Below, one piece after another: positions 1 through 48,405 of a stretch of 48,405 nucleotides of DNA. Within the stretch, counting starts at the first letter, position 1. Every line of letters begins with the position of its first letter. The notes below the pieces were generated by a model. The model was not told where the DNA came from. It worked only from the letters and a program-made list of their open reading frames with translations, and did not search any database. The stretch is from NCBI GenBank assembly GCA_030740155.1, contig JASLXV010000068.1:1-48405 (forward strand), in the 5' to 3' direction. Source of the DNA: Dehalococcoidia bacterium (lineage in GTDB: Bacteria > Chloroflexota > Dehalococcoidia > Lucifugimonadales > UBA3495). A program made the translations under genes and the position numbers.

Positions 1-237
1 ATAGGCAACTCCGGCTATTGCTTTCGACGGGTAGGGCTGAGAAGGATTGTTGCCATGCCGGTAATATAGAGGCCATGTCTGAGGGGGGCCGAACGTGCGC
101 TTCTTGCCCCTACCATCGAACCAATGATGATCTTCGAAAAACCTGTCGGGACCGAGCCAGTCATATTCATCAAGGGCTTGTACCACACAATCTTTGTCGG
201 TTAAGCCAGATAGCAATGGCCGTTCTTGTGTAGTCAT
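1..237 (-). CDS. Partial CDS (runs off window): N-terminal head domain of the type found in ScoMcrA-like HNH restriction nucleases and McrB-like ATPases
   Basis: Manual translation from ATG at 237 (preceded by GGGGATAAG) gives 79 open codons, MTTQERPLLSGLTDKDCVVQALDEYDWLGPDRFFEDHH...PYPSKAIAGVAY. This matches the remembered 'A..E.D.LG...F...YxSKAIxGVA' pattern. Not in the ORF track because its stop lies outside the window. Confidence 0.6.
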   Translation of the reverse strand, partial: MTTQERPLLSGLTDKDCVVQALDEYDWLGPDRFFEDHHWFDGRGKKRTFGPPQTWPLYYRHGNNPSQPYPSKAIAGVAY

Positions 238-265
238 AATCTTATCCCCCGGTTAGAGTGAACGC

Positions 266-1258
266 CTACATTGTATTCGACCTGCGGGCGTCGCGGTTGA
301 CGAAGTAGGGCAGCTGGTCTCCCTTGGTAGGCCACCATCTACCGATTAAGCCGAACACCACCGGCGACGCTAGCACCAGCAAAACGATGGCCGTGTACAA
401 CTCCGTTTGCAAAGCAGTCGGATCGAAAGTTGTATCCCAACCTTGCTCAATAGCCCACCAACCGAGTAGAGCTGCAAGGGCATTGTTGAGGCTATGCACG
501 GCGATCGGAATCAATATTGTTCGAGTGCGCATGTAGAGAGCGCAGCTGGCTACGCCAAAAACGAACGCCCCCACCCACGCCATATCGTGCAGCGAGGCGA
601 ACATTAGGGACGAAACTATGATTCCAGCGGTGGTTCCCCACTTAAGGCTCAGCCTCGGGAATACCAGCATCCGGAAAAATATCTCCTCAACTAGAGGGGC
701 AATCACCACCAATGTTGCGACCATGAGGATGTTGTAGAGAACAGGATCAGCCACGTCTTGCCTGGTCAGGAACAAACGCTGGTTGAGAAACTCCTGGTAC
801 GCCTCGGGCCAGTGGATGGCTATCGGATAATAAGTGATCCACTCGGCGGAGAGGGAATACGCAATCATTCCAACAACCAAGAAAATGGCGGATCGCCAGC
901 TATAGTGTGAAGGAATGTGTCCAGTCAGATGCTCGAGGACCAACTTGCCCCGGCCGATTGCCCAAACCGAACAGAGGGTCAAACCACCATACGTCAGAAC
1001 CGTAACGACCAAAAGGGCGTGGAACAGTTGGTCGAAGAAGACCGCCGGCACTGCGCTGAAAAAAACCAAAGCGAAGGCAGCAAAATACCAACCTACACCT
1101 ACTGCGTTAAATAAAGCGGGTGGAGCCTGGGGCAGGTCCGATAGTGAAGCTCCACAATCAGTGCAGAATCTAGATTCCGCTTGGGAGCTCGTGCCACACC
1201 GTGTGCAGTACACCAACACCTCGTTAGTTCCCGACAGTTCGCTCTGAGGCAAATCCAT
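266..1258 (-). CDS. CPBP (CAAX/Abi) family intramembrane metalloprotease with N-terminal zinc ribbon
   Basis: CxxC...CxxC ribbon (CTRCG...FCTDCG), multiple TM helices, EExxFR (PLVEEIFFR), FASLH and HSLNN motifs. Confidence 0.9.
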   Translation of the reverse strand: MDLPQSELSGTNEVLVYCTRCGTSSQAESRFCTDCGASLSDLPQAPPALFNAVGVGWYFAAFALVFFSAVPAVFFDQLFHALLVVTVLTYGGLTLCSVWAIGRGKLVLEHLTGHIPSHYSWRSAIFLVVGMIAYSLSAEWITYYPIAIHWPEAYQEFLNQRLFLTRQDVADPVLYNILMVATLVVIAPLVEEIFFRMLVFPRLSLKWGTTAGIIVSSLMFASLHDMAWVGAFVFGVASCALYMRTRTILIPIAVHSLNNALAALLGWWAIEQGWDTTFDPTALQTELYTAIVLLVLASPVVFGLIGRWWPTKGDQLPYFVNRDARRSNTM

Positions 1259-1288
1259 CAGGGGGGTCAGGTCAAAGCACTCAACCCA

Positions 1289-1459
1289 TCAGGCTTCGGG
1301 GCTCACCTCCCACCGTACATCATATGTCGGCGGGCAGCAATCGAGGAGGTACTGATAGGCGTAGGTGTATTGCTCCAGCGCAGTGTCGAGGGCGGCTTGC
1401 TTGCGCTTGGAGGGGTTATGGACCTTGAACTTGGCTGTCAGGAAGACCGAAGCGGGCAT
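1289..1459 (-). pseudogene. N-terminal remnant of a TnpB/Cas12-like protein
   Basis: MPASVFLTAKFKVHNPSKRKQAALDTALEQYTYAYQYLLD resembles the beta-strand/Pro/long-helix start of TnpB/Cas12f proteins. The ORF stops after ~56 aa and has no RuvC domain. Confidence 0.45.
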
Positions 1460-1622
1460 ATGCCGATGATCCATTCAATGGAGACTACCGGGTCCCCAAC
1501 ATAATAGCAGGGATCAACATCGGGCAATACCCCCGGTGCAGACGGCGGTCACCAGGGGTGAAGAGAAGGATTAAGAGGGCCGTTCGGTCCACAATGAAAA
1601 CAGCCGGGTAATCCCGACCGTT

Positions 1623-1642
1623 TTTGCAACCTATTTGCAACC
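1623..1642 (+). repeat. Tandem direct repeat TTTGCAACC x2, possible integrase arm-type binding sites
   Basis: TTTGCAACC at 1623-1631 and 1634-1642, ~120 bp inside the att site. Confidence 0.4.
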
Positions 1643-1761
1643 AAACTCTGCGTTATGGGATAACACTAGGCATCACGCCAGGCATAAATATGGATTTAGG
1701 TAACGGATGGGATGTTCTAATAACGTGACTGGCGACATAGAACAAGACATGGCCCCTCGCA

Positions 1762-1806
1762 CTCTCAAGGCGGAGATCGCGGGTTCGAATCCCGCACGCG
1801 CTACCA
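1762..1806 (+). mobile_element. att site: duplicated 3' half of tRNA-Glu(CTC), right boundary of an integrated element
   Basis: CTCTCAA anticodon loop, GGCGG, T arm GCGGG-TTCGAAT-CCCGC and acceptor 3' strand ending CCA are present. Upstream there is no complementary 5' anticodon stem, D arm or 5' acceptor strand. Confidence 0.8.
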
Positions 1807-1824
1807 AATCTAGGCACGAATTAG

Positions 1825-1853
1825 GCCCCCGGAGTGGTCCGGGGGCTCTTTTT
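1825..1853 (+). terminator. Intrinsic terminator, likely the original tRNA terminator
   Basis: GCCCCCGGA-gtgg-TCCGGGGGC followed by TCTTTTT. Confidence 0.8.
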
Positions 1854-2035
1854 GTGGGTTTTGTCGCCAGATTGTTGCTGATGGTTTCAGTGTGTGTTGC
1901 CAACAGCATCCGGGGCCAGCGCCGAGTCAAACCCGCCAGTACCGCGACCTAGAAGGCCGCGTGCGGCAGGAGTACTTGGGGCGGATCTGGGTGTCCGAGG
2001 GAGTTGGCCACGCCCGGATCGCGAAAGTGAGGGCC

Positions 2036-2536
2036 CTAAGGTTTCGCCTCGAATCCGGTGACCGCCCAGAACACCCAACCATCGATCAACTCTTGGTTGG
2101 AGTACGATATCGTCGCTGGGAAACCGTACTTCCCGTCAAGCTCGATGCTCGTCCACCTTCCACCGTCCCGTTCAGATTGGGATTCGGCGGCCTTGAACAA
2201 TCCCGGAACGGTGAAATCCACGGCATCGAACTCCCGGAGGGTGCAGGGATTACGATAATCCGCGAGGGCGGGGAAGCATTCAGCCGTAGCTTCAGCGACT
2301 TCCCCGTTGGCAACCGAGACTCTATGAGTTTGGTCACTGAAAGTGCTGACCTTTCTTACCTCGATTTCGTAGTCGAGCATTCCTTGCTGATCCCACTTGA
2401 CCCGGGCCTCGCCCAGGTCGACCTACGGGATTGCCGGGGGCGACGCCGTTGGGGCCAGTTCCGTGTCCGGAACAGAGCACGCCAGGGCCACCAACCCAGC
2501 CAGGGCGGACGCAATGATGAATATTCGGTATTTCAC
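2036..2536 (-). pseudogene. DUF6174-like lipoprotein interrupted by an in-frame TAG
   Basis: Signal peptide/lipobox (VKYRIFIIASALAGLVALAC), TAG at 2423-2425, then the same frame continues VDLGEARVKWDQQGMLDYEIEV...TVPGLF...YGFPATI...DGW. Confidence 0.6.
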
Positions 2537-2969
2537 GGGTTCATTATGGGTCGTTGAAATCCGCTTGGCTAGCACCGGTTCTAGTCCTGGTCCACCGGCT
2601 CGCCGAAGAAGGAGCGCGGGGCTACGAAACTCCGCCGTCTCCACGGGCGCCATCGTTGAGATTTGCAAACGGATAAACCAAGCTGACTCACCGGGTGGGA
2701 GCGAGTGGAGGAGAGATTTGTCGAATGGAGCGACTGGCCCCCTCCGAGGGAACCACCAGGTTCAATTCCTGTTGATGAAATGCCGGCAGTAGTTTGCCAA
2801 CGTCTTGTCGGTGCCATTCCCGTCAACGGACGAACACTGGCCGACCGCACATTTCAGAAACGGAAGCCGGGCGGAGTATTCCGGCATCCCTACTCAACAA
2901 GATTGAACAACAGCGCCGGCAAATATACTGCGGGGCCCGAGTGACCCGGCCGGACCTCGAGGCTAATCT

Positions 2970-3395
2970 CTAGCCTTGAGTCTGCCACTTCTTGCCCACC
3001 TCGTCGGGTTTCATCATGCGAAAGGTGCGCGTCTTTTCCAGCAGGCGCCCGTCTTCATCGGTGGCGGTGGCCTCGACGACCACGTAGGGTTTGTCACGCC
3101 GCCAATACTTGTTGGAGATTCGGCTGGTTACCTTGATCTTCTTGCCGGGGATGGGCGGGTTGTAGAACTCCAATTCGGACCCGGCGTTGACTCCATCGGT
3201 ATTCTCCTGGAATGCCATGAAGAATGCCGAGCTGTCGTGCCTGGCCGCGATCGTCGGGAAGGGCGCGCCGGCATCTTCAACCGCCCGCCTGAAGCCGTCC
3301 AGCATCTCTTGGGTCAGGTCGTACTCGTACGAAATCAAATCCTCGCCGATCTGGGTCCCGTCGAAGTCGAACTTCCTGTGCTGTGGGCTTACCAT
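2970..3395 (-). CDS. MaoC-like hotdog-fold dehydratase family protein
   Basis: GVNAGSELEFYNPPIPGKKIKVTSRISNKYWRRDKPYVVVE hotdog pattern; GAGGAG RBS upstream. Confidence 0.75.
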   Translation of the reverse strand: MVSPQHRKFDFDGTQIGEDLISYEYDLTQEMLDGFRRAVEDAGAPFPTIAARHDSSAFFMAFQENTDGVNAGSELEFYNPPIPGKKIKVTSRISNKYWRRDKPYVVVEATATDEDGRLLEKTRTFRMMKPDEVGKKWQTQG

Positions 3396-3791
3396 ACGCC
3401 TCGGCTCCTCTCAGGTGCATCGTGCACGAATACCTATAACATGCTCCTGGGAGGTAGTCAATGTGGCTCCCATATAGGCGGTCGGGTTTCTAGTCAGGCC
3501 TGTTTCGGACCCAAGTATGAAAAAACAGGTGACGGGCCCTCGGCCTGCTTAGAGGCTCTACTATCGCTGGCCGGTATTCAGTGGTAGAATCGAAGCTGCG
3601 ACTTGGCGCCGCCCCGCTTCGGCCGACGGCGCCATGCTATCTGCCACGTCTACCCTGGCCTGAGGCGGTGCGAAATCCGGCCCAGGACTTGACCATATAG
3701 TTTGGGCCTTCGGTTGGCTCGGTGGGCTGGAAAATATCTCCGGCGGGCCGGTGGCGGACGCCAACACGTTTTCCAACTAGGTCTGCTGCCC

Positions 3792-3821
3792 TTGACGGGG
3801 AATTTCGGAAGCCCATATAAT
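3792..3821 (+). promoter_or_regulatory. sigma70-type promoter of the rpmH operon
   Basis: TTGACG-N18-TATAAT, 25 nt upstream of the rpmH ATG. Confidence 0.7.
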
Positions 3822-3846
3822 CACTTGCACGGAGTGTGGCCCACCA

Positions 3847-3984
3847 ATGCCTAAACGCACGTATCAACCAAAGAAGCGCCGCCGGGCCCGAGTTCACGGG
3901 TTCCGGGCTCGCTCTAGCACATCCGACGGCCGGGCCGTATTGCGGCGGCGCCGGTTCAAAGGACGTCACAAGTTGACGGTCTGA
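3847..3984 (+). CDS. rpmH: 50S ribosomal protein L34
   Basis: Manual translation [45 protein letters not shown] (45 aa, below the ORF-track cutoff); directly upstream of rnpA. Confidence 0.97.
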
Positions 3985-4000
3985 GTCCTGGTCTCAGCCG

Positions 4001-4372
4001 ATGCAAAGCAGGTCCCGCCTGACTGGAAACAAACGGTTCTCTGAGATCCACCGAGAAGGCGGCAGCGTAGCCAACCGTTTACTGGTCATCCGTTTCCTCG
4101 CCAATGGACTCGATCAGAGCCGTTTTGGGTTCATGGTCAGCAAGCGGATCGGAAATGCCGTGGTTCGGAACCGGGTGAAACGCCGGTTGCGGGATGCGGT
4201 CCGGCGTAACCGGGTCAAGGCCGGGTGGGATGCCGTGTTCATCGCCCGGCGAGGGACTGAAAAGGCCGGCTACCGGGACCTGAGCCAGGCCGCCGACAAC
4301 CTGTTGAGGCGAAGCCATTTGGTGGACGGCGGGGGCAGTATCGCCAACGCCGGCGCGAGAACTCCTGAATGA
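4001..4372 (+). CDS. rnpA: Ribonuclease P protein component
   Basis: RFGFMVSKRIGNAVVRNRVKRRLR RNR motif; synteny. Confidence 0.97.
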   Translation: MQSRSRLTGNKRFSEIHREGGSVANRLLVIRFLANGLDQSRFGFMVSKRIGNAVVRNRVKRRLRDAVRRNRVKAGWDAVFIARRGTEKAGYRDLSQAADNLLRRSHLVDGGGSIANAGARTPE

Positions 4373-4578
4373 AGCACGTCGTGCTCTTGACCATCGGATT
4401 GTACCAAAAGGCCGTGTCGCCTTTCCTGCCTTCGGTGTGCCGGTACACTCCGTCGTGCTCTCATTTCTCGCAGGAGGCGGTCGAAAAGTACGGAGCCGTC
4501 AAGGGCGGCTGGCTCGGGCTAAAACGCCTCGCCCGGTGCCGGCCATTGGGTGGAAAAGGATTCGACCCGGTACCATGA
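4369..4578 (+). CDS. yidD: Membrane protein insertion efficiency factor YidD
   Basis: CRYTPSCS...YG..KG...RLARCRP..GG.DPVP pattern; ATGA overlap with rnpA. Confidence 0.95.
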   Translation: MKHVVLLTIGLYQKAVSPFLPSVCRYTPSCSHFSQEAVEKYGAVKGGWLGLKRLARCRPLGGKGFDPVP

Positions 4579-4588
4579 ACCTATAAGA

Positions 4589-5872
4589 ATGCAGTTTTCT
4601 CTTAATTTATTGCGAAGCTCCAAACATTCTCTCCCGGCGTTCAACACCCGTCCAGCGGCCCGGCCGGCGCCATCAAAGGCGAAGCGGGCCAAACTGGGCC
4701 TAATCCTGCTTGGGTTCATCGCGTTGGTGTTGCTGCTGAGCGGCTGCACCGGTAGCCGTCTGCGCGGTTCCAGCGACGGTTGGTCTCCAGCCGCTTCCAG
4801 CGACGGGGTCGTTTACGTTGGGACCAAGCAAGGGGAGGTTAAAGCCCTGGAAGACGAGGGTTCCGGCCGGTTGCAGTTGATATGGTCCTACTGCGTCGAG
4901 TGGCAATCCGCGGCCAGAGAGGTTTGTGAAAACGGGCTCGGCGGATCCTTCGACTCCCCGACGGTGGGCGCAGACCTCGTGTATGTAGGCGGCCTTGACG
5001 GGTTCCTTTACGGCATCGACAAACAAACCGGCACGGTACAGGACAGGGGATGGCGCCGCCCGGTGGGGCAGGGCCCGGAGTTGCAGTCCCTGATATCCGG
5101 GCCGGCGCTGGACCAGGTCCGGAACCTGGTCGTAGTTGGCTCAGAGGACGGTAACCTCTACGCCTTCGATTCCAGGCCCAAGACCTTTGAAGGGGGCACC
5201 AGCGAACCGTTGCGCTGGGTCTTCACCACCGGAGACAAGATATGGTCGACACCGGTCATCCGGGACGGTGTCGTCTACTTCGGCTCCCACGACAAGAAGG
5301 TTTATGCCGTGGACCTGGCCAGCGGTGAGGAATTGTGGCAATTCACCACCGGCGGCGTGGTGGCCGGGCGTCCGCTCCTTTTTAGCGGTCTGGTGATTGT
5401 CGGCTCGTTCGATAAGGTGCTCTACGCCCTGGATGCCCGTGACGGCTCCCTGCGCTGGCAAGTACAGGGGTCCAACTGGTTCTGGGCCGGGGCCGTCGCC
5501 GATGAGAAAACCATCTTCGCCCCGTCCATGGATGGCAACATTTACGCCATAGACGCCAATGGCACCCTGCTCTGGAAGCACGACATGGGTTCCCCAATCG
5601 TGTCCCGGCCGGTCCTTGTGCCCCGCGGCCTGGCAGTGGCGGGGAAGAACGGGAAGGTCAGCCTGCTTAACACCGGCCAGGCGGCCATCGGGCTCAAGCG
5701 GGAGATTTCCGCGCTGAACCTCCCAGACCTGGAGGTCAAGGCGCCGCTCTTCGCGGATGGGGAAGCCGTGTTTGTAGGCGCCCAGGACAGCACCATTCGC
5801 CGCATAGATCTCTTGGCTTTCACCGGCGTGAAATGGTGCTTCGATACCGAGAGTAACTCAAGTTGTGACTAA
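4589..5872 (+). CDS. PQQ-like beta-propeller repeat lipoprotein (BamB-like fold)
   Basis: Lipobox LLLSGC; repeated VYxGSxDGxLYAxDxxxGxxxW blades. Start codon uncertain. Confidence 0.85.
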   Translation: MQFSLNLLRSSKHSLPAFNTRPAARPAPSKAKRAKLGLILLGFIALVLLLSGCTGSRLRGSSDGWSPAASSDGVVYVGTKQGEVKALEDEGSGRLQLIWSYCVEWQSAAREVCENGLGGSFDSPTVGADLVYVGGLDGFLYGIDKQTGTVQDRGWRRPVGQGPELQSLISGPALDQVRNLVVVGSEDGNLYAFDSRPKTFEGGTSEPLRWVFTTGDKIWSTPVIRDGVVYFGSHDKKVYAVDLASGEELWQFTTGGVVAGRPLLFSGLVIVGSFDKVLYALDARDGSLRWQVQGSNWFWAGAVADEKTIFAPSMDGNIYAIDANGTLLWKHDMGSPIVSRPVLVPRGLAVAGKNGKVSLLNTGQAAIGLKREISALNLPDLEVKAPLFADGEAVFVGAQDSTIRRIDLLAFTGVKWCFDTESNSSCD

Positions 5873-5903
5873 CCTTGAACCTTCCGTGATGAGGTAGGGC
5901 TCT

Positions 5904-6821
5904 TTGGAAGCCTTCGATTTCATTTGGACCGAATTCATCATCCGGCCGATGCTCAACACCCTGATGGTGTTGTACTCCATCAGCTTCAAACAGATGGGCA
6001 TCGCCATTATTCTGTTCACCATCATTGTCCGGCTAGTGACCCTGCCCCTCACCCTGAAGCAGATCCGCCAGATGCGGGCGATGAGCTTGCTTCAGCCCAA
6101 GCTCAAGGAACTCCAAACCCGCTACGCTAAAGACCGGGCTCGCATCTCCCAAGAGACGATGCGGATGTACCGGGAAGCCGGAGTCAATCCCATCGGATGT
6201 TTGGGGCCGCTGGTGGTGCAGATGCCGATCCTCATCGGACTGTTCCGCGTGCTGGTCCAGACCTTGTTTTCCCGGCCCGACAACCTGGTGGGGCTTTCGG
6301 AGAAACTGTATACCTGGATCCCGGTGTTTCCGATCTACGCGTCCGCCCCGTTGGATCCCAGTTTCTTGTGGCTGGACTTGGCGGAGCCGGACCCTACCAG
6401 TTTTCTGATACCCGTTATGGTGTTCGTCAGCACCTGGGTCCAGCAGAAGATGACCATGACCCCCGCGACGGATCCGCGACAGCAGGGCAATCAGACCATG
6501 ATGCTGTGGATGATGCCGTTGCTTATCGCCTTCTTCTCTTTTACCTTCCCCAGCGGGTTATCCCTGTATTGGATCGTTTCCAACGTTATCGGCGTGGCCG
6601 TACAATATTTTATTACCGGGTGGGGCTCCCTGTTCCCGCTTTTCCCCAAAGCGACGCCAGAACCGACCCCGGTCCAGGCAACGCGGGATGAGGCACCCGA
6701 GGAGATGGGAGACAATGGAAGCACTCAATATGAGCGCCCGAACCGTCGACGAAGCCATCGAGCTGGCGCTGAAAGAGCTAGACGCCGACCGAGACGAGGC
6801 CGAGGTAGAAATATTAAGTAG
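5904..6821 (+). CDS. yidC: Membrane protein insertase YidC (short, monoderm type)
   Basis: GIAIILFTIIVRLVTLPL, LQPKLKELQ, GVNPIGCLGPLVVQMPI, PSGLSLYWIVSN motifs. Confidence 0.96.
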   Translation: MEAFDFIWTEFIIRPMLNTLMVLYSISFKQMGIAIILFTIIVRLVTLPLTLKQIRQMRAMSLLQPKLKELQTRYAKDRARISQETMRMYREAGVNPIGCLGPLVVQMPILIGLFRVLVQTLFSRPDNLVGLSEKLYTWIPVFPIYASAPLDPSFLWLDLAEPDPTSFLIPVMVFVSTWVQQKMTMTPATDPRQQGNQTMMLWMMPLLIAFFSFTFPSGLSLYWIVSNVIGVAVQYFITGWGSLFPLFPKATPEPTPVQATRDEAPEEMGDNGSTQYERPNRRRSHRAGAERARRRPRRGRGRNIK

Positions 6822-7359
6822 GGGCAAGTCGGGCTTCCTAGGTATCGGTGCCGAGCTAGCGCGGGTACGGGTTACCAGAATCACCCAAGGCACCAGCGCC
6901 GCCGCCTTGGCCTTGGAAACAGTTAGCCGCATCCTGCAGGCCGCCAACGTCGACGTCACCCGAACCCTTCGAGCGGCCCACGACCCGGACGTTGGAGGCC
7001 CAATTGTCGACCTCTCGGGAGACGACTCCGGCCTCCTGATCGGACGCCGCGGGCAGACCCTCCAGTCCCTCCAGTTCCTGGTCAACCTGATCGTACGGAA
7101 GAAGTTAGGACAGGAGGTGCGCGTGGTTCTCGACGTGGAGCGCTACCGCCAACGCCGGGAGACCTCGCTGCGGGATATGGCCAACAAGGTGGCTGCCCGG
7201 GTCATCCAGAGCGGCCGCAGCGTACCGTTGGAGCCGATGACTCCCGCCGACCGGCGAATCATTCACACCACACTGGCGGAAAATCCGGACGTCTCGACCG
7301 AAAGCACGGGCGAAGGGGACAACCGGAAGGTAACCATCATGCTCAAACGGAACGACTGA
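6715..7359 (+). CDS. jag: RNA-binding protein Jag/KhpB/EloR
   Basis: Jag_N (ARTVDEAIELAL...GFLGIG), KH (GLLIGRRGQTLQSLQ) and R3H (RRIIH) domains; ATG 6715 after GGAG. Confidence 0.95.
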   Translation: MEALNMSARTVDEAIELALKELDADRDEAEVEILSRGKSGFLGIGAELARVRVTRITQGTSAAALALETVSRILQAANVDVTRTLRAAHDPDVGGPIVDLSGDDSGLLIGRRGQTLQSLQFLVNLIVRKKLGQEVRVVLDVERYRQRRETSLRDMANKVAARVIQSGRSVPLEPMTPADRRIIHTTLAENPDVSTESTGEGDNRKVTIMLKRND

Positions 7360-7444
7360 GGCCGAGATACCAACGGGGAATAGAAAGGCCACCCGGATTC
7401 GGCCGCGTTCAAACTGGGTGTATGGACAAAGAACACAGGGCTTG

Positions 7445-7491
7445 GAAGTGGCCTGGTTGACCCACTGAACGCGGGTCAACCAGGCCACTTC
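7445..7491 (+). terminator. Perfect 19-bp inverted repeat between jag and purF, probable terminator
   Basis: GAAGTGGCCTGGTTGACCC-actgaacgc-GGGTCAACCAGGCCACTTC; weak U tail. Confidence 0.55.
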
Positions 7492-7624
7492 TCTCGTCCG
7501 TCCTTCGAAAGAGGGCGCAGCCGGGAAGACCTTGCCGGGGAACTAGCCAGTCCGAGATAGTCGAAGCGGCGAAGGATTATCAAATGATGTTGACCTATTC
7601 AGCGGAAAAAAATAGAATAGTAGT

Positions 7625-9085
7625 GTGAGCACCGAGTTGGGCCCTCACGAGCTTCGTTTCCCCTTCGACCACCCCAGGGAAGAGTGTGGCGTCGTTGGGG
7701 TGTATACGCCGGGAGGCGAGGCCAGCCACCTGGCGTTCTTTGGTCTCTTCGCCCTACAGCACCGGGGCCAGGAGAGCGCCGGCATCGCGGCATCGAGCGG
7801 TGACGGCATAAAAGTCCACGCCGAGATGGGTCTGGTCACCCAGATCTTCCGCGAGGCCGATTTTTACCCCCTGTCCGGCGACTTGGCCATCGGCCACACC
7901 CGCTACTCCACCACGGGGAGCAGCCAACTGGGTAACGCTCAACCCCTGCTAGTCGAAGGGCATCACGGGCAGCTGGCCCTGGCCAACAACGGCAACATCA
8001 TCAACGCCGCTCAGATCAAGGAGCAACTCCGGCGGGAATGGGGCTGCTCGTTCTCCTCAACCACCGACTCCGAGGTTTTCGCCTACTTGCTGGCTAATGC
8101 CAGCGGCGCCACCTGGGAGGAACGTCTCTTTTCCTGCATGCGCCAGTTGGAAGGCGCCTTTTCCGTGGTGGCCCTGACCGAAGACTCTCTGTTGGCCGCC
8201 CGCGACCCTTTGGGTATCCGCCCTCTGTGCCTGGGCCAGCTAAACGGGGGTTGGATTGTTGCATCGGAAAGCTGCGCCCTCGACCACCTGGGGGCCACGT
8301 ATTTGCGAGAGTTGGAGCCGGGCGAAGCCCTAGTTATTGACAAAAATGGGTGTCGCTCCTCCATCTGGACGGGCAGCCAGAGGCGGCGCGCCCTCTGCGT
8401 CTTTGAGCTGATCTACTTCGCTCGCCCGGACAGCTGGGTGGGCGGTCATCTGGTCCATTCGGTGCGCCAGGCGCTGGGCGCCCAATTGGCCCGAGAGCAC
8501 CCAGTTGATGCCGACCTGGTGATCGGTATCCCAGACTCATCTACCACCGCCGCGGTTGGGTACGCCCGGGAATCGGGCATTCCCTACAGCGAGGGAGTTA
8601 TCAAGAACCGCTATGTGGGACGCACGTTCATCGAACCCGAACAGCGGCTGCGTGACCTTGGTGTGCGCCAGAAGTTTAACCCACTGACTGAAGTCATCAA
8701 GGGCCAGCGGCTGGTGGTGGTGGACGACAGCATAGTCCGCGGGACCACGACACCCCATGTGGTGGGCCTATTGCGAAAGGCCGGAGCCAAAGAGATCCAC
8801 ATGCGGGTCTGTGCTCCCCCCATCAAGCATCCCTGCTACATGGGCGTCGACATGGCTTCCCGGCAGGAACTGATCGCCGCCAACTTGACCGTGGAAGAGA
8901 TTCGCCAGCTGATCGGCGCGGACACCCTGGGCTACCTGAACGTGAAAGGGCTGATGGATGTCGTCGACGGCTCCAAGGGAAACTTCTGCGACGCTTGTTT
9001 CACCGGCGTATATCCGGTTCCGGTGCAGCTGGAGTTGACCAAGCTCATTCTGGAGGAGGCCGGCCAGGGCCAGGCTTCCGGCTAG
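7625..9085 (+). CDS. purF: Amidophosphoribosyltransferase
   Basis: Propeptide followed by EECGVVG, QHRGQESAG, GHTRYST, VVVDDSIVRGTT; Fe-S cysteines (FCDACF). Confidence 0.98.
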   Translation: MSTELGPHELRFPFDHPREECGVVGVYTPGGEASHLAFFGLFALQHRGQESAGIAASSGDGIKVHAEMGLVTQIFREADFYPLSGDLAIGHTRYSTTGSSQLGNAQPLLVEGHHGQLALANNGNIINAAQIKEQLRREWGCSFSSTTDSEVFAYLLANASGATWEERLFSCMRQLEGAFSVVALTEDSLLAARDPLGIRPLCLGQLNGGWIVASESCALDHLGATYLRELEPGEALVIDKNGCRSSIWTGSQRRRALCVFELIYFARPDSWVGGHLVHSVRQALGAQLAREHPVDADLVIGIPDSSTTAAVGYARESGIPYSEGVIKNRYVGRTFIEPEQRLRDLGVRQKFNPLTEVIKGQRLVVVDDSIVRGTTTPHVVGLLRKAGAKEIHMRVCAPPIKHPCYMGVDMASRQELIAANLTVEEIRQLIGADTLGYLNVKGLMDVVDGSKGNFCDACFTGVYPVPVQLELTKLILEEAGQGQASG

Positions 9086-9135
9086 GCCCGTCCGCGCGTC
9101 GCCAAATCCCGTCGAGCCGAGCGCGGCCCTTCGAT

Positions 9136-9199
9136 CAAATTTGGGCGCACCGGCAAATTTGGGCGGACCGGCAAACTTGGGCGGACCGGCAAACTTGGG
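9136..9199 (+). repeat. 18-bp tandem repeat, about 3.5 copies
   Basis: CAAA(T/C)TTGGGCG(C/G)ACCGG at 9136, 9154 and 9172, plus a partial copy at 9190. Confidence 0.9.
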
Positions 9200-9336
9200 T
9201 CGAAGAGCCGCGACCGAATGACCTTGAGGCCATCGCTTCTCCCCTTGCCAACCGGCGCGCCTTGCATTAACCTTTTGAATGCGGCACGATACCCCGACCT
9301 GCCGCTGGGAGGTTGGGTCAGGGAGGTTACATAAAG

Positions 9337-10359
9337 TTGGCCAGTGAAGCCTATCGGCGCTCCGGGGTAGACCTTGACCTCATGGAAGGCGTGAAAGAGC
9401 GAATCAAGGCTTTCGCCGCCATGACCCACGGACCGGAGGTCCTGGACTCCGGAGGCAGCTTCGCCGGGCTCTACCGGCTCACCGGCTTTTCGCAGCCGGT
9501 CCTCGTGGCTAGCACCGATGGGGTCGGAACCAAGTTGAAGATCGCTGCTGCCCTGGGCCACTTCGAGTCCATCGGGCAAGACCTGGTGACCCTCAACGTC
9601 AACGACATTCTGACCCGGGGCGCCCGGCCTCTCTTCTTCCTGGACTACGTCGCCTTCAGCAGCTTGGACCAGCAACGCATGGATACCTTGATGCGGGGCA
9701 TCGTTTGGGGTTGCCGCGAGGTGGGGTGCGCCCTCATCGGCGGTGAGACGGCCCAGATGCCGGGGACCTACGCCGGCGAAGAGCTGGACCTGGCGGGGTT
9801 TGTCGTCGGGGCGGTGGAGCGGGACCAGGTGATCAACGGCAAGGAAATCTCGAGCGGTGACTACTTGCTCGGTGTTCCTTCGAGCGGGGTCCACACCAAC
9901 GGGTTTTCCCTGGTGCGCCACGTCTTCAACATCGATGGCAACCCATCGGTGCTATACCATCACTACCCGGAGCTGCAGCATCAATTGGGTGAGGAATTGC
10001 TGGTCCGCCATCGGTGTTACTACCCGCTATTGGAGCCGGCGCTGGGCCTGGTCAAAGGGTTGGCCCACATCACCGGCGGCGGACTTCCGGGCAAGATGCC
10101 CGCAATCCTTCCCGATGACCTGGCTGCGTCTTTCCGGCTCGGGTCCTGGCGGATCCCCCCCATCTTCGGTCTGGTTCAGCAGGAGGGCAACGTGGACACC
10201 GGCGAGATGTACCGGGTCTTCAACATGGGGCTCGGCATGGTCGCCGTCTGCGGTGAAGATAATGTGACGCCATTTCAGGAGTTGGTTCCCGACGCCATGG
10301 TGGTCGGCAGAATTGTCGACCGGGCGGGCGGGCAACAGGTGCTCTTGGAAGAAGGCTGA
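9337..10359 (+). CDS. purM: Phosphoribosylformylglycinamidine cyclo-ligase (AIR synthetase)
   Basis: AYRRSGVD, STDGVGTK, GGETAQMPG, SSGVHTNGFS, HITGGG, FNMGLGM; TTG start after GGAGG. Confidence 0.97.
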   Translation: MASEAYRRSGVDLDLMEGVKERIKAFAAMTHGPEVLDSGGSFAGLYRLTGFSQPVLVASTDGVGTKLKIAAALGHFESIGQDLVTLNVNDILTRGARPLFFLDYVAFSSLDQQRMDTLMRGIVWGCREVGCALIGGETAQMPGTYAGEELDLAGFVVGAVERDQVINGKEISSGDYLLGVPSSGVHTNGFSLVRHVFNIDGNPSVLYHHYPELQHQLGEELLVRHRCYYPLLEPALGLVKGLAHITGGGLPGKMPAILPDDLAASFRLGSWRIPPIFGLVQQEGNVDTGEMYRVFNMGLGMVAVCGEDNVTPFQELVPDAMVVGRIVDRAGGQQVLLEEG

Positions 10360-10631
10360 ACGGCCCACGGTAACCCGGGCTCCACCCACCCGGAAAGGGG
10401 CTCACGGTGCGGAGGGCGGTAGCTGTTCTCAAACCTGGTTCCCGCCGGGGGCCGCAGCTGTTGCACGGCCTCGCCCGGAGCATGTCCAAGGGTGGCCGTG
10501 ACCTCCGTTTGCAAGTAGATTGGGCTTGCCGGGGAACGGATTGGAGTCGCCGCGGGGCCGTCCTCACCAGCGGGCCAGCCCACATTACATAACGTGAACA
10601 GCTCCGGAACCGCACCGGCTAAGGGGGAGGG

Positions 10632-12161
10632 GTGAAAGCGCTAATAAGTGTCTACGATAAGACCGGCATCGTAGAGTTTTCCCGGCGGCTGGCGGCGGCG
10701 GGATTCGAGTTGATCAGCACCGGCGGCACGCACCGGACCCTGTCCGAGGGAGGCGGGCTGGCGGTGCGGCAGGTAGCCGAGGTCACCGGCTCGCCGGAGA
10801 TTCTGGAAGGCCGGGTCAAGACGCTGCACCCCGTGATTCACGCCGGGCTCCTGGCCCGCCGGGACTCCCCGGACCACCTGGCGGAGCTGGCCAAACACGG
10901 GATCGATCCCATCGACCTGGTGGTGGTCAACCTGTACCCTTTCGTGGCCACCGTAACAAAGCCTGATGTGACGCTGGCGGACGCGCTGGAGAACATCGAC
11001 ATCGGCGGCCCCACCATGCTGCGGGCGGCTGCCAAGAACTTCCCGTCGGTCGCCGTCGTCGTCGACCCGGCGGATTACTCCTGGGTCGCGGAAAAAATGG
11101 CCCGGCACAGCCTGAGCATGGAGGAACGCCGCGACCTGGCGGCCAAAGCGTTCCACCACGTGTCAGTGTACGATACCGCGGTGGCCGACTACCTAACCGC
11201 TACCTCCGAAGCGGACAGCCTGCCAGACAAACTGACCCTTTCGTTGAAGAAAGTGGCCGTCTTGCGTTACGGTGAAAACCCGCACCAGCAAGGCGGGCTC
11301 TACGTGCTGGGGGATGGCCCCACCGGCGGCGTGGCCGGCGCCCGCCAGCTCCACGGGCGCGAAGTTTCCTTCAACAACTTGATGGATGCCGACGCCGCCT
11401 GGCGCACCGTCAGCGACTTCGCCGAGCCCACGGCCGCGGTGGTGAAGCACGCCAATCCCTGCGGCCTGGCCAGTCACGAGGACCAGGCCGAAGCCTACCG
11501 CCGGGCTTACGAAGGGGATTCGGTATCCGCGTTCGGCGGCATCGTCGGCTATAACCGCACCGTGACCGCCGCCACCGCCGCGGCCATGGGCCCCGTCTTC
11601 TATGAGGTGGTGGTGGCGCCGGGCTACGAGCCTGAAGCGTTGAAGATCCTCCGAAAGAAACGGAACCTGCGCCTCCTGGCGGTGGAACGGACGGGCGGCG
11701 CGCCATCCTATGATCTTCGGCCCATCAGCGGTGGCCTGCTGGTTCAGACCCTGGGCGCGGCCACCGAAGGCCCGGCGGAGTGGAAAACCGTCACCAACCG
11801 GGCTCCCAGCGACGCGGAGCTTCGGGACCTGGCTTTTGCCTGGAAGGCGGCCAAACACATCAAATCCAACGCCATCGTCTTCGCCAAAGACCGCACGCTG
11901 GTCGGCATGGGGGCGGGCCAGCCCAACCGGGTGGTCAGCGTACACCTGGCCCGGCGGACCGCCGGGGACAAATCGCGGGAAAGCGTGCTGGCCTCGGACG
12001 CCTTCTTTCCGTTCCCGGACAACATTGAACTGGCGGCGGAGGCTGGGATCACCGCCATCGTCCAGCCCGGAGGGTCAATTCGCGACAACGAGGTGATCGA
12101 CGCCGCCAACCAGAGCAATATGGCGATGGTCTTCACCGGCGTCCGCAACTTTCGTCATTGA
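10632..12161 (+). CDS. purH: Bifunctional AICAR transformylase/IMP cyclohydrolase
   Basis: ALISVYDKTG, GRVKTLHP, IDIGGPTMLRAAAKN, LRYGENPHQ, KSNAIV, ASDAFFPF. Confidence 0.98.
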   Translation: MKALISVYDKTGIVEFSRRLAAAGFELISTGGTHRTLSEGGGLAVRQVAEVTGSPEILEGRVKTLHPVIHAGLLARRDSPDHLAELAKHGIDPIDLVVVNLYPFVATVTKPDVTLADALENIDIGGPTMLRAAAKNFPSVAVVVDPADYSWVAEKMARHSLSMEERRDLAAKAFHHVSVYDTAVADYLTATSEADSLPDKLTLSLKKVAVLRYGENPHQQGGLYVLGDGPTGGVAGARQLHGREVSFNNLMDADAAWRTVSDFAEPTAAVVKHANPCGLASHEDQAEAYRRAYEGDSVSAFGGIVGYNRTVTAATAAAMGPVFYEVVVAPGYEPEALKILRKKRNLRLLAVERTGGAPSYDLRPISGGLLVQTLGAATEGPAEWKTVTNRAPSDAELRDLAFAWKAAKHIKSNAIVFAKDRTLVGMGAGQPNRVVSVHLARRTAGDKSRESVLASDAFFPFPDNIELAAEAGITAIVQPGGSIRDNEVIDAANQSNMAMVFTGVRNFRH

Positions 12162-12165
12162 GCGA

Positions 12166-12200
12166 GGGCCGGCGGATCGCCGGTTCCTGGCCCCCTTTTT
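12166..12200 (+). terminator. Probable intrinsic terminator after purH
   Basis: GGGCC...GGCCC imperfect stem followed by TTTTT. Confidence 0.5.
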
Positions 12201-12386
12201 GGTATACTGTCCCTTGCAAAATCGACGGCAAATGAGCGAAGGCGAGGTCGTTGGCTACAATCCCCTCGTTTCCCTCCCCGACAGAAAGGGGGCTATGGGG
12301 GATTCGTTCCTCCCACGGTTTAATGGAGATGACGACTCCGAATGACATCTTGACGGCAGCGGCCCTGGCTCGGGAAGCGAACTAGC

Positions 12387-12878
12387 TTGGACGCCTATTT
12401 GGACATCGAAACCACCGGTCTTTCCCCTCGATCGGACGAACTGACCGTTGTCGGCGTCTTCATCGACCACGACGATGACGGCGACAGTTCGGCCATGATT
12501 CAACTGGTGGGTGATGAAATTACCGCCGGCCGGCTTCAGGCCGCCTTCCAGGGGGTCTCCGCCCTCTACACCTTCAACGGGAGCAGGTTCGACGTTCCGT
12601 TCATCAGGACCCGCCTGGGAGTGGACCTGGAGAAAGGCCTGCGGCACCGGGATCTGATGTACGATTGTTGGGACCAGGGATTGCGGGGAGGGCTGAAAAA
12701 AGTGGAGCGAGCCCTGGGGATCCGCAGAAAGTTGCCGGGCATGGACGGCTTGAACGCGATTCGCCTCTGGGACCAGTGGCGGGCCAACGACGACGAAAAG
12801 GCTCTGAGCCGTCTTCTGGAGTACAACAAGGAGGACATCCTCAATCTCAAGACCCTCAGGGCACTGCTCGACGCCTAG
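12387..12878 (+). CDS. RNase H-like domain 3'-5' exonuclease (YprB/RNase_H_2 type)
   Basis: DEDD-type motifs YLDIETTGL, TFNGSRFDVPFI, LLEYNKED. Confidence 0.88.
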   Translation: MDAYLDIETTGLSPRSDELTVVGVFIDHDDDGDSSAMIQLVGDEITAGRLQAAFQGVSALYTFNGSRFDVPFIRTRLGVDLEKGLRHRDLMYDCWDQGLRGGLKKVERALGIRRKLPGMDGLNAIRLWDQWRANDDEKALSRLLEYNKEDILNLKTLRALLDA

Positions 12879-12962
12879 GTGCGCCGGTGGCGCCATCCGG
12901 GCAAGGCAATCAACGGCATAGCAATCAATGGCGTCCTGGGGCGTCCTGGGATGGAGGTAGGG

Positions 12963-13706
12963 ATGAGCGCCACTATCGACATCGTGATACCGGTCTATAA
13001 CGAGGAGCGGGCCTTGCCTCGCAGCGTCGTTATCCTGGCCGAATTCCTTCGGGACAACCTGCGCAGCCCGTGGCAGATCATCATCGCCGACAATGCCTCA
13101 ACCGATGGGACCCGGTCCGTGTCGGAGATGCTCTGCGAGAAGTATGCGGGGATCAACTACCTTCACATACCGCAGAAGGGCCGGGGAAGGGCGTTGAAGG
13201 CCGCCTGGTTGGATAGTAAGGCCGACATTGTCAGCTACATGGACGTCGACTTGGCTACCGACCTGGCTCATTTCCCTGAGTTGATCAAATCCCTGGAGGA
13301 GGGCTATCACGTCGCCATAGGCAGCCGGCTGAGCAAGGGCTCCAGGGTTACCCGGGGATTCAAACGGGAGTTCGTCTCCCGTGGCTACAACCTGTTGATT
13401 CGGTCCATGTTCTTCACCGGTTTTCAGGACGCCCAATGCGGGTTCAAGGCCATGACCCGCCGGGCCGCCGAGGAGATCCTTCCCAAGATCGAGAACAATA
13501 ACTGGTTCTTCGACACCGAGTTGCTGATCATCGCGGCCAAACGCGGGTACCGGATCAAGCAGATTCCGGTTAGATGGACCGACGATCCAAACAGCAGCGT
13601 GAACGTCACCCGCACCGCGGCCGAGGATGTCAAGGGGCTGCTACGACTGCGCTTCCGCGGCATTCCACAGGTTAAGCCGTCTGGCAGAGCCTCTCTCCAA
13701 AAGTGA
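12963..13706 (+). CDS. Glycosyltransferase family 2 (polyprenyl-phosphate glycosyltransferase-like)
   Basis: IVIPVYNEE, IADNASTDGT, YMDVD, DAQCGFKA, WFFDTELL; ATG after GGAGG. Confidence 0.92.
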   Translation: MSATIDIVIPVYNEERALPRSVVILAEFLRDNLRSPWQIIIADNASTDGTRSVSEMLCEKYAGINYLHIPQKGRGRALKAAWLDSKADIVSYMDVDLATDLAHFPELIKSLEEGYHVAIGSRLSKGSRVTRGFKREFVSRGYNLLIRSMFFTGFQDAQCGFKAMTRRAAEEILPKIENNNWFFDTELLIIAAKRGYRIKQIPVRWTDDPNSSVNVTRTAAEDVKGLLRLRFRGIPQVKPSGRASLQK

Positions 13707-13928
13707 CGCCCCCGGCCTGGTTTCGGGGTTTTTCAGGCGTGGCTCACGCCGGAAGACGCCCCATCGGTATCAAGGGTATCGTCAGTGTGGAACCGGTAGT
13801 CCGGGCGCGATTTTCCAGGTTGGAAAAGGGCTCGCGGTTTCCCCACCGGCGGACCCGTCAATTCTCCCCCGTCGTGGCGCCGCCGGCGCCGGGGGGTGGG
13901 TCAAAATTCACAGGGAGGACATCGATAC

Positions 13929-14723
13929 ATGGAACTGGGGCTGAAAGGTAAAAACGTAATCATCACGGGTGGCGGCTCCAACATCGGCCGGGCCATCGTC
14001 CACGCCTTCGCCGCCGAGGGCAGCAACATCACCATCGCCGAGCTGGCGCCGAGCCACGGTGAGAAGGTGGCGGAGGAGGTGGCCGGCACCAACCCGGGAA
14101 CCCGGGTTAAGGTCATCGCCACCGACGTTACCGACCACTTCCAGGTGGGGAAGATGGTGGAGCAGTCCATCAGCGAGTTTGGCAGCGTCGATGTCCTGGT
14201 GAACAACGTGGGTTGGACCATCGACCGGCTGTTCCTGGAGAAACCCAGGGAGGAGTGGGAAAAGGAAGTGAAGGTCAACCTTTGGGGGGCCATCAACTGC
14301 TTCGATGCGGTGGTGCCCCGCATGGTCGAGCGGGAGTCAGGCGCGGTTGTCAGCATCAGCTCCGACGCCGGCCGCATGGGCGAATACCGGGAGGCGGTGT
14401 ATTCCGCCTGCAAGGGTGGGGTCATCGCGCTGAGCAAGTCCGTGGCCAGGGAGACGGGCCGCTACGGCCTGCGCTTCAACGTGGTTTGCCCCGGGCTGGT
14501 GGTGCCTCCTCAAGAGGAGTCCATCAGCGGCGAGAGCATGTGGAACCACATGCGGGATATATTCACGGACGACGTAAGGGAGAAGGCGGCCAGGAACTAC
14601 ATTCTCCGCCGGCTCACCACGGCGAAAGAGGTGGCCAACGCCGTCGTGTTCCTGGCGTCGGACGCGGCCAGCTTCATCACCGGGCAGACCCTGAGCGTCA
14701 GCGGCGGCTATACGATGATGTAA
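13929..14723 (+). CDS. SDR family oxidoreductase (BadH-like hydroxyacyl-CoA dehydrogenase type)
   Basis: TGGGSNIG, LVNNVG, SSDAGR, YSACK catalytic motif; GGAGG RBS. Confidence 0.92.
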   Translation: MELGLKGKNVIITGGGSNIGRAIVHAFAAEGSNITIAELAPSHGEKVAEEVAGTNPGTRVKVIATDVTDHFQVGKMVEQSISEFGSVDVLVNNVGWTIDRLFLEKPREEWEKEVKVNLWGAINCFDAVVPRMVERESGAVVSISSDAGRMGEYREAVYSACKGGVIALSKSVARETGRYGLRFNVVCPGLVVPPQEESISGESMWNHMRDIFTDDVREKAARNYILRRLTTAKEVANAVVFLASDAASFITGQTLSVSGGYTMM

Positions 14724-14970
14724 TAGATGGCGGACGTCTCGATGTCCGCCTTCCGGCCATCCCAAGAGATTTACGGTGCGGCGCGGCGTCTCCAGCAAGT
14801 CTGGTGCAGCTGGGCCGCACCGGTTTTTGCCCCCATTGTCTTCAAGTTTTCTTCGCCGCGGGTAACCGGGACCGGACGGCCGCTCCCTTCGCACCCTTGC
14901 GGGAATCGTTTCATTGAGTTAGATTGCTGCTGATGTCGTGGCGGGAGGAAGCTCGGCGTGGTGGAAATCT

Positions 14971-15818
14971 ATGTCCGGGTTTCGAAGGAGCATCTTTCGT
15001 TTCCGGTGGAGCTGGCCGCTGATTGCGGTATTGGCCGTGTCCTGCGCCACCTCGGTTACTCCGGAGGTGGTTTCAACGTCCGGTCCCGCGCCTACAGTGG
15101 TGAGCTTGCCGACGCCAGGGCCCGAGGGCCTGACCCACGAGCCCACCTTGCCGCCGCTCGCGTCTACCCCGACCCATTCTCCTACCTACACGCCTTACCC
15201 AACCTACACCCTCTACCCGACTTACACCCCGTACCCGACATCATCCCCGACGAACACACCCGCCCTCCGGCAGCGGCTCCAACACCAACTCCTGAGCCCG
15301 CGTCAACAGCCCTGCCGATCCAGACGCTGCCTCCGACACCCGTTCCCGCAGCAACATCCACACCGGCGCCGACGCCGACGCCGACCCCAACACCCACACC
15401 CACACCCACACCCGTGCCCACGCCCACCCATACAGCAACCCCATCGGCAACCGCCACCCCGCAGCCGCCGGCCACGCCAACGCCAACGCCGACGCCAACA
15501 ACCACACCCGTGCCCACGCCGACGGCTACCCCGACGTCCACGCCGACACCCATCCCTTCGCCGACGGCCACCGCGGCACCCTCGCCTACACCTGAGCCAC
15601 TACCAGGTGATGCTGGATGCGAAGAAGGGCAGATAGACGTAAACTCAGCGTCGGCCGAGGAACTGGATCTGATCATTCATATTGGGCCGGTACGTGCCGC
15701 CGAGGCGGTTCAGTTGAGGCCGTTCAGTTCAATAGACGATCTGGTTCGCATCAACGGAATCGGAGCCTCCCGCCTCGCTGACATCGAGGACGAAGGTCTG
15801 GCCTGTGTGGAAAGTTAG
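14971..15818 (+). pseudogene. Lipoprotein with Pro/Thr-rich stalk and C-terminal ComEA-like helix-hairpin-helix domain; 1-nt frameshift near 15260
   Basis: Lipobox VLAVSC and TPYPTY repeats in one frame. The PT-rich stalk and IDVNSASAEELDLIIHIGPVRA...PFSSIDDLVRINGIG are in the -1 frame. Confidence 0.75.
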
Positions 15819-16039
15819 CCTATCGAAAGGCGCTGAGTGGAGGTGAGGCTGCACGGAAGAAGCTGAGGATCGGGAAGTGGGTGACCGGCTTCCTTGAACC
15901 CAGCCACGGGTTGGTGCTGCGGCTGATTCTTCTCCGTGGGGTATAATCGGTCCACCAGCGCCACGGAGTTCACGGGGTGTGCCCAACCCAGTACGGTTGT
16001 GCCCGCCATATTCATGCTGCTAAAAGGAGACGTTCGGAG

Positions 16040-16978
16040 ATGAAAATCGGGATTGCCATGCCCGGAGTGCCGGACGGTCCTGGGTTGAAACGCTTCGCCC
16101 GGCGGGCCGACGAACTCGGGTTCGAGTCGTTGCTGCTGGGAGACCACATCGTGCTGCCCACCGGCGGGAGCCATGGGTACCCCTATACCGCCGACGGCTC
16201 GTTTATCCGGGCGTCGGAGACCCCGTTCCTGGAGATGATGACCCTCCTGGGCTATATTGCCGCCTGCACCGGAACGATAAAGATCGGGACCACGGTGATC
16301 ATACTGCCCTACCGTAACCCGGTGGTCATGGCCAAGATGTTCGCCTCTCTGGACGTGCTGAGCGAGGGCCGCATAATCTGCGGCGTGGGCGTCGGCTGGC
16401 TGGAAAAAGAGTTCGAGACCCTGGGCGTCCCCTTCGCCCAGCGCGGCGTCATGAGCGACGAGTTTATAGAGATATTCAAAGTCCTGTGGACCGAGCCGGA
16501 CCCGTCCTACCACGGCCGTTTCTACCAGTTCGATGGCATCCAGTTTTACCCCAAACCGGTACAGAAGCCCCACATCCCCATATGGATTGGCGGGCACACG
16601 CGGGCCGCCCTGCGGCGCACCGCCAAGTATGGCGACCGCTGGCATACCACCCGCCAGACCCCGGAATATGTCGCCCAGCAAATCCCCTACCTGCGGCAGC
16701 GGGCGGAGCGGGCAGGCCGCGATCCGGCCGGCATCTCGATATCGCTGAAACGAACGGTGCACGTCACCGATCTGGGGATACCGGAGGGAACCGGCACGCA
16801 AAGCCTGGGGGCGCTGATTGTCCCTACGCAGGAGGTCATCGACGACCTTCATCACTGCCATGAGCTGGGAATCGACCAGTTGACCTACGGCTTCAGGGCC
16901 GCGGATCTGGACGGCAACCTTCGGATGATGGAGCATCTGGCCGATCAAGTGCTGCCCGTGGCCCAGCGCCTGGGCTAA
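16040..16978 (+). CDS. LLM class (probably F420-dependent) oxidoreductase
   Basis: ADELGFESLLLGDHIVLP, LPYRNPVVMAK, GVGVGWLEKEF, PKPVQKPHIPIWIGG. Confidence 0.92.
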   Translation: MKIGIAMPGVPDGPGLKRFARRADELGFESLLLGDHIVLPTGGSHGYPYTADGSFIRASETPFLEMMTLLGYIAACTGTIKIGTTVIILPYRNPVVMAKMFASLDVLSEGRIICGVGVGWLEKEFETLGVPFAQRGVMSDEFIEIFKVLWTEPDPSYHGRFYQFDGIQFYPKPVQKPHIPIWIGGHTRAALRRTAKYGDRWHTTRQTPEYVAQQIPYLRQRAERAGRDPAGISISLKRTVHVTDLGIPEGTGTQSLGALIVPTQEVIDDLHHCHELGIDQLTYGFRAADLDGNLRMMEHLADQVLPVAQRLG

Positions 16979-17070
16979 GCACGCCGCTCCAACAACCAAC
17001 TACCGTGGTTCGACCGGCTCGGCCCGAGGGGCTTTGCCTCGACGCTGTCAAGCCAAGGAGGGGAGCCACA

Positions 17071-17214
17071 CTGTCATTTCGAGGAGCGGAGCGACGAGGA
17101 ACCTGGTGCGGGGATTCTCGGGGGATTCTCGGGGGATTCTCGGGGGATTCTCGGGGGATTCTCGATGGAAGCGTGGACCCATCATCCGGGGATCGTCGCA
17201 GCACTCGGGGTGAC
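17071..17214 (+). repeat. REP/MITE-like element copy 1, with an internal 11-bp tandem repeat x5
   Basis: CTGTCATTTCGAGGAGCGGAGCGACGAGGAACCTGGTGCGGGG...GACCCA...CGTCGC..CACTCGGGGTGAC; GGGGGATTCTC repeated over 17110-17163. Confidence 0.85.
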
Positions 17215-17243
17215 GTGTTGACCGCTACTGTAGAGGCAAAGCT

Positions 17244-17729
17244 CTACCGCATGGAGCGCATGGACCGCCGCGCCGCCTTGTCCAACTCTTTCTCCATTAT
17301 TGCCCGACGTTTGTCGTACTGGCGCTTGCCCTGGGCCAGGCCCAACTCCACCTTGGCCACATGGTTCTTGATGTAGAGGCGCAGCGGCACGATGGTCAGC
17401 CTTTTTTCGGCCACCAGGCTTTTCAACTTGTCGATCTGTTCCCGGTGCATCAGCAGCTTTCGGGGACGCCTCGGGTCGTGGTTGTAGATACTGGCCGGGT
17501 CGTAGGGCGCGATATAGGTGTTCACCAGCCATAGCTCGCCGTTCTGGGGGCGGGCGTACCCGTCTCGCAGGTCGGCGCGCCCGGCCCGCAATGACTTGAT
17601 CTCGGTCCCTTTGAGCACCAACCCGGCCTCGTACCGGTCGAGAATCTCGTAGTTGTAGAACGCCCGCCGGTTGGATGCGATCGGCCGGTCTTGCGTCTTG
17701 GTGTCGGAAGCCTTCTTCTTTCTTGCCAC
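17244..17729 (-). CDS. smpB: SsrA-binding protein
   Basis: IASNRRAFYNY...YEAGLVLKGTEIKSLR...NHDPRRPRKLLMH...GKRQYDKR. Confidence 0.98.
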   Translation of the reverse strand: MARKKKASDTKTQDRPIASNRRAFYNYEILDRYEAGLVLKGTEIKSLRAGRADLRDGYARPQNGELWLVNTYIAPYDPASIYNHDPRRPRKLLMHREQIDKLKSLVAEKRLTIVPLRLYIKNHVAKVELGLAQGKRQYDKRRAIMEKELDKAARRSMRSMR

Positions 17730-17732
17730 GCT

Positions 17733-18926
17733 CTAGCCGCCCTGGGCAATCTGCTCCTTGAGCACCTCGATGGCCCGGTCCAGTTGAACATCCTCGGAGT
17801 CGTCCTCGCCACGCTCCTCGATGATATCCGGCGATATCCCTTCGCCTTCAATCACGGTCCCCTCGGGAGTGAACCAGCGGGCGATGGTGAAGTTGATGCC
17901 CGATCCGTCGCTCAGCGGCCACATGTTGTTGACGCTGCCCTTGCCGAAGGTGGTGGTGCCGATCACGGTGGCCCGGCCGTGGTCCATGAACGCGCCGGTC
18001 AAAACCTCGCTGGCGCTGGCGCTAAACTCGTTGACCAGGACCACCAGCGGCACGTCTAGCGCCTCACCCCCCGACTTGACGTCCCAATCGGTGCGTTTGC
18101 CCTGTGCATCGATCTGGTAAAGGACCAGGCCATCGTCCAGGAACTGGCTGGTGACGTCCACCACCGAGGTTAGCAGGCCGCCGGGGTTGTTCCGCAGGTC
18201 CAGCACCAGGCCAACCCCTTTGGAGCGCTCGAACCGTTCCAACGCCTTCTTGATCTCGTCTTTGGTGGTGCCGGTAAAACTGAACACCCGCAGGTGGCCG
18301 ATCTGCCCGACCTGCATCAACAGGCGGGCGCTTTCCAGCGGGATCTTGCCCCTGGTTATCCTCAGCAGATCCGGTTGACTCGCGTTGATGTGCAGCACCA
18401 GGAGCATTACATCGGTCCCCTTCTCGCCCCGGATCTTGCTCACCGCCTCCATAATGCTGATACCCTTGGTGCTCTCGCCTTCGATTTCCAGGATGATGTC
18501 GCCCGGCCGGATTCCGGCTTCCTCGGCCGGCGTGTCCGGCATCGGAGCGAGGATGGTGATCCGTCCGTCCCGCATGCCTACTTCGGCCCCGATTCCCTCG
18601 AAGTACCCTTTAATATCCTGGGAGTCGACGGCGAACTGGTCTGAGGTAAGGTAGGCCGCATAGGGGTCATCCAGAGCGTCCAGCATACCGCGAATCGCCC
18701 CATCGCTGAGGTCCTCGGCATCCAGGCTGTCGCCGTCGATGTGCTCCCGCGCCAGCAGCTTCCAGACCTCCGCCATCCGGTCGAACTCGGTGGGCAGTCC
18801 TTCTACGGCCGGGTCCGGCTCCGTGGCGGGGCCGGATTCTCCGCCTCGGCAGGCGGCGGCCACCAGCAGGACCCCCAACGACATCACCAGGACCAGGAGG
18901 GCCCATTGTGGACGGAATTTGGTCAC
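17733..18926 (-). CDS. S41A carboxyl-terminal processing protease (PDZ + catalytic domain)
   Basis: GAIRGMLDALDDPY, FEGIG, LDLRNNPGG, SASASE, TFGKGSV; GTG start after GAGGAG; lipobox-like LVAAAC. Confidence 0.95.
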   Translation of the reverse strand: MTKFRPQWALLVLVMSLGVLLVAAACRGGESGPATEPDPAVEGLPTEFDRMAEVWKLLAREHIDGDSLDAEDLSDGAIRGMLDALDDPYAAYLTSDQFAVDSQDIKGYFEGIGAEVGMRDGRITILAPMPDTPAEEAGIRPGDIILEIEGESTKGISIMEAVSKIRGEKGTDVMLLVLHINASQPDLLRITRGKIPLESARLLMQVGQIGHLRVFSFTGTTKDEIKKALERFERSKGVGLVLDLRNNPGGLLTSVVDVTSQFLDDGLVLYQIDAQGKRTDWDVKSGGEALDVPLVVLVNEFSASASEVLTGAFMDHGRATVIGTTTFGKGSVNNMWPLSDGSGINFTIARWFTPEGTVIEGEGISPDIIEERGEDDSEDVQLDRAIEVLKEQIAQGG

Positions 18927-19088
18927 GGATACAGTCTCCTCGGGAAATGGATAACCATCCATAAATAACGGCGCGGGCCATAGGGTAACCACTTTCCCCA
19001 ATTGTAACATAGGGGGTGCCTGGACCCCGCTCCGGTACGCCTGTCAGGGCCCGGTAGAAAGCTGCCATTTCCCTCCGTCGCACGCGCG

Positions 19089-19118
19089 TTGACACTGGCA
19101 ACGGCAAGCTGCTAGCAT
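19089..19118 (+). promoter_or_regulatory. Possible sigma70-type promoter for the HMGS-like/thiolase operon
   Basis: TTGACA-N18-TAGCAT about 30 nt upstream of the start. Confidence 0.45.
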
Positions 19119-19148
19119 GGCCCCAGATTGTCCGGCAGAAGGTATATT

Positions 19149-20561
19149 TTGGTAGGAATCGCCGCCTTCGGAGGGTATGTCCCCAGATACCGTCTCGGCC
19201 CCGAAACCGTGGGCTGGAACTCCCCCCAAGAGCGATCCATTGCCAACTTCGACGAGGACAGTGTCAGCATGGCGGTGGCGGCAGGAGTGGACTGCCTCCG
19301 CGGCTGGGACCGCCGGTCCGTGGACGGCCTGATCTTCGCGACCACCACTCCTCCCTACGCTGAAAAGCAGTGCGCCGCCATAATAGCCACCGCCCTCGAC
19401 CTGCGCCGGGACATCTTCGCCGCCGACATCACCGACGTTCTGCGGGCGGGAACCACCGCGTTGAAATCGGCCCTGGATTCGGTGGCCGCGGGCTCCGCTA
19501 GAACCGTCCTGGTCATCGCCAGCGACAATCGGGCGGGCGCCCCACGTGGTGACACCGAGCGGAACCTGGGCGACGGCGCGGCCGCCTTCCTGGTGTCCGG
19601 GGACGGGGTCGTCGCGGCCCTGGAAGGCTCCCACTCCATTACCGAGAACATGCTGGATTCCTGGCGCTCCGCCGGGGACCCCTTCGTCCGGTCCTGGGAG
19701 GACCGGTTCGCCGCTGAAGAGGGCTTGGAGCGGGTCCTGTCGGATGCTGTTTCCGGGTTTCTCCGGAAGCAGGGACTCTCCCCTCAGGACGTAACCAAAG
19801 TCGCCCTGTACGCCCCGGACGGCCGGCGCCACGGCCAGCTGGCCCGCAAGGCCGGCTTCACCCCGGAGCAGGTGCAGGACCCCCTCTTCGGCAAAATGGG
19901 CAACACCGGCGCCGCCTTCCCGCTGATGCTGCTGGCGGCGGCCCTGGAGGGCGCCGGCCCCGGCCAGCTTCTCCTGGCGGTATCCTATGGAGATGGCAGC
20001 GACGTGCTGGGTTTCAGGACCACCGAGGCTATCTCTGGGCTCGATCCCCGCATGGGCGTGACCGGATACCTGGGCTCCAAGCGTCAGATCAGCAGCTACG
20101 AAACCTACGCCAGATGGCGGGATGTCTGGGTCACCGACGCCGCGGCCCGCCGCCCTACCCCGGCCTCCCCCTCGGTTACCGCCCTCTGGCGGGAGAGCGA
20201 TAAGAACCTCCGGCTCTACGGCGCCACGTGCAACCAGTGCGGCTACGTCCAGTACCCCGCGCAAAATGTTTGCGTTAACTGCCGGGCCAGGGATGATTCC
20301 TCGCCACTTCGCTTCAGCGACCAGCCCGGAACCGTGTTCACCTATTCCCTGGACTACCTGGCCGGCACCACCGACTCGCCGCTGGTGATCACCGTCGTGG
20401 ACTTCCAGGTTGGCGGACGGATGCTGTGCATGATGACGGACCGGGAGTTGGATGAGGTACAGATCGGCATGCCCGTGGAGATGAGCTTTCGCAAGCTGCG
20501 GGTGGTCAACGGCATCCACAACTACTACTGGAAAGCAATCCCCCAGCGCACGACGGTGTAG
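19149..20561 (+). CDS. HMG-CoA synthase-like protein fused to a DUF35 zinc-ribbon/OB-fold domain
   Basis: GIAAFGGYVPRYRL, DEDSVSMAVAA, GDGAAA, GNTG, SYGDG; C-terminal CNQC..YP...CVNC plus OB fold (GTVFTYS...IGMPVEMSFRK). Confidence 0.9.
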   Translation: MVGIAAFGGYVPRYRLGPETVGWNSPQERSIANFDEDSVSMAVAAGVDCLRGWDRRSVDGLIFATTTPPYAEKQCAAIIATALDLRRDIFAADITDVLRAGTTALKSALDSVAAGSARTVLVIASDNRAGAPRGDTERNLGDGAAAFLVSGDGVVAALEGSHSITENMLDSWRSAGDPFVRSWEDRFAAEEGLERVLSDAVSGFLRKQGLSPQDVTKVALYAPDGRRHGQLARKAGFTPEQVQDPLFGKMGNTGAAFPLMLLAAALEGAGPGQLLLAVSYGDGSDVLGFRTTEAISGLDPRMGVTGYLGSKRQISSYETYARWRDVWVTDAAARRPTPASPSVTALWRESDKNLRLYGATCNQCGYVQYPAQNVCVNCRARDDSSPLRFSDQPGTVFTYSLDYLAGTTDSPLVITVVDFQVGGRMLCMMTDRELDEVQIGMPVEMSFRKLRVVNGIHNYYWKAIPQRTTV

Positions 20562-20618
20562 ATTGTACCAGTCGCCTGAGCGGGTTCGACCCCAGTTTAC
20601 TCACAGACTCGGAGACGG

Positions 20619-21794
20619 ATGATGCGTGGAATAAAAGACCGTGTGGCAATTATCGGAATGGGATGCACCAAGTTCGGGGAGCGTTGGGATGCCGGTGTAC
20701 CGGACCTGATGGTGGAGGCCGCCTACGAGGCCTACGCCGACGCGGGCATCGACGGCAAGGACATCCAGGCTGCCTGGCTGGGAACGGTCAGCTCCTTCCG
20801 CACCGGGCAACCGCTGGCCGACGCGCTGAAGCTGGACTATATCCCAATCACGCGGGTGGAGAACGCCTGCGCTACGGCCACCGATGCTTTTCGGAACGCC
20901 TGCTACGCCGTGGCTGCCGGCATCTACGATATCGTCCTGGCCCTGGGTGTCGAGAAGCTGAAGGACTCGGGTTTCTCCGGGTTGGCCATTCCCGAGGCCG
21001 CGGGCTCCGACGTTGCGCCGGCGGTACCGCCGCCCTCCCAGTTCGCCCTGGCGGCCACCCGCTACTTCCACCATTATGACATCCCCTACGAGCAGGGAAA
21101 GCTCACCCTGGCCCAGATTGCGAGCAAGAACCACCACAACGGCACCATGAGCCCCAAGGCCCACTTCCAGCGGGAGGTGAGCACCGACCAGGTGGTCAAC
21201 GCCCCCATGGTGGCCTGGCCCCTGGGGCTCTTCGACTGCTGCGGGGTCAGCGACGGAGCCGCCGCGGCGATCATCACCACGCCGGAAATCGCCCGCACTT
21301 TCCGCGACGACTACGTGCTGGTGAAGGGATTGGGCCTGTCGGTGGGGGCCTACGGCATCATGCGCAACGACTGGGACTTCGTCCATTTCCCCGAGAGTGT
21401 CCGGGCCGCCCAGGCGTCCTATCAGGAAGCCGGGATAACCAACCCCCGGGAGGAACTGGACCTGGCCATGGTCCATGACTGCTTCACCATCACCGAGCTG
21501 ATTATCTACGAGGACCTGGGGTTCAGCCCCAGGGGCCGGGCTAGCGAAGACGTGGAGGCGGGCACCTTCACCCTCGAGGGAGAGCTTCCGGTCAATACCG
21601 ACGGTGGGCTAAAGTGTTTCGGGCACCCCATCGGCGCCAGCGGCATCCGCATGATCTATGAGGTCTACAAACAGCTCCAGGGTAAAGCGGGAGCCCGTCA
21701 GCTCAAGAAGGCTGGCTTGGGCCTGACCCACAACCTGGGTGGCCGGCCCGGCTCCTTCACCTGCTCCGTGGCCATTTTCGGCGCTCGCGACTGA
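20619..21794 (+). CDS. Thiolase (SCP2/archaeal-type acetyl-CoA acetyltransferase)
   Basis: RVENACATA, SDGAAA, VHDCFT, VNTDGGL, GHPIGASG, HNLGG. Confidence 0.93.
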   Translation: MMRGIKDRVAIIGMGCTKFGERWDAGVPDLMVEAAYEAYADAGIDGKDIQAAWLGTVSSFRTGQPLADALKLDYIPITRVENACATATDAFRNACYAVAAGIYDIVLALGVEKLKDSGFSGLAIPEAAGSDVAPAVPPPSQFALAATRYFHHYDIPYEQGKLTLAQIASKNHHNGTMSPKAHFQREVSTDQVVNAPMVAWPLGLFDCCGVSDGAAAAIITTPEIARTFRDDYVLVKGLGLSVGAYGIMRNDWDFVHFPESVRAAQASYQEAGITNPREELDLAMVHDCFTITELIIYEDLGFSPRGRASEDVEAGTFTLEGELPVNTDGGLKCFGHPIGASGIRMIYEVYKQLQGKAGARQLKKAGLGLTHNLGGRPGSFTCSVAIFGARD

Positions 21795-21831
21795 TCCAGC
21801 GGCATCGCCCAAAGCGGCTTTGTTTTAATAT

Positions 21832-21941
21832 TGTCATTCCGAGGAGCGAAGCGACGGGGAATCCGGTGCTGGGCTCCAACTGGGCGGCCCGGGGCAGCCT
21901 GGACCCACCACCCCAGGCCCATCGCTTCACATGGGGTGACA
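21832..21941 (+). repeat. REP/MITE-like element copy 2
   Basis: TGTCATTCCGAGGAGCGAAGCGACGGGGAATCCGGTGC...GACCCACCACCCC...TCGCTTCACATGGGGTGACA. Confidence 0.8.
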
Positions 21942-22097
21942 TGCTCCAGGGTGCTTTTGAGGCAAGGCCGTCCAAAGCGATGAGGGTAAATGAGGGTAAC
22001 GGGAGCTAATCCTGACCCCCACTTGGCCCGCCCGTTGCCGTGACCCGGTCCAAGGCTGGACCGGGTCGTTTGACCGATTCTCCCAGGCAAGGAATTT

Positions 22098-23249
22098 ATG
22101 GGTCAGTATGCGTTGACGGAAGAGCAAGAACTTCTTCAGCAGAGCGTGCGCCGGGTGGCGCGGGAGCGGGTGGCTTCCCGGGCGGCGGAGATTGACGCGC
22201 TGGCGGAATACCCCCAGGACATGTTTGACCTGCTCCGGGAGTTGGGGTTTCTTGCCCTTCCCTTCGCTCCCGAGTACGGCGGCACGGGCTCCGTGCTCTC
22301 GGGCTGTCTGGCCGTGGAGGAACTGGGGCGGGTGTGCTACAACACCGCCTACCTACTGGTGGTGCAGTGGGTCCCCTTCGGCGCCATCCTGGCCGCGGGT
22401 AACGAAGAGCAGCGCGGCCGTCTGTTGCCCGGCCTCGCCAGTGGGGATCTGCGCGGATCCATCTCCGTGACCGAGCCTGGGGCCGGCTCCGACGTGGCCG
22501 CTATCCAGACCAGGGCGGAGCCGGTGGGTGACGGCTACCGGCTGAACGGCACGAAGATCTTCGCCACCAACTCCAAGGTGGCCGACTTCGTGCTGGTGGC
22601 CGCCAAGACGGACCCGGAGGCCGGTGGACGAGGCGTCAGTCTCTTCATCGTCGAGCGGGGGACGCCCGGCTTTACCGTCACCCGAGATGAGCATAAATCG
22701 GGAGCACGGGGCGTTCCATCATCCGAGCTTCAATTCGATGATGCCTTCATTCCTGCCGGCAATCTGCTCGGTTCGAAGGATGGGGGATTCAAGGTGGTGA
22801 TGGAGGCCTTCAACCGATCTCGCCCCATTATCGGTGCCCGAGGGGTTGGCCTGGCCCAGGGCGCCATGGACCTGGCCGTGGAGTACGCCAGGGAGCGATC
22901 CGCCTTCAACCGGAAGATCGGGGCCTTCCAGGGCCTGCGATGGATGATCGCCGACATGGCCATCGAGATCGAGGCCGCCCGTCACCTGGTGTACCGGTCG
23001 GCGGCCGCCATCGACGCGGGACACGTGGGCAAGGAGGTGGCCGCTCTGGTTGCCATGGCCAAGTGTTTCGCCACCGACGTCGCCATGAAAGTCGCGGTGG
23101 ATGCGGTCCAGGTGTTCGGGTCGGCCGGCATCTCCATTGAAACGCCCATCGGACGTTACATGCGGGACGCCAAGGTGTTGCAAATAGTGGAAGGCACCAA
23201 CCAGATTCAGCGCAACATCGTGGCGGATGCGATCATCGGACGCCTGTAG
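22098..23249 (+). CDS. Acyl-CoA dehydrogenase
   Basis: VTEPGAGSD, LNGTKIFATN, FQGLRWMIADM, RDAKVLQIVEGTNQIQR. Confidence 0.95.
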   Translation: MGQYALTEEQELLQQSVRRVARERVASRAAEIDALAEYPQDMFDLLRELGFLALPFAPEYGGTGSVLSGCLAVEELGRVCYNTAYLLVVQWVPFGAILAAGNEEQRGRLLPGLASGDLRGSISVTEPGAGSDVAAIQTRAEPVGDGYRLNGTKIFATNSKVADFVLVAAKTDPEAGGRGVSLFIVERGTPGFTVTRDEHKSGARGVPSSELQFDDAFIPAGNLLGSKDGGFKVVMEAFNRSRPIIGARGVGLAQGAMDLAVEYARERSAFNRKIGAFQGLRWMIADMAIEIEAARHLVYRSAAAIDAGHVGKEVAALVAMAKCFATDVAMKVAVDAVQVFGSAGISIETPIGRYMRDAKVLQIVEGTNQIQRNIVADAIIGRL

Positions 23250-23335
23250 CCGGACCGGCCGGAGGACCCGGCCCAGATCGTTGTCCGCCAGCTGCGGGGG
23301 GTCCGAGCCGCCCGAGAGCTTCTAAAGGAGAAACA

Positions 23336-23794
23336 ATGGAGAGTTGGTACTACGAGGATTACGTGCCGGGCGAAGGATTCCGGACCATGGCCCGCACCGT
23401 CACCGAGACAGACGTCGTGAACTTCATCGCCCTGTCCGGCATCTGCGAGCCCCTTTTCATCGACCAGGAATACCTGCGCCGGGAGACGGAATTTACGGGA
23501 AGGCTCGTTCCGGGGCTGCTTACCTTCTCCATCGGTGAAGGGCTTTTCGTCCAAACCGGGGTGCTTCAAGGACGGGCCCTGGCCTTCCTGGGCATGGATG
23601 AGCTGCGGTTTCTCAGGCCGGTCTACGTGGGCGACACGATCCACGTTCGGATGGAGACGAAAGAGAAGCGGCACACCCGGCGCGAGGATCGAGGAATCGT
23701 GGTGACGCGGCTGGTCATTTGCAACCAGCGGGAAGAGGAGGTCATATCCTGCACCTTGACCCGCATGTTGCGGCGCAGGCCCGCCGGGGATTAG
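23336..23794 (+). CDS. MaoC family dehydratase
   Basis: RTVTETDVVNFIALSG, GRLVPGLLT, LRFLRPVYVGDTI; AAGGAG RBS. Confidence 0.92.
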   Translation: MESWYYEDYVPGEGFRTMARTVTETDVVNFIALSGICEPLFIDQEYLRRETEFTGRLVPGLLTFSIGEGLFVQTGVLQGRALAFLGMDELRFLRPVYVGDTIHVRMETKEKRHTRREDRGIVVTRLVICNQREEEVISCTLTRMLRRRPAGD

Positions 23795-23873
23795 GCATCC
23801 GGGGAGGTACGCGGTTTGATTTAGCGGTCAATCACCGCGATACTAGCAGTCAGGCAACTTGGTTTTGGCATGA

Positions 23874-23946
23874 TGTCATTCTGAGGAGCAGAGCGACGAA
23901 GAATCTCATTGTTACGCTGAGGTTCTTCGCTTCGCCCAGAATGACA
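23874..23946. repeat. REP doublet (palindromic member of the TGTCATT family)
   Basis: TGTCATTCTGAGGAGCAGAGCGACGAAGAATCTC-spacer-GAGGTTCTTCGCTTCGCCCAGAATGACA. Confidence 0.85.
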
Positions 23947-24019
23947 ATTTGCAGATCTAAATTGACTGAGTACTACGCAACATACTGTGTGGCCCACGAG
24001 CCCAAAATGGGAGAGAGTG

Positions 24020-24538
24020 ATGGACGCCAGAGACCTACTGCGCCAGCAATTTCGAGAGGCTAATGAGTGGCTTGCGGCCACCATGCAAGGAGTGACCACC
24101 GAGCAAGCGAACTGGAAGCCACCGGGCATGGCCAATCCTCTCGGCGCCACCTATGCCCATGCGCTGCTATCCCAGGACATCATCGGCAACGTCGTGATCA
24201 ATAGCGGCGCCCCGTTGGCCGCCACCACCTGGGCCGGGAAGACGGGCCTCAGCGAGCCACCGCCCACCGAGGATGTAGCCGCCTGGGGCCAGTGGGCCAG
24301 AAACGTCAAGGTTGACCTGGACGCGCTGCGGGCCTACGGTCAGGCGGTCCAGACCGCCGCGGACGGTGTTATCATGTCGCTCACCGACGCCGACCTGGAC
24401 CGCGCCGTACAGACTCCTTTTGGAAGTTCCACGGTCCTATTTATGCTGAGCGGCGCCCTCATCGGCCATACCCACGACCACACTGGTGAGATCACCTGCC
24501 TCAAAGGGCTCCAAGGCGCCAAAGGGTACATGATCTAG
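24020..24538 (+). CDS. DinB/YfiT family four-helix-bundle protein
   Basis: TTEQANWKP...NPLGATYAH...GHTHDHTGEI metal-binding His pattern. Confidence 0.85.
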   Translation: MDARDLLRQQFREANEWLAATMQGVTTEQANWKPPGMANPLGATYAHALLSQDIIGNVVINSGAPLAATTWAGKTGLSEPPPTEDVAAWGQWARNVKVDLDALRAYGQAVQTAADGVIMSLTDADLDRAVQTPFGSSTVLFMLSGALIGHTHDHTGEITCLKGLQGAKGYMI

Positions 24539-24584
24539 CGGGTTGCCGGCTGCGGTATCGGCCCGTTACAGTTTTTGCCGGGAG

Positions 24585-24616
24585 AGGAACACCCCGTGCC
24601 GGGGGTGTTCCTTTTT
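24585..24616 (+). terminator. Intrinsic terminator
   Basis: AGGAACACCCC-gtgccg-GGGGTGTTCCT followed by TTTT. Confidence 0.8.
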
Positions 24617-24972
24617 GTCCGCCCGGCTAAAACAAGAGGCCGGGGATCGCGAGTTCGATCGGCTGCTTGGCGTGTGCGGCAACCTCTACTTCTTCGACGG
24701 CACCCGGTATTCCCCTCTTGACACGCGGGAACTGGGGCTAGCTCGTTGTTGACATAACAGCAGAGTTCCGGCCCCTCGGGTACTGCGGCAACAGTAGGGG
24801 CCGTACTATGAAGATAGTACAGCGAAATCAATCACTCTGGGGATGTGGGGATTCCCCTCCGCCGCCATAATTCAGCCTGCGAGTATTGAATAGGGTGGAA
24901 CCAGATCGACCTGCCTGGAACCACCGGCGCTGGGAGACTGCCGGGGCGAGCGGGCAGAACAGGAAGAGACAG

Positions 24973-26250
24973 TTGAATATCCTGCTAATCGGGTTGAACC
25001 AAAAGACCGCGCCGGTCGAGGTTCGGGAGAGCGTCTCGTTCTCCAAGGAGCAACTTCCGGATGCCCTGAGCCTGCTCAAGGAACAGGTCGAAGAGGTGGT
25101 CATCCTGGCCACGTGCAACCGGACTGAAATCTACTCCGCGACGCAGGACCCCGTTCGGACCGGCGAAATGATCCGGTCTTTTCTCGCCAAGATCCATGGC
25201 ATAGCGGCCGATGACATAACTCCCTATCTATATGAATACACCGATGACGCGGCGGTGCACCACCTATTCGAGGTGGCCTCGGGGATGGATTCACTGGTCT
25301 TGGGCGAACCCCAGATTCTCGGCCAGGTCCGGGACTCGTTCACCGAGGCGGTACAGGCTCGGTCCGCCAAGCGGGACCTCTCGAAGCTGTTCCATCAGGC
25401 CCTTCGCGTCGGCAAAAAGGCCCGCAAAGAGACCGCAATCGGGCGCCACGCCATGTCGGTGAGCTACGTGTGCGTCGAGTTGGTCCGCGAGACGCTGGGC
25501 GAGCTACGGGAGTCCACGGCGCTGCTGGTGGGAGTAGGAGAAGCGGGAAAGCTTGCCTGCAGGGCGCTGGCCAAGGCCGGCGTCGGTCGCATCACCGTGG
25601 TCAACCGCACGTATCACCGGGCCCGCAGCCTCGCCGACGAGCTGGGAGGAATCGCCCTGCCGTTTGACCGTTTGGTGGAAGCCCTGGCCGAGGCAGATAT
25701 CGTCATCAGCGCCACCGGCGCCTCCACCCACGTCATCAGCGCCGCGGCCGTCAAACAGGCCGCTCGAGAACATCACGGCAACCCCCTGCTGCTCATGGAC
25801 ATCGCGATGCCGAGGGACATTGACCCGGTGGTGGCGGACATCCCGGGGGTGAGCCTCTACGATATCGATGACTTGCAGGCAGTTTCCGCCTCTAATCGCC
25901 GAGAGCGAGAAGGGGAGGTTGTAAAAGTGGAAGCCATCATAGAAGAGGCGGTGGCCGGTTTCTCCGAGTCCAGGGGTTCCTCCTTGGTGGACTCAACCCT
26001 GGCCGCGCTGTATCACCAAGCCGAAGAACTCCGGCAGCGTGAGGTGGCGAAGACCCTGAATCTTCTTCCGGAGATCACCGAGAAGCAGCGAAATGACATT
26101 GAGACGATGAGCCGAAGCTTGATAAGAAAGCTGCTCCACAACCGGATGGCGGCGCTCCGGGGTCAGGGAGGCGCTGCCGACTGCGAGGCTTTCACCCGGC
26201 TGTTCAATCTGGACCCAGGCGACCTGGACCCAGGCGACGATCCGAAGTAA
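24973..26250 (+). CDS. hemA: Glutamyl-tRNA reductase
   Basis: IGLNQKTAPVEVRE, TCNRTEIY, SLVLGEPQILGQV, VGVGEAG, DIAMPRDID; TTG start inferred. Confidence 0.95.
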   Translation: MNILLIGLNQKTAPVEVRESVSFSKEQLPDALSLLKEQVEEVVILATCNRTEIYSATQDPVRTGEMIRSFLAKIHGIAADDITPYLYEYTDDAAVHHLFEVASGMDSLVLGEPQILGQVRDSFTEAVQARSAKRDLSKLFHQALRVGKKARKETAIGRHAMSVSYVCVELVRETLGELRESTALLVGVGEAGKLACRALAKAGVGRITVVNRTYHRARSLADELGGIALPFDRLVEALAEADIVISATGASTHVISAAAVKQAAREHHGNPLLLMDIAMPRDIDPVVADIPGVSLYDIDDLQAVSASNRREREGEVVKVEAIIEEAVAGFSESRGSSLVDSTLAALYHQAEELRQREVAKTLNLLPEITEKQRNDIETMSRSLIRKLLHNRMAALRGQGGAADCEAFTRLFNLDPGDLDPGDDPK

Positions 26251-26800
26251 GTCCCCAGTAAGACCCAATAATGGATGCCGGCCGGCTCACCCTCGGAGCG
26301 GCAGCACCAGGAGACGGCAATCTCTGCGGCGGAACTCACGCCGGCGGCGATGCCATCTCCTGTCGTTGCGTCCGTCTCATTCGGTGCGGTGATGGGAGGT
26401 GGGGCCGGCGTTGCGTCGCAGGGTTGACTTCCGTTTGCGGTGTTTGGATATGATAGATGTGTTGACCGAAGGCGATCACCCTGCTCCGGCGCCCTCGAAT
26501 ATCCTCAGGGAGCCCGGAGTTCTCCCTGCCGGAGCTTGAACCACGCTTGCTGCCGGCGACGGCAGCTCAGCAACTCCGTGAGAATGACACCCTCCTACAC
26601 CACTTGACGGGACGCGGCCATGCGTCTCGCCGGCCTGACTCTTCGGTGCCGAAGCGTCCAACTGTCGCTGATACCCCGCGGCTGCTAGCGACCTTGCAAC
26701 AGCGCAGGCAGTATAATCAACAGGGACGACTCGTCCGCATGGGGCGGGCCGCATCGCCCCGAGTCTTCGGTCCCAAAGAGTAGGTTTCGAAGGAGAGGCC

Positions 26801-27979
26801 GTGGCGCAGCTTACGGAAACCCAAAGAGGCATCGTCAACACCATCCGCGAGTTCGTTCGCCGGGAGGTGGTGCCCGTGGCCCCCCGCATGGAGCATGCCG
26901 ACGAGTACCCCACGGAGCTGGTGGAGCGGATGAAGGAGCTGGGCCTGTTTGGCGCCATCATCCCGCAGCGGTACGGCGGCCTGGGGCTGGATGTAGCTAC
27001 CTACGCCCTGATCATCGAGGAGATCTGCCTGGGATGGATGAGCCTGAGCGGCATTCTCAACTCCCACGTCATCATGTCCTACACGGTGGTCAACGGCGGC
27101 ACCGAGGAACAGAAAGAACGTTTCCTCCCTCTCATGGCTACCGGCGAGAAGCGGGGCGGCATCTGCATCACCGAGCCCGATGCGGGCAGCGACGTTCAGG
27201 CCATCAAAACCAGGGCAGTCCGGGACGGTGACGAATACGTGGTGAATGGCGCCAAGACCCTGATCACCAACGGCCGCCACGGCAACACCTTCGCCCTGGT
27301 GGTCAAGACCGACCCGGCGGCCGACCCTCCGCGCCGGGGCATGAGCATCTTCATCGCCGAAAAGGGGCCCGGGTTTAACGTGGTCCGGGATATACCCAAG
27401 CTGGGGTACAAAGGGGTGGACACCTGCGAGTTGGTCTTTGACGATTACCGGGTCTCGGGGAGTAACCTGGTCGGCGGTGAGGAGGGCCAGGGGTTCTACC
27501 AGATCATGAGCGGCCTGGAGTTGGGGCGGGTCAACGTGGCCGCCCGCTGTGTCGGCATCGCCCGTGCCGCCCTGGAAGCGGCCATCGGGTACGCCCGCCA
27601 CCGGGAGACCTTCGGCAAGCCCATCGCCGAGCACCAGGCCATCCAAATGATGCTGGCGAAGATGGCCACCCAGTTACAGGCGGCCCATCTCATGGTCCGG
27701 CACGCCGCCGACAAGAAAGACCGGGGCGAGCGCGCCGACCTGGAGGCAGGCATGGCCAAGCTGTTCGCCAGCGAGATGTGCATGCAGGTAACCATCGACG
27801 CCTTGCGCATTCACGGCGGATACGGGTACACTCAGGACCTCAACGTGGAGCGCTACTTCCGCGACGCGCCCTTGATGATGATCGGCGAGGGCACCAACGA
27901 GATCCAACAAACAATCATCGCCCGCACCTTGTTGAAGAGCTATGCCTCAGGTGACTTTCTGTACGAGGCGGGGCTTTAG
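26801..27979 (+). CDS. Acyl-CoA dehydrogenase
   Basis: ITEPDAGSD, VNGAKTLITNG, KLGYKG, HGGYGY, MIGEGTNEIQ. Confidence 0.95.
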   Translation: MAQLTETQRGIVNTIREFVRREVVPVAPRMEHADEYPTELVERMKELGLFGAIIPQRYGGLGLDVATYALIIEEICLGWMSLSGILNSHVIMSYTVVNGGTEEQKERFLPLMATGEKRGGICITEPDAGSDVQAIKTRAVRDGDEYVVNGAKTLITNGRHGNTFALVVKTDPAADPPRRGMSIFIAEKGPGFNVVRDIPKLGYKGVDTCELVFDDYRVSGSNLVGGEEGQGFYQIMSGLELGRVNVAARCVGIARAALEAAIGYARHRETFGKPIAEHQAIQMMLAKMATQLQAAHLMVRHAADKKDRGERADLEAGMAKLFASEMCMQVTIDALRIHGGYGYTQDLNVERYFRDAPLMMIGEGTNEIQQTIIARTLLKSYASGDFLYEAGL

Positions 27980-28564
27980 CGGACCCAGCGGCCCAACCAA
28001 CGCTAAGCTTCCCGGCGAACATCGGCTATCCGCTCCCCTCAGGTTCCACTGAAGCTTCGCCCCAAGAACTCACGCCAACTCCACTCGCTCGGTTCTTCTT
28101 ACCCCCGAACACATTCCATCATCACCGGCGGTCTACGCCGGGCTTCAGCTTGGAGTGCAGGTCATTTCATTCCGGCGGCAAATGATGATTGCGCGTCGTG
28201 GGCGGATAACCCATCGGTCTTGGGTTAGTCAGCGGGAGCTTGGCCACCACCAATGCTCCTTCCGCCGAACTCTCGATGTTGCGCTCTCCGCCCAGCAGAC
28301 AAGCAGAATCTTGCATCGATACTGGCCCCAACCGGGCGGGCTGGGCTTCGTGTTCAAATCCCAATCCGGTCCAACCGAAGGGTCCACCTCATCCTCCGCG
28401 CCTACCGCGAGTCCGGCGGATAGGAGGACCGGAGACCGAACACTGCGACCCGCCGGGCGCTTTCGAGCTTGCAACTTTGACCGAACCTGATTCAGCGCAG
28501 ACCAGCATGAATAAGGTTGGTCGGTACCCGGTCCCCTATCGGGGTTCGCCCGCTCTCCGATGCT

Positions 28565-29437
28565 CTAAGCCCAGTGCTTATCCCCGATTGGGAAATCGCA
28601 AATGGTGGCGGTGCAGCTGTAACAGTCGGGAACCCGCACCTGGGGAAGGCTGGCCCCCTTGCAGGCTTCCACGTGCTCTATGGCTTGCCACACCTGTTCC
28701 TTCTCTCCATTTATTACAAGCATCACGGATCCCTCGGCCCCTCCCAACCCACCGCTGGCGATCGGAGTGGCTTGGGCGCCGCTCAGGATCTCGACGGCGG
28801 TCAGTTCAGTCAACGCGGTCCCAGGGACTGGGAGGAGTCCACAGCTGAGGCCCATCGAGTACTCGTACTCTTGCTTTCGGGCTTCCCTGGCCACCTCTTT
28901 CACCGGAAGGGGGATGAGCTTTTCCAGGCCAACGGGGAAGATTACGCCAAATCCGTTGCGGCGGGCGGCTCCCATGACCATTCCCACGGTCCCTCCTTCG
29001 AACTTGTTCCCGATGAGCACCCCAACGTTACCCTCCGCATCCAGAGCGTTCACCCCTTTGATGTAGACGTCCCCGGAGCCCAACCGCTCCATAAGTGAGT
29101 TCAGGTCTTCACCGACGGATAGCTTACCTCCCTCAATGACCCAAGAGTGGGGAAAATCACCCACGGTGCGCACCGCCCCTTCCCGAGGCCGTGGGTTCGA
29201 AGAAGTCATCGTGCCCATCTCCACGCAGGCGCCCTTTTCCACAACGATGCCGCATACCCAAGTGGCTGTATGCGGCCTCTGGCCGGTGATTTCTTCCACA
29301 ACGAAATAGGTGCTGCTGCTGGGGTGCACCACTATGGTTCCCTCCGCAGCCGCTCGGCGAACCTCCTCGGTGCGGGCTGTGGCCTTGGCGATTAGGCGCT
29401 TGGACTCTGCCGGAGTTAAGCTGACCTGTGCTCGCAT
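28565..29437 (-). CDS. Conserved hypothetical protein with C-terminal CxxCxxxxC motif
   Basis: AAAGGAG RBS before MRAQVSLTPAESKRLIAKA; KGVNALD...GGTVG...PVGLEKLIP...ASGGLGGAEGS; ends DCYSCTATICDFP. Confidence 0.8.
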   Translation of the reverse strand: MRAQVSLTPAESKRLIAKATARTEEVRRAAAEGTIVVHPSSSTYFVVEEITGQRPHTATWVCGIVVEKGACVEMGTMTSSNPRPREGAVRTVGDFPHSWVIEGGKLSVGEDLNSLMERLGSGDVYIKGVNALDAEGNVGVLIGNKFEGGTVGMVMGAARRNGFGVIFPVGLEKLIPLPVKEVAREARKQEYEYSMGLSCGLLPVPGTALTELTAVEILSGAQATPIASGGLGGAEGSVMLVINGEKEQVWQAIEHVEACKGASLPQVRVPDCYSCTATICDFPIGDKHWA

Positions 29438-29868
29438 GTGATTCTCCTTTCTGGGTTTGTTGACTTCCTCGGAGATTGTACCAAATGAATGGAAGGTGTT
29501 AGCGGGAATCGGGCCGTTCGAAACCGAAGATTCAGGAACTAATTGCCTACCAGAACGCCGAGGAGTTGATAGCCAATAATCAGAAATAGGGCTAGGCAGG
29601 TGCAACGCACCACTCTGGCGCGGGCCGAAATTCTGGGACCCAAACTCGGAATGCTTTTGGCCGTTGGCCGAACTCGATACTGGTGCTCGCCGTCATAAAT
29701 CGGCGTTCGATAGATTCGTGTCTGTTGGAGTAGTCCTCAGCTACAATTACCGTGGCCCGGATTCTTCGACATCTAGTGCCGGGCATATGAAGCTACCGAA
29801 TCGGCCCGGCTCCCTCTCCGAGGGGGCCACCGAGTGGGTCCCCCCGGCCTTACCCAGATACCCTGCGC

Positions 29869-30774
29869 CTAGCCTCGGCCGAACCGGATCGCCTGGTCCA
29901 CGATGTCCAGGCCCACGGACTCACTCCAGGCGGCCAGAAGTTGCTGGGTTATGGGTCCGGGCTTCCCGTCGCCTAGCTCGCGCCGGTCCACCCTGGTCAC
30001 CGGTACCACGCACGGGCTGGTGCCGGAGAAGAAGGCCTCATCGGCCGTGTAGAGGTCGTAGGGTTGGAGGTCTTCCTCCACCACGGGGATGTCTAGCCCT
30101 CGCGCCAGGTCAAATACCGTCTCCCGGGAGATGCCCTGGAGGATGGCGCGGTCTCCGGGGGTCCGGATGACCCCATCGCTGACCAGGAACACGTTGTATC
30201 CGGTCCCTTCGGTTAGGTTGCCCTCGCCGTCCATGAGGATCGGCCAGCCCTCCGGGTCCACGTCACCCGCCTCCAGGTCGGCCATGTTGAAGTTCATCCG
30301 GCTGTAGTGCTTGACCTTGGGATCCAGTGACTCCACCGGGTAGCTCCGGCTACGGGCGATGACGCCGTGGGCTCCCTGGCCGTAGAGCCCGGCGAACCGG
30401 CCGAAGTCGATCGCTCCCACCTTGAAGCAGACGGTGGGCGGCCCGGCGTCGCGAGCCCAGCGGCCCGGCCCCCTGGTCACGAACACGGTGACGGTGAAGT
30501 CGCCTGCTTCGGCGCGCAGGTGCTCGTTCCGCCGGATAACCTCTTCGCCGATGTCCTGCATCTCCTCCGGAGGCAGGCCGGGATCGATGCGGACGAACTT
30601 GAGGGAGCGGTACATCCGGTCGATGTGCTCCTTCATTCGGAAGCTCTTGCCGTTGAAGGTGCGGGCGACGTCGAAGACCACGTCCCCGACCATGAAACCC
30701 CGGTCCAAGGGGCTAATCTTTACCTGGCTGAATGGTACCCATTCACCGTTGAAATACGCCGTGTACTCTGCCAT
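29869..30774 (-). CDS. Aminotransferase class IV (branched-chain/D-amino acid aminotransferase-like)
   Basis: YFNGEWV, DRGFMVGDVVFD, DPKVKH, TEGTGYNVF, ILQGISR, ADEAFFSGT. Confidence 0.92.
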   Translation of the reverse strand: MAEYTAYFNGEWVPFSQVKISPLDRGFMVGDVVFDVARTFNGKSFRMKEHIDRMYRSLKFVRIDPGLPPEEMQDIGEEVIRRNEHLRAEAGDFTVTVFVTRGPGRWARDAGPPTVCFKVGAIDFGRFAGLYGQGAHGVIARSRSYPVESLDPKVKHYSRMNFNMADLEAGDVDPEGWPILMDGEGNLTEGTGYNVFLVSDGVIRTPGDRAILQGISRETVFDLARGLDIPVVEEDLQPYDLYTADEAFFSGTSPCVVPVTRVDRRELGDGKPGPITQQLLAAWSESVGLDIVDQAIRFGRG

Positions 30775-31055
30775 TTCTCCCTCCTGGCCCGCCCTCAACA
30801 TCTCCGCGCCGTCAGACTGACCAACCGCCCGGATTATACCCCACACCCGTAGTCCAGGGTAGGGCGGCGACCGGGTGGAGCGTTCGGTTCCCAAGATCCG
30901 TCGAAACCGTCTGCTTTCCGGGACATGAGGCGCACAAGACCCAGATGTACCTCGCCAGGCCGTAGGGGCAGGGGTCCAATTTAGCGTCTTGGCGATCCAT
31001 TACCTGCTTGGCTGGCCGGTGCCCGATAGCCATTATCCGGAGCAAGTGTTAGTCT

Positions 31056-32273
31056 ATGGTCGTGGAGTCGCCCTTAGCTTCAGGAACAGCGCGCATCGCT
31101 CGGAGAGAGCTGCTGCTCATTAGCTTCGCCGGGCAGGTGTTGAAGTATCTGAGCATCTCTGGCTTCTACATTCTGCTCCCCGGCTTACAGGCAGGTCTGG
31201 GGCTAACCAATGCGCAGATCGGCCTGGTTTCAACTTCAAGGAATGCGGCGTCCGCCGCAACGTGCCTCCCGGCCGGCGCCGCCACGGACAGGCTGCAGGG
31301 TAATGCCACGATCCTAGTAGGCCTGGGCCTGATCCTCTGCGGTCTCTCCATGGTCATCCTGGGCCTGGCCACCAGCTTGTGGGTGGCGGTAGCGGGGGCG
31401 TCGGCCGGCGGTATCGGCATGCTGGTGCACACGCCTGCCAGTGTCTCGCTTCTGGCGGCCAACTTCCCGGAACGCCGGGGCTTCGCCATCGCCATCTTCG
31501 GCGCGGGCGGCAGCGTGGGCCAGGTACTGGCTCCACTGGCCGCGGGAGGGCTGGCGGCGGCAGTGGCTTGGGAAACCGGGTTCTTGGCGATGGGCGTGCC
31601 GGTGATCGCCGGCGGAGTGGTTATCTGGGTCTGGTTGTCGCGGCTGTCGCTGGAGAAGCGTGGCGGCCTTTCCTTCTCCCAGTACCTGTCGACGGTGCGC
31701 TCCGCCGTATCCAACAGACTCATCCTCCTACTGCTTGCCCTGATGGTGTGCTACGGTCTGGTGGAGCCCGCGATCGTCACGTTCCTCCCGATTCATCTGG
31801 AGGTGGACCGGGGCTATAACACCTCGACGATGGCCCTCTTCATCGCGGGCTCCCAACTAGCCGGGATATTCAGCCAGCCGGCGTTGGGACACCTTTCCGA
31901 CAAGATCGGGCGGTTGGGAGTTCTGGCGGGCAGTTTCCTGCTTTTCGGTGCGACGGCACTGGCCGTTCCGCTGGTTGGGAAGGACCTTCCTCTCCTGTTG
32001 GCCATCCTGGCCATGGGGGTGGTGCTCTTCCCGTTGCTGTCCCTGTTCTTCACCGCCGTGACCGATGAGGCCGGCGAGGGAGCCCAAGGCACGGCCCTTT
32101 CGCTTACGGGGCTGGCATTCTTCCCCCGGGCAAGCGTTTCCCCATTCGCCGCCGGTCTGCTGGCGGATGCCTTCTCAGTGGGCGCGGTCTTCTACATCGC
32201 CGGAGGTATCGCCCTCGGGACGGGCTTGATAGCGGTTGCGGCGGCGTTCCGTCGCTCCACGTTACGGTTTTGA
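31056..32273 (+). CDS. MFS transporter
   Basis: About 12 TM helices; FPERRGFAIAI and GHLSDKIGR loop motifs. Confidence 0.9.
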   Translation: MVVESPLASGTARIARRELLLISFAGQVLKYLSISGFYILLPGLQAGLGLTNAQIGLVSTSRNAASAATCLPAGAATDRLQGNATILVGLGLILCGLSMVILGLATSLWVAVAGASAGGIGMLVHTPASVSLLAANFPERRGFAIAIFGAGGSVGQVLAPLAAGGLAAAVAWETGFLAMGVPVIAGGVVIWVWLSRLSLEKRGGLSFSQYLSTVRSAVSNRLILLLLALMVCYGLVEPAIVTFLPIHLEVDRGYNTSTMALFIAGSQLAGIFSQPALGHLSDKIGRLGVLAGSFLLFGATALAVPLVGKDLPLLLAILAMGVVLFPLLSLFFTAVTDEAGEGAQGTALSLTGLAFFPRASVSPFAAGLLADAFSVGAVFYIAGGIALGTGLIAVAAAFRRSTLRF

Positions 32274-33060
32274 GGCGCAGCCGGTCCGGTTGCAGCGTGA
32301 CCCTCATGTCGGCTCGGGATATCTGGAGATCCACGCCGAGCTTCCGGGCAAGCCGCCTCAGTTCGCCCTTGACCTGAACTTCCCACGGTGGGCTCATGTG
32401 CGCCACAATCACCTTCGGCAGGTAGCCTCGCTCCTCGTTGAAACTTACCAACGCTTCTTCGAGCAAGTTAGGGGTCAGGTGGCCAACCTCCAAGGCCCAG
32501 GCCTCGTTCTCGTTGCCAAAGGTGACCTCGGCGAGCAGCGTGGTGGGGGTAACGTGCTTCCAGGCCTCGCATAGGCCCCGGCCCGTGTCTCCCGTGTAGA
32601 ACAGGGAAACGTCGCCCGACGCAATTTGAAAACCCGCGGCAGGAACCGAATGGGGAACCGGGACGGCCGTCGCGGTATAGTCGAGTACCTTGAATTCCTG
32701 GTAGAACTGGACCGGGTGAAGGCGAAGCGTGGGGTTCTCTGGGCTTGGAAAGTTGAGTGGGTCGGGGAAGAGACTTCCGTCAAGCAGCTTGGCGGCTACG
32801 AACTCGATGGTGTCCGGTATTGCGTAGACATCCACCGTGACGCCGGTGTTGCGCAGGGCAAGGCCAATGGCGGGTAGGTCTCGCACGTGGTCGAAGTGCC
32901 TGTGGGATAGGATGATTGCGCGAATGCCCAGCTGTTCGTCGAAGCTCAACGCTCTGGTGATGCTCCCGGCGTCCAGGGCCAATACCCCATCGATCAGGTG
33001 GGACTCCATACGGGTATGCTTGCTCTCCATGTTGTGGGCGCCGAGGACCCGAAGCTCCAT
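32104..33060 (-). CDS. MBL-fold metallo-hydrolase (cyclic-nucleotide phosphodiesterase class II-like); C-terminus probably over-extended
   Basis: MELRVLG, LDAGS, SHRHFDH, VPHSVP, YTGDTG, VGHLTP, VAHM; the last ~57 codons overlap the convergent MFS gene. Confidence 0.85.
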   Translation of the reverse strand: MELRVLGAHNMESKHTRMESHLIDGVLALDAGSITRALSFDEQLGIRAIILSHRHFDHVRDLPAIGLALRNTGVTVDVYAIPDTIEFVAAKLLDGSLFPDPLNFPSPENPTLRLHPVQFYQEFKVLDYTATAVPVPHSVPAAGFQIASGDVSLFYTGDTGRGLCEAWKHVTPTTLLAEVTFGNENEAWALEVGHLTPNLLEEALVSFNEERGYLPKVIVAHMSPPWEVQVKGELRRLARKLGVDLQISRADMRVTLQPDRLRLKTVTWSDGTPPQPLSSPSRGRYLRRCRRPRPLRRHPPADRRRMGKRLPGGRMPAP

Positions 33061-33233
33061 GAATCCATCCCCTTGAGTCAGCCGCGGTGAGCGATTCCAA
33101 TGCATTATTCCGCCACCCCATACAATGATACCGTTGAAACGCCGCCCCAAGCAAACCCGGCGGCAGGGTTCCGGCAATTTATCTTTCGAAACTCCCGGCG
33201 TGACGCCTGGCCATGAAAGTACTCCGGAATATA

Positions 33234-33331
33234 ACACCCTGAGTGAAGCGACGGGGCGGGGCGGTGGGTCAAGGCTTCGATGGTGAAACCCCGCACCAGA
33301 TTCCTCGTCGCTTCGCTCCTCGGAATGACAG
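33234..33331 (-). repeat. REP/MITE-like element copy 3
   Basis: Reverse complement reads CTGTCATTCCGAGGAGCGAAGCGACGAGGAATCTGGTGCGGGG...GACCCACCGCCCC..CGTCGCTTCACTCAGGGTG. Confidence 0.85.
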
Positions 33332-33525
33332 CAGGGCTTCGCTCCCCGGAATTACGGGTTTGAGGCAAACCTCCGCTGTGGGGAAGGGGTTCTATCTGAG
33401 ATGGCGGTTTCGTTTGTTGTCCTGGGGGGCGCCGGGGAGTGTTCTGAGAGTTTGGGAGCTATGACCAAAATGAGAATGGAGCCGGAGCAAGAGTGGAAAC
33501 CCGGAAGGGCGGTTAACGTGTTGCC

Positions 33526-35254
33526 ATGGAAGAGCGTTCGTTGAACCCGGACAAAGAGGGCCCCGGCGGCATTCCCGGGCCTGGACACAGGGAGGCCGGG
33601 GACGAGGTGTTCCATCGGCTGCCCCAACGGCAGGTGAAACTGACCCTTGCCGGGGTCCTGCTCGCCCTGTTCCTGGCGTCCCTTGACCAGACCATCGTGG
33701 CCACCGCAATGCCTCGGATCATCTCCGACCTGGAGGGCTTCGACCGGTACACCTGGGTAACGACCGCCTACCTGGTCGCTTCCACCACCGTCGTGCCGAT
33801 CGTGGGCAAACTGACGGACATGTACGGCCGGAAGTGGTTCTACATCGCGGGGATCGGCATTTTCCTGTTGGGCCCGGTCCTGGCGGGCACCAGCCAGACG
33901 ATGACCCAACTGATCGTGTTCCGGGGACTGCAAGGGATCGGCGGCGGGACCATGCTGGCCAGCGCCTTCATCGCCATCGGAGACCTGTTTCCCCCGGAAG
34001 ACCGGGGGAAGTACCAGGGAATTCTGGGCGCGGTGTTCGGGCTCTCCTCGGTCATCGGGCCCACCTTGGGGGGGCCTGGTTACCGACCAGCTCTCCTGGC
34101 ACTGGATCTTCTTCATCAACCTCCCCTTGGGGATTCCGGTCATCTTGCTGTTCATAGTGTTCTTCCCGCAAATACGGCCCTCCTCCGCGAAACACCAGCT
34201 CGACTACCTGGGGATAACCACTCTGGTGATGGCGGTGGTGCCGTTGCTGCTGGCCCTATCCTGGGGAGGCGTTCAGTATGAGTGGGGCTCGAGCCAGGTC
34301 CTAGGAACGCTGGGTTTTGCGGGCCTGATGGCCGTTGCCTTTGTCGTCATCGAGGGACGGGTGTCTGAGCCCATCATTCCCCTGTCGATCTTCCGCTATC
34401 CCGCGGTAACCGTTTCCCTTCTGGCTACCTTCCTGACCGGCTTCGGAATGTTTGGCGGCATCATGTTCGTCCCCCTCTTCTTCCAGGGCGTGCTGGGGGC
34501 CTCGGCCACCAACAGCGGGAGCTTCTTGACTCCGATGATGCTCGGCGTGGTGGCGGGCGCCGTCTTATCGGGGCAGGCCCTTTCCCGTTTCGGAGGAAGA
34601 TACCGGCTCCAGGGCCTGGTGGGGATCGGCATCATGTCCGTGGGTGTCTTCCTGCTTTCCCGGATGTCCCCGGAGACCAGCAACAGCCAGGCCGTGACGA
34701 ACATAGTCCTGATGGGCTTTGGGGTGGGGATCAGCTTCCCCGTCTTTACCATCGCCGTTCAGAACGCCGTCCCCTACCGGGTCCTTGGGGTTGCCACTTC
34801 CTCAATTCAATTCTTCCGGTCCATTGGCGGCACCATGGGCCTGGCGGTTCTCTGATCGGTGATGACCAACCGCTTCGCTTCGGGACTGACCGGGTCGCTC
34901 CCGGCCGACGTGAAAGCAGCCATGCCGCCGGGGCAGCTCTCGGCATTGGCGGAAAACCCCCAGGCTCTGCTGAGCGACGACGCGCTGACCCGGCTTGGAG
35001 CCGGGTTTAGCCTGGCCGGCCCCCAGGCCGAAGACCTGCTGGCGAAGCTGCTCGATACCTTGCGGCAGGCCCTCTCGAACTCAATAGATGATGTTTTTAA
35101 GATCAGCTTGGTGGTGATTCTGGTCGCCGGTCTGGCCACCCTCTTCCTGAGAGTGGTCCCCTTGCAACCGGTTCAGACGGTTGAGAAGGAAAGCCCGCCG
35201 GAGGGACGGGGCACGCCGGCACTTCCCGGAGAAAACGCCGCCGGGGATAGCTGA
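33526..35254 (+). pseudogene. DHA2/MDR family MFS efflux transporter with a frameshift and a premature stop
   Basis: LDQTIVATAMP, GKLTDMYGRK. A +1 G in the G7 run 34068-34074 interrupts [23 protein letters not shown]; TGA at 34853-34855 within GLAVL*SVMTNRF. Confidence 0.85.
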
Positions 35255-35720
35255 AGGCCGCAACTGGTTGATGACATGCCCGGGCCGATGTTTCTTTGGA
35301 AGGGCCGGGGGGAACCCATGATCGCGGGAAAGGCTACCCTACCCAATTGTAGCTAGGCCGTCCACCTGTGCCTGGTCGGGGCGCGCCTTTCCTCTCGGCT
35401 AATTCTAGTAGCCCTCATGGCGCTGTTTGATTTGCGAGCTGGAACAACGTTGAGCATAGCTGTATTGGCCGGCATTTCCGATTCAGGGTAAAGGTGAGAT
35501 GCGATAGATCGGAATCTTCATCTCGGGCGCAGTCGCTTCTTGAACTCTTTGGCAGTCAATCAGCGTGGGCTAACCTAGAATGTTGGATCTACCCCCGCAG
35601 GGGTTCAATGGGATTAGGGTGGGCACGTCCCCTGGAGCCAAGAGGGTGTGGGCAGCATAGGTCTGGTGTGACAGAATTGCCGAACCTCCCTCCGGGAGAT
35701 TCGAGTCCCATGGAGCATCG

Positions 35721-36924
35721 ATGAAGCTCCCCACATTTGCCCGCGAGATCAACGCTCCGGCGTTGTGGGCGGGGCTGACCGCTTTCGTATGGTATGCCTT
35801 TGGTGCGGTGCCACTGCACATCGCTGTCGCGGGCCAACTTGGCCTGACCTCCGGTGAATCTTCAAGCTGGATATTCATTATCTGGACCAGCGGAGCCGTC
35901 GCTTCCATTGCGCTTTCGCTGTTCTACCGTATGCCGATTCCGATTACCTGGAGCATCCCTGGGCTGATCTACCTGGGTACCCTGGTGGGCGAATTCTCCT
36001 TCCCCGAAATGGTGGGGGCGAACCTTGTAGCGGGTCTGTTGATCCTGGTCCTTGGGCTCCTGGGCGCCGGTGGACGAATCATGACCTGGCTGCCGCTGCC
36101 CATCGTCATGGGGATGTTCGCCGGGAGTATTTTTTGCTACGTGACTCGCCTGGTGAGCGCCACCGTTGACGATGTCTTCGTGGCCGGTCCGGCGGTCGGG
36201 GGATACCTGCTGGGCCGTCTAATTGGAAACCCGCGGGTACCTCCCGTTGGACTCGCCGTGGTATTTGGGGCGATTGCCATCCTCATCGGCGGGCAGGCCA
36301 CTCCCGAAGCCATGTCTTGGAGTTTGCCATCCCTTGCCGTCCCCAGCATGAGCTTCTCGACGTCAGCTGTAGTCGCGATCAGTATACCCATGGTTGTTCT
36401 GGCGCTGGGACTGGGGAACGTCCAAGGGTTGGGCTTTCTGCTGGGGCAAGGCTACAAGGTGCCGGTCAATCCAATATCGGTTGTGATTGGCATCAATTCG
36501 GTAATCAACTCTCTGCTGGGAGGACATCCGGCGATAGTAGCTCGTACCGGGGTGGCAATTATGGCCGGTCCCGAAGCCGGGCCGATGCCGACGCGGTACT
36601 GGGCCAATCTCGTCGCCGCCACGCTGACCATGATCATTGCTCTCGCCGCCGGGCTCGTGATCCCCATTCTGGCCGTTCTACCGAAATCGTACGTGTTCGC
36701 CTTGGGCGGGACTGGCTATCATCGCATCCCTCCAAGATGCCTTTGAGAAGGCTTTCAGCAGCCCATTACGCTTCGGGGCGTTGGTGGCATTTGCCGTGGC
36801 GGCCACGCCGTTCTCGTTCATGGGAATCACGTCGGCCCTGTGGGCAGTGGTTGCGGGGCTGGTTGCATCGCTGGCAGCGGAACGGCCCCCACTGCTGAGC
36901 TATTGGCGGGAGATGCAGGATTAG
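35721..36924 (+). pseudogene. BenE-like benzoate/H+ symporter family protein with a +1 frameshift near 36704
   Basis: SSWIF, YRMPIPITWSIPG, QGYKVP. Removing one G in TTGGGCGGG restores ALAGLAIIASLQDAF...FMGITSALWAVVAG to TAG at 36922-36924. Confidence 0.8.
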
Positions 36925-37019
36925 ATAGCTCCGAAAGCCCTGATAACAGCGGTGCGGGCCGGCGCTTGCCGTCCTGGACACGAGCTTCCGGTAACCTGCC
37001 CGTGCCTTGCCCCGGGTTT

Positions 37020-37853
37020 CTACAACCTTTGCCAAACTCGGCGCCCTTCTACCCGCACTATCTTCCCGAATCCGGGGGCCGGCAGGTGCACCGCGGCCAC
37101 CGGGATACCCTCCCGTTCCAGCCGGTCAAGCACGGAGAGGCGGGTGATCCGGGCCTGTTCCGGGTCGATGTCGGCCCGGGAGGCCCAGCCGGTCTCGTGG
37201 AACTGCGCCGTGTTGTGGGCAATGTCGCCCAGAATCAGCCCGCGCTGGCCCTGGGAGCTGATCAGGATACTCATGTGACCCGGCGTATGGCCGGGGGTCG
37301 GCAGGGCGGTCAGCTCGCTGGTTATGGCCTGTTCTCCGTCGTAAAACTCGATCAGGCCCAACTCTTCCAGCGGCCACACGCACTCGGGAGCGTTCGGGAA
37401 CCGGCTTGGTTGAAGCTCTGGGTTGTGGCACGCTTCCCAGTCCTTGGCGCTGATCCAGTAGCGGGCGTTGGGGAAAGTGGGCCGGAACTTTCCCCCCTCG
37501 GACCGGAGGTTCCAGCCCACGTGGTCCCGGTGCAGGTGGGTCATCACCACCATGTCCACATCCTCGGGCCTGATTCCCTTGGCCCTGAAGTCGTTGAGCA
37601 GCTCGCCCCAGGGGGTCTCCGGTGTGGGTTTGGGACCCAGGCCGGTATCCACCACGATGGTCCGGCCATCGGAGCGGACCAAGAAGCAGGCGAGGTTGAA
37701 GCTGACCTTGTGCTCCGGGGTGAGGTGGTTCTTGTAAGGGCCCCAGTCCTTTTCTGGGATGGCGGGGAAGAAGTTGCAGAGGTCGAATTCAAGGATTCCG
37801 TCCGACAGGGAGGTAATCTCTACGTTCCCGATTGACATAACGTTTTTTGCCAT
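37020..37853 (-). CDS. MBL-fold metallo-hydrolase (lactonase/OPHC2-like)
   Basis: VVDTGLG, THLHRDHVGWN, TPGHTPGH, LGDIAH, HLPAPG. Confidence 0.92.
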   Translation of the reverse strand: MAKNVMSIGNVEITSLSDGILEFDLCNFFPAIPEKDWGPYKNHLTPEHKVSFNLACFLVRSDGRTIVVDTGLGPKPTPETPWGELLNDFRAKGIRPEDVDMVVMTHLHRDHVGWNLRSEGGKFRPTFPNARYWISAKDWEACHNPELQPSRFPNAPECVWPLEELGLIEFYDGEQAITSELTALPTPGHTPGHMSILISSQGQRGLILGDIAHNTAQFHETGWASRADIDPEQARITRLSVLDRLEREGIPVAAVHLPAPGFGKIVRVEGRRVWQRL

Positions 37854-37956
37854 GGTCGTTCTCCTCTCACCCCGTGGAAAGATACCCAGCGGCGGAAACC
37901 TATTCGTAATTGGGGGTCCCGGAGAGGCTTTGCCCGGCTCGCCGGCTGGACTGTTG

Positions 37957-39174
37957 TTACTCCCGCTGCCGGCCCCGCTTGTCGGAAACCACTCGTCCCT
38001 CTTTGATCACCAGCAGCAGGCTCCGGAGGTTTTCTATATCCTCCAGCGGGTTTCCGGCTACCGCGATGAGGTCGGCGAACTTGCCGGCAACGACGGTCCC
38101 CAGGTCCTGCTCCCTGCCGCAGAGGGCGGCGGCGTCCCTGGTGGCCGCCAGCAGCGTCTGCCAGGTGGTGGCGCCGTCCTTGACCCAGAGCCCCATCTCC
38201 AGCAACGCCGACTCCCGCAACGGCCGGATGTCCGACCCCAGCGCCATTCGCAGCCCGGCGCTGAGGGCGGTCTGGAACCAGCTCCGGTGCTCCTCGGACG
38301 CCGCATCCGCCCGCCGGACCAGGTCGGGCGCCAGCTGCTTCTCTTCCACCCAGCGTTTCTCCGCGCCGGAGGTGGCCTGCCCCGGCGTCAGGTGGGTGAT
38401 GGCCAAAGTGGGGACGTACCAGACCTCTCGCTCCGTGAGCATCTGAATACACTCTTCATCCATCATGTACCCGTGCTCGACGCTGTGGGCGCCCAGGCTT
38501 ACGGCGGCCTTGACCGCGTCCGGGTTGGTGGCATGGGCCATCACCTTGAATTCACGCTGGTGGCAGATAGCGAAGGCCGCCTCCAACTCCTCTCTCAAAA
38601 GGAACGAGTGCTGGTGCAGGTCCCAGGGAGGCCCCATGACGCCGCCGCTCAGGTTCAGCTTGATGTGGTCCACGCCGTTCTTGATCTGGTCTCGGACGGC
38701 CTCGACGAACCCGTAGGGACCGTCGCATTCCCGGGCGTGTCCCGACCTGAGGAAGTGGCCCGCCGTCGTGGTCAGAAAATGGCCGCAGGCGAAAACCCTG
38801 GGCCCGGCCACCCGGCCCTCTTCGAAAACCCGCCTCCAGGCTACGTCCATGAAGTTGGCCGCGCCCCCGGTCCGGACTCCCACGATACCCGCTTCGGTCA
38901 GGCCTTGCATCAGGGTTTGGCCGAACTGGGCAGTCTGCTCCGCGACGGTCAGGGCGGGCAGAGCGGTATATTCCGGGTGGTAGTGGACGTCCCAGAGGCC
39001 GGGCAGAAGATAGGCGCCTTCGAGGTCGACGACTCGGGCGTCCCGGGTGTCCGGAGAGCGCCGGCCGTCCAGCACTTCAACGATCCGGCCTTCCTCCACA
39101 ATGACGCTGGCTTCAGGGACCGGCGCCGGGTTTACGCAGTCGATCAGGTTGCAGTTGGTCAGGACCAAACGCAT
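37957..39174 (-). CDS. Amidohydrolase family protein (prolidase-like)
   Basis: LLPGLWDVHYH, GVDHIKL, VMAHA, SVEHG, ALGSD, GKFADLIAV. Confidence 0.92.
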   Translation of the reverse strand: MRLVLTNCNLIDCVNPAPVPEASVIVEEGRIVEVLDGRRSPDTRDARVVDLEGAYLLPGLWDVHYHPEYTALPALTVAEQTAQFGQTLMQGLTEAGIVGVRTGGAANFMDVAWRRVFEEGRVAGPRVFACGHFLTTTAGHFLRSGHARECDGPYGFVEAVRDQIKNGVDHIKLNLSGGVMGPPWDLHQHSFLLREELEAAFAICHQREFKVMAHATNPDAVKAAVSLGAHSVEHGYMMDEECIQMLTEREVWYVPTLAITHLTPGQATSGAEKRWVEEKQLAPDLVRRADAASEEHRSWFQTALSAGLRMALGSDIRPLRESALLEMGLWVKDGATTWQTLLAATRDAAALCGREQDLGTVVAGKFADLIAVAGNPLEDIENLRSLLLVIKEGRVVSDKRGRQRE

Positions 39175-39417
39175 GGGAGCCTCCTGTGGGTAGAGACTAC
39201 GCGGCTGTCATTTGGGTGTCGAACCCTTGCCGGCTGTCATCATACATCAAAAAGGCGCCAACCGATTCACGGTTGGCGCCTAGCCGGTCTCGATGGCCGG
39301 GCTGGCGGTCAGGACAGCACACGGGGCTGCCATTGGTGGCAGCCCCGTTTACGCCGATGGGACGATTTCGGAACGGTTGCGTCCCTGCCTCTGGTCATTC
39401 GTGCCAAGGGGCGAGGG

Positions 39418-39723
39418 CTATGGTGCGGGCGCCAAGACGGCAGGGGTCTGCCGGTCCAGCTCTTTCACCTCGATGTTTGAGACCAGCACCATCAGCTCGT
39501 CCAGACGCCGGACCTCGAACTCCAGGAAGTCATCGTCGACCACCATGTAGCGGGATACGACCTCCCAGATTTCCCGCTTCATGCCCTCCATCTTCTCCGG
39601 GGAAAGATCGAGCCGGTCGTGCATCAAGACCAATTGGAGGCGTTGACGAGCGGTGTCCTTGGTGCGCTCCCGATCTTTATTAATCTCTCGTTGACTGAGC
39701 AACCACCGTAAGAATTCAAGCAT
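39418..39723 (-). CDS. minE: Cell division topological specificity factor MinE
   Basis: TKDTARQRLQLVLMHDR...MKREIWEVVSRY; follows minD. Confidence 0.93.
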   Translation of the reverse strand: MLEFLRWLLSQREINKDRERTKDTARQRLQLVLMHDRLDLSPEKMEGMKREIWEVVSRYMVVDDDFLEFEVRRLDELMVLVSNIEVKELDRQTPAVLAPAP

Positions 39724-40534
39724 GTGAATAGGCTCTCCCATTCAAACCTACGAGTCCCTTGAACTTGGACAGCAGGCCCGATTTTGCCGTTACCTCCACT
39801 AGGGGCACCTCATCACCGTCCACCCTGGCCGCGATCCGGAGGAACGCGGCGCCTGAGGGGGCTTTCTTGTCGTGAACCACGGGGATCCCGCGGTTGGAGG
39901 CGGTGATGGTTTTCTCATCCGCGGGCACCAGGCCCAACACCTCTACCGCCAGCAGGTCCACCACGTCGCGCATGTCCATCATGTCGCCACGTTTCACCAT
40001 CTCCGGGTTGATCCGGTTGATGATCAGGCGGGGCTTGTGTAATTCCGCCGCCTCCAGCAAGCCGATAACCCGGTCGGCGTCGCGAATTGCCGACACCTCG
40101 GGGGTTGTGACGATGATGGCCTCCGTGGCGGCGGCAACGGCGTTCTTGAAACCCTGCTCGATGCCCGCGGGGCAGTCCATGAGAACGTAGTCGAACTCCT
40201 GCTCCAGCTTGGCGCACACTTCCCGCAGCTGATCGCGGTCGATACTGTTCTTGTCCCGCGTCTGGGCCGCCGGAATCAAGTACAGCTCGTACTTGTGCTT
40301 ATCGCGGATCATGGCCTGGTGGAGCTTGCAATCGCCCTCGATCACGTTGACCAGGTCGTACACAATCCGGTTCTCCAGGCCCATGACCACGTCGAGGTTG
40401 CGCAGGCCGATGTCGGTGTCCACCACCACTACCTTGTGGCCGCGCATGGCCAGCCCGGAGCCGATGTTCGCCGTGGCGGTGGTCTTGCCGACCCCGCCTT
40501 TCCCTGATGTAACTACTATGGTCCTACCCTTCAT
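39716..40534 (-). CDS. minD: Septum site-determining protein MinD
   Basis: TSGKGGVGKTT, DIGLRNLD, DCPAGIEQG, PEVSAIRDADR; C-terminal amphipathic helix. Confidence 0.97.
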   Translation of the reverse strand: MKGRTIVVTSGKGGVGKTTATANIGSGLAMRGHKVVVVDTDIGLRNLDVVMGLENRIVYDLVNVIEGDCKLHQAMIRDKHKYELYLIPAAQTRDKNSIDRDQLREVCAKLEQEFDYVLMDCPAGIEQGFKNAVAAATEAIIVTTPEVSAIRDADRVIGLLEAAELHKPRLIINRINPEMVKRGDMMDMRDVVDLLAVEVLGLVPADEKTITASNRGIPVVHDKKAPSGAAFLRIAARVDGDEVPLVEVTAKSGLLSKFKGLVGLNGRAYSHA

Positions 40535-41312
40535 ACAGTATGCCTCTGCTGTATCTTGCGAACCGGCCCGTGAATGGCGACACGTATATGGAACGCCGCC
40601 GCACGTAGGCTATCCTGGGGCCGGTCGCCGTAGTTTTGGACCTCTGGCCGGTTGCCGGGGCCAGGCCAATATGAGGGCCGATTTGAATTCGGGGGGATTC
40701 GAGTTCGAGGGCGATAACGGTTGCCTTGGGGTCTCCCCCGGCGCCGGCGTGGGCCAGACCCCGCAGGCATCCGAACACCACGATGTCGCCGTCGGCGGTG
40801 ATCTCGGCTCCTGGGTTCACGTCGGCCAGCACCACCACGTCTCCCGCGTAGTTTATGGACTCGCCGGAGCGAAAGGTCTCTTTGATAAACAACGCCTCGC
40901 CAGGCACACCCTTGAGCGACCCCGCCGACCCCGGCAGCCGCATTTCCGGTTGGCTGGAAGGTGGAGCTTCCACGGCCTTGGACCGCACGGGTTCCGGCGG
41001 CCGCTCGGCAACTGCGGCGGCTACGGCAGCGGCATCTAGTCCGTCCAGGTCGCCTGGGGAACACCAGAACCGGCTGACGGTCAGGCCCGACTCCGCTTCG
41101 ATGACCCCTTTGATCCGGCTCAACTGGTCCCGGAAGAGAATCCGCCGGCCCGCGTTGACGCTGATGGTGCCGCTGGACCACAGCCTCCGGTTTTCCACCA
41201 GGTATTCCCGCAGCCTCTCCGACACCTCGTCAAAAGGCCCGGTATCGTCGATTGCGAAATCGACGTTGGCCCCCCGGCCCGAAACCTGGACCACACTGGT
41301 CTTCAGCGCCAC
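40524..41312 (-). CDS. minC: Septum site-determining protein MinC
   Basis: TFRSGESI..GDVVVLADVNPGAEITADGDIVVFGCLRGLAHAG beta-helix. Confidence 0.93.
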   Translation of the reverse strand: MALKTSVVQVSGRGANVDFAIDDTGPFDEVSERLREYLVENRRLWSSGTISVNAGRRILFRDQLSRIKGVIEAESGLTVSRFWCSPGDLDGLDAAAVAAAVAERPPEPVRSKAVEAPPSSQPEMRLPGSAGSLKGVPGEALFIKETFRSGESINYAGDVVVLADVNPGAEITADGDIVVFGCLRGLAHAGAGGDPKATVIALELESPRIQIGPHIGLAPATGQRSKTTATGPRIAYVRRRSIYVSPFTGRFARYSRGILYEG

Positions 41313-41606
41313 CGCACCCCCGTTACGCACATTATGTTATCTAAGTTTATAGCAGTGTGATCCGGCAGATTTCAAGTCTCTGGGAGGCTGTTTTTAGCCA
41401 ATTTTGAAATTTGTTTGAAGTTGTCATTTCTATTCGCGCCTGCTAGTCTTTTCTAGAGAAGACCGCGCCGGACCACCCCGGGGGCCTTCGAAAAAGTGAA
41501 CGACGCCGGATCATGCAACATTCCGCCGCTCAGGCGCGCCCTGATCCCACGTTTACATAAGACCATCCCCCAAGTCAGGGAAACCACGGCGCCCGAAGAC
41601 AGGGCG

Positions 41607-43070
41607 ATGGCCTGGGGAAGGCGGAATTTCATGGGGAATCCCGGTGCAGCGTTGATTGCATCCGTCTCGCGCCTCCGCAGGCAGAAGAAATACCCTCCGA
41701 CGCCCTGGTCGGCCCAGCGGTTGTACCGCCCTTTCGTCAGGTCGTCTCTGGTGATGGCCCTGTCTCTGGGCTTCACGGCCGGGGCGGTCATGCTGTTCCT
41801 ATCCGCGCTGAAGATCTCCGTCGGCCTCACCTGGGTCACCCACACCCAGGCCCACGGGGTGGCCCAGGTTTTCGGCTGGTCGGGCCTGTTCATGATGGGG
41901 GTGGCTTTCCACGTCGTCCCCCGGTTCCGCAACGGGCCCATCGACTTTCCGTGGCCCCAGCGGAGCATCTTGGCCCTGATCTTGGTAGGCATTGTCTTGC
42001 GGTTTACGGGTCAGACTGTGGACTCTCTATCCGTCAGCCCCGGCCTGCTGGCAGCCTCCGGCGTGTGCCTGGTTCTCGGCGTCGTCCTCTTCGCTTTGGT
42101 GATCGGACGGGCGTTGCTCCGGGGCACGGCGCCCCATGGCCCAGCGGAGCCCTGGCTCGGTATGGGCCTGATTTGGGCGGTGGTGGCGGCGAGCCTGCAC
42201 CTGGACATCGTTATCCGGATGGGACTCAACAACAGCCCGGTCGCCCCGCTGTTTTTGGACGGCGCGTTTATCCACGCCGCCACGTTGGGGTTCATCGGCA
42301 ACTTCATCTTCGGGGTCAGCCTCCGGGCGGTGCCGGCTTTCTTGGGACTGCGCCCGGCACGGCGAGGCCTGGGATGGCTGGCGTTTGGGTGCATCAACGG
42401 GGGCTTGGGCCTGACCGTGGGAGGCTGGCTCGCGGATATGGAGCCCTGGCTCTTGGCCGCGGGCGCCCTCCTGGAACTCATCGGATTCGCCAGCCTGGTG
42501 GCCTCCATCGGGCTACTTGGCCGGAGGGTCACTCCACGTAACTACAACCTGGGGACCTACGTCCGGTATGAGTGGTTCGTCCGGTCGGCCTACATCTGGC
42601 TCTTGGTGGCCGGAATTCTGCAGGTCTTGCAGGCCGCTGGGGGCGTCTGGGAAACGCGGATATTCCCCGCGGAACTGGCCAAGCCCACGCTCCATGTCCT
42701 GGCCCTGGGGTTCGTCACCATGATGATCATGGGCATGGGGTCCAGAATGATTCCTCTCTTCGAGGGGTCGATCCTGCCGGTGCACCGGCTGATGGACCTG
42801 GCGTACGTCAGCTTGAATGTCGGAGTGGTCCTTCGCCTGGCCTTCGGAGTGCTTCCCTTGGGCGCGGAGTGGCCGGGCCTGGCCGCCTCGGGAATGCTGG
42901 GCACCCTGGCCCTGGCCCTTTTCGCTTGGGTCATCTGGCGCGCGCTCAATGCCCCGGCCAGGGAGGCCTATCGGGCGAGGGCCGAGGAATTTGGGCGCCA
43001 GCAGATGATGGCGATGCCATTGGTGCTGGGCAAGTCTTTGAGGCCGCCCGGCGGGAAGCCCGCGGACTGA
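41607..43070 (+). CDS. NnrS-like polytopic membrane protein
   Basis: QAHGVAQVFGW..LFMMGV, HAATLGF, HVLALGF...GMGSRMIP His-containing TM repeats. Start uncertain. Confidence 0.7.
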   Translation: MAWGRRNFMGNPGAALIASVSRLRRQKKYPPTPWSAQRLYRPFVRSSLVMALSLGFTAGAVMLFLSALKISVGLTWVTHTQAHGVAQVFGWSGLFMMGVAFHVVPRFRNGPIDFPWPQRSILALILVGIVLRFTGQTVDSLSVSPGLLAASGVCLVLGVVLFALVIGRALLRGTAPHGPAEPWLGMGLIWAVVAASLHLDIVIRMGLNNSPVAPLFLDGAFIHAATLGFIGNFIFGVSLRAVPAFLGLRPARRGLGWLAFGCINGGLGLTVGGWLADMEPWLLAAGALLELIGFASLVASIGLLGRRVTPRNYNLGTYVRYEWFVRSAYIWLLVAGILQVLQAAGGVWETRIFPAELAKPTLHVLALGFVTMMIMGMGSRMIPLFEGSILPVHRLMDLAYVSLNVGVVLRLAFGVLPLGAEWPGLAASGMLGTLALALFAWVIWRALNAPAREAYRARAEEFGRQQMMAMPLVLGKSLRPPGGKPAD

Positions 43071-43108
43071 GGCTAGGGCCTGGTACCGGAAACCGCCGTT
43101 GTGATCAG

Positions 43109-43171
43109 CCGTTCCCCCTCAGCTTGTCCAAGGGCCCGGGATTGGTGGTTATGCAAGCTCACCACGAACGG
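43109..43171. repeat. Degenerate REP of a second family (CCGTTC...AGCTTGTC/CAAGCTC...GAACGG)
   Basis: CCGTTCCCCCTCAGCTTGTCCAAGGG...GTGGTTATGCAAGCTCACCACGAACGG imperfect palindrome between convergent genes. Confidence 0.6.
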
Positions 43172-43278
43172 TGTTGGATATACCCATGGTCAAAGGGACA
43201 CCCCGTTAGAACCAAGTTGACTCAGTTCTAGACTTGGGACCACCCCTCAGGCAGGGCGGCGGCGTCGCCCGGTGGGTT

Positions 43279-44481
43279 CTAGCCGACGAGGGACAGGATG
43301 GTGCGGGTCACCACCCGGGCCTCGTCGATAACCTGAGAGACGGGAGCGAAGTCCACGCCGATGAATGAGCCACCGCCTCCGGCCCCGTACATCACCGCGG
43401 GGACACCGGCGGAGCACTGGCCTCCGGCGTCGAAAGTCCCGATACCGTGGAAGGTCTCCGGCTCGCTGCCGCGCACCTGGCGGTGGGCCTCCATCAGCGC
43501 TTGAACCCCCCGGTGCTCCGCGTCCACCAACGCAGGAAGCATGTACTCTCCCTTCTCAACGGACACCTGATAGGGCGACAGGTCGCCGATGGTCTTCCGG
43601 ACGTCTTCCACCGCCTGGTCCACGTCGTCACCCGGCAGCAGCCGACGGTCCACCTTCATGCGCGCTATTTCCGGGAGCGTGTGGGGAGCCATCGGCTCGA
43701 AAGTCAACTGGTATGGTATGGCGTGACGCCCTCCCAATATGGGGTGGGTACCCTCAAGCGGGACCAGTTTGAGCCGGTTCATCACCTCGTTCGCCCCGGC
43801 GATGGCGCTCAGACCCTGGCTCGGGGCGCTGGAGTGGACCGCCTTGCCCCGGACCTCCACGTTGATGTCCACCCGCCCCCGGTTCCCGAGAGAAACGCGC
43901 AACCCGGTGCCGAGCAGCAGCAGGCCGAAATCGGGCTTCCGGTCCAGAGCCTTGAGAATCTCCTCGGTGCACCGGTGGCTGCTCAGACCCTCGTTGTTTA
44001 TCGCGAAGTACACCGTGCCTCGAAGTTGGGCCTGGTGCTCGGTCAGGAGCTTCAACACCGCCAGCATCACGGCGTGGTGGGCCTTGTTCTGGGTCATTCC
44101 CTGCCCGAACACGCAGGGCTCGTCGTAGCCCCATTCTGTCCCGAGGCCGATCTTGCCCGAGAACGGGTCTTCCATCAGGTTGTGGTGTTGGGTGGGCGTA
44201 TAGGCCATCACCAGCATACAGGCGTCGGAAGAGCCCTCGCCGAGCCGCATCACCAACTGGTTGCTTGGGACATCCTGGATGCCGTACACGGCCAGAGATT
44301 GAATCTTCGGCCGGAGCACCTGCTGAACGTAGTGGACCAGCTTGGGGTCGTCGGGCTCCATGAACGTTTCCGTGCCCAGCGGCACCTCCGTGGGCACCTT
44401 GGCCAGCTCGACCAGGGTATCGATCAAATAGCGCTCGTCCAGGCCTCCCTCCAGCGGGAACGCCTCATCCGCATTCGGCAC
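43279..44481 (-). CDS. M20/M25/M40 family metallo-hydrolase (ArgE/DapE-like)
   Basis: GNRGRVDINVEVRGKAVHSS, VDRRLLPG, TFDAG...GVPAVMYG; canonical HxD and EE ligands appear altered (YTP, NNEG). Confidence 0.8.
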   Translation of the reverse strand: MPNADEAFPLEGGLDERYLIDTLVELAKVPTEVPLGTETFMEPDDPKLVHYVQQVLRPKIQSLAVYGIQDVPSNQLVMRLGEGSSDACMLVMAYTPTQHHNLMEDPFSGKIGLGTEWGYDEPCVFGQGMTQNKAHHAVMLAVLKLLTEHQAQLRGTVYFAINNEGLSSHRCTEEILKALDRKPDFGLLLLGTGLRVSLGNRGRVDINVEVRGKAVHSSAPSQGLSAIAGANEVMNRLKLVPLEGTHPILGGRHAIPYQLTFEPMAPHTLPEIARMKVDRRLLPGDDVDQAVEDVRKTIGDLSPYQVSVEKGEYMLPALVDAEHRGVQALMEAHRQVRGSEPETFHGIGTFDAGGQCSAGVPAVMYGAGGGGSFIGVDFAPVSQVIDEARVVTRTILSLVG

Positions 44482-44757
44482 GTGGGACACCTCCTGAGAG
44501 TAGGTTTGCCTATTATACCCGACGGCGGCCCAGAAGATTCGATGCCGATTCCGGATGTCCTGATGGCATGTTCCCGGTTCCTCGGGAATGAGGCGCTAGG
44601 TGCACCATGCTCCGGTCATATCTCCCTGGTTCCAAAGGAAGCGGGCCGGAGGACCCTGCCGGCTGGTGATGCTGGCCATCCTTCCCGGCCCGTTCCGGGG
44701 ACGCCATGAAGGGCGACGTGCGGCCGGTGTTGGGCCACACGGCCGGACCCGCTGGCA

Positions 44758-45060
44758 CTACTCTCCCATGGTTAGAGCCATCGCCTGTTCCGGAGTGTGG
44801 GCCTGGCTGATCTGCACCGTGTTCCACGCGATCATCCTGGATTCGAGAAGCAACAACTCCGCCGCCTCGAAGCTGGGCGCATCCAGTATCATGATGTTCT
44901 TGTGGGCGCCCAGCAGGACGTAGGTCCCCAAGTTCTTTACGTTGTGTTTCTTCTCAAGGTCAGGGATCGTCGACATGGCCTCGCCCAGCATGTCCATGAC
45001 CTCCTTGTTGCTGCCTGGGCACATGGCCGGAGTATGTTCAGCTATAGCGACGAAAATCAT
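44758..45060 (-). CDS. Small hypothetical protein (HxPxxCP motif)
   Basis: GAGGAGG RBS before MIFVAIAEHTPAMCPGSN; 100 aa; ferredoxin-like alpha/beta pattern inferred. Confidence 0.75.
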   Translation of the reverse strand: MIFVAIAEHTPAMCPGSNKEVMDMLGEAMSTIPDLEKKHNVKNLGTYVLLGAHKNIMILDAPSFEAAELLLLESRMIAWNTVQISQAHTPEQAMALTMGE

Positions 45061-45382
45061 GGGCGTGTCCTCCTCTTTCCTGTAGACGATTCGATTCGGC
45101 ACCAGGCAGGGTCCCCCGCGTCGACTTGCCACAGTCAACGAGCCCGGGCCAGCCGCCCGGAGCATAGCTTTTCGCTATCTAGTGTCAATCGGTTTCCCGC
45201 CGAATCCGGAGCCTGGCAAAATCTCCAGCCGGTTGGCCGGAAATCCTAGCCGGCGGTACATTTCCCCGGTGGCCCAGCTCAGTCGCCGACGCCTTTTTGT
45301 CTTCGAATCGTGACCAAAGTTCTTTACATAATGTTCCTCAGTAGCCCCGCCTTTACGCCTCACCCCTTCGGATGTTCGATCC

Positions 45383-45411
45383 TTGACGCCCGGTTGGGCC
45401 ACCGGTAGAAT
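45383..45411 (+). promoter_or_regulatory. sigma70-type promoter of the UGSC operon
   Basis: TTGACG-N17-TAGAAT. Confidence 0.65.
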
Positions 45412-45509
45412 TCCGAATATTAGAAGAGTCTCATATCAGACCGGGGTCTCGCCGGCGCCGTGGGGTGACGGCGGCCCTCCGCCGGTCCAGTCGACAGGGG
45501 GAGGTAACT

Positions 45510-46583
45510 TTGCAACTGCTTTCACACACCTTCAAGGTGCCGGATATCGCGGCGGCTGTGGAATTCTGCTACCAACAGGGCTGGACCGACGGGCTACCGG
45601 TGGTGCCGCCAACCCAGGAAGCGATCGAACGGATCATCGACTATCTGGGCCGTGACCCCAAAGAGGTGGTGGGCATCGTCAACCCCCGAAACGGCATCGC
45701 CACCATCGAGAAGATCGCCATCAACTGCGTCATGGCCGGGTGTCTGGTCGAGTACGTTCCCATCGTCATCGCCGCCCTGGAGGCGATGCTGGAGGAGCCC
45801 TTCAACCTGAACGGCGTGCAGACAACGACCCATTGTTGCGCCCCGCTGGTTGTCGTGAGCGGCCCGGCTGTGAAGAGACTGGGGTTCAACACCGCGGAGA
45901 GCGCGTTGGGCCACGGCTCCCGGGCCAACGCCACCATCGGGCGGGCGGTGCGCCTCATCCTCTGGAATATTGGGGGCGGTCTTCCTGGCGAGCCGTGCAA
46001 AACCACCCACGGCCACCCCGGCTACTACAGCTTCTGCATCGCGGAGAACGAGGACGTCAACCCTTGGGAGCCCCTCCACGTTGGGCTCGGATTCAAAGCG
46101 GAGGAAACGGTCGTCACCGTCGCCGCCGTGGAGTCACCGCATTCCATCGGCACGGGTGCCGGGTACACTTCCTCTGATGATGTACTCTTCGTTATTGCCG
46201 ACGCGATAGCGACCCTGGGCAGCAATAACCTGAGTGGCGGAGATATGGTATTGGCCCTGGGGCCCCTGGCGTCGGAAAACCTATCCAAAGGCGGCTACAG
46301 CAAGCAGGATGTGGTACGGGAACTCATGGAGCGGGCCGTGCGCCCGGTCCGGGAAGTGAAGCGCAAGCATTCCATCGCCCCGGTAAGCCCGTTCCACTGG
46401 AACAAGCTGGTCGACCCCGGCGACGACGAAGCCCTGGTGCCCTTCATCCGGAAACCGGAGAACCTGGTCATCCTCACCACCGGAGGTTGGGGGTCCCTCG
46501 GGGGCTTCGCGGGCCTCTTCCCCGGCTGGGGCAGCCTGGGAGGCCTCAATCAGAGCAAGGCCGTTCACTTTCCCAAAGCGTGA
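45510..46583 (+). CDS. Uncharacterised protein of the family that accompanies UGSC (seleno)proteins
   Basis: GWTDGLPVVPPT, ATIEKIAINCVMAGC, RANATIGRAVRL, IAENE..NPWEPLH; TTG start after GGGGGAGG. Confidence 0.85.
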   Translation: MQLLSHTFKVPDIAAAVEFCYQQGWTDGLPVVPPTQEAIERIIDYLGRDPKEVVGIVNPRNGIATIEKIAINCVMAGCLVEYVPIVIAALEAMLEEPFNLNGVQTTTHCCAPLVVVSGPAVKRLGFNTAESALGHGSRANATIGRAVRLILWNIGGGLPGEPCKTTHGHPGYYSFCIAENEDVNPWEPLHVGLGFKAEETVVTVAAVESPHSIGTGAGYTSSDDVLFVIADAIATLGSNNLSGGDMVLALGPLASENLSKGGYSKQDVVRELMERAVRPVREVKRKHSIAPVSPFHWNKLVDPGDDEALVPFIRKPENLVILTTGGWGSLGGFAGLFPGWGSLGGLNQSKAVHFPKA

Positions 46584-46593
46584 TAGGAGGACC

Positions 46594-47115
46594 ATGGATA
46601 TACTACTGTTTGACCCGGTGGGAGACATCGATTTACCCGAGCGGGCCGAGGAGAAGGTCCTGGATACGCTCAAGGGCAAGGTTGTCGGCTACATATTCAA
46701 CCAGCACAACTCGTCTCTCGTTTTCTGGAAGCACCTGGAGGAGAACGTGGAGAGCGCCCTCGAGCCCTCCAGTACCCTGAAAGTCTACAAGCCGAACACT
46801 TGGGCGCCCGCGCCCAAAGACAAGATCGAACAGGTAATCCAAGAGACGGACTTCGCGCTGGTTGGGGTTGGGGCTTGAGGGTCCTGTACCTCCGCCGCCG
46901 TGCGCGACGGGATTGCCCTCAAGAGTGCCGGCCACCCCGCCATGGTCCTGGTGCACGATGTCTTCGAGAAGGCGGCCCATGCCCAGGCCACGGCCCTGGG
47001 GATGCCGGACCTCCGCATCTACGTGTTCCCTCAGCACCGGCCCGGCGAGCCCGACGAAATCGAGATCGAAAAAGCAGCCCGGGCAGCGGAGGCGTTAGAC
47101 TCGAACCTGCTCTAA
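46594..47115 (+). CDS. UGSC family selenoprotein (Sec at TGA 46876-46878)
   Basis: Track ORFs 46594-46878 and 46900-47115 are in one frame, separated only by TGA in ...VGVGA-U-GSCTSAAVRDG. This gives a 173-aa protein with a UxxC motif; AGGAGG RBS. Confidence 0.88.
46879..46918 (+). promoter_or_regulatory. Candidate bacterial SECIS hairpin
   Basis: Immediately 3' of the UGA, GGG-TCCTGT can pair with ACGGGA-ttg-CCC; an alternative apical hairpin is CCGT-gcgcg-ACGG. Confidence 0.4.
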
Positions 47116-47165
47116 CTGACCCTGGCCACTACATCCTGAGAACACGGTAGAAGATACCGAAGGCC

Positions 47166-47200
47166 GCGCCGATGGGGAGTTTTCCGTCGGCGCCCCCTTT
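47166..47200 (+). terminator. Probable terminator after the UGSC operon
   Basis: GCGCCGATGGGG-agtt-TTCCGTCGGCGC followed by CCCCTTT. Confidence 0.55.
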
Positions 47201-47420
47201 CTACCCGCTGCTCTTCTTCAAAGGAAAGCCGCAGGACTTTGACCCCGCGAATCAGCCCTCGGCTTCGTTTCATGGCCCCTATGGTGGACCGTAAAAGTAG
47301 GGCAATTGGCCCAAGTGGGTTCTTTGCCGACCATCTCGGGTCCTAGCACCTCTTGCGCCAGCCGGTACTGCCGCGCCACGCACCCTTGGCCACTAGTTGA
47401 ATATATGTGTAAGCCCCATG

Positions 47421-47448
47421 TCGACAGCAATTTGGCCAAAGTTATAAT
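47421..47448 (+). promoter_or_regulatory. Possible sigma70-type promoter for the archaellin gene
   Basis: TCGACA-N16-TATAAT. Confidence 0.45.
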
Positions 47449-47506
47449 TTCCTTTTGGTGAGGTGGTGGAGGTGTGGAAGGAAATTCCCGGAGGGGGAGC
47501 CGGCCC

Positions 47507-48109
47507 ATGCTACCTCCGAAGACTGAACAGCTTCGGAATGAATCGGGCATCATCGGCATTGAGGCGGCCATAATGGTGATTGCCCTCGTGGTCGTCGCGG
47601 TCGGCTTCGCTAACGCCGCGATAACCTCCGGCGTCCTCTTCTCCAACACGGCCCAAGAGACCATCCAGAGTACATTGGGGCGCCTGGATGTCATGGAACT
47701 CAGGGGCTCGGTCGTTGTGACCGCCTCCACCACTGGCGCCTCCGGCGTGGTGTCGGACATAGTCCTCCAGGTGGCTAGCGCCGGCGGCGGGGAGTCCATC
47801 GACCTGACCCCAGGCAAGATAATCGTCAAGTATTCCGACTCGAGCCAGTCCAGGACATTTGACTCCCCTTCCAGCTTCTCGGTGACGGGACTTGGCAGCA
47901 CCGACTCGGACATGTTCCTGGAGCCGAACGAGTTGTACGAAATCAGGCTGAGCGGCCTGGACTCGACCGTGGGCGGTTCGGACCAGCTCGCCAACCCCCT
48001 GGGCCCCGACACGATGTTCAGCCTGGAATTGATCCCGCCCAACGGCTCGGTGTTGCTTGTCCAACGGAGCACACCCACCTCCCTAGACACAATCATGCGG
48101 CTCAACTGA
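47507..48109 (+). CDS. Archaellin (archaeal flagellin, ArlB/FlaB-like)
   Basis: Class III signal peptide LRNESG|IIGIEAAIMVIALVVVAVGFA, MELRGSVV, AGGGESIDL, DSDMFLEPNELYEI, FSLELIPPNGSVLLVQRSTP. Confidence 0.88.
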   Translation: MLPPKTEQLRNESGIIGIEAAIMVIALVVVAVGFANAAITSGVLFSNTAQETIQSTLGRLDVMELRGSVVVTASTTGASGVVSDIVLQVASAGGGESIDLTPGKIIVKYSDSSQSRTFDSPSSFSVTGLGSTDSDMFLEPNELYEIRLSGLDSTVGGSDQLANPLGPDTMFSLELIPPNGSVLLVQRSTPTSLDTIMRLN

Positions 48110-48405
48110 ACCCGCAACCGCCCGGCCTCTGTGTTTACCGCGCTCGCTACGGCGCCCGAGGCTCGGTTGGCGCCGGCCGGGGTCTCCAACCCCGTCGAGT
48201 ACGATCGTCTTCCAAGCCCCAAACCCCTGGCACTACCGTGCGGCCAACGTATGTGCCGAGTATCCGAATTGAAAGCGTGACTAGGGCTGCATCTTTCGCA
48301 TGCTCGACTGTTGGCAACCAGCACAAATGGGACAGTTTGGGACCCGAGAGATCAGATGTGTGGAAGAGCTTGGGTGAGCTGCCTGAGGGTCCGGTTATGA
48401 AGTCT

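Follow-up and report, generated by a model that had tools for sequence, protein, structure and literature searches.

A predicted UGSC-family selenoprotein and its partner protein in a marine Dehalococcoidia genome, with a proposed relation to GrdB and PrdB

The window analysed here, a stretch of 48,405 nucleotides from a Dehalococcoidia bacterium, carries at 46594–47115 (+) a gene for a UGSC-family protein of 173 aa, whose in-frame TGA codon is almost certainly read as selenocysteine (Sec). The protein probably acts as one enzyme with the product of the gene immediately upstream, a 357-aa partner. By analogy with D-proline reductase, we propose, with a probability of roughly 0.5, that the UGSC protein would be the Sec-bearing catalytic subunit of a two-component reductase, performing a PrdB-like reductive cleavage together with this partner. 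As a UGSC family member the locus is unexceptional, and the family, its Cys homologues and its fusion with the partner are published already. The relation to GrdB/PrdB, the predicted non-thioredoxin fold and an expansion to 28 copies were not found in the accessible text of the literature searched, which covers few subscription journals.

Reading frame and decoding of the TGA codon

Translation from the ATG start gives 94 amino acids, the TGA at 46876–46878, a further 78 amino acids and a TAA stop, and there is no other stop in the frame. The codon lies in the motif GVGA*GSCTS, which would place Sec95 three residues ahead of Cys98. An earlier note on this DNA had described the two apparent open reading frames as one 173-codon frame broken only by this TGA, and both the translation and a Pfam domain spanning the codon support that description. 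The read-through protein matches PF24696 over residues 6–168 (113.4 bits, cut-off 25), so that both halves belong to one domain. Its sole family match in NCBIfam, NF041046, reached 83.3 bits (E = 1.7e-23), which is below the cut-off of 125. Judged by these scores, the predicted protein is inside the Pfam family and outside NCBI's naming threshold. A Shine-Dalgarno-like AGGAGG (46585–46590, +) is located in the 10-nt gap between the stop codon of the partner gene and the start of the UGSC gene.

The motif U/C-G-S-C occupies residues 95–98. Among 121 aligned sequences, positions 95 and 96 are invariant and the Cys at +3 is retained in 99%. In the 150 best full-length proteins from a library of 1.8 billion entries, scored at the protein level, the column of the TGA holds Cys in 143, Ser in 4, Thr in 2, Gly in 1 and Trp in none. 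The host genome has 28 full-length UGSC domains and one fragment, and all 28 have TGA at the aligned codon. When loci were fetched by the partner protein alone, 65 of 70 contained a UGSC domain. The 102 foreign domains in these loci comprise 98 with TGA, three that are cut or N-masked, and one with Cys (locus L120), which is the one Cys codon seen in DNA. The expectation of Cys or UGA at this position in homologues was thus confirmed. The statement in the earlier note that UGSC proteins are a predicted selenoprotein family with Cys homologues and no established function agrees with the Pfam match and with the published family, which is described as being without established function in the accessible text of PMC13188914. 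The window protein resembles the family (PF24696; NF041046; PMC2398784, as far as accessible) in its domain, its UGSC motif, its Sec/Cys variants and its marine occurrence, and it differs as a member of a diverged subfamily whose predicted SECIS stem is shifted by about 2 nt from that of most paralogues.

DNA nearly identical to this locus is present in seawater metagenomes. Four runs were aligned from 22 listed with matching DNA. Contigs of three of them, namely two runs of seawater DNA from separate studies and one of an RNA library, cover the TGA codon with no other letter, and the fourth run stops short of it. Because contigs of independent runs have the same TGA, the codon is not an assembly error; the TGT or TGC that an error would have left appeared in none of the three runs that cover it. 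Contigs of the RNA library overlap parts of both genes, one of them across the junction, and they prove neither transcription nor a shared transcript.

The earlier note had also placed a hairpin right after the codon. Folding of the single sequence did not bear this out, as four folds after the UGA gave z values from −0.53 to +0.87 and 65–164 of 200 shuffles folded as well. What stands of the claim is an element farther out, at 46891–46911, that is backed by covariation. Counting the U of the UGA as 1, a stem between +16..21 and +27..32 is 85% paired in the 28 paralogues, with 17 double changes (0/500 shuffles; slid controls, 22–48% paired; a 9-pair version was also scored), and the stem at 46891–46911 is 91% paired in 39 distinct subfamily sequences, with 11 double changes (0/500 shuffles); since both structures were drawn from these same, related sequences, the shuffle and slid controls are inflated. 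In 32 subfamily genes, taken from Chloroflexota, Betaproteobacteria and a small number of otherwise labelled contigs, codons +7, +8 and +9 each have a silent third position that never varies (32 of 32). Outside codons +5..+11, none of 43 four-fold columns is invariant (median 0.56, maximum 0.88). In these alignments, the frozen silent sites are an independent sign of an RNA element.

The conserved element starts 13 nt past the UGA and has a 7-bp stem with one mismatch and a 5-nt loop, CGUGC (46899–46903), with G in the second place. Published rules for bacterial SECIS elements, as given in the accessible text of PMC13188914, ask for a loop of 3–9 nt with G in the first two places, a stem of 4–16 bp, a distance of 16–37 nt from the UGA and at most −7.5 kcal/mol. 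With its loop 20 nt past the UGA and −9.3 kcal/mol, the element agrees with all four of these rules in a structure drawn from these related sequences, and 46891–46911 (+) is likely the SECIS of the window gene. Two other registers were set aside. A 4-bp stem with the loop GCGCG is 93.6% paired yet shows no covariation and was uninformative, and the usual stem register of the family has four of nine pairs broken in the alignment of the window gene, for which the shifted register was preferred.

The host genome (3.6 Mb, completeness 93.7%, contamination 7.65%) has the full Sec machinery. The earlier note had predicted selA, selB, selC and selD, and all four were detected above curated cut-offs: a genome profile search gave 549 bits for selA, 323 for selB and 377 for selD, and tRNA-Sec scored 69 bits, with the anticodon tca assigned by ARAGORN. 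The selD gene contains one TGA itself. The best named relatives of the neighbouring gene are from Dehalococcoidia, with identities of 93–95%. In a phylum-wide sample, selA occurs in 10 of the 10 genomes that have UGSC, but also in 90 of 120 overall, which is a weak association.

An alternative is that no selenoprotein is made, the TGA being a genuine stop or a Trp codon, or having arisen by nonsense mutation or sequencing error. Database clusters that store the 94-aa N-terminal piece as a protein have 58–227 members, many genes here, the partner gene among them, terminate with TGA, and the single-sequence hairpin is unremarkable. Against these points stand the TGA codons in every full-length paralogue and in nearly all foreign domains, full-length homologues with Cys and never Trp, a domain that spans the codon, the frozen silent sites, the agreement of other runs and the complete Sec machinery. 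Moreover, the truncated piece was modelled with a pLDDT of 0.52 against 94.8 for the whole protein, the two values coming from different methods. The alternative thus retains hardly any probability. A word-indexed search with the read-through protein matched only two proteins because Sec forms are stored cut in that database.

The TGA at 46876–46878 also falls at a catalytic-type position, unlike other stops in the window, as had been pointed out before: the sole other listed intragenic TGA (34853–34855) has no Cys-type context. It interrupts an MFS transporter gene in pieces (33526–35250, +), in which two overlapping frames both match MFS_1 and 132 more coding-like codons follow the TGA; this gene looks like a decaying gene or the result of assembly errors, and not like a Sec gene. 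Elsewhere in the window, a BenE-family transporter gene (35721–36898, +; 322 of 378 profile positions matched) has an apparent frame shift near its end, and a complete minC-minD-minE cluster occupies 39418–41330 (−). An archaellin-like gene (47474–48109, +; PF01917 above cut-off) stands alone behind a strong promoter match at 47421–47448. Archaellum genes are reported in SAR202 and other Chloroflexota in the accessible text of PMC12488501.

The partner gene and the expansion of the pair

The partner gene (45510–46583, +) has a TTG start, and a gap of 10 nt separates its TGA stop from the UGSC gene. A sigma-70-like promoter match (45383–45411, +), situated about 100 nt ahead of the TTG, agrees at 10 of 12 positions; it is a consensus match only, in a scan that found three sites where 0.6 were expected. 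Downstream of the UGSC stop, a G+C-rich inverted repeat of 10 bp (47166–47193, +), which was found by eye and was not called by the terminator scan, is a possible end of the two-gene unit.

A profile search gave no Pfam or NCBIfam match for the partner protein, and at least 7,228 of 8,000 scored proteins are its relatives. By eye, its residues 70–127 match the alignment shown for 'Unknown_1' in Figure S1A of PMC2398784, in the accessible part of which Zhang and Gladyshev noted the UGSC/Unknown_1 fusion in 2008. The invariant polar residues of the partner are Asp27, Arg145, Asn153 and Glu179, and Cys78 and Cys176 are conserved at 95% and 92%, respectively.

A partner gene on the same strand lies within 826 bp of 27 of the 28 UGSC genes in the host genome, and one UGSC gene is without it; partner loci number 33 in total. 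Eleven of the 28 UGSC genes are fused with the partner in one frame, two of them being apparently broken in the partner part, and the partner domain is present in 26 of the 150 best library proteins as Cys-type fusions. The similarities among UGSC proteins correlate with those among their partners (rho 0.44 for 26 pairs, 0/2000 permutations; rho 0.25 for the 16 unfused pairs, 43/2000), a correlation that duplication as a unit explains without physical contact. Around 41 close loci, no conserved neighbour besides the pair was observed; the most frequent were PrpD-like (10 loci) and TcuA-like (five loci) genes. The neighbours of the UGSC copies in the genome are mostly catabolic genes, as judged by eye from N-terminal sequences. 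We regard it as probable that the UGSC protein and its partner act as one enzyme.

Four stand-alone partner genes occur in tandem after one separate and one fused UGSC gene on contig C62 of the host genome, G000 (31155–39469), which suggests that one Sec subunit may serve several partners.

The 28 UGSC paralogues have a top pairwise identity of 75% and a median of 27% (378 pairs), so that they are old paralogues and not strain contamination. The family was found in 25 of 30 relatives, including 18 of 18 from the same taxonomic family, with 24 matches in a genome of the same genus and 2–12 in other genera. Among the matches listed, which leave out 33 further ones, every UGSC gene of these relatives has the TGA. 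In the phylum-wide sample, 10 of 120 genomes have UGSC, with one or two copies each. Among the genomes searched, the expansion thus seems confined to this genus. In the GOS survey, UGSC ranked fifth in abundance among selenoprotein families, with 255 sequences (PMC2398784, as far as accessible). The accessible text of the UGSC literature searched, including PMC2398784, does not mention a multi-copy expansion or a near-constant partner.

Chloroflexota and Betaproteobacteria also have a subfamily of longer UGSC proteins (L060, 410–961; L092, 9052–9588; L111, 2733–3281; and similar loci), with U-G-T/S-C-T/A-P-A motifs and an insertion ahead of the Sec strand, and the locus L092 holds six UGSC genes within 15 kb. 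A contig labelled Candidatus Bathyarchaeia (L101, 6196–8023) has a UGSC gene with an in-frame TGA and a partner, without the usual hairpin after the UGA; either it is mis-binned or it stems from a Bathyarchaeon that uses Sec and has a 3′ SECIS. Two genomes from a different Chloroflexota family have a long UGSC frame, of the size of a fusion, head-to-head with selA at a distance of about 140 bp (G043 C134:2868–4813; G068 C112:2570–4509).

Profile matches support no fewer than 37 Sec genes in the host genome, namely 28 UGSC, six GrdB, one PrdB-like, GrdA and SelD. The largest published selenoproteomes comprise 57 and 63 members according to the accessible text of PMC13188914. A rough scan, which is not a census because some known Sec sites were missed by it, gave 124 TGA codons flanked on both sides by coding-like sequence, about 10 more of which are Sec-like by motif when examined by eye. 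Good hairpins accompany the in-frame TGAs at C13:6701 (−), C25:26307 (+), C89:24970 and 25165 (+), C93:22654 (+), C95:42306 (+), C21:14940 (+), C12:8343 (−), C32:113661 (−), C74:61407 (−) and C79:13945 (−). By eye, these extra sites include a ferredoxin-type UxxC protein, a thiolase-like protein and two sites in one gene, and the remaining ones are in DUF3179-, Trx-, SelW- and rhodanese-like proteins and two Prx-like proteins.

Predicted folds and relation to GrdB and PrdB

The model of the UGSC protein (121 sequences; pLDDT 94.8) has five strands alternating with helices, and Sec95 sits between the strand 87–93 and the helix 96–111. Its best structural matches are flavodoxin, receiver and binding-protein domains, with Z scores of 9–10.6. 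Flavodoxin/CheY-like domains (1sd5, 1kjn MT0777 and 8s7v chain H) share the topology with an rmsd of about 3 Å over 110–140 residues; the identities are only 6–14% and many unrelated families tie, so that no function can be deduced from them. No thioredoxin, GrdB or PrdB chain was present among the fold matches listed, which therefore offer no structural anchor for a comparison with GrdB/PrdB. The order of strands and helices in thioredoxin differs from that in the model. Judged by the listed matches, the predicted fold appears to be flavodoxin/CheY-like and not the thioredoxin fold that the describers of the family supposed in the accessible text of PMC2398784.

These features bear on the possibility that the UGSC protein is a general thioredoxin-like thiol-disulfide or peroxide oxidoreductase, as the family's first description assumed, with the partner as a client or an unrelated neighbour. 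The modelled UxxC motif, which follows a strand and opens a helix, would suit such a protein. The alternation of five strands with helices and the absence of thioredoxin among listed matches with Z up to 10.6 speak against it, and 28 diverged, partner-tied copies fit substrate-specific enzymes better than a housekeeping function. We consider this possibility distinctly unlikely. The genes next to the 46594–47115 copy include none for thioredoxin or thioredoxin reductase, and the host genome has one thioredoxin reductase match above the cut-off and two close to it.

Profile comparison links the Sec site to the glycine and proline reductases. With hhalign, the 121-sequence UGSC alignment matched the C-terminal region of GrdB/PrdB with a probability of 96.9% (P = 1.5e-10, score 69.6, 96 columns), the GrdB/PrdB sequences having been extended through their TGA and family identity checked on three of them. 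The probability was 95.6% against GrdB alone and 91.8% against the PrdB-like sequence alone, and Sec was aligned on Sec. When the Sec and +3 columns were masked on both sides, the match still reached 94.5% (score 53.4), whereas none of 48 control families from the host genome exceeded 33% (score 30.7). When 32,351 genome segments with the TGA masked were searched with a GrdB/PrdB HMM, the seven true genes came first, and UGSC Sec sites were 11 of the next 20, these matches being individually non-significant (E = 0.13–28). The reverse search with a UGSC HMM speaks against the link, as it gave no enrichment of GrdB and a single Sec site of a GrdB, at E = 52. Taken together, the profile comparisons support homology between the predicted Sec region of UGSC and the Sec-containing C-terminal region of GrdB/PrdB, with single-HMM support in one direction only.

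The homology extends over about 95 of the 173 residues, the part of GrdB/GrdF/GrdH (TIGR01917, TIGR01918) and PrdB (TIGR04483; PF07355) around Sec that aligns with UGSC. It comprises a strand, U-G-x-C, a helix and an E-x-x-G-x-P-x-V strand. Both types of protein are encoded with a larger second subunit. UGSC proteins differ in lacking the 200–350 upstream residues that form PF07355 in GrdB/PrdB. No PF07355 match was present for the 121 UGSC members among the matches listed (25 families), and the window protein has no PF07355 or TIGR01918 match, its locus being outside the seven PF07355 matches of the genome. The redox selenoprotein of 173 aa with a UxxC motif that the earlier note had proposed is supported, and the description was incomplete, having missed the partner found with 27 of 28 copies, the expansion to 28 copies and a relationship with GrdB/PrdB in place of thioredoxin.

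The genome also encodes true GrdB (six genes), PrdB-like (one), GrdE (eight matches) and GrdA (one) proteins elsewhere than the UGSC locus, so that the UGSC pair is a separate system. This marine bacterium thus has a single GrdA for six complete GrdB genes and eight matches to GrdE. The GrdB genes are on contigs C17, C54, C69, C79 (two) and C91 of the host genome; the residue at +3 of Sec is Cys in four and Ser/Gly in two, and three of them read UGSC themselves.

The relation to GrdB/PrdB also admits a non-redox role, in which Sec would be a covalent nucleophile for sulfur, alkyl or acyl transfer or for hydrolysis and the partner would bind the substrate. The Sec site is related to a family that uses Sec as an SN2 nucleophile (PMC11229817, accessible text), and Cys does not always occupy +3: nine of the 150 library proteins have Ser there, one genome copy has Gly, and several GrdB have Gly/Ser. 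The near-universal Cys at +3 in the 121 aligned sequences, as expected of a resolving thiol, weighs against this role, which we judge to be fairly improbable.

The relationship covers one subunit only. The partner is unrelated to the pyruvoyl proteins GrdE/PrdA (0.5% against the alignment of the GrdE paralogues of the genome), and the UGSC locus has no PF09338 match. Class I fumarase alpha, GrdE, GrdB and PrdB were each rejected as relatives of the partner, as profile comparison gave only 0.3–0.6%. The partner was modelled with a pLDDT of 95; its best match among solved structures has a Z score of 5.1, and one Foldseek match has E = 6e-4 with a TM score of 0.16. By this model, the fold search shows neither a known nor a new fold. 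PDB sequence searches with either protein or either alignment gave nothing below E = 0.01.

A metal or Fe-S site formed by Sec95/Cys98 and Cys78/Cys176 of the partner, which would make the pair a lyase, a hydro-lyase or a metal(loid)-handling enzyme, is suggested by the more than 90% conservation of the two partner cysteines and by a weak likeness of the partner model to class I fumarate hydratase alpha (Z = 4.7 and rmsd 5.3 over 193 aligned residues; Foldseek probability 0.5–0.6), a likeness to serine dehydratase being weak as well. These structure scores are, however, in the commonplace range (Z below 8), a set of 18 fumarase-alpha sequences reached only 0.3% in profile comparison, and the fumarase alignment begins at residue 83, past Cys78. 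We regard such a site as unlikely.

Proposed reaction and implications

The two-component reductase that we favour is modelled on D-proline reductase, in which Sec of PrdB attacks the alpha-carbon of the PrdA-bound substrate and the Cys variant is inactive (PMC11229817, accessible text). By analogy with D-proline and glycine reductases, the partner would bind and activate a small organic substrate. The Sec95 selenolate would then attack this substrate and cleave a carbon-heteroatom or heteroatom-heteroatom bond, and Cys98 would resolve the adduct to a selenenyl-sulfide. Electrons may come back via the conserved cysteines of the partner and/or thioredoxin, and the 28 diverged copies would serve different substrates. 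Because the partner is not a pyruvoyl GrdE/PrdA protein, substrate activation must differ from that in these reductases, and because it has no match to GrdE, GrdB or PrdB, the reductase analogy covers only the UGSC subunit. The near-absence of Cys replacements in the subfamily fits a selenium-requiring reaction, as in PrdB.

A wider and more tentative reading is that UGSC and Unknown_1 would constitute a third, unrecognised branch of the glycine/proline reductase superfamily with a non-pyruvoyl activating subunit whose fold lacks a clear counterpart among solved structures, diversified in substrate into 24–28 copies in this genus for bond breaking in dissolved organic matter. If this reading is true, no other component of the selenoproteome, which counts at least 37 genes, would be as large as the UGSC expansion.

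With a defined partner and a link to GrdB/PrdB, what was an 'unknown redox protein' becomes a testable enzyme hypothesis. Because gene callers cut UGSC proteins at the UGA, surveys of marine Chloroflexota metabolism miss them. The presence of at least 37 Sec genes in a 3.6-Mb genome bears on the selenium demand of the ocean.
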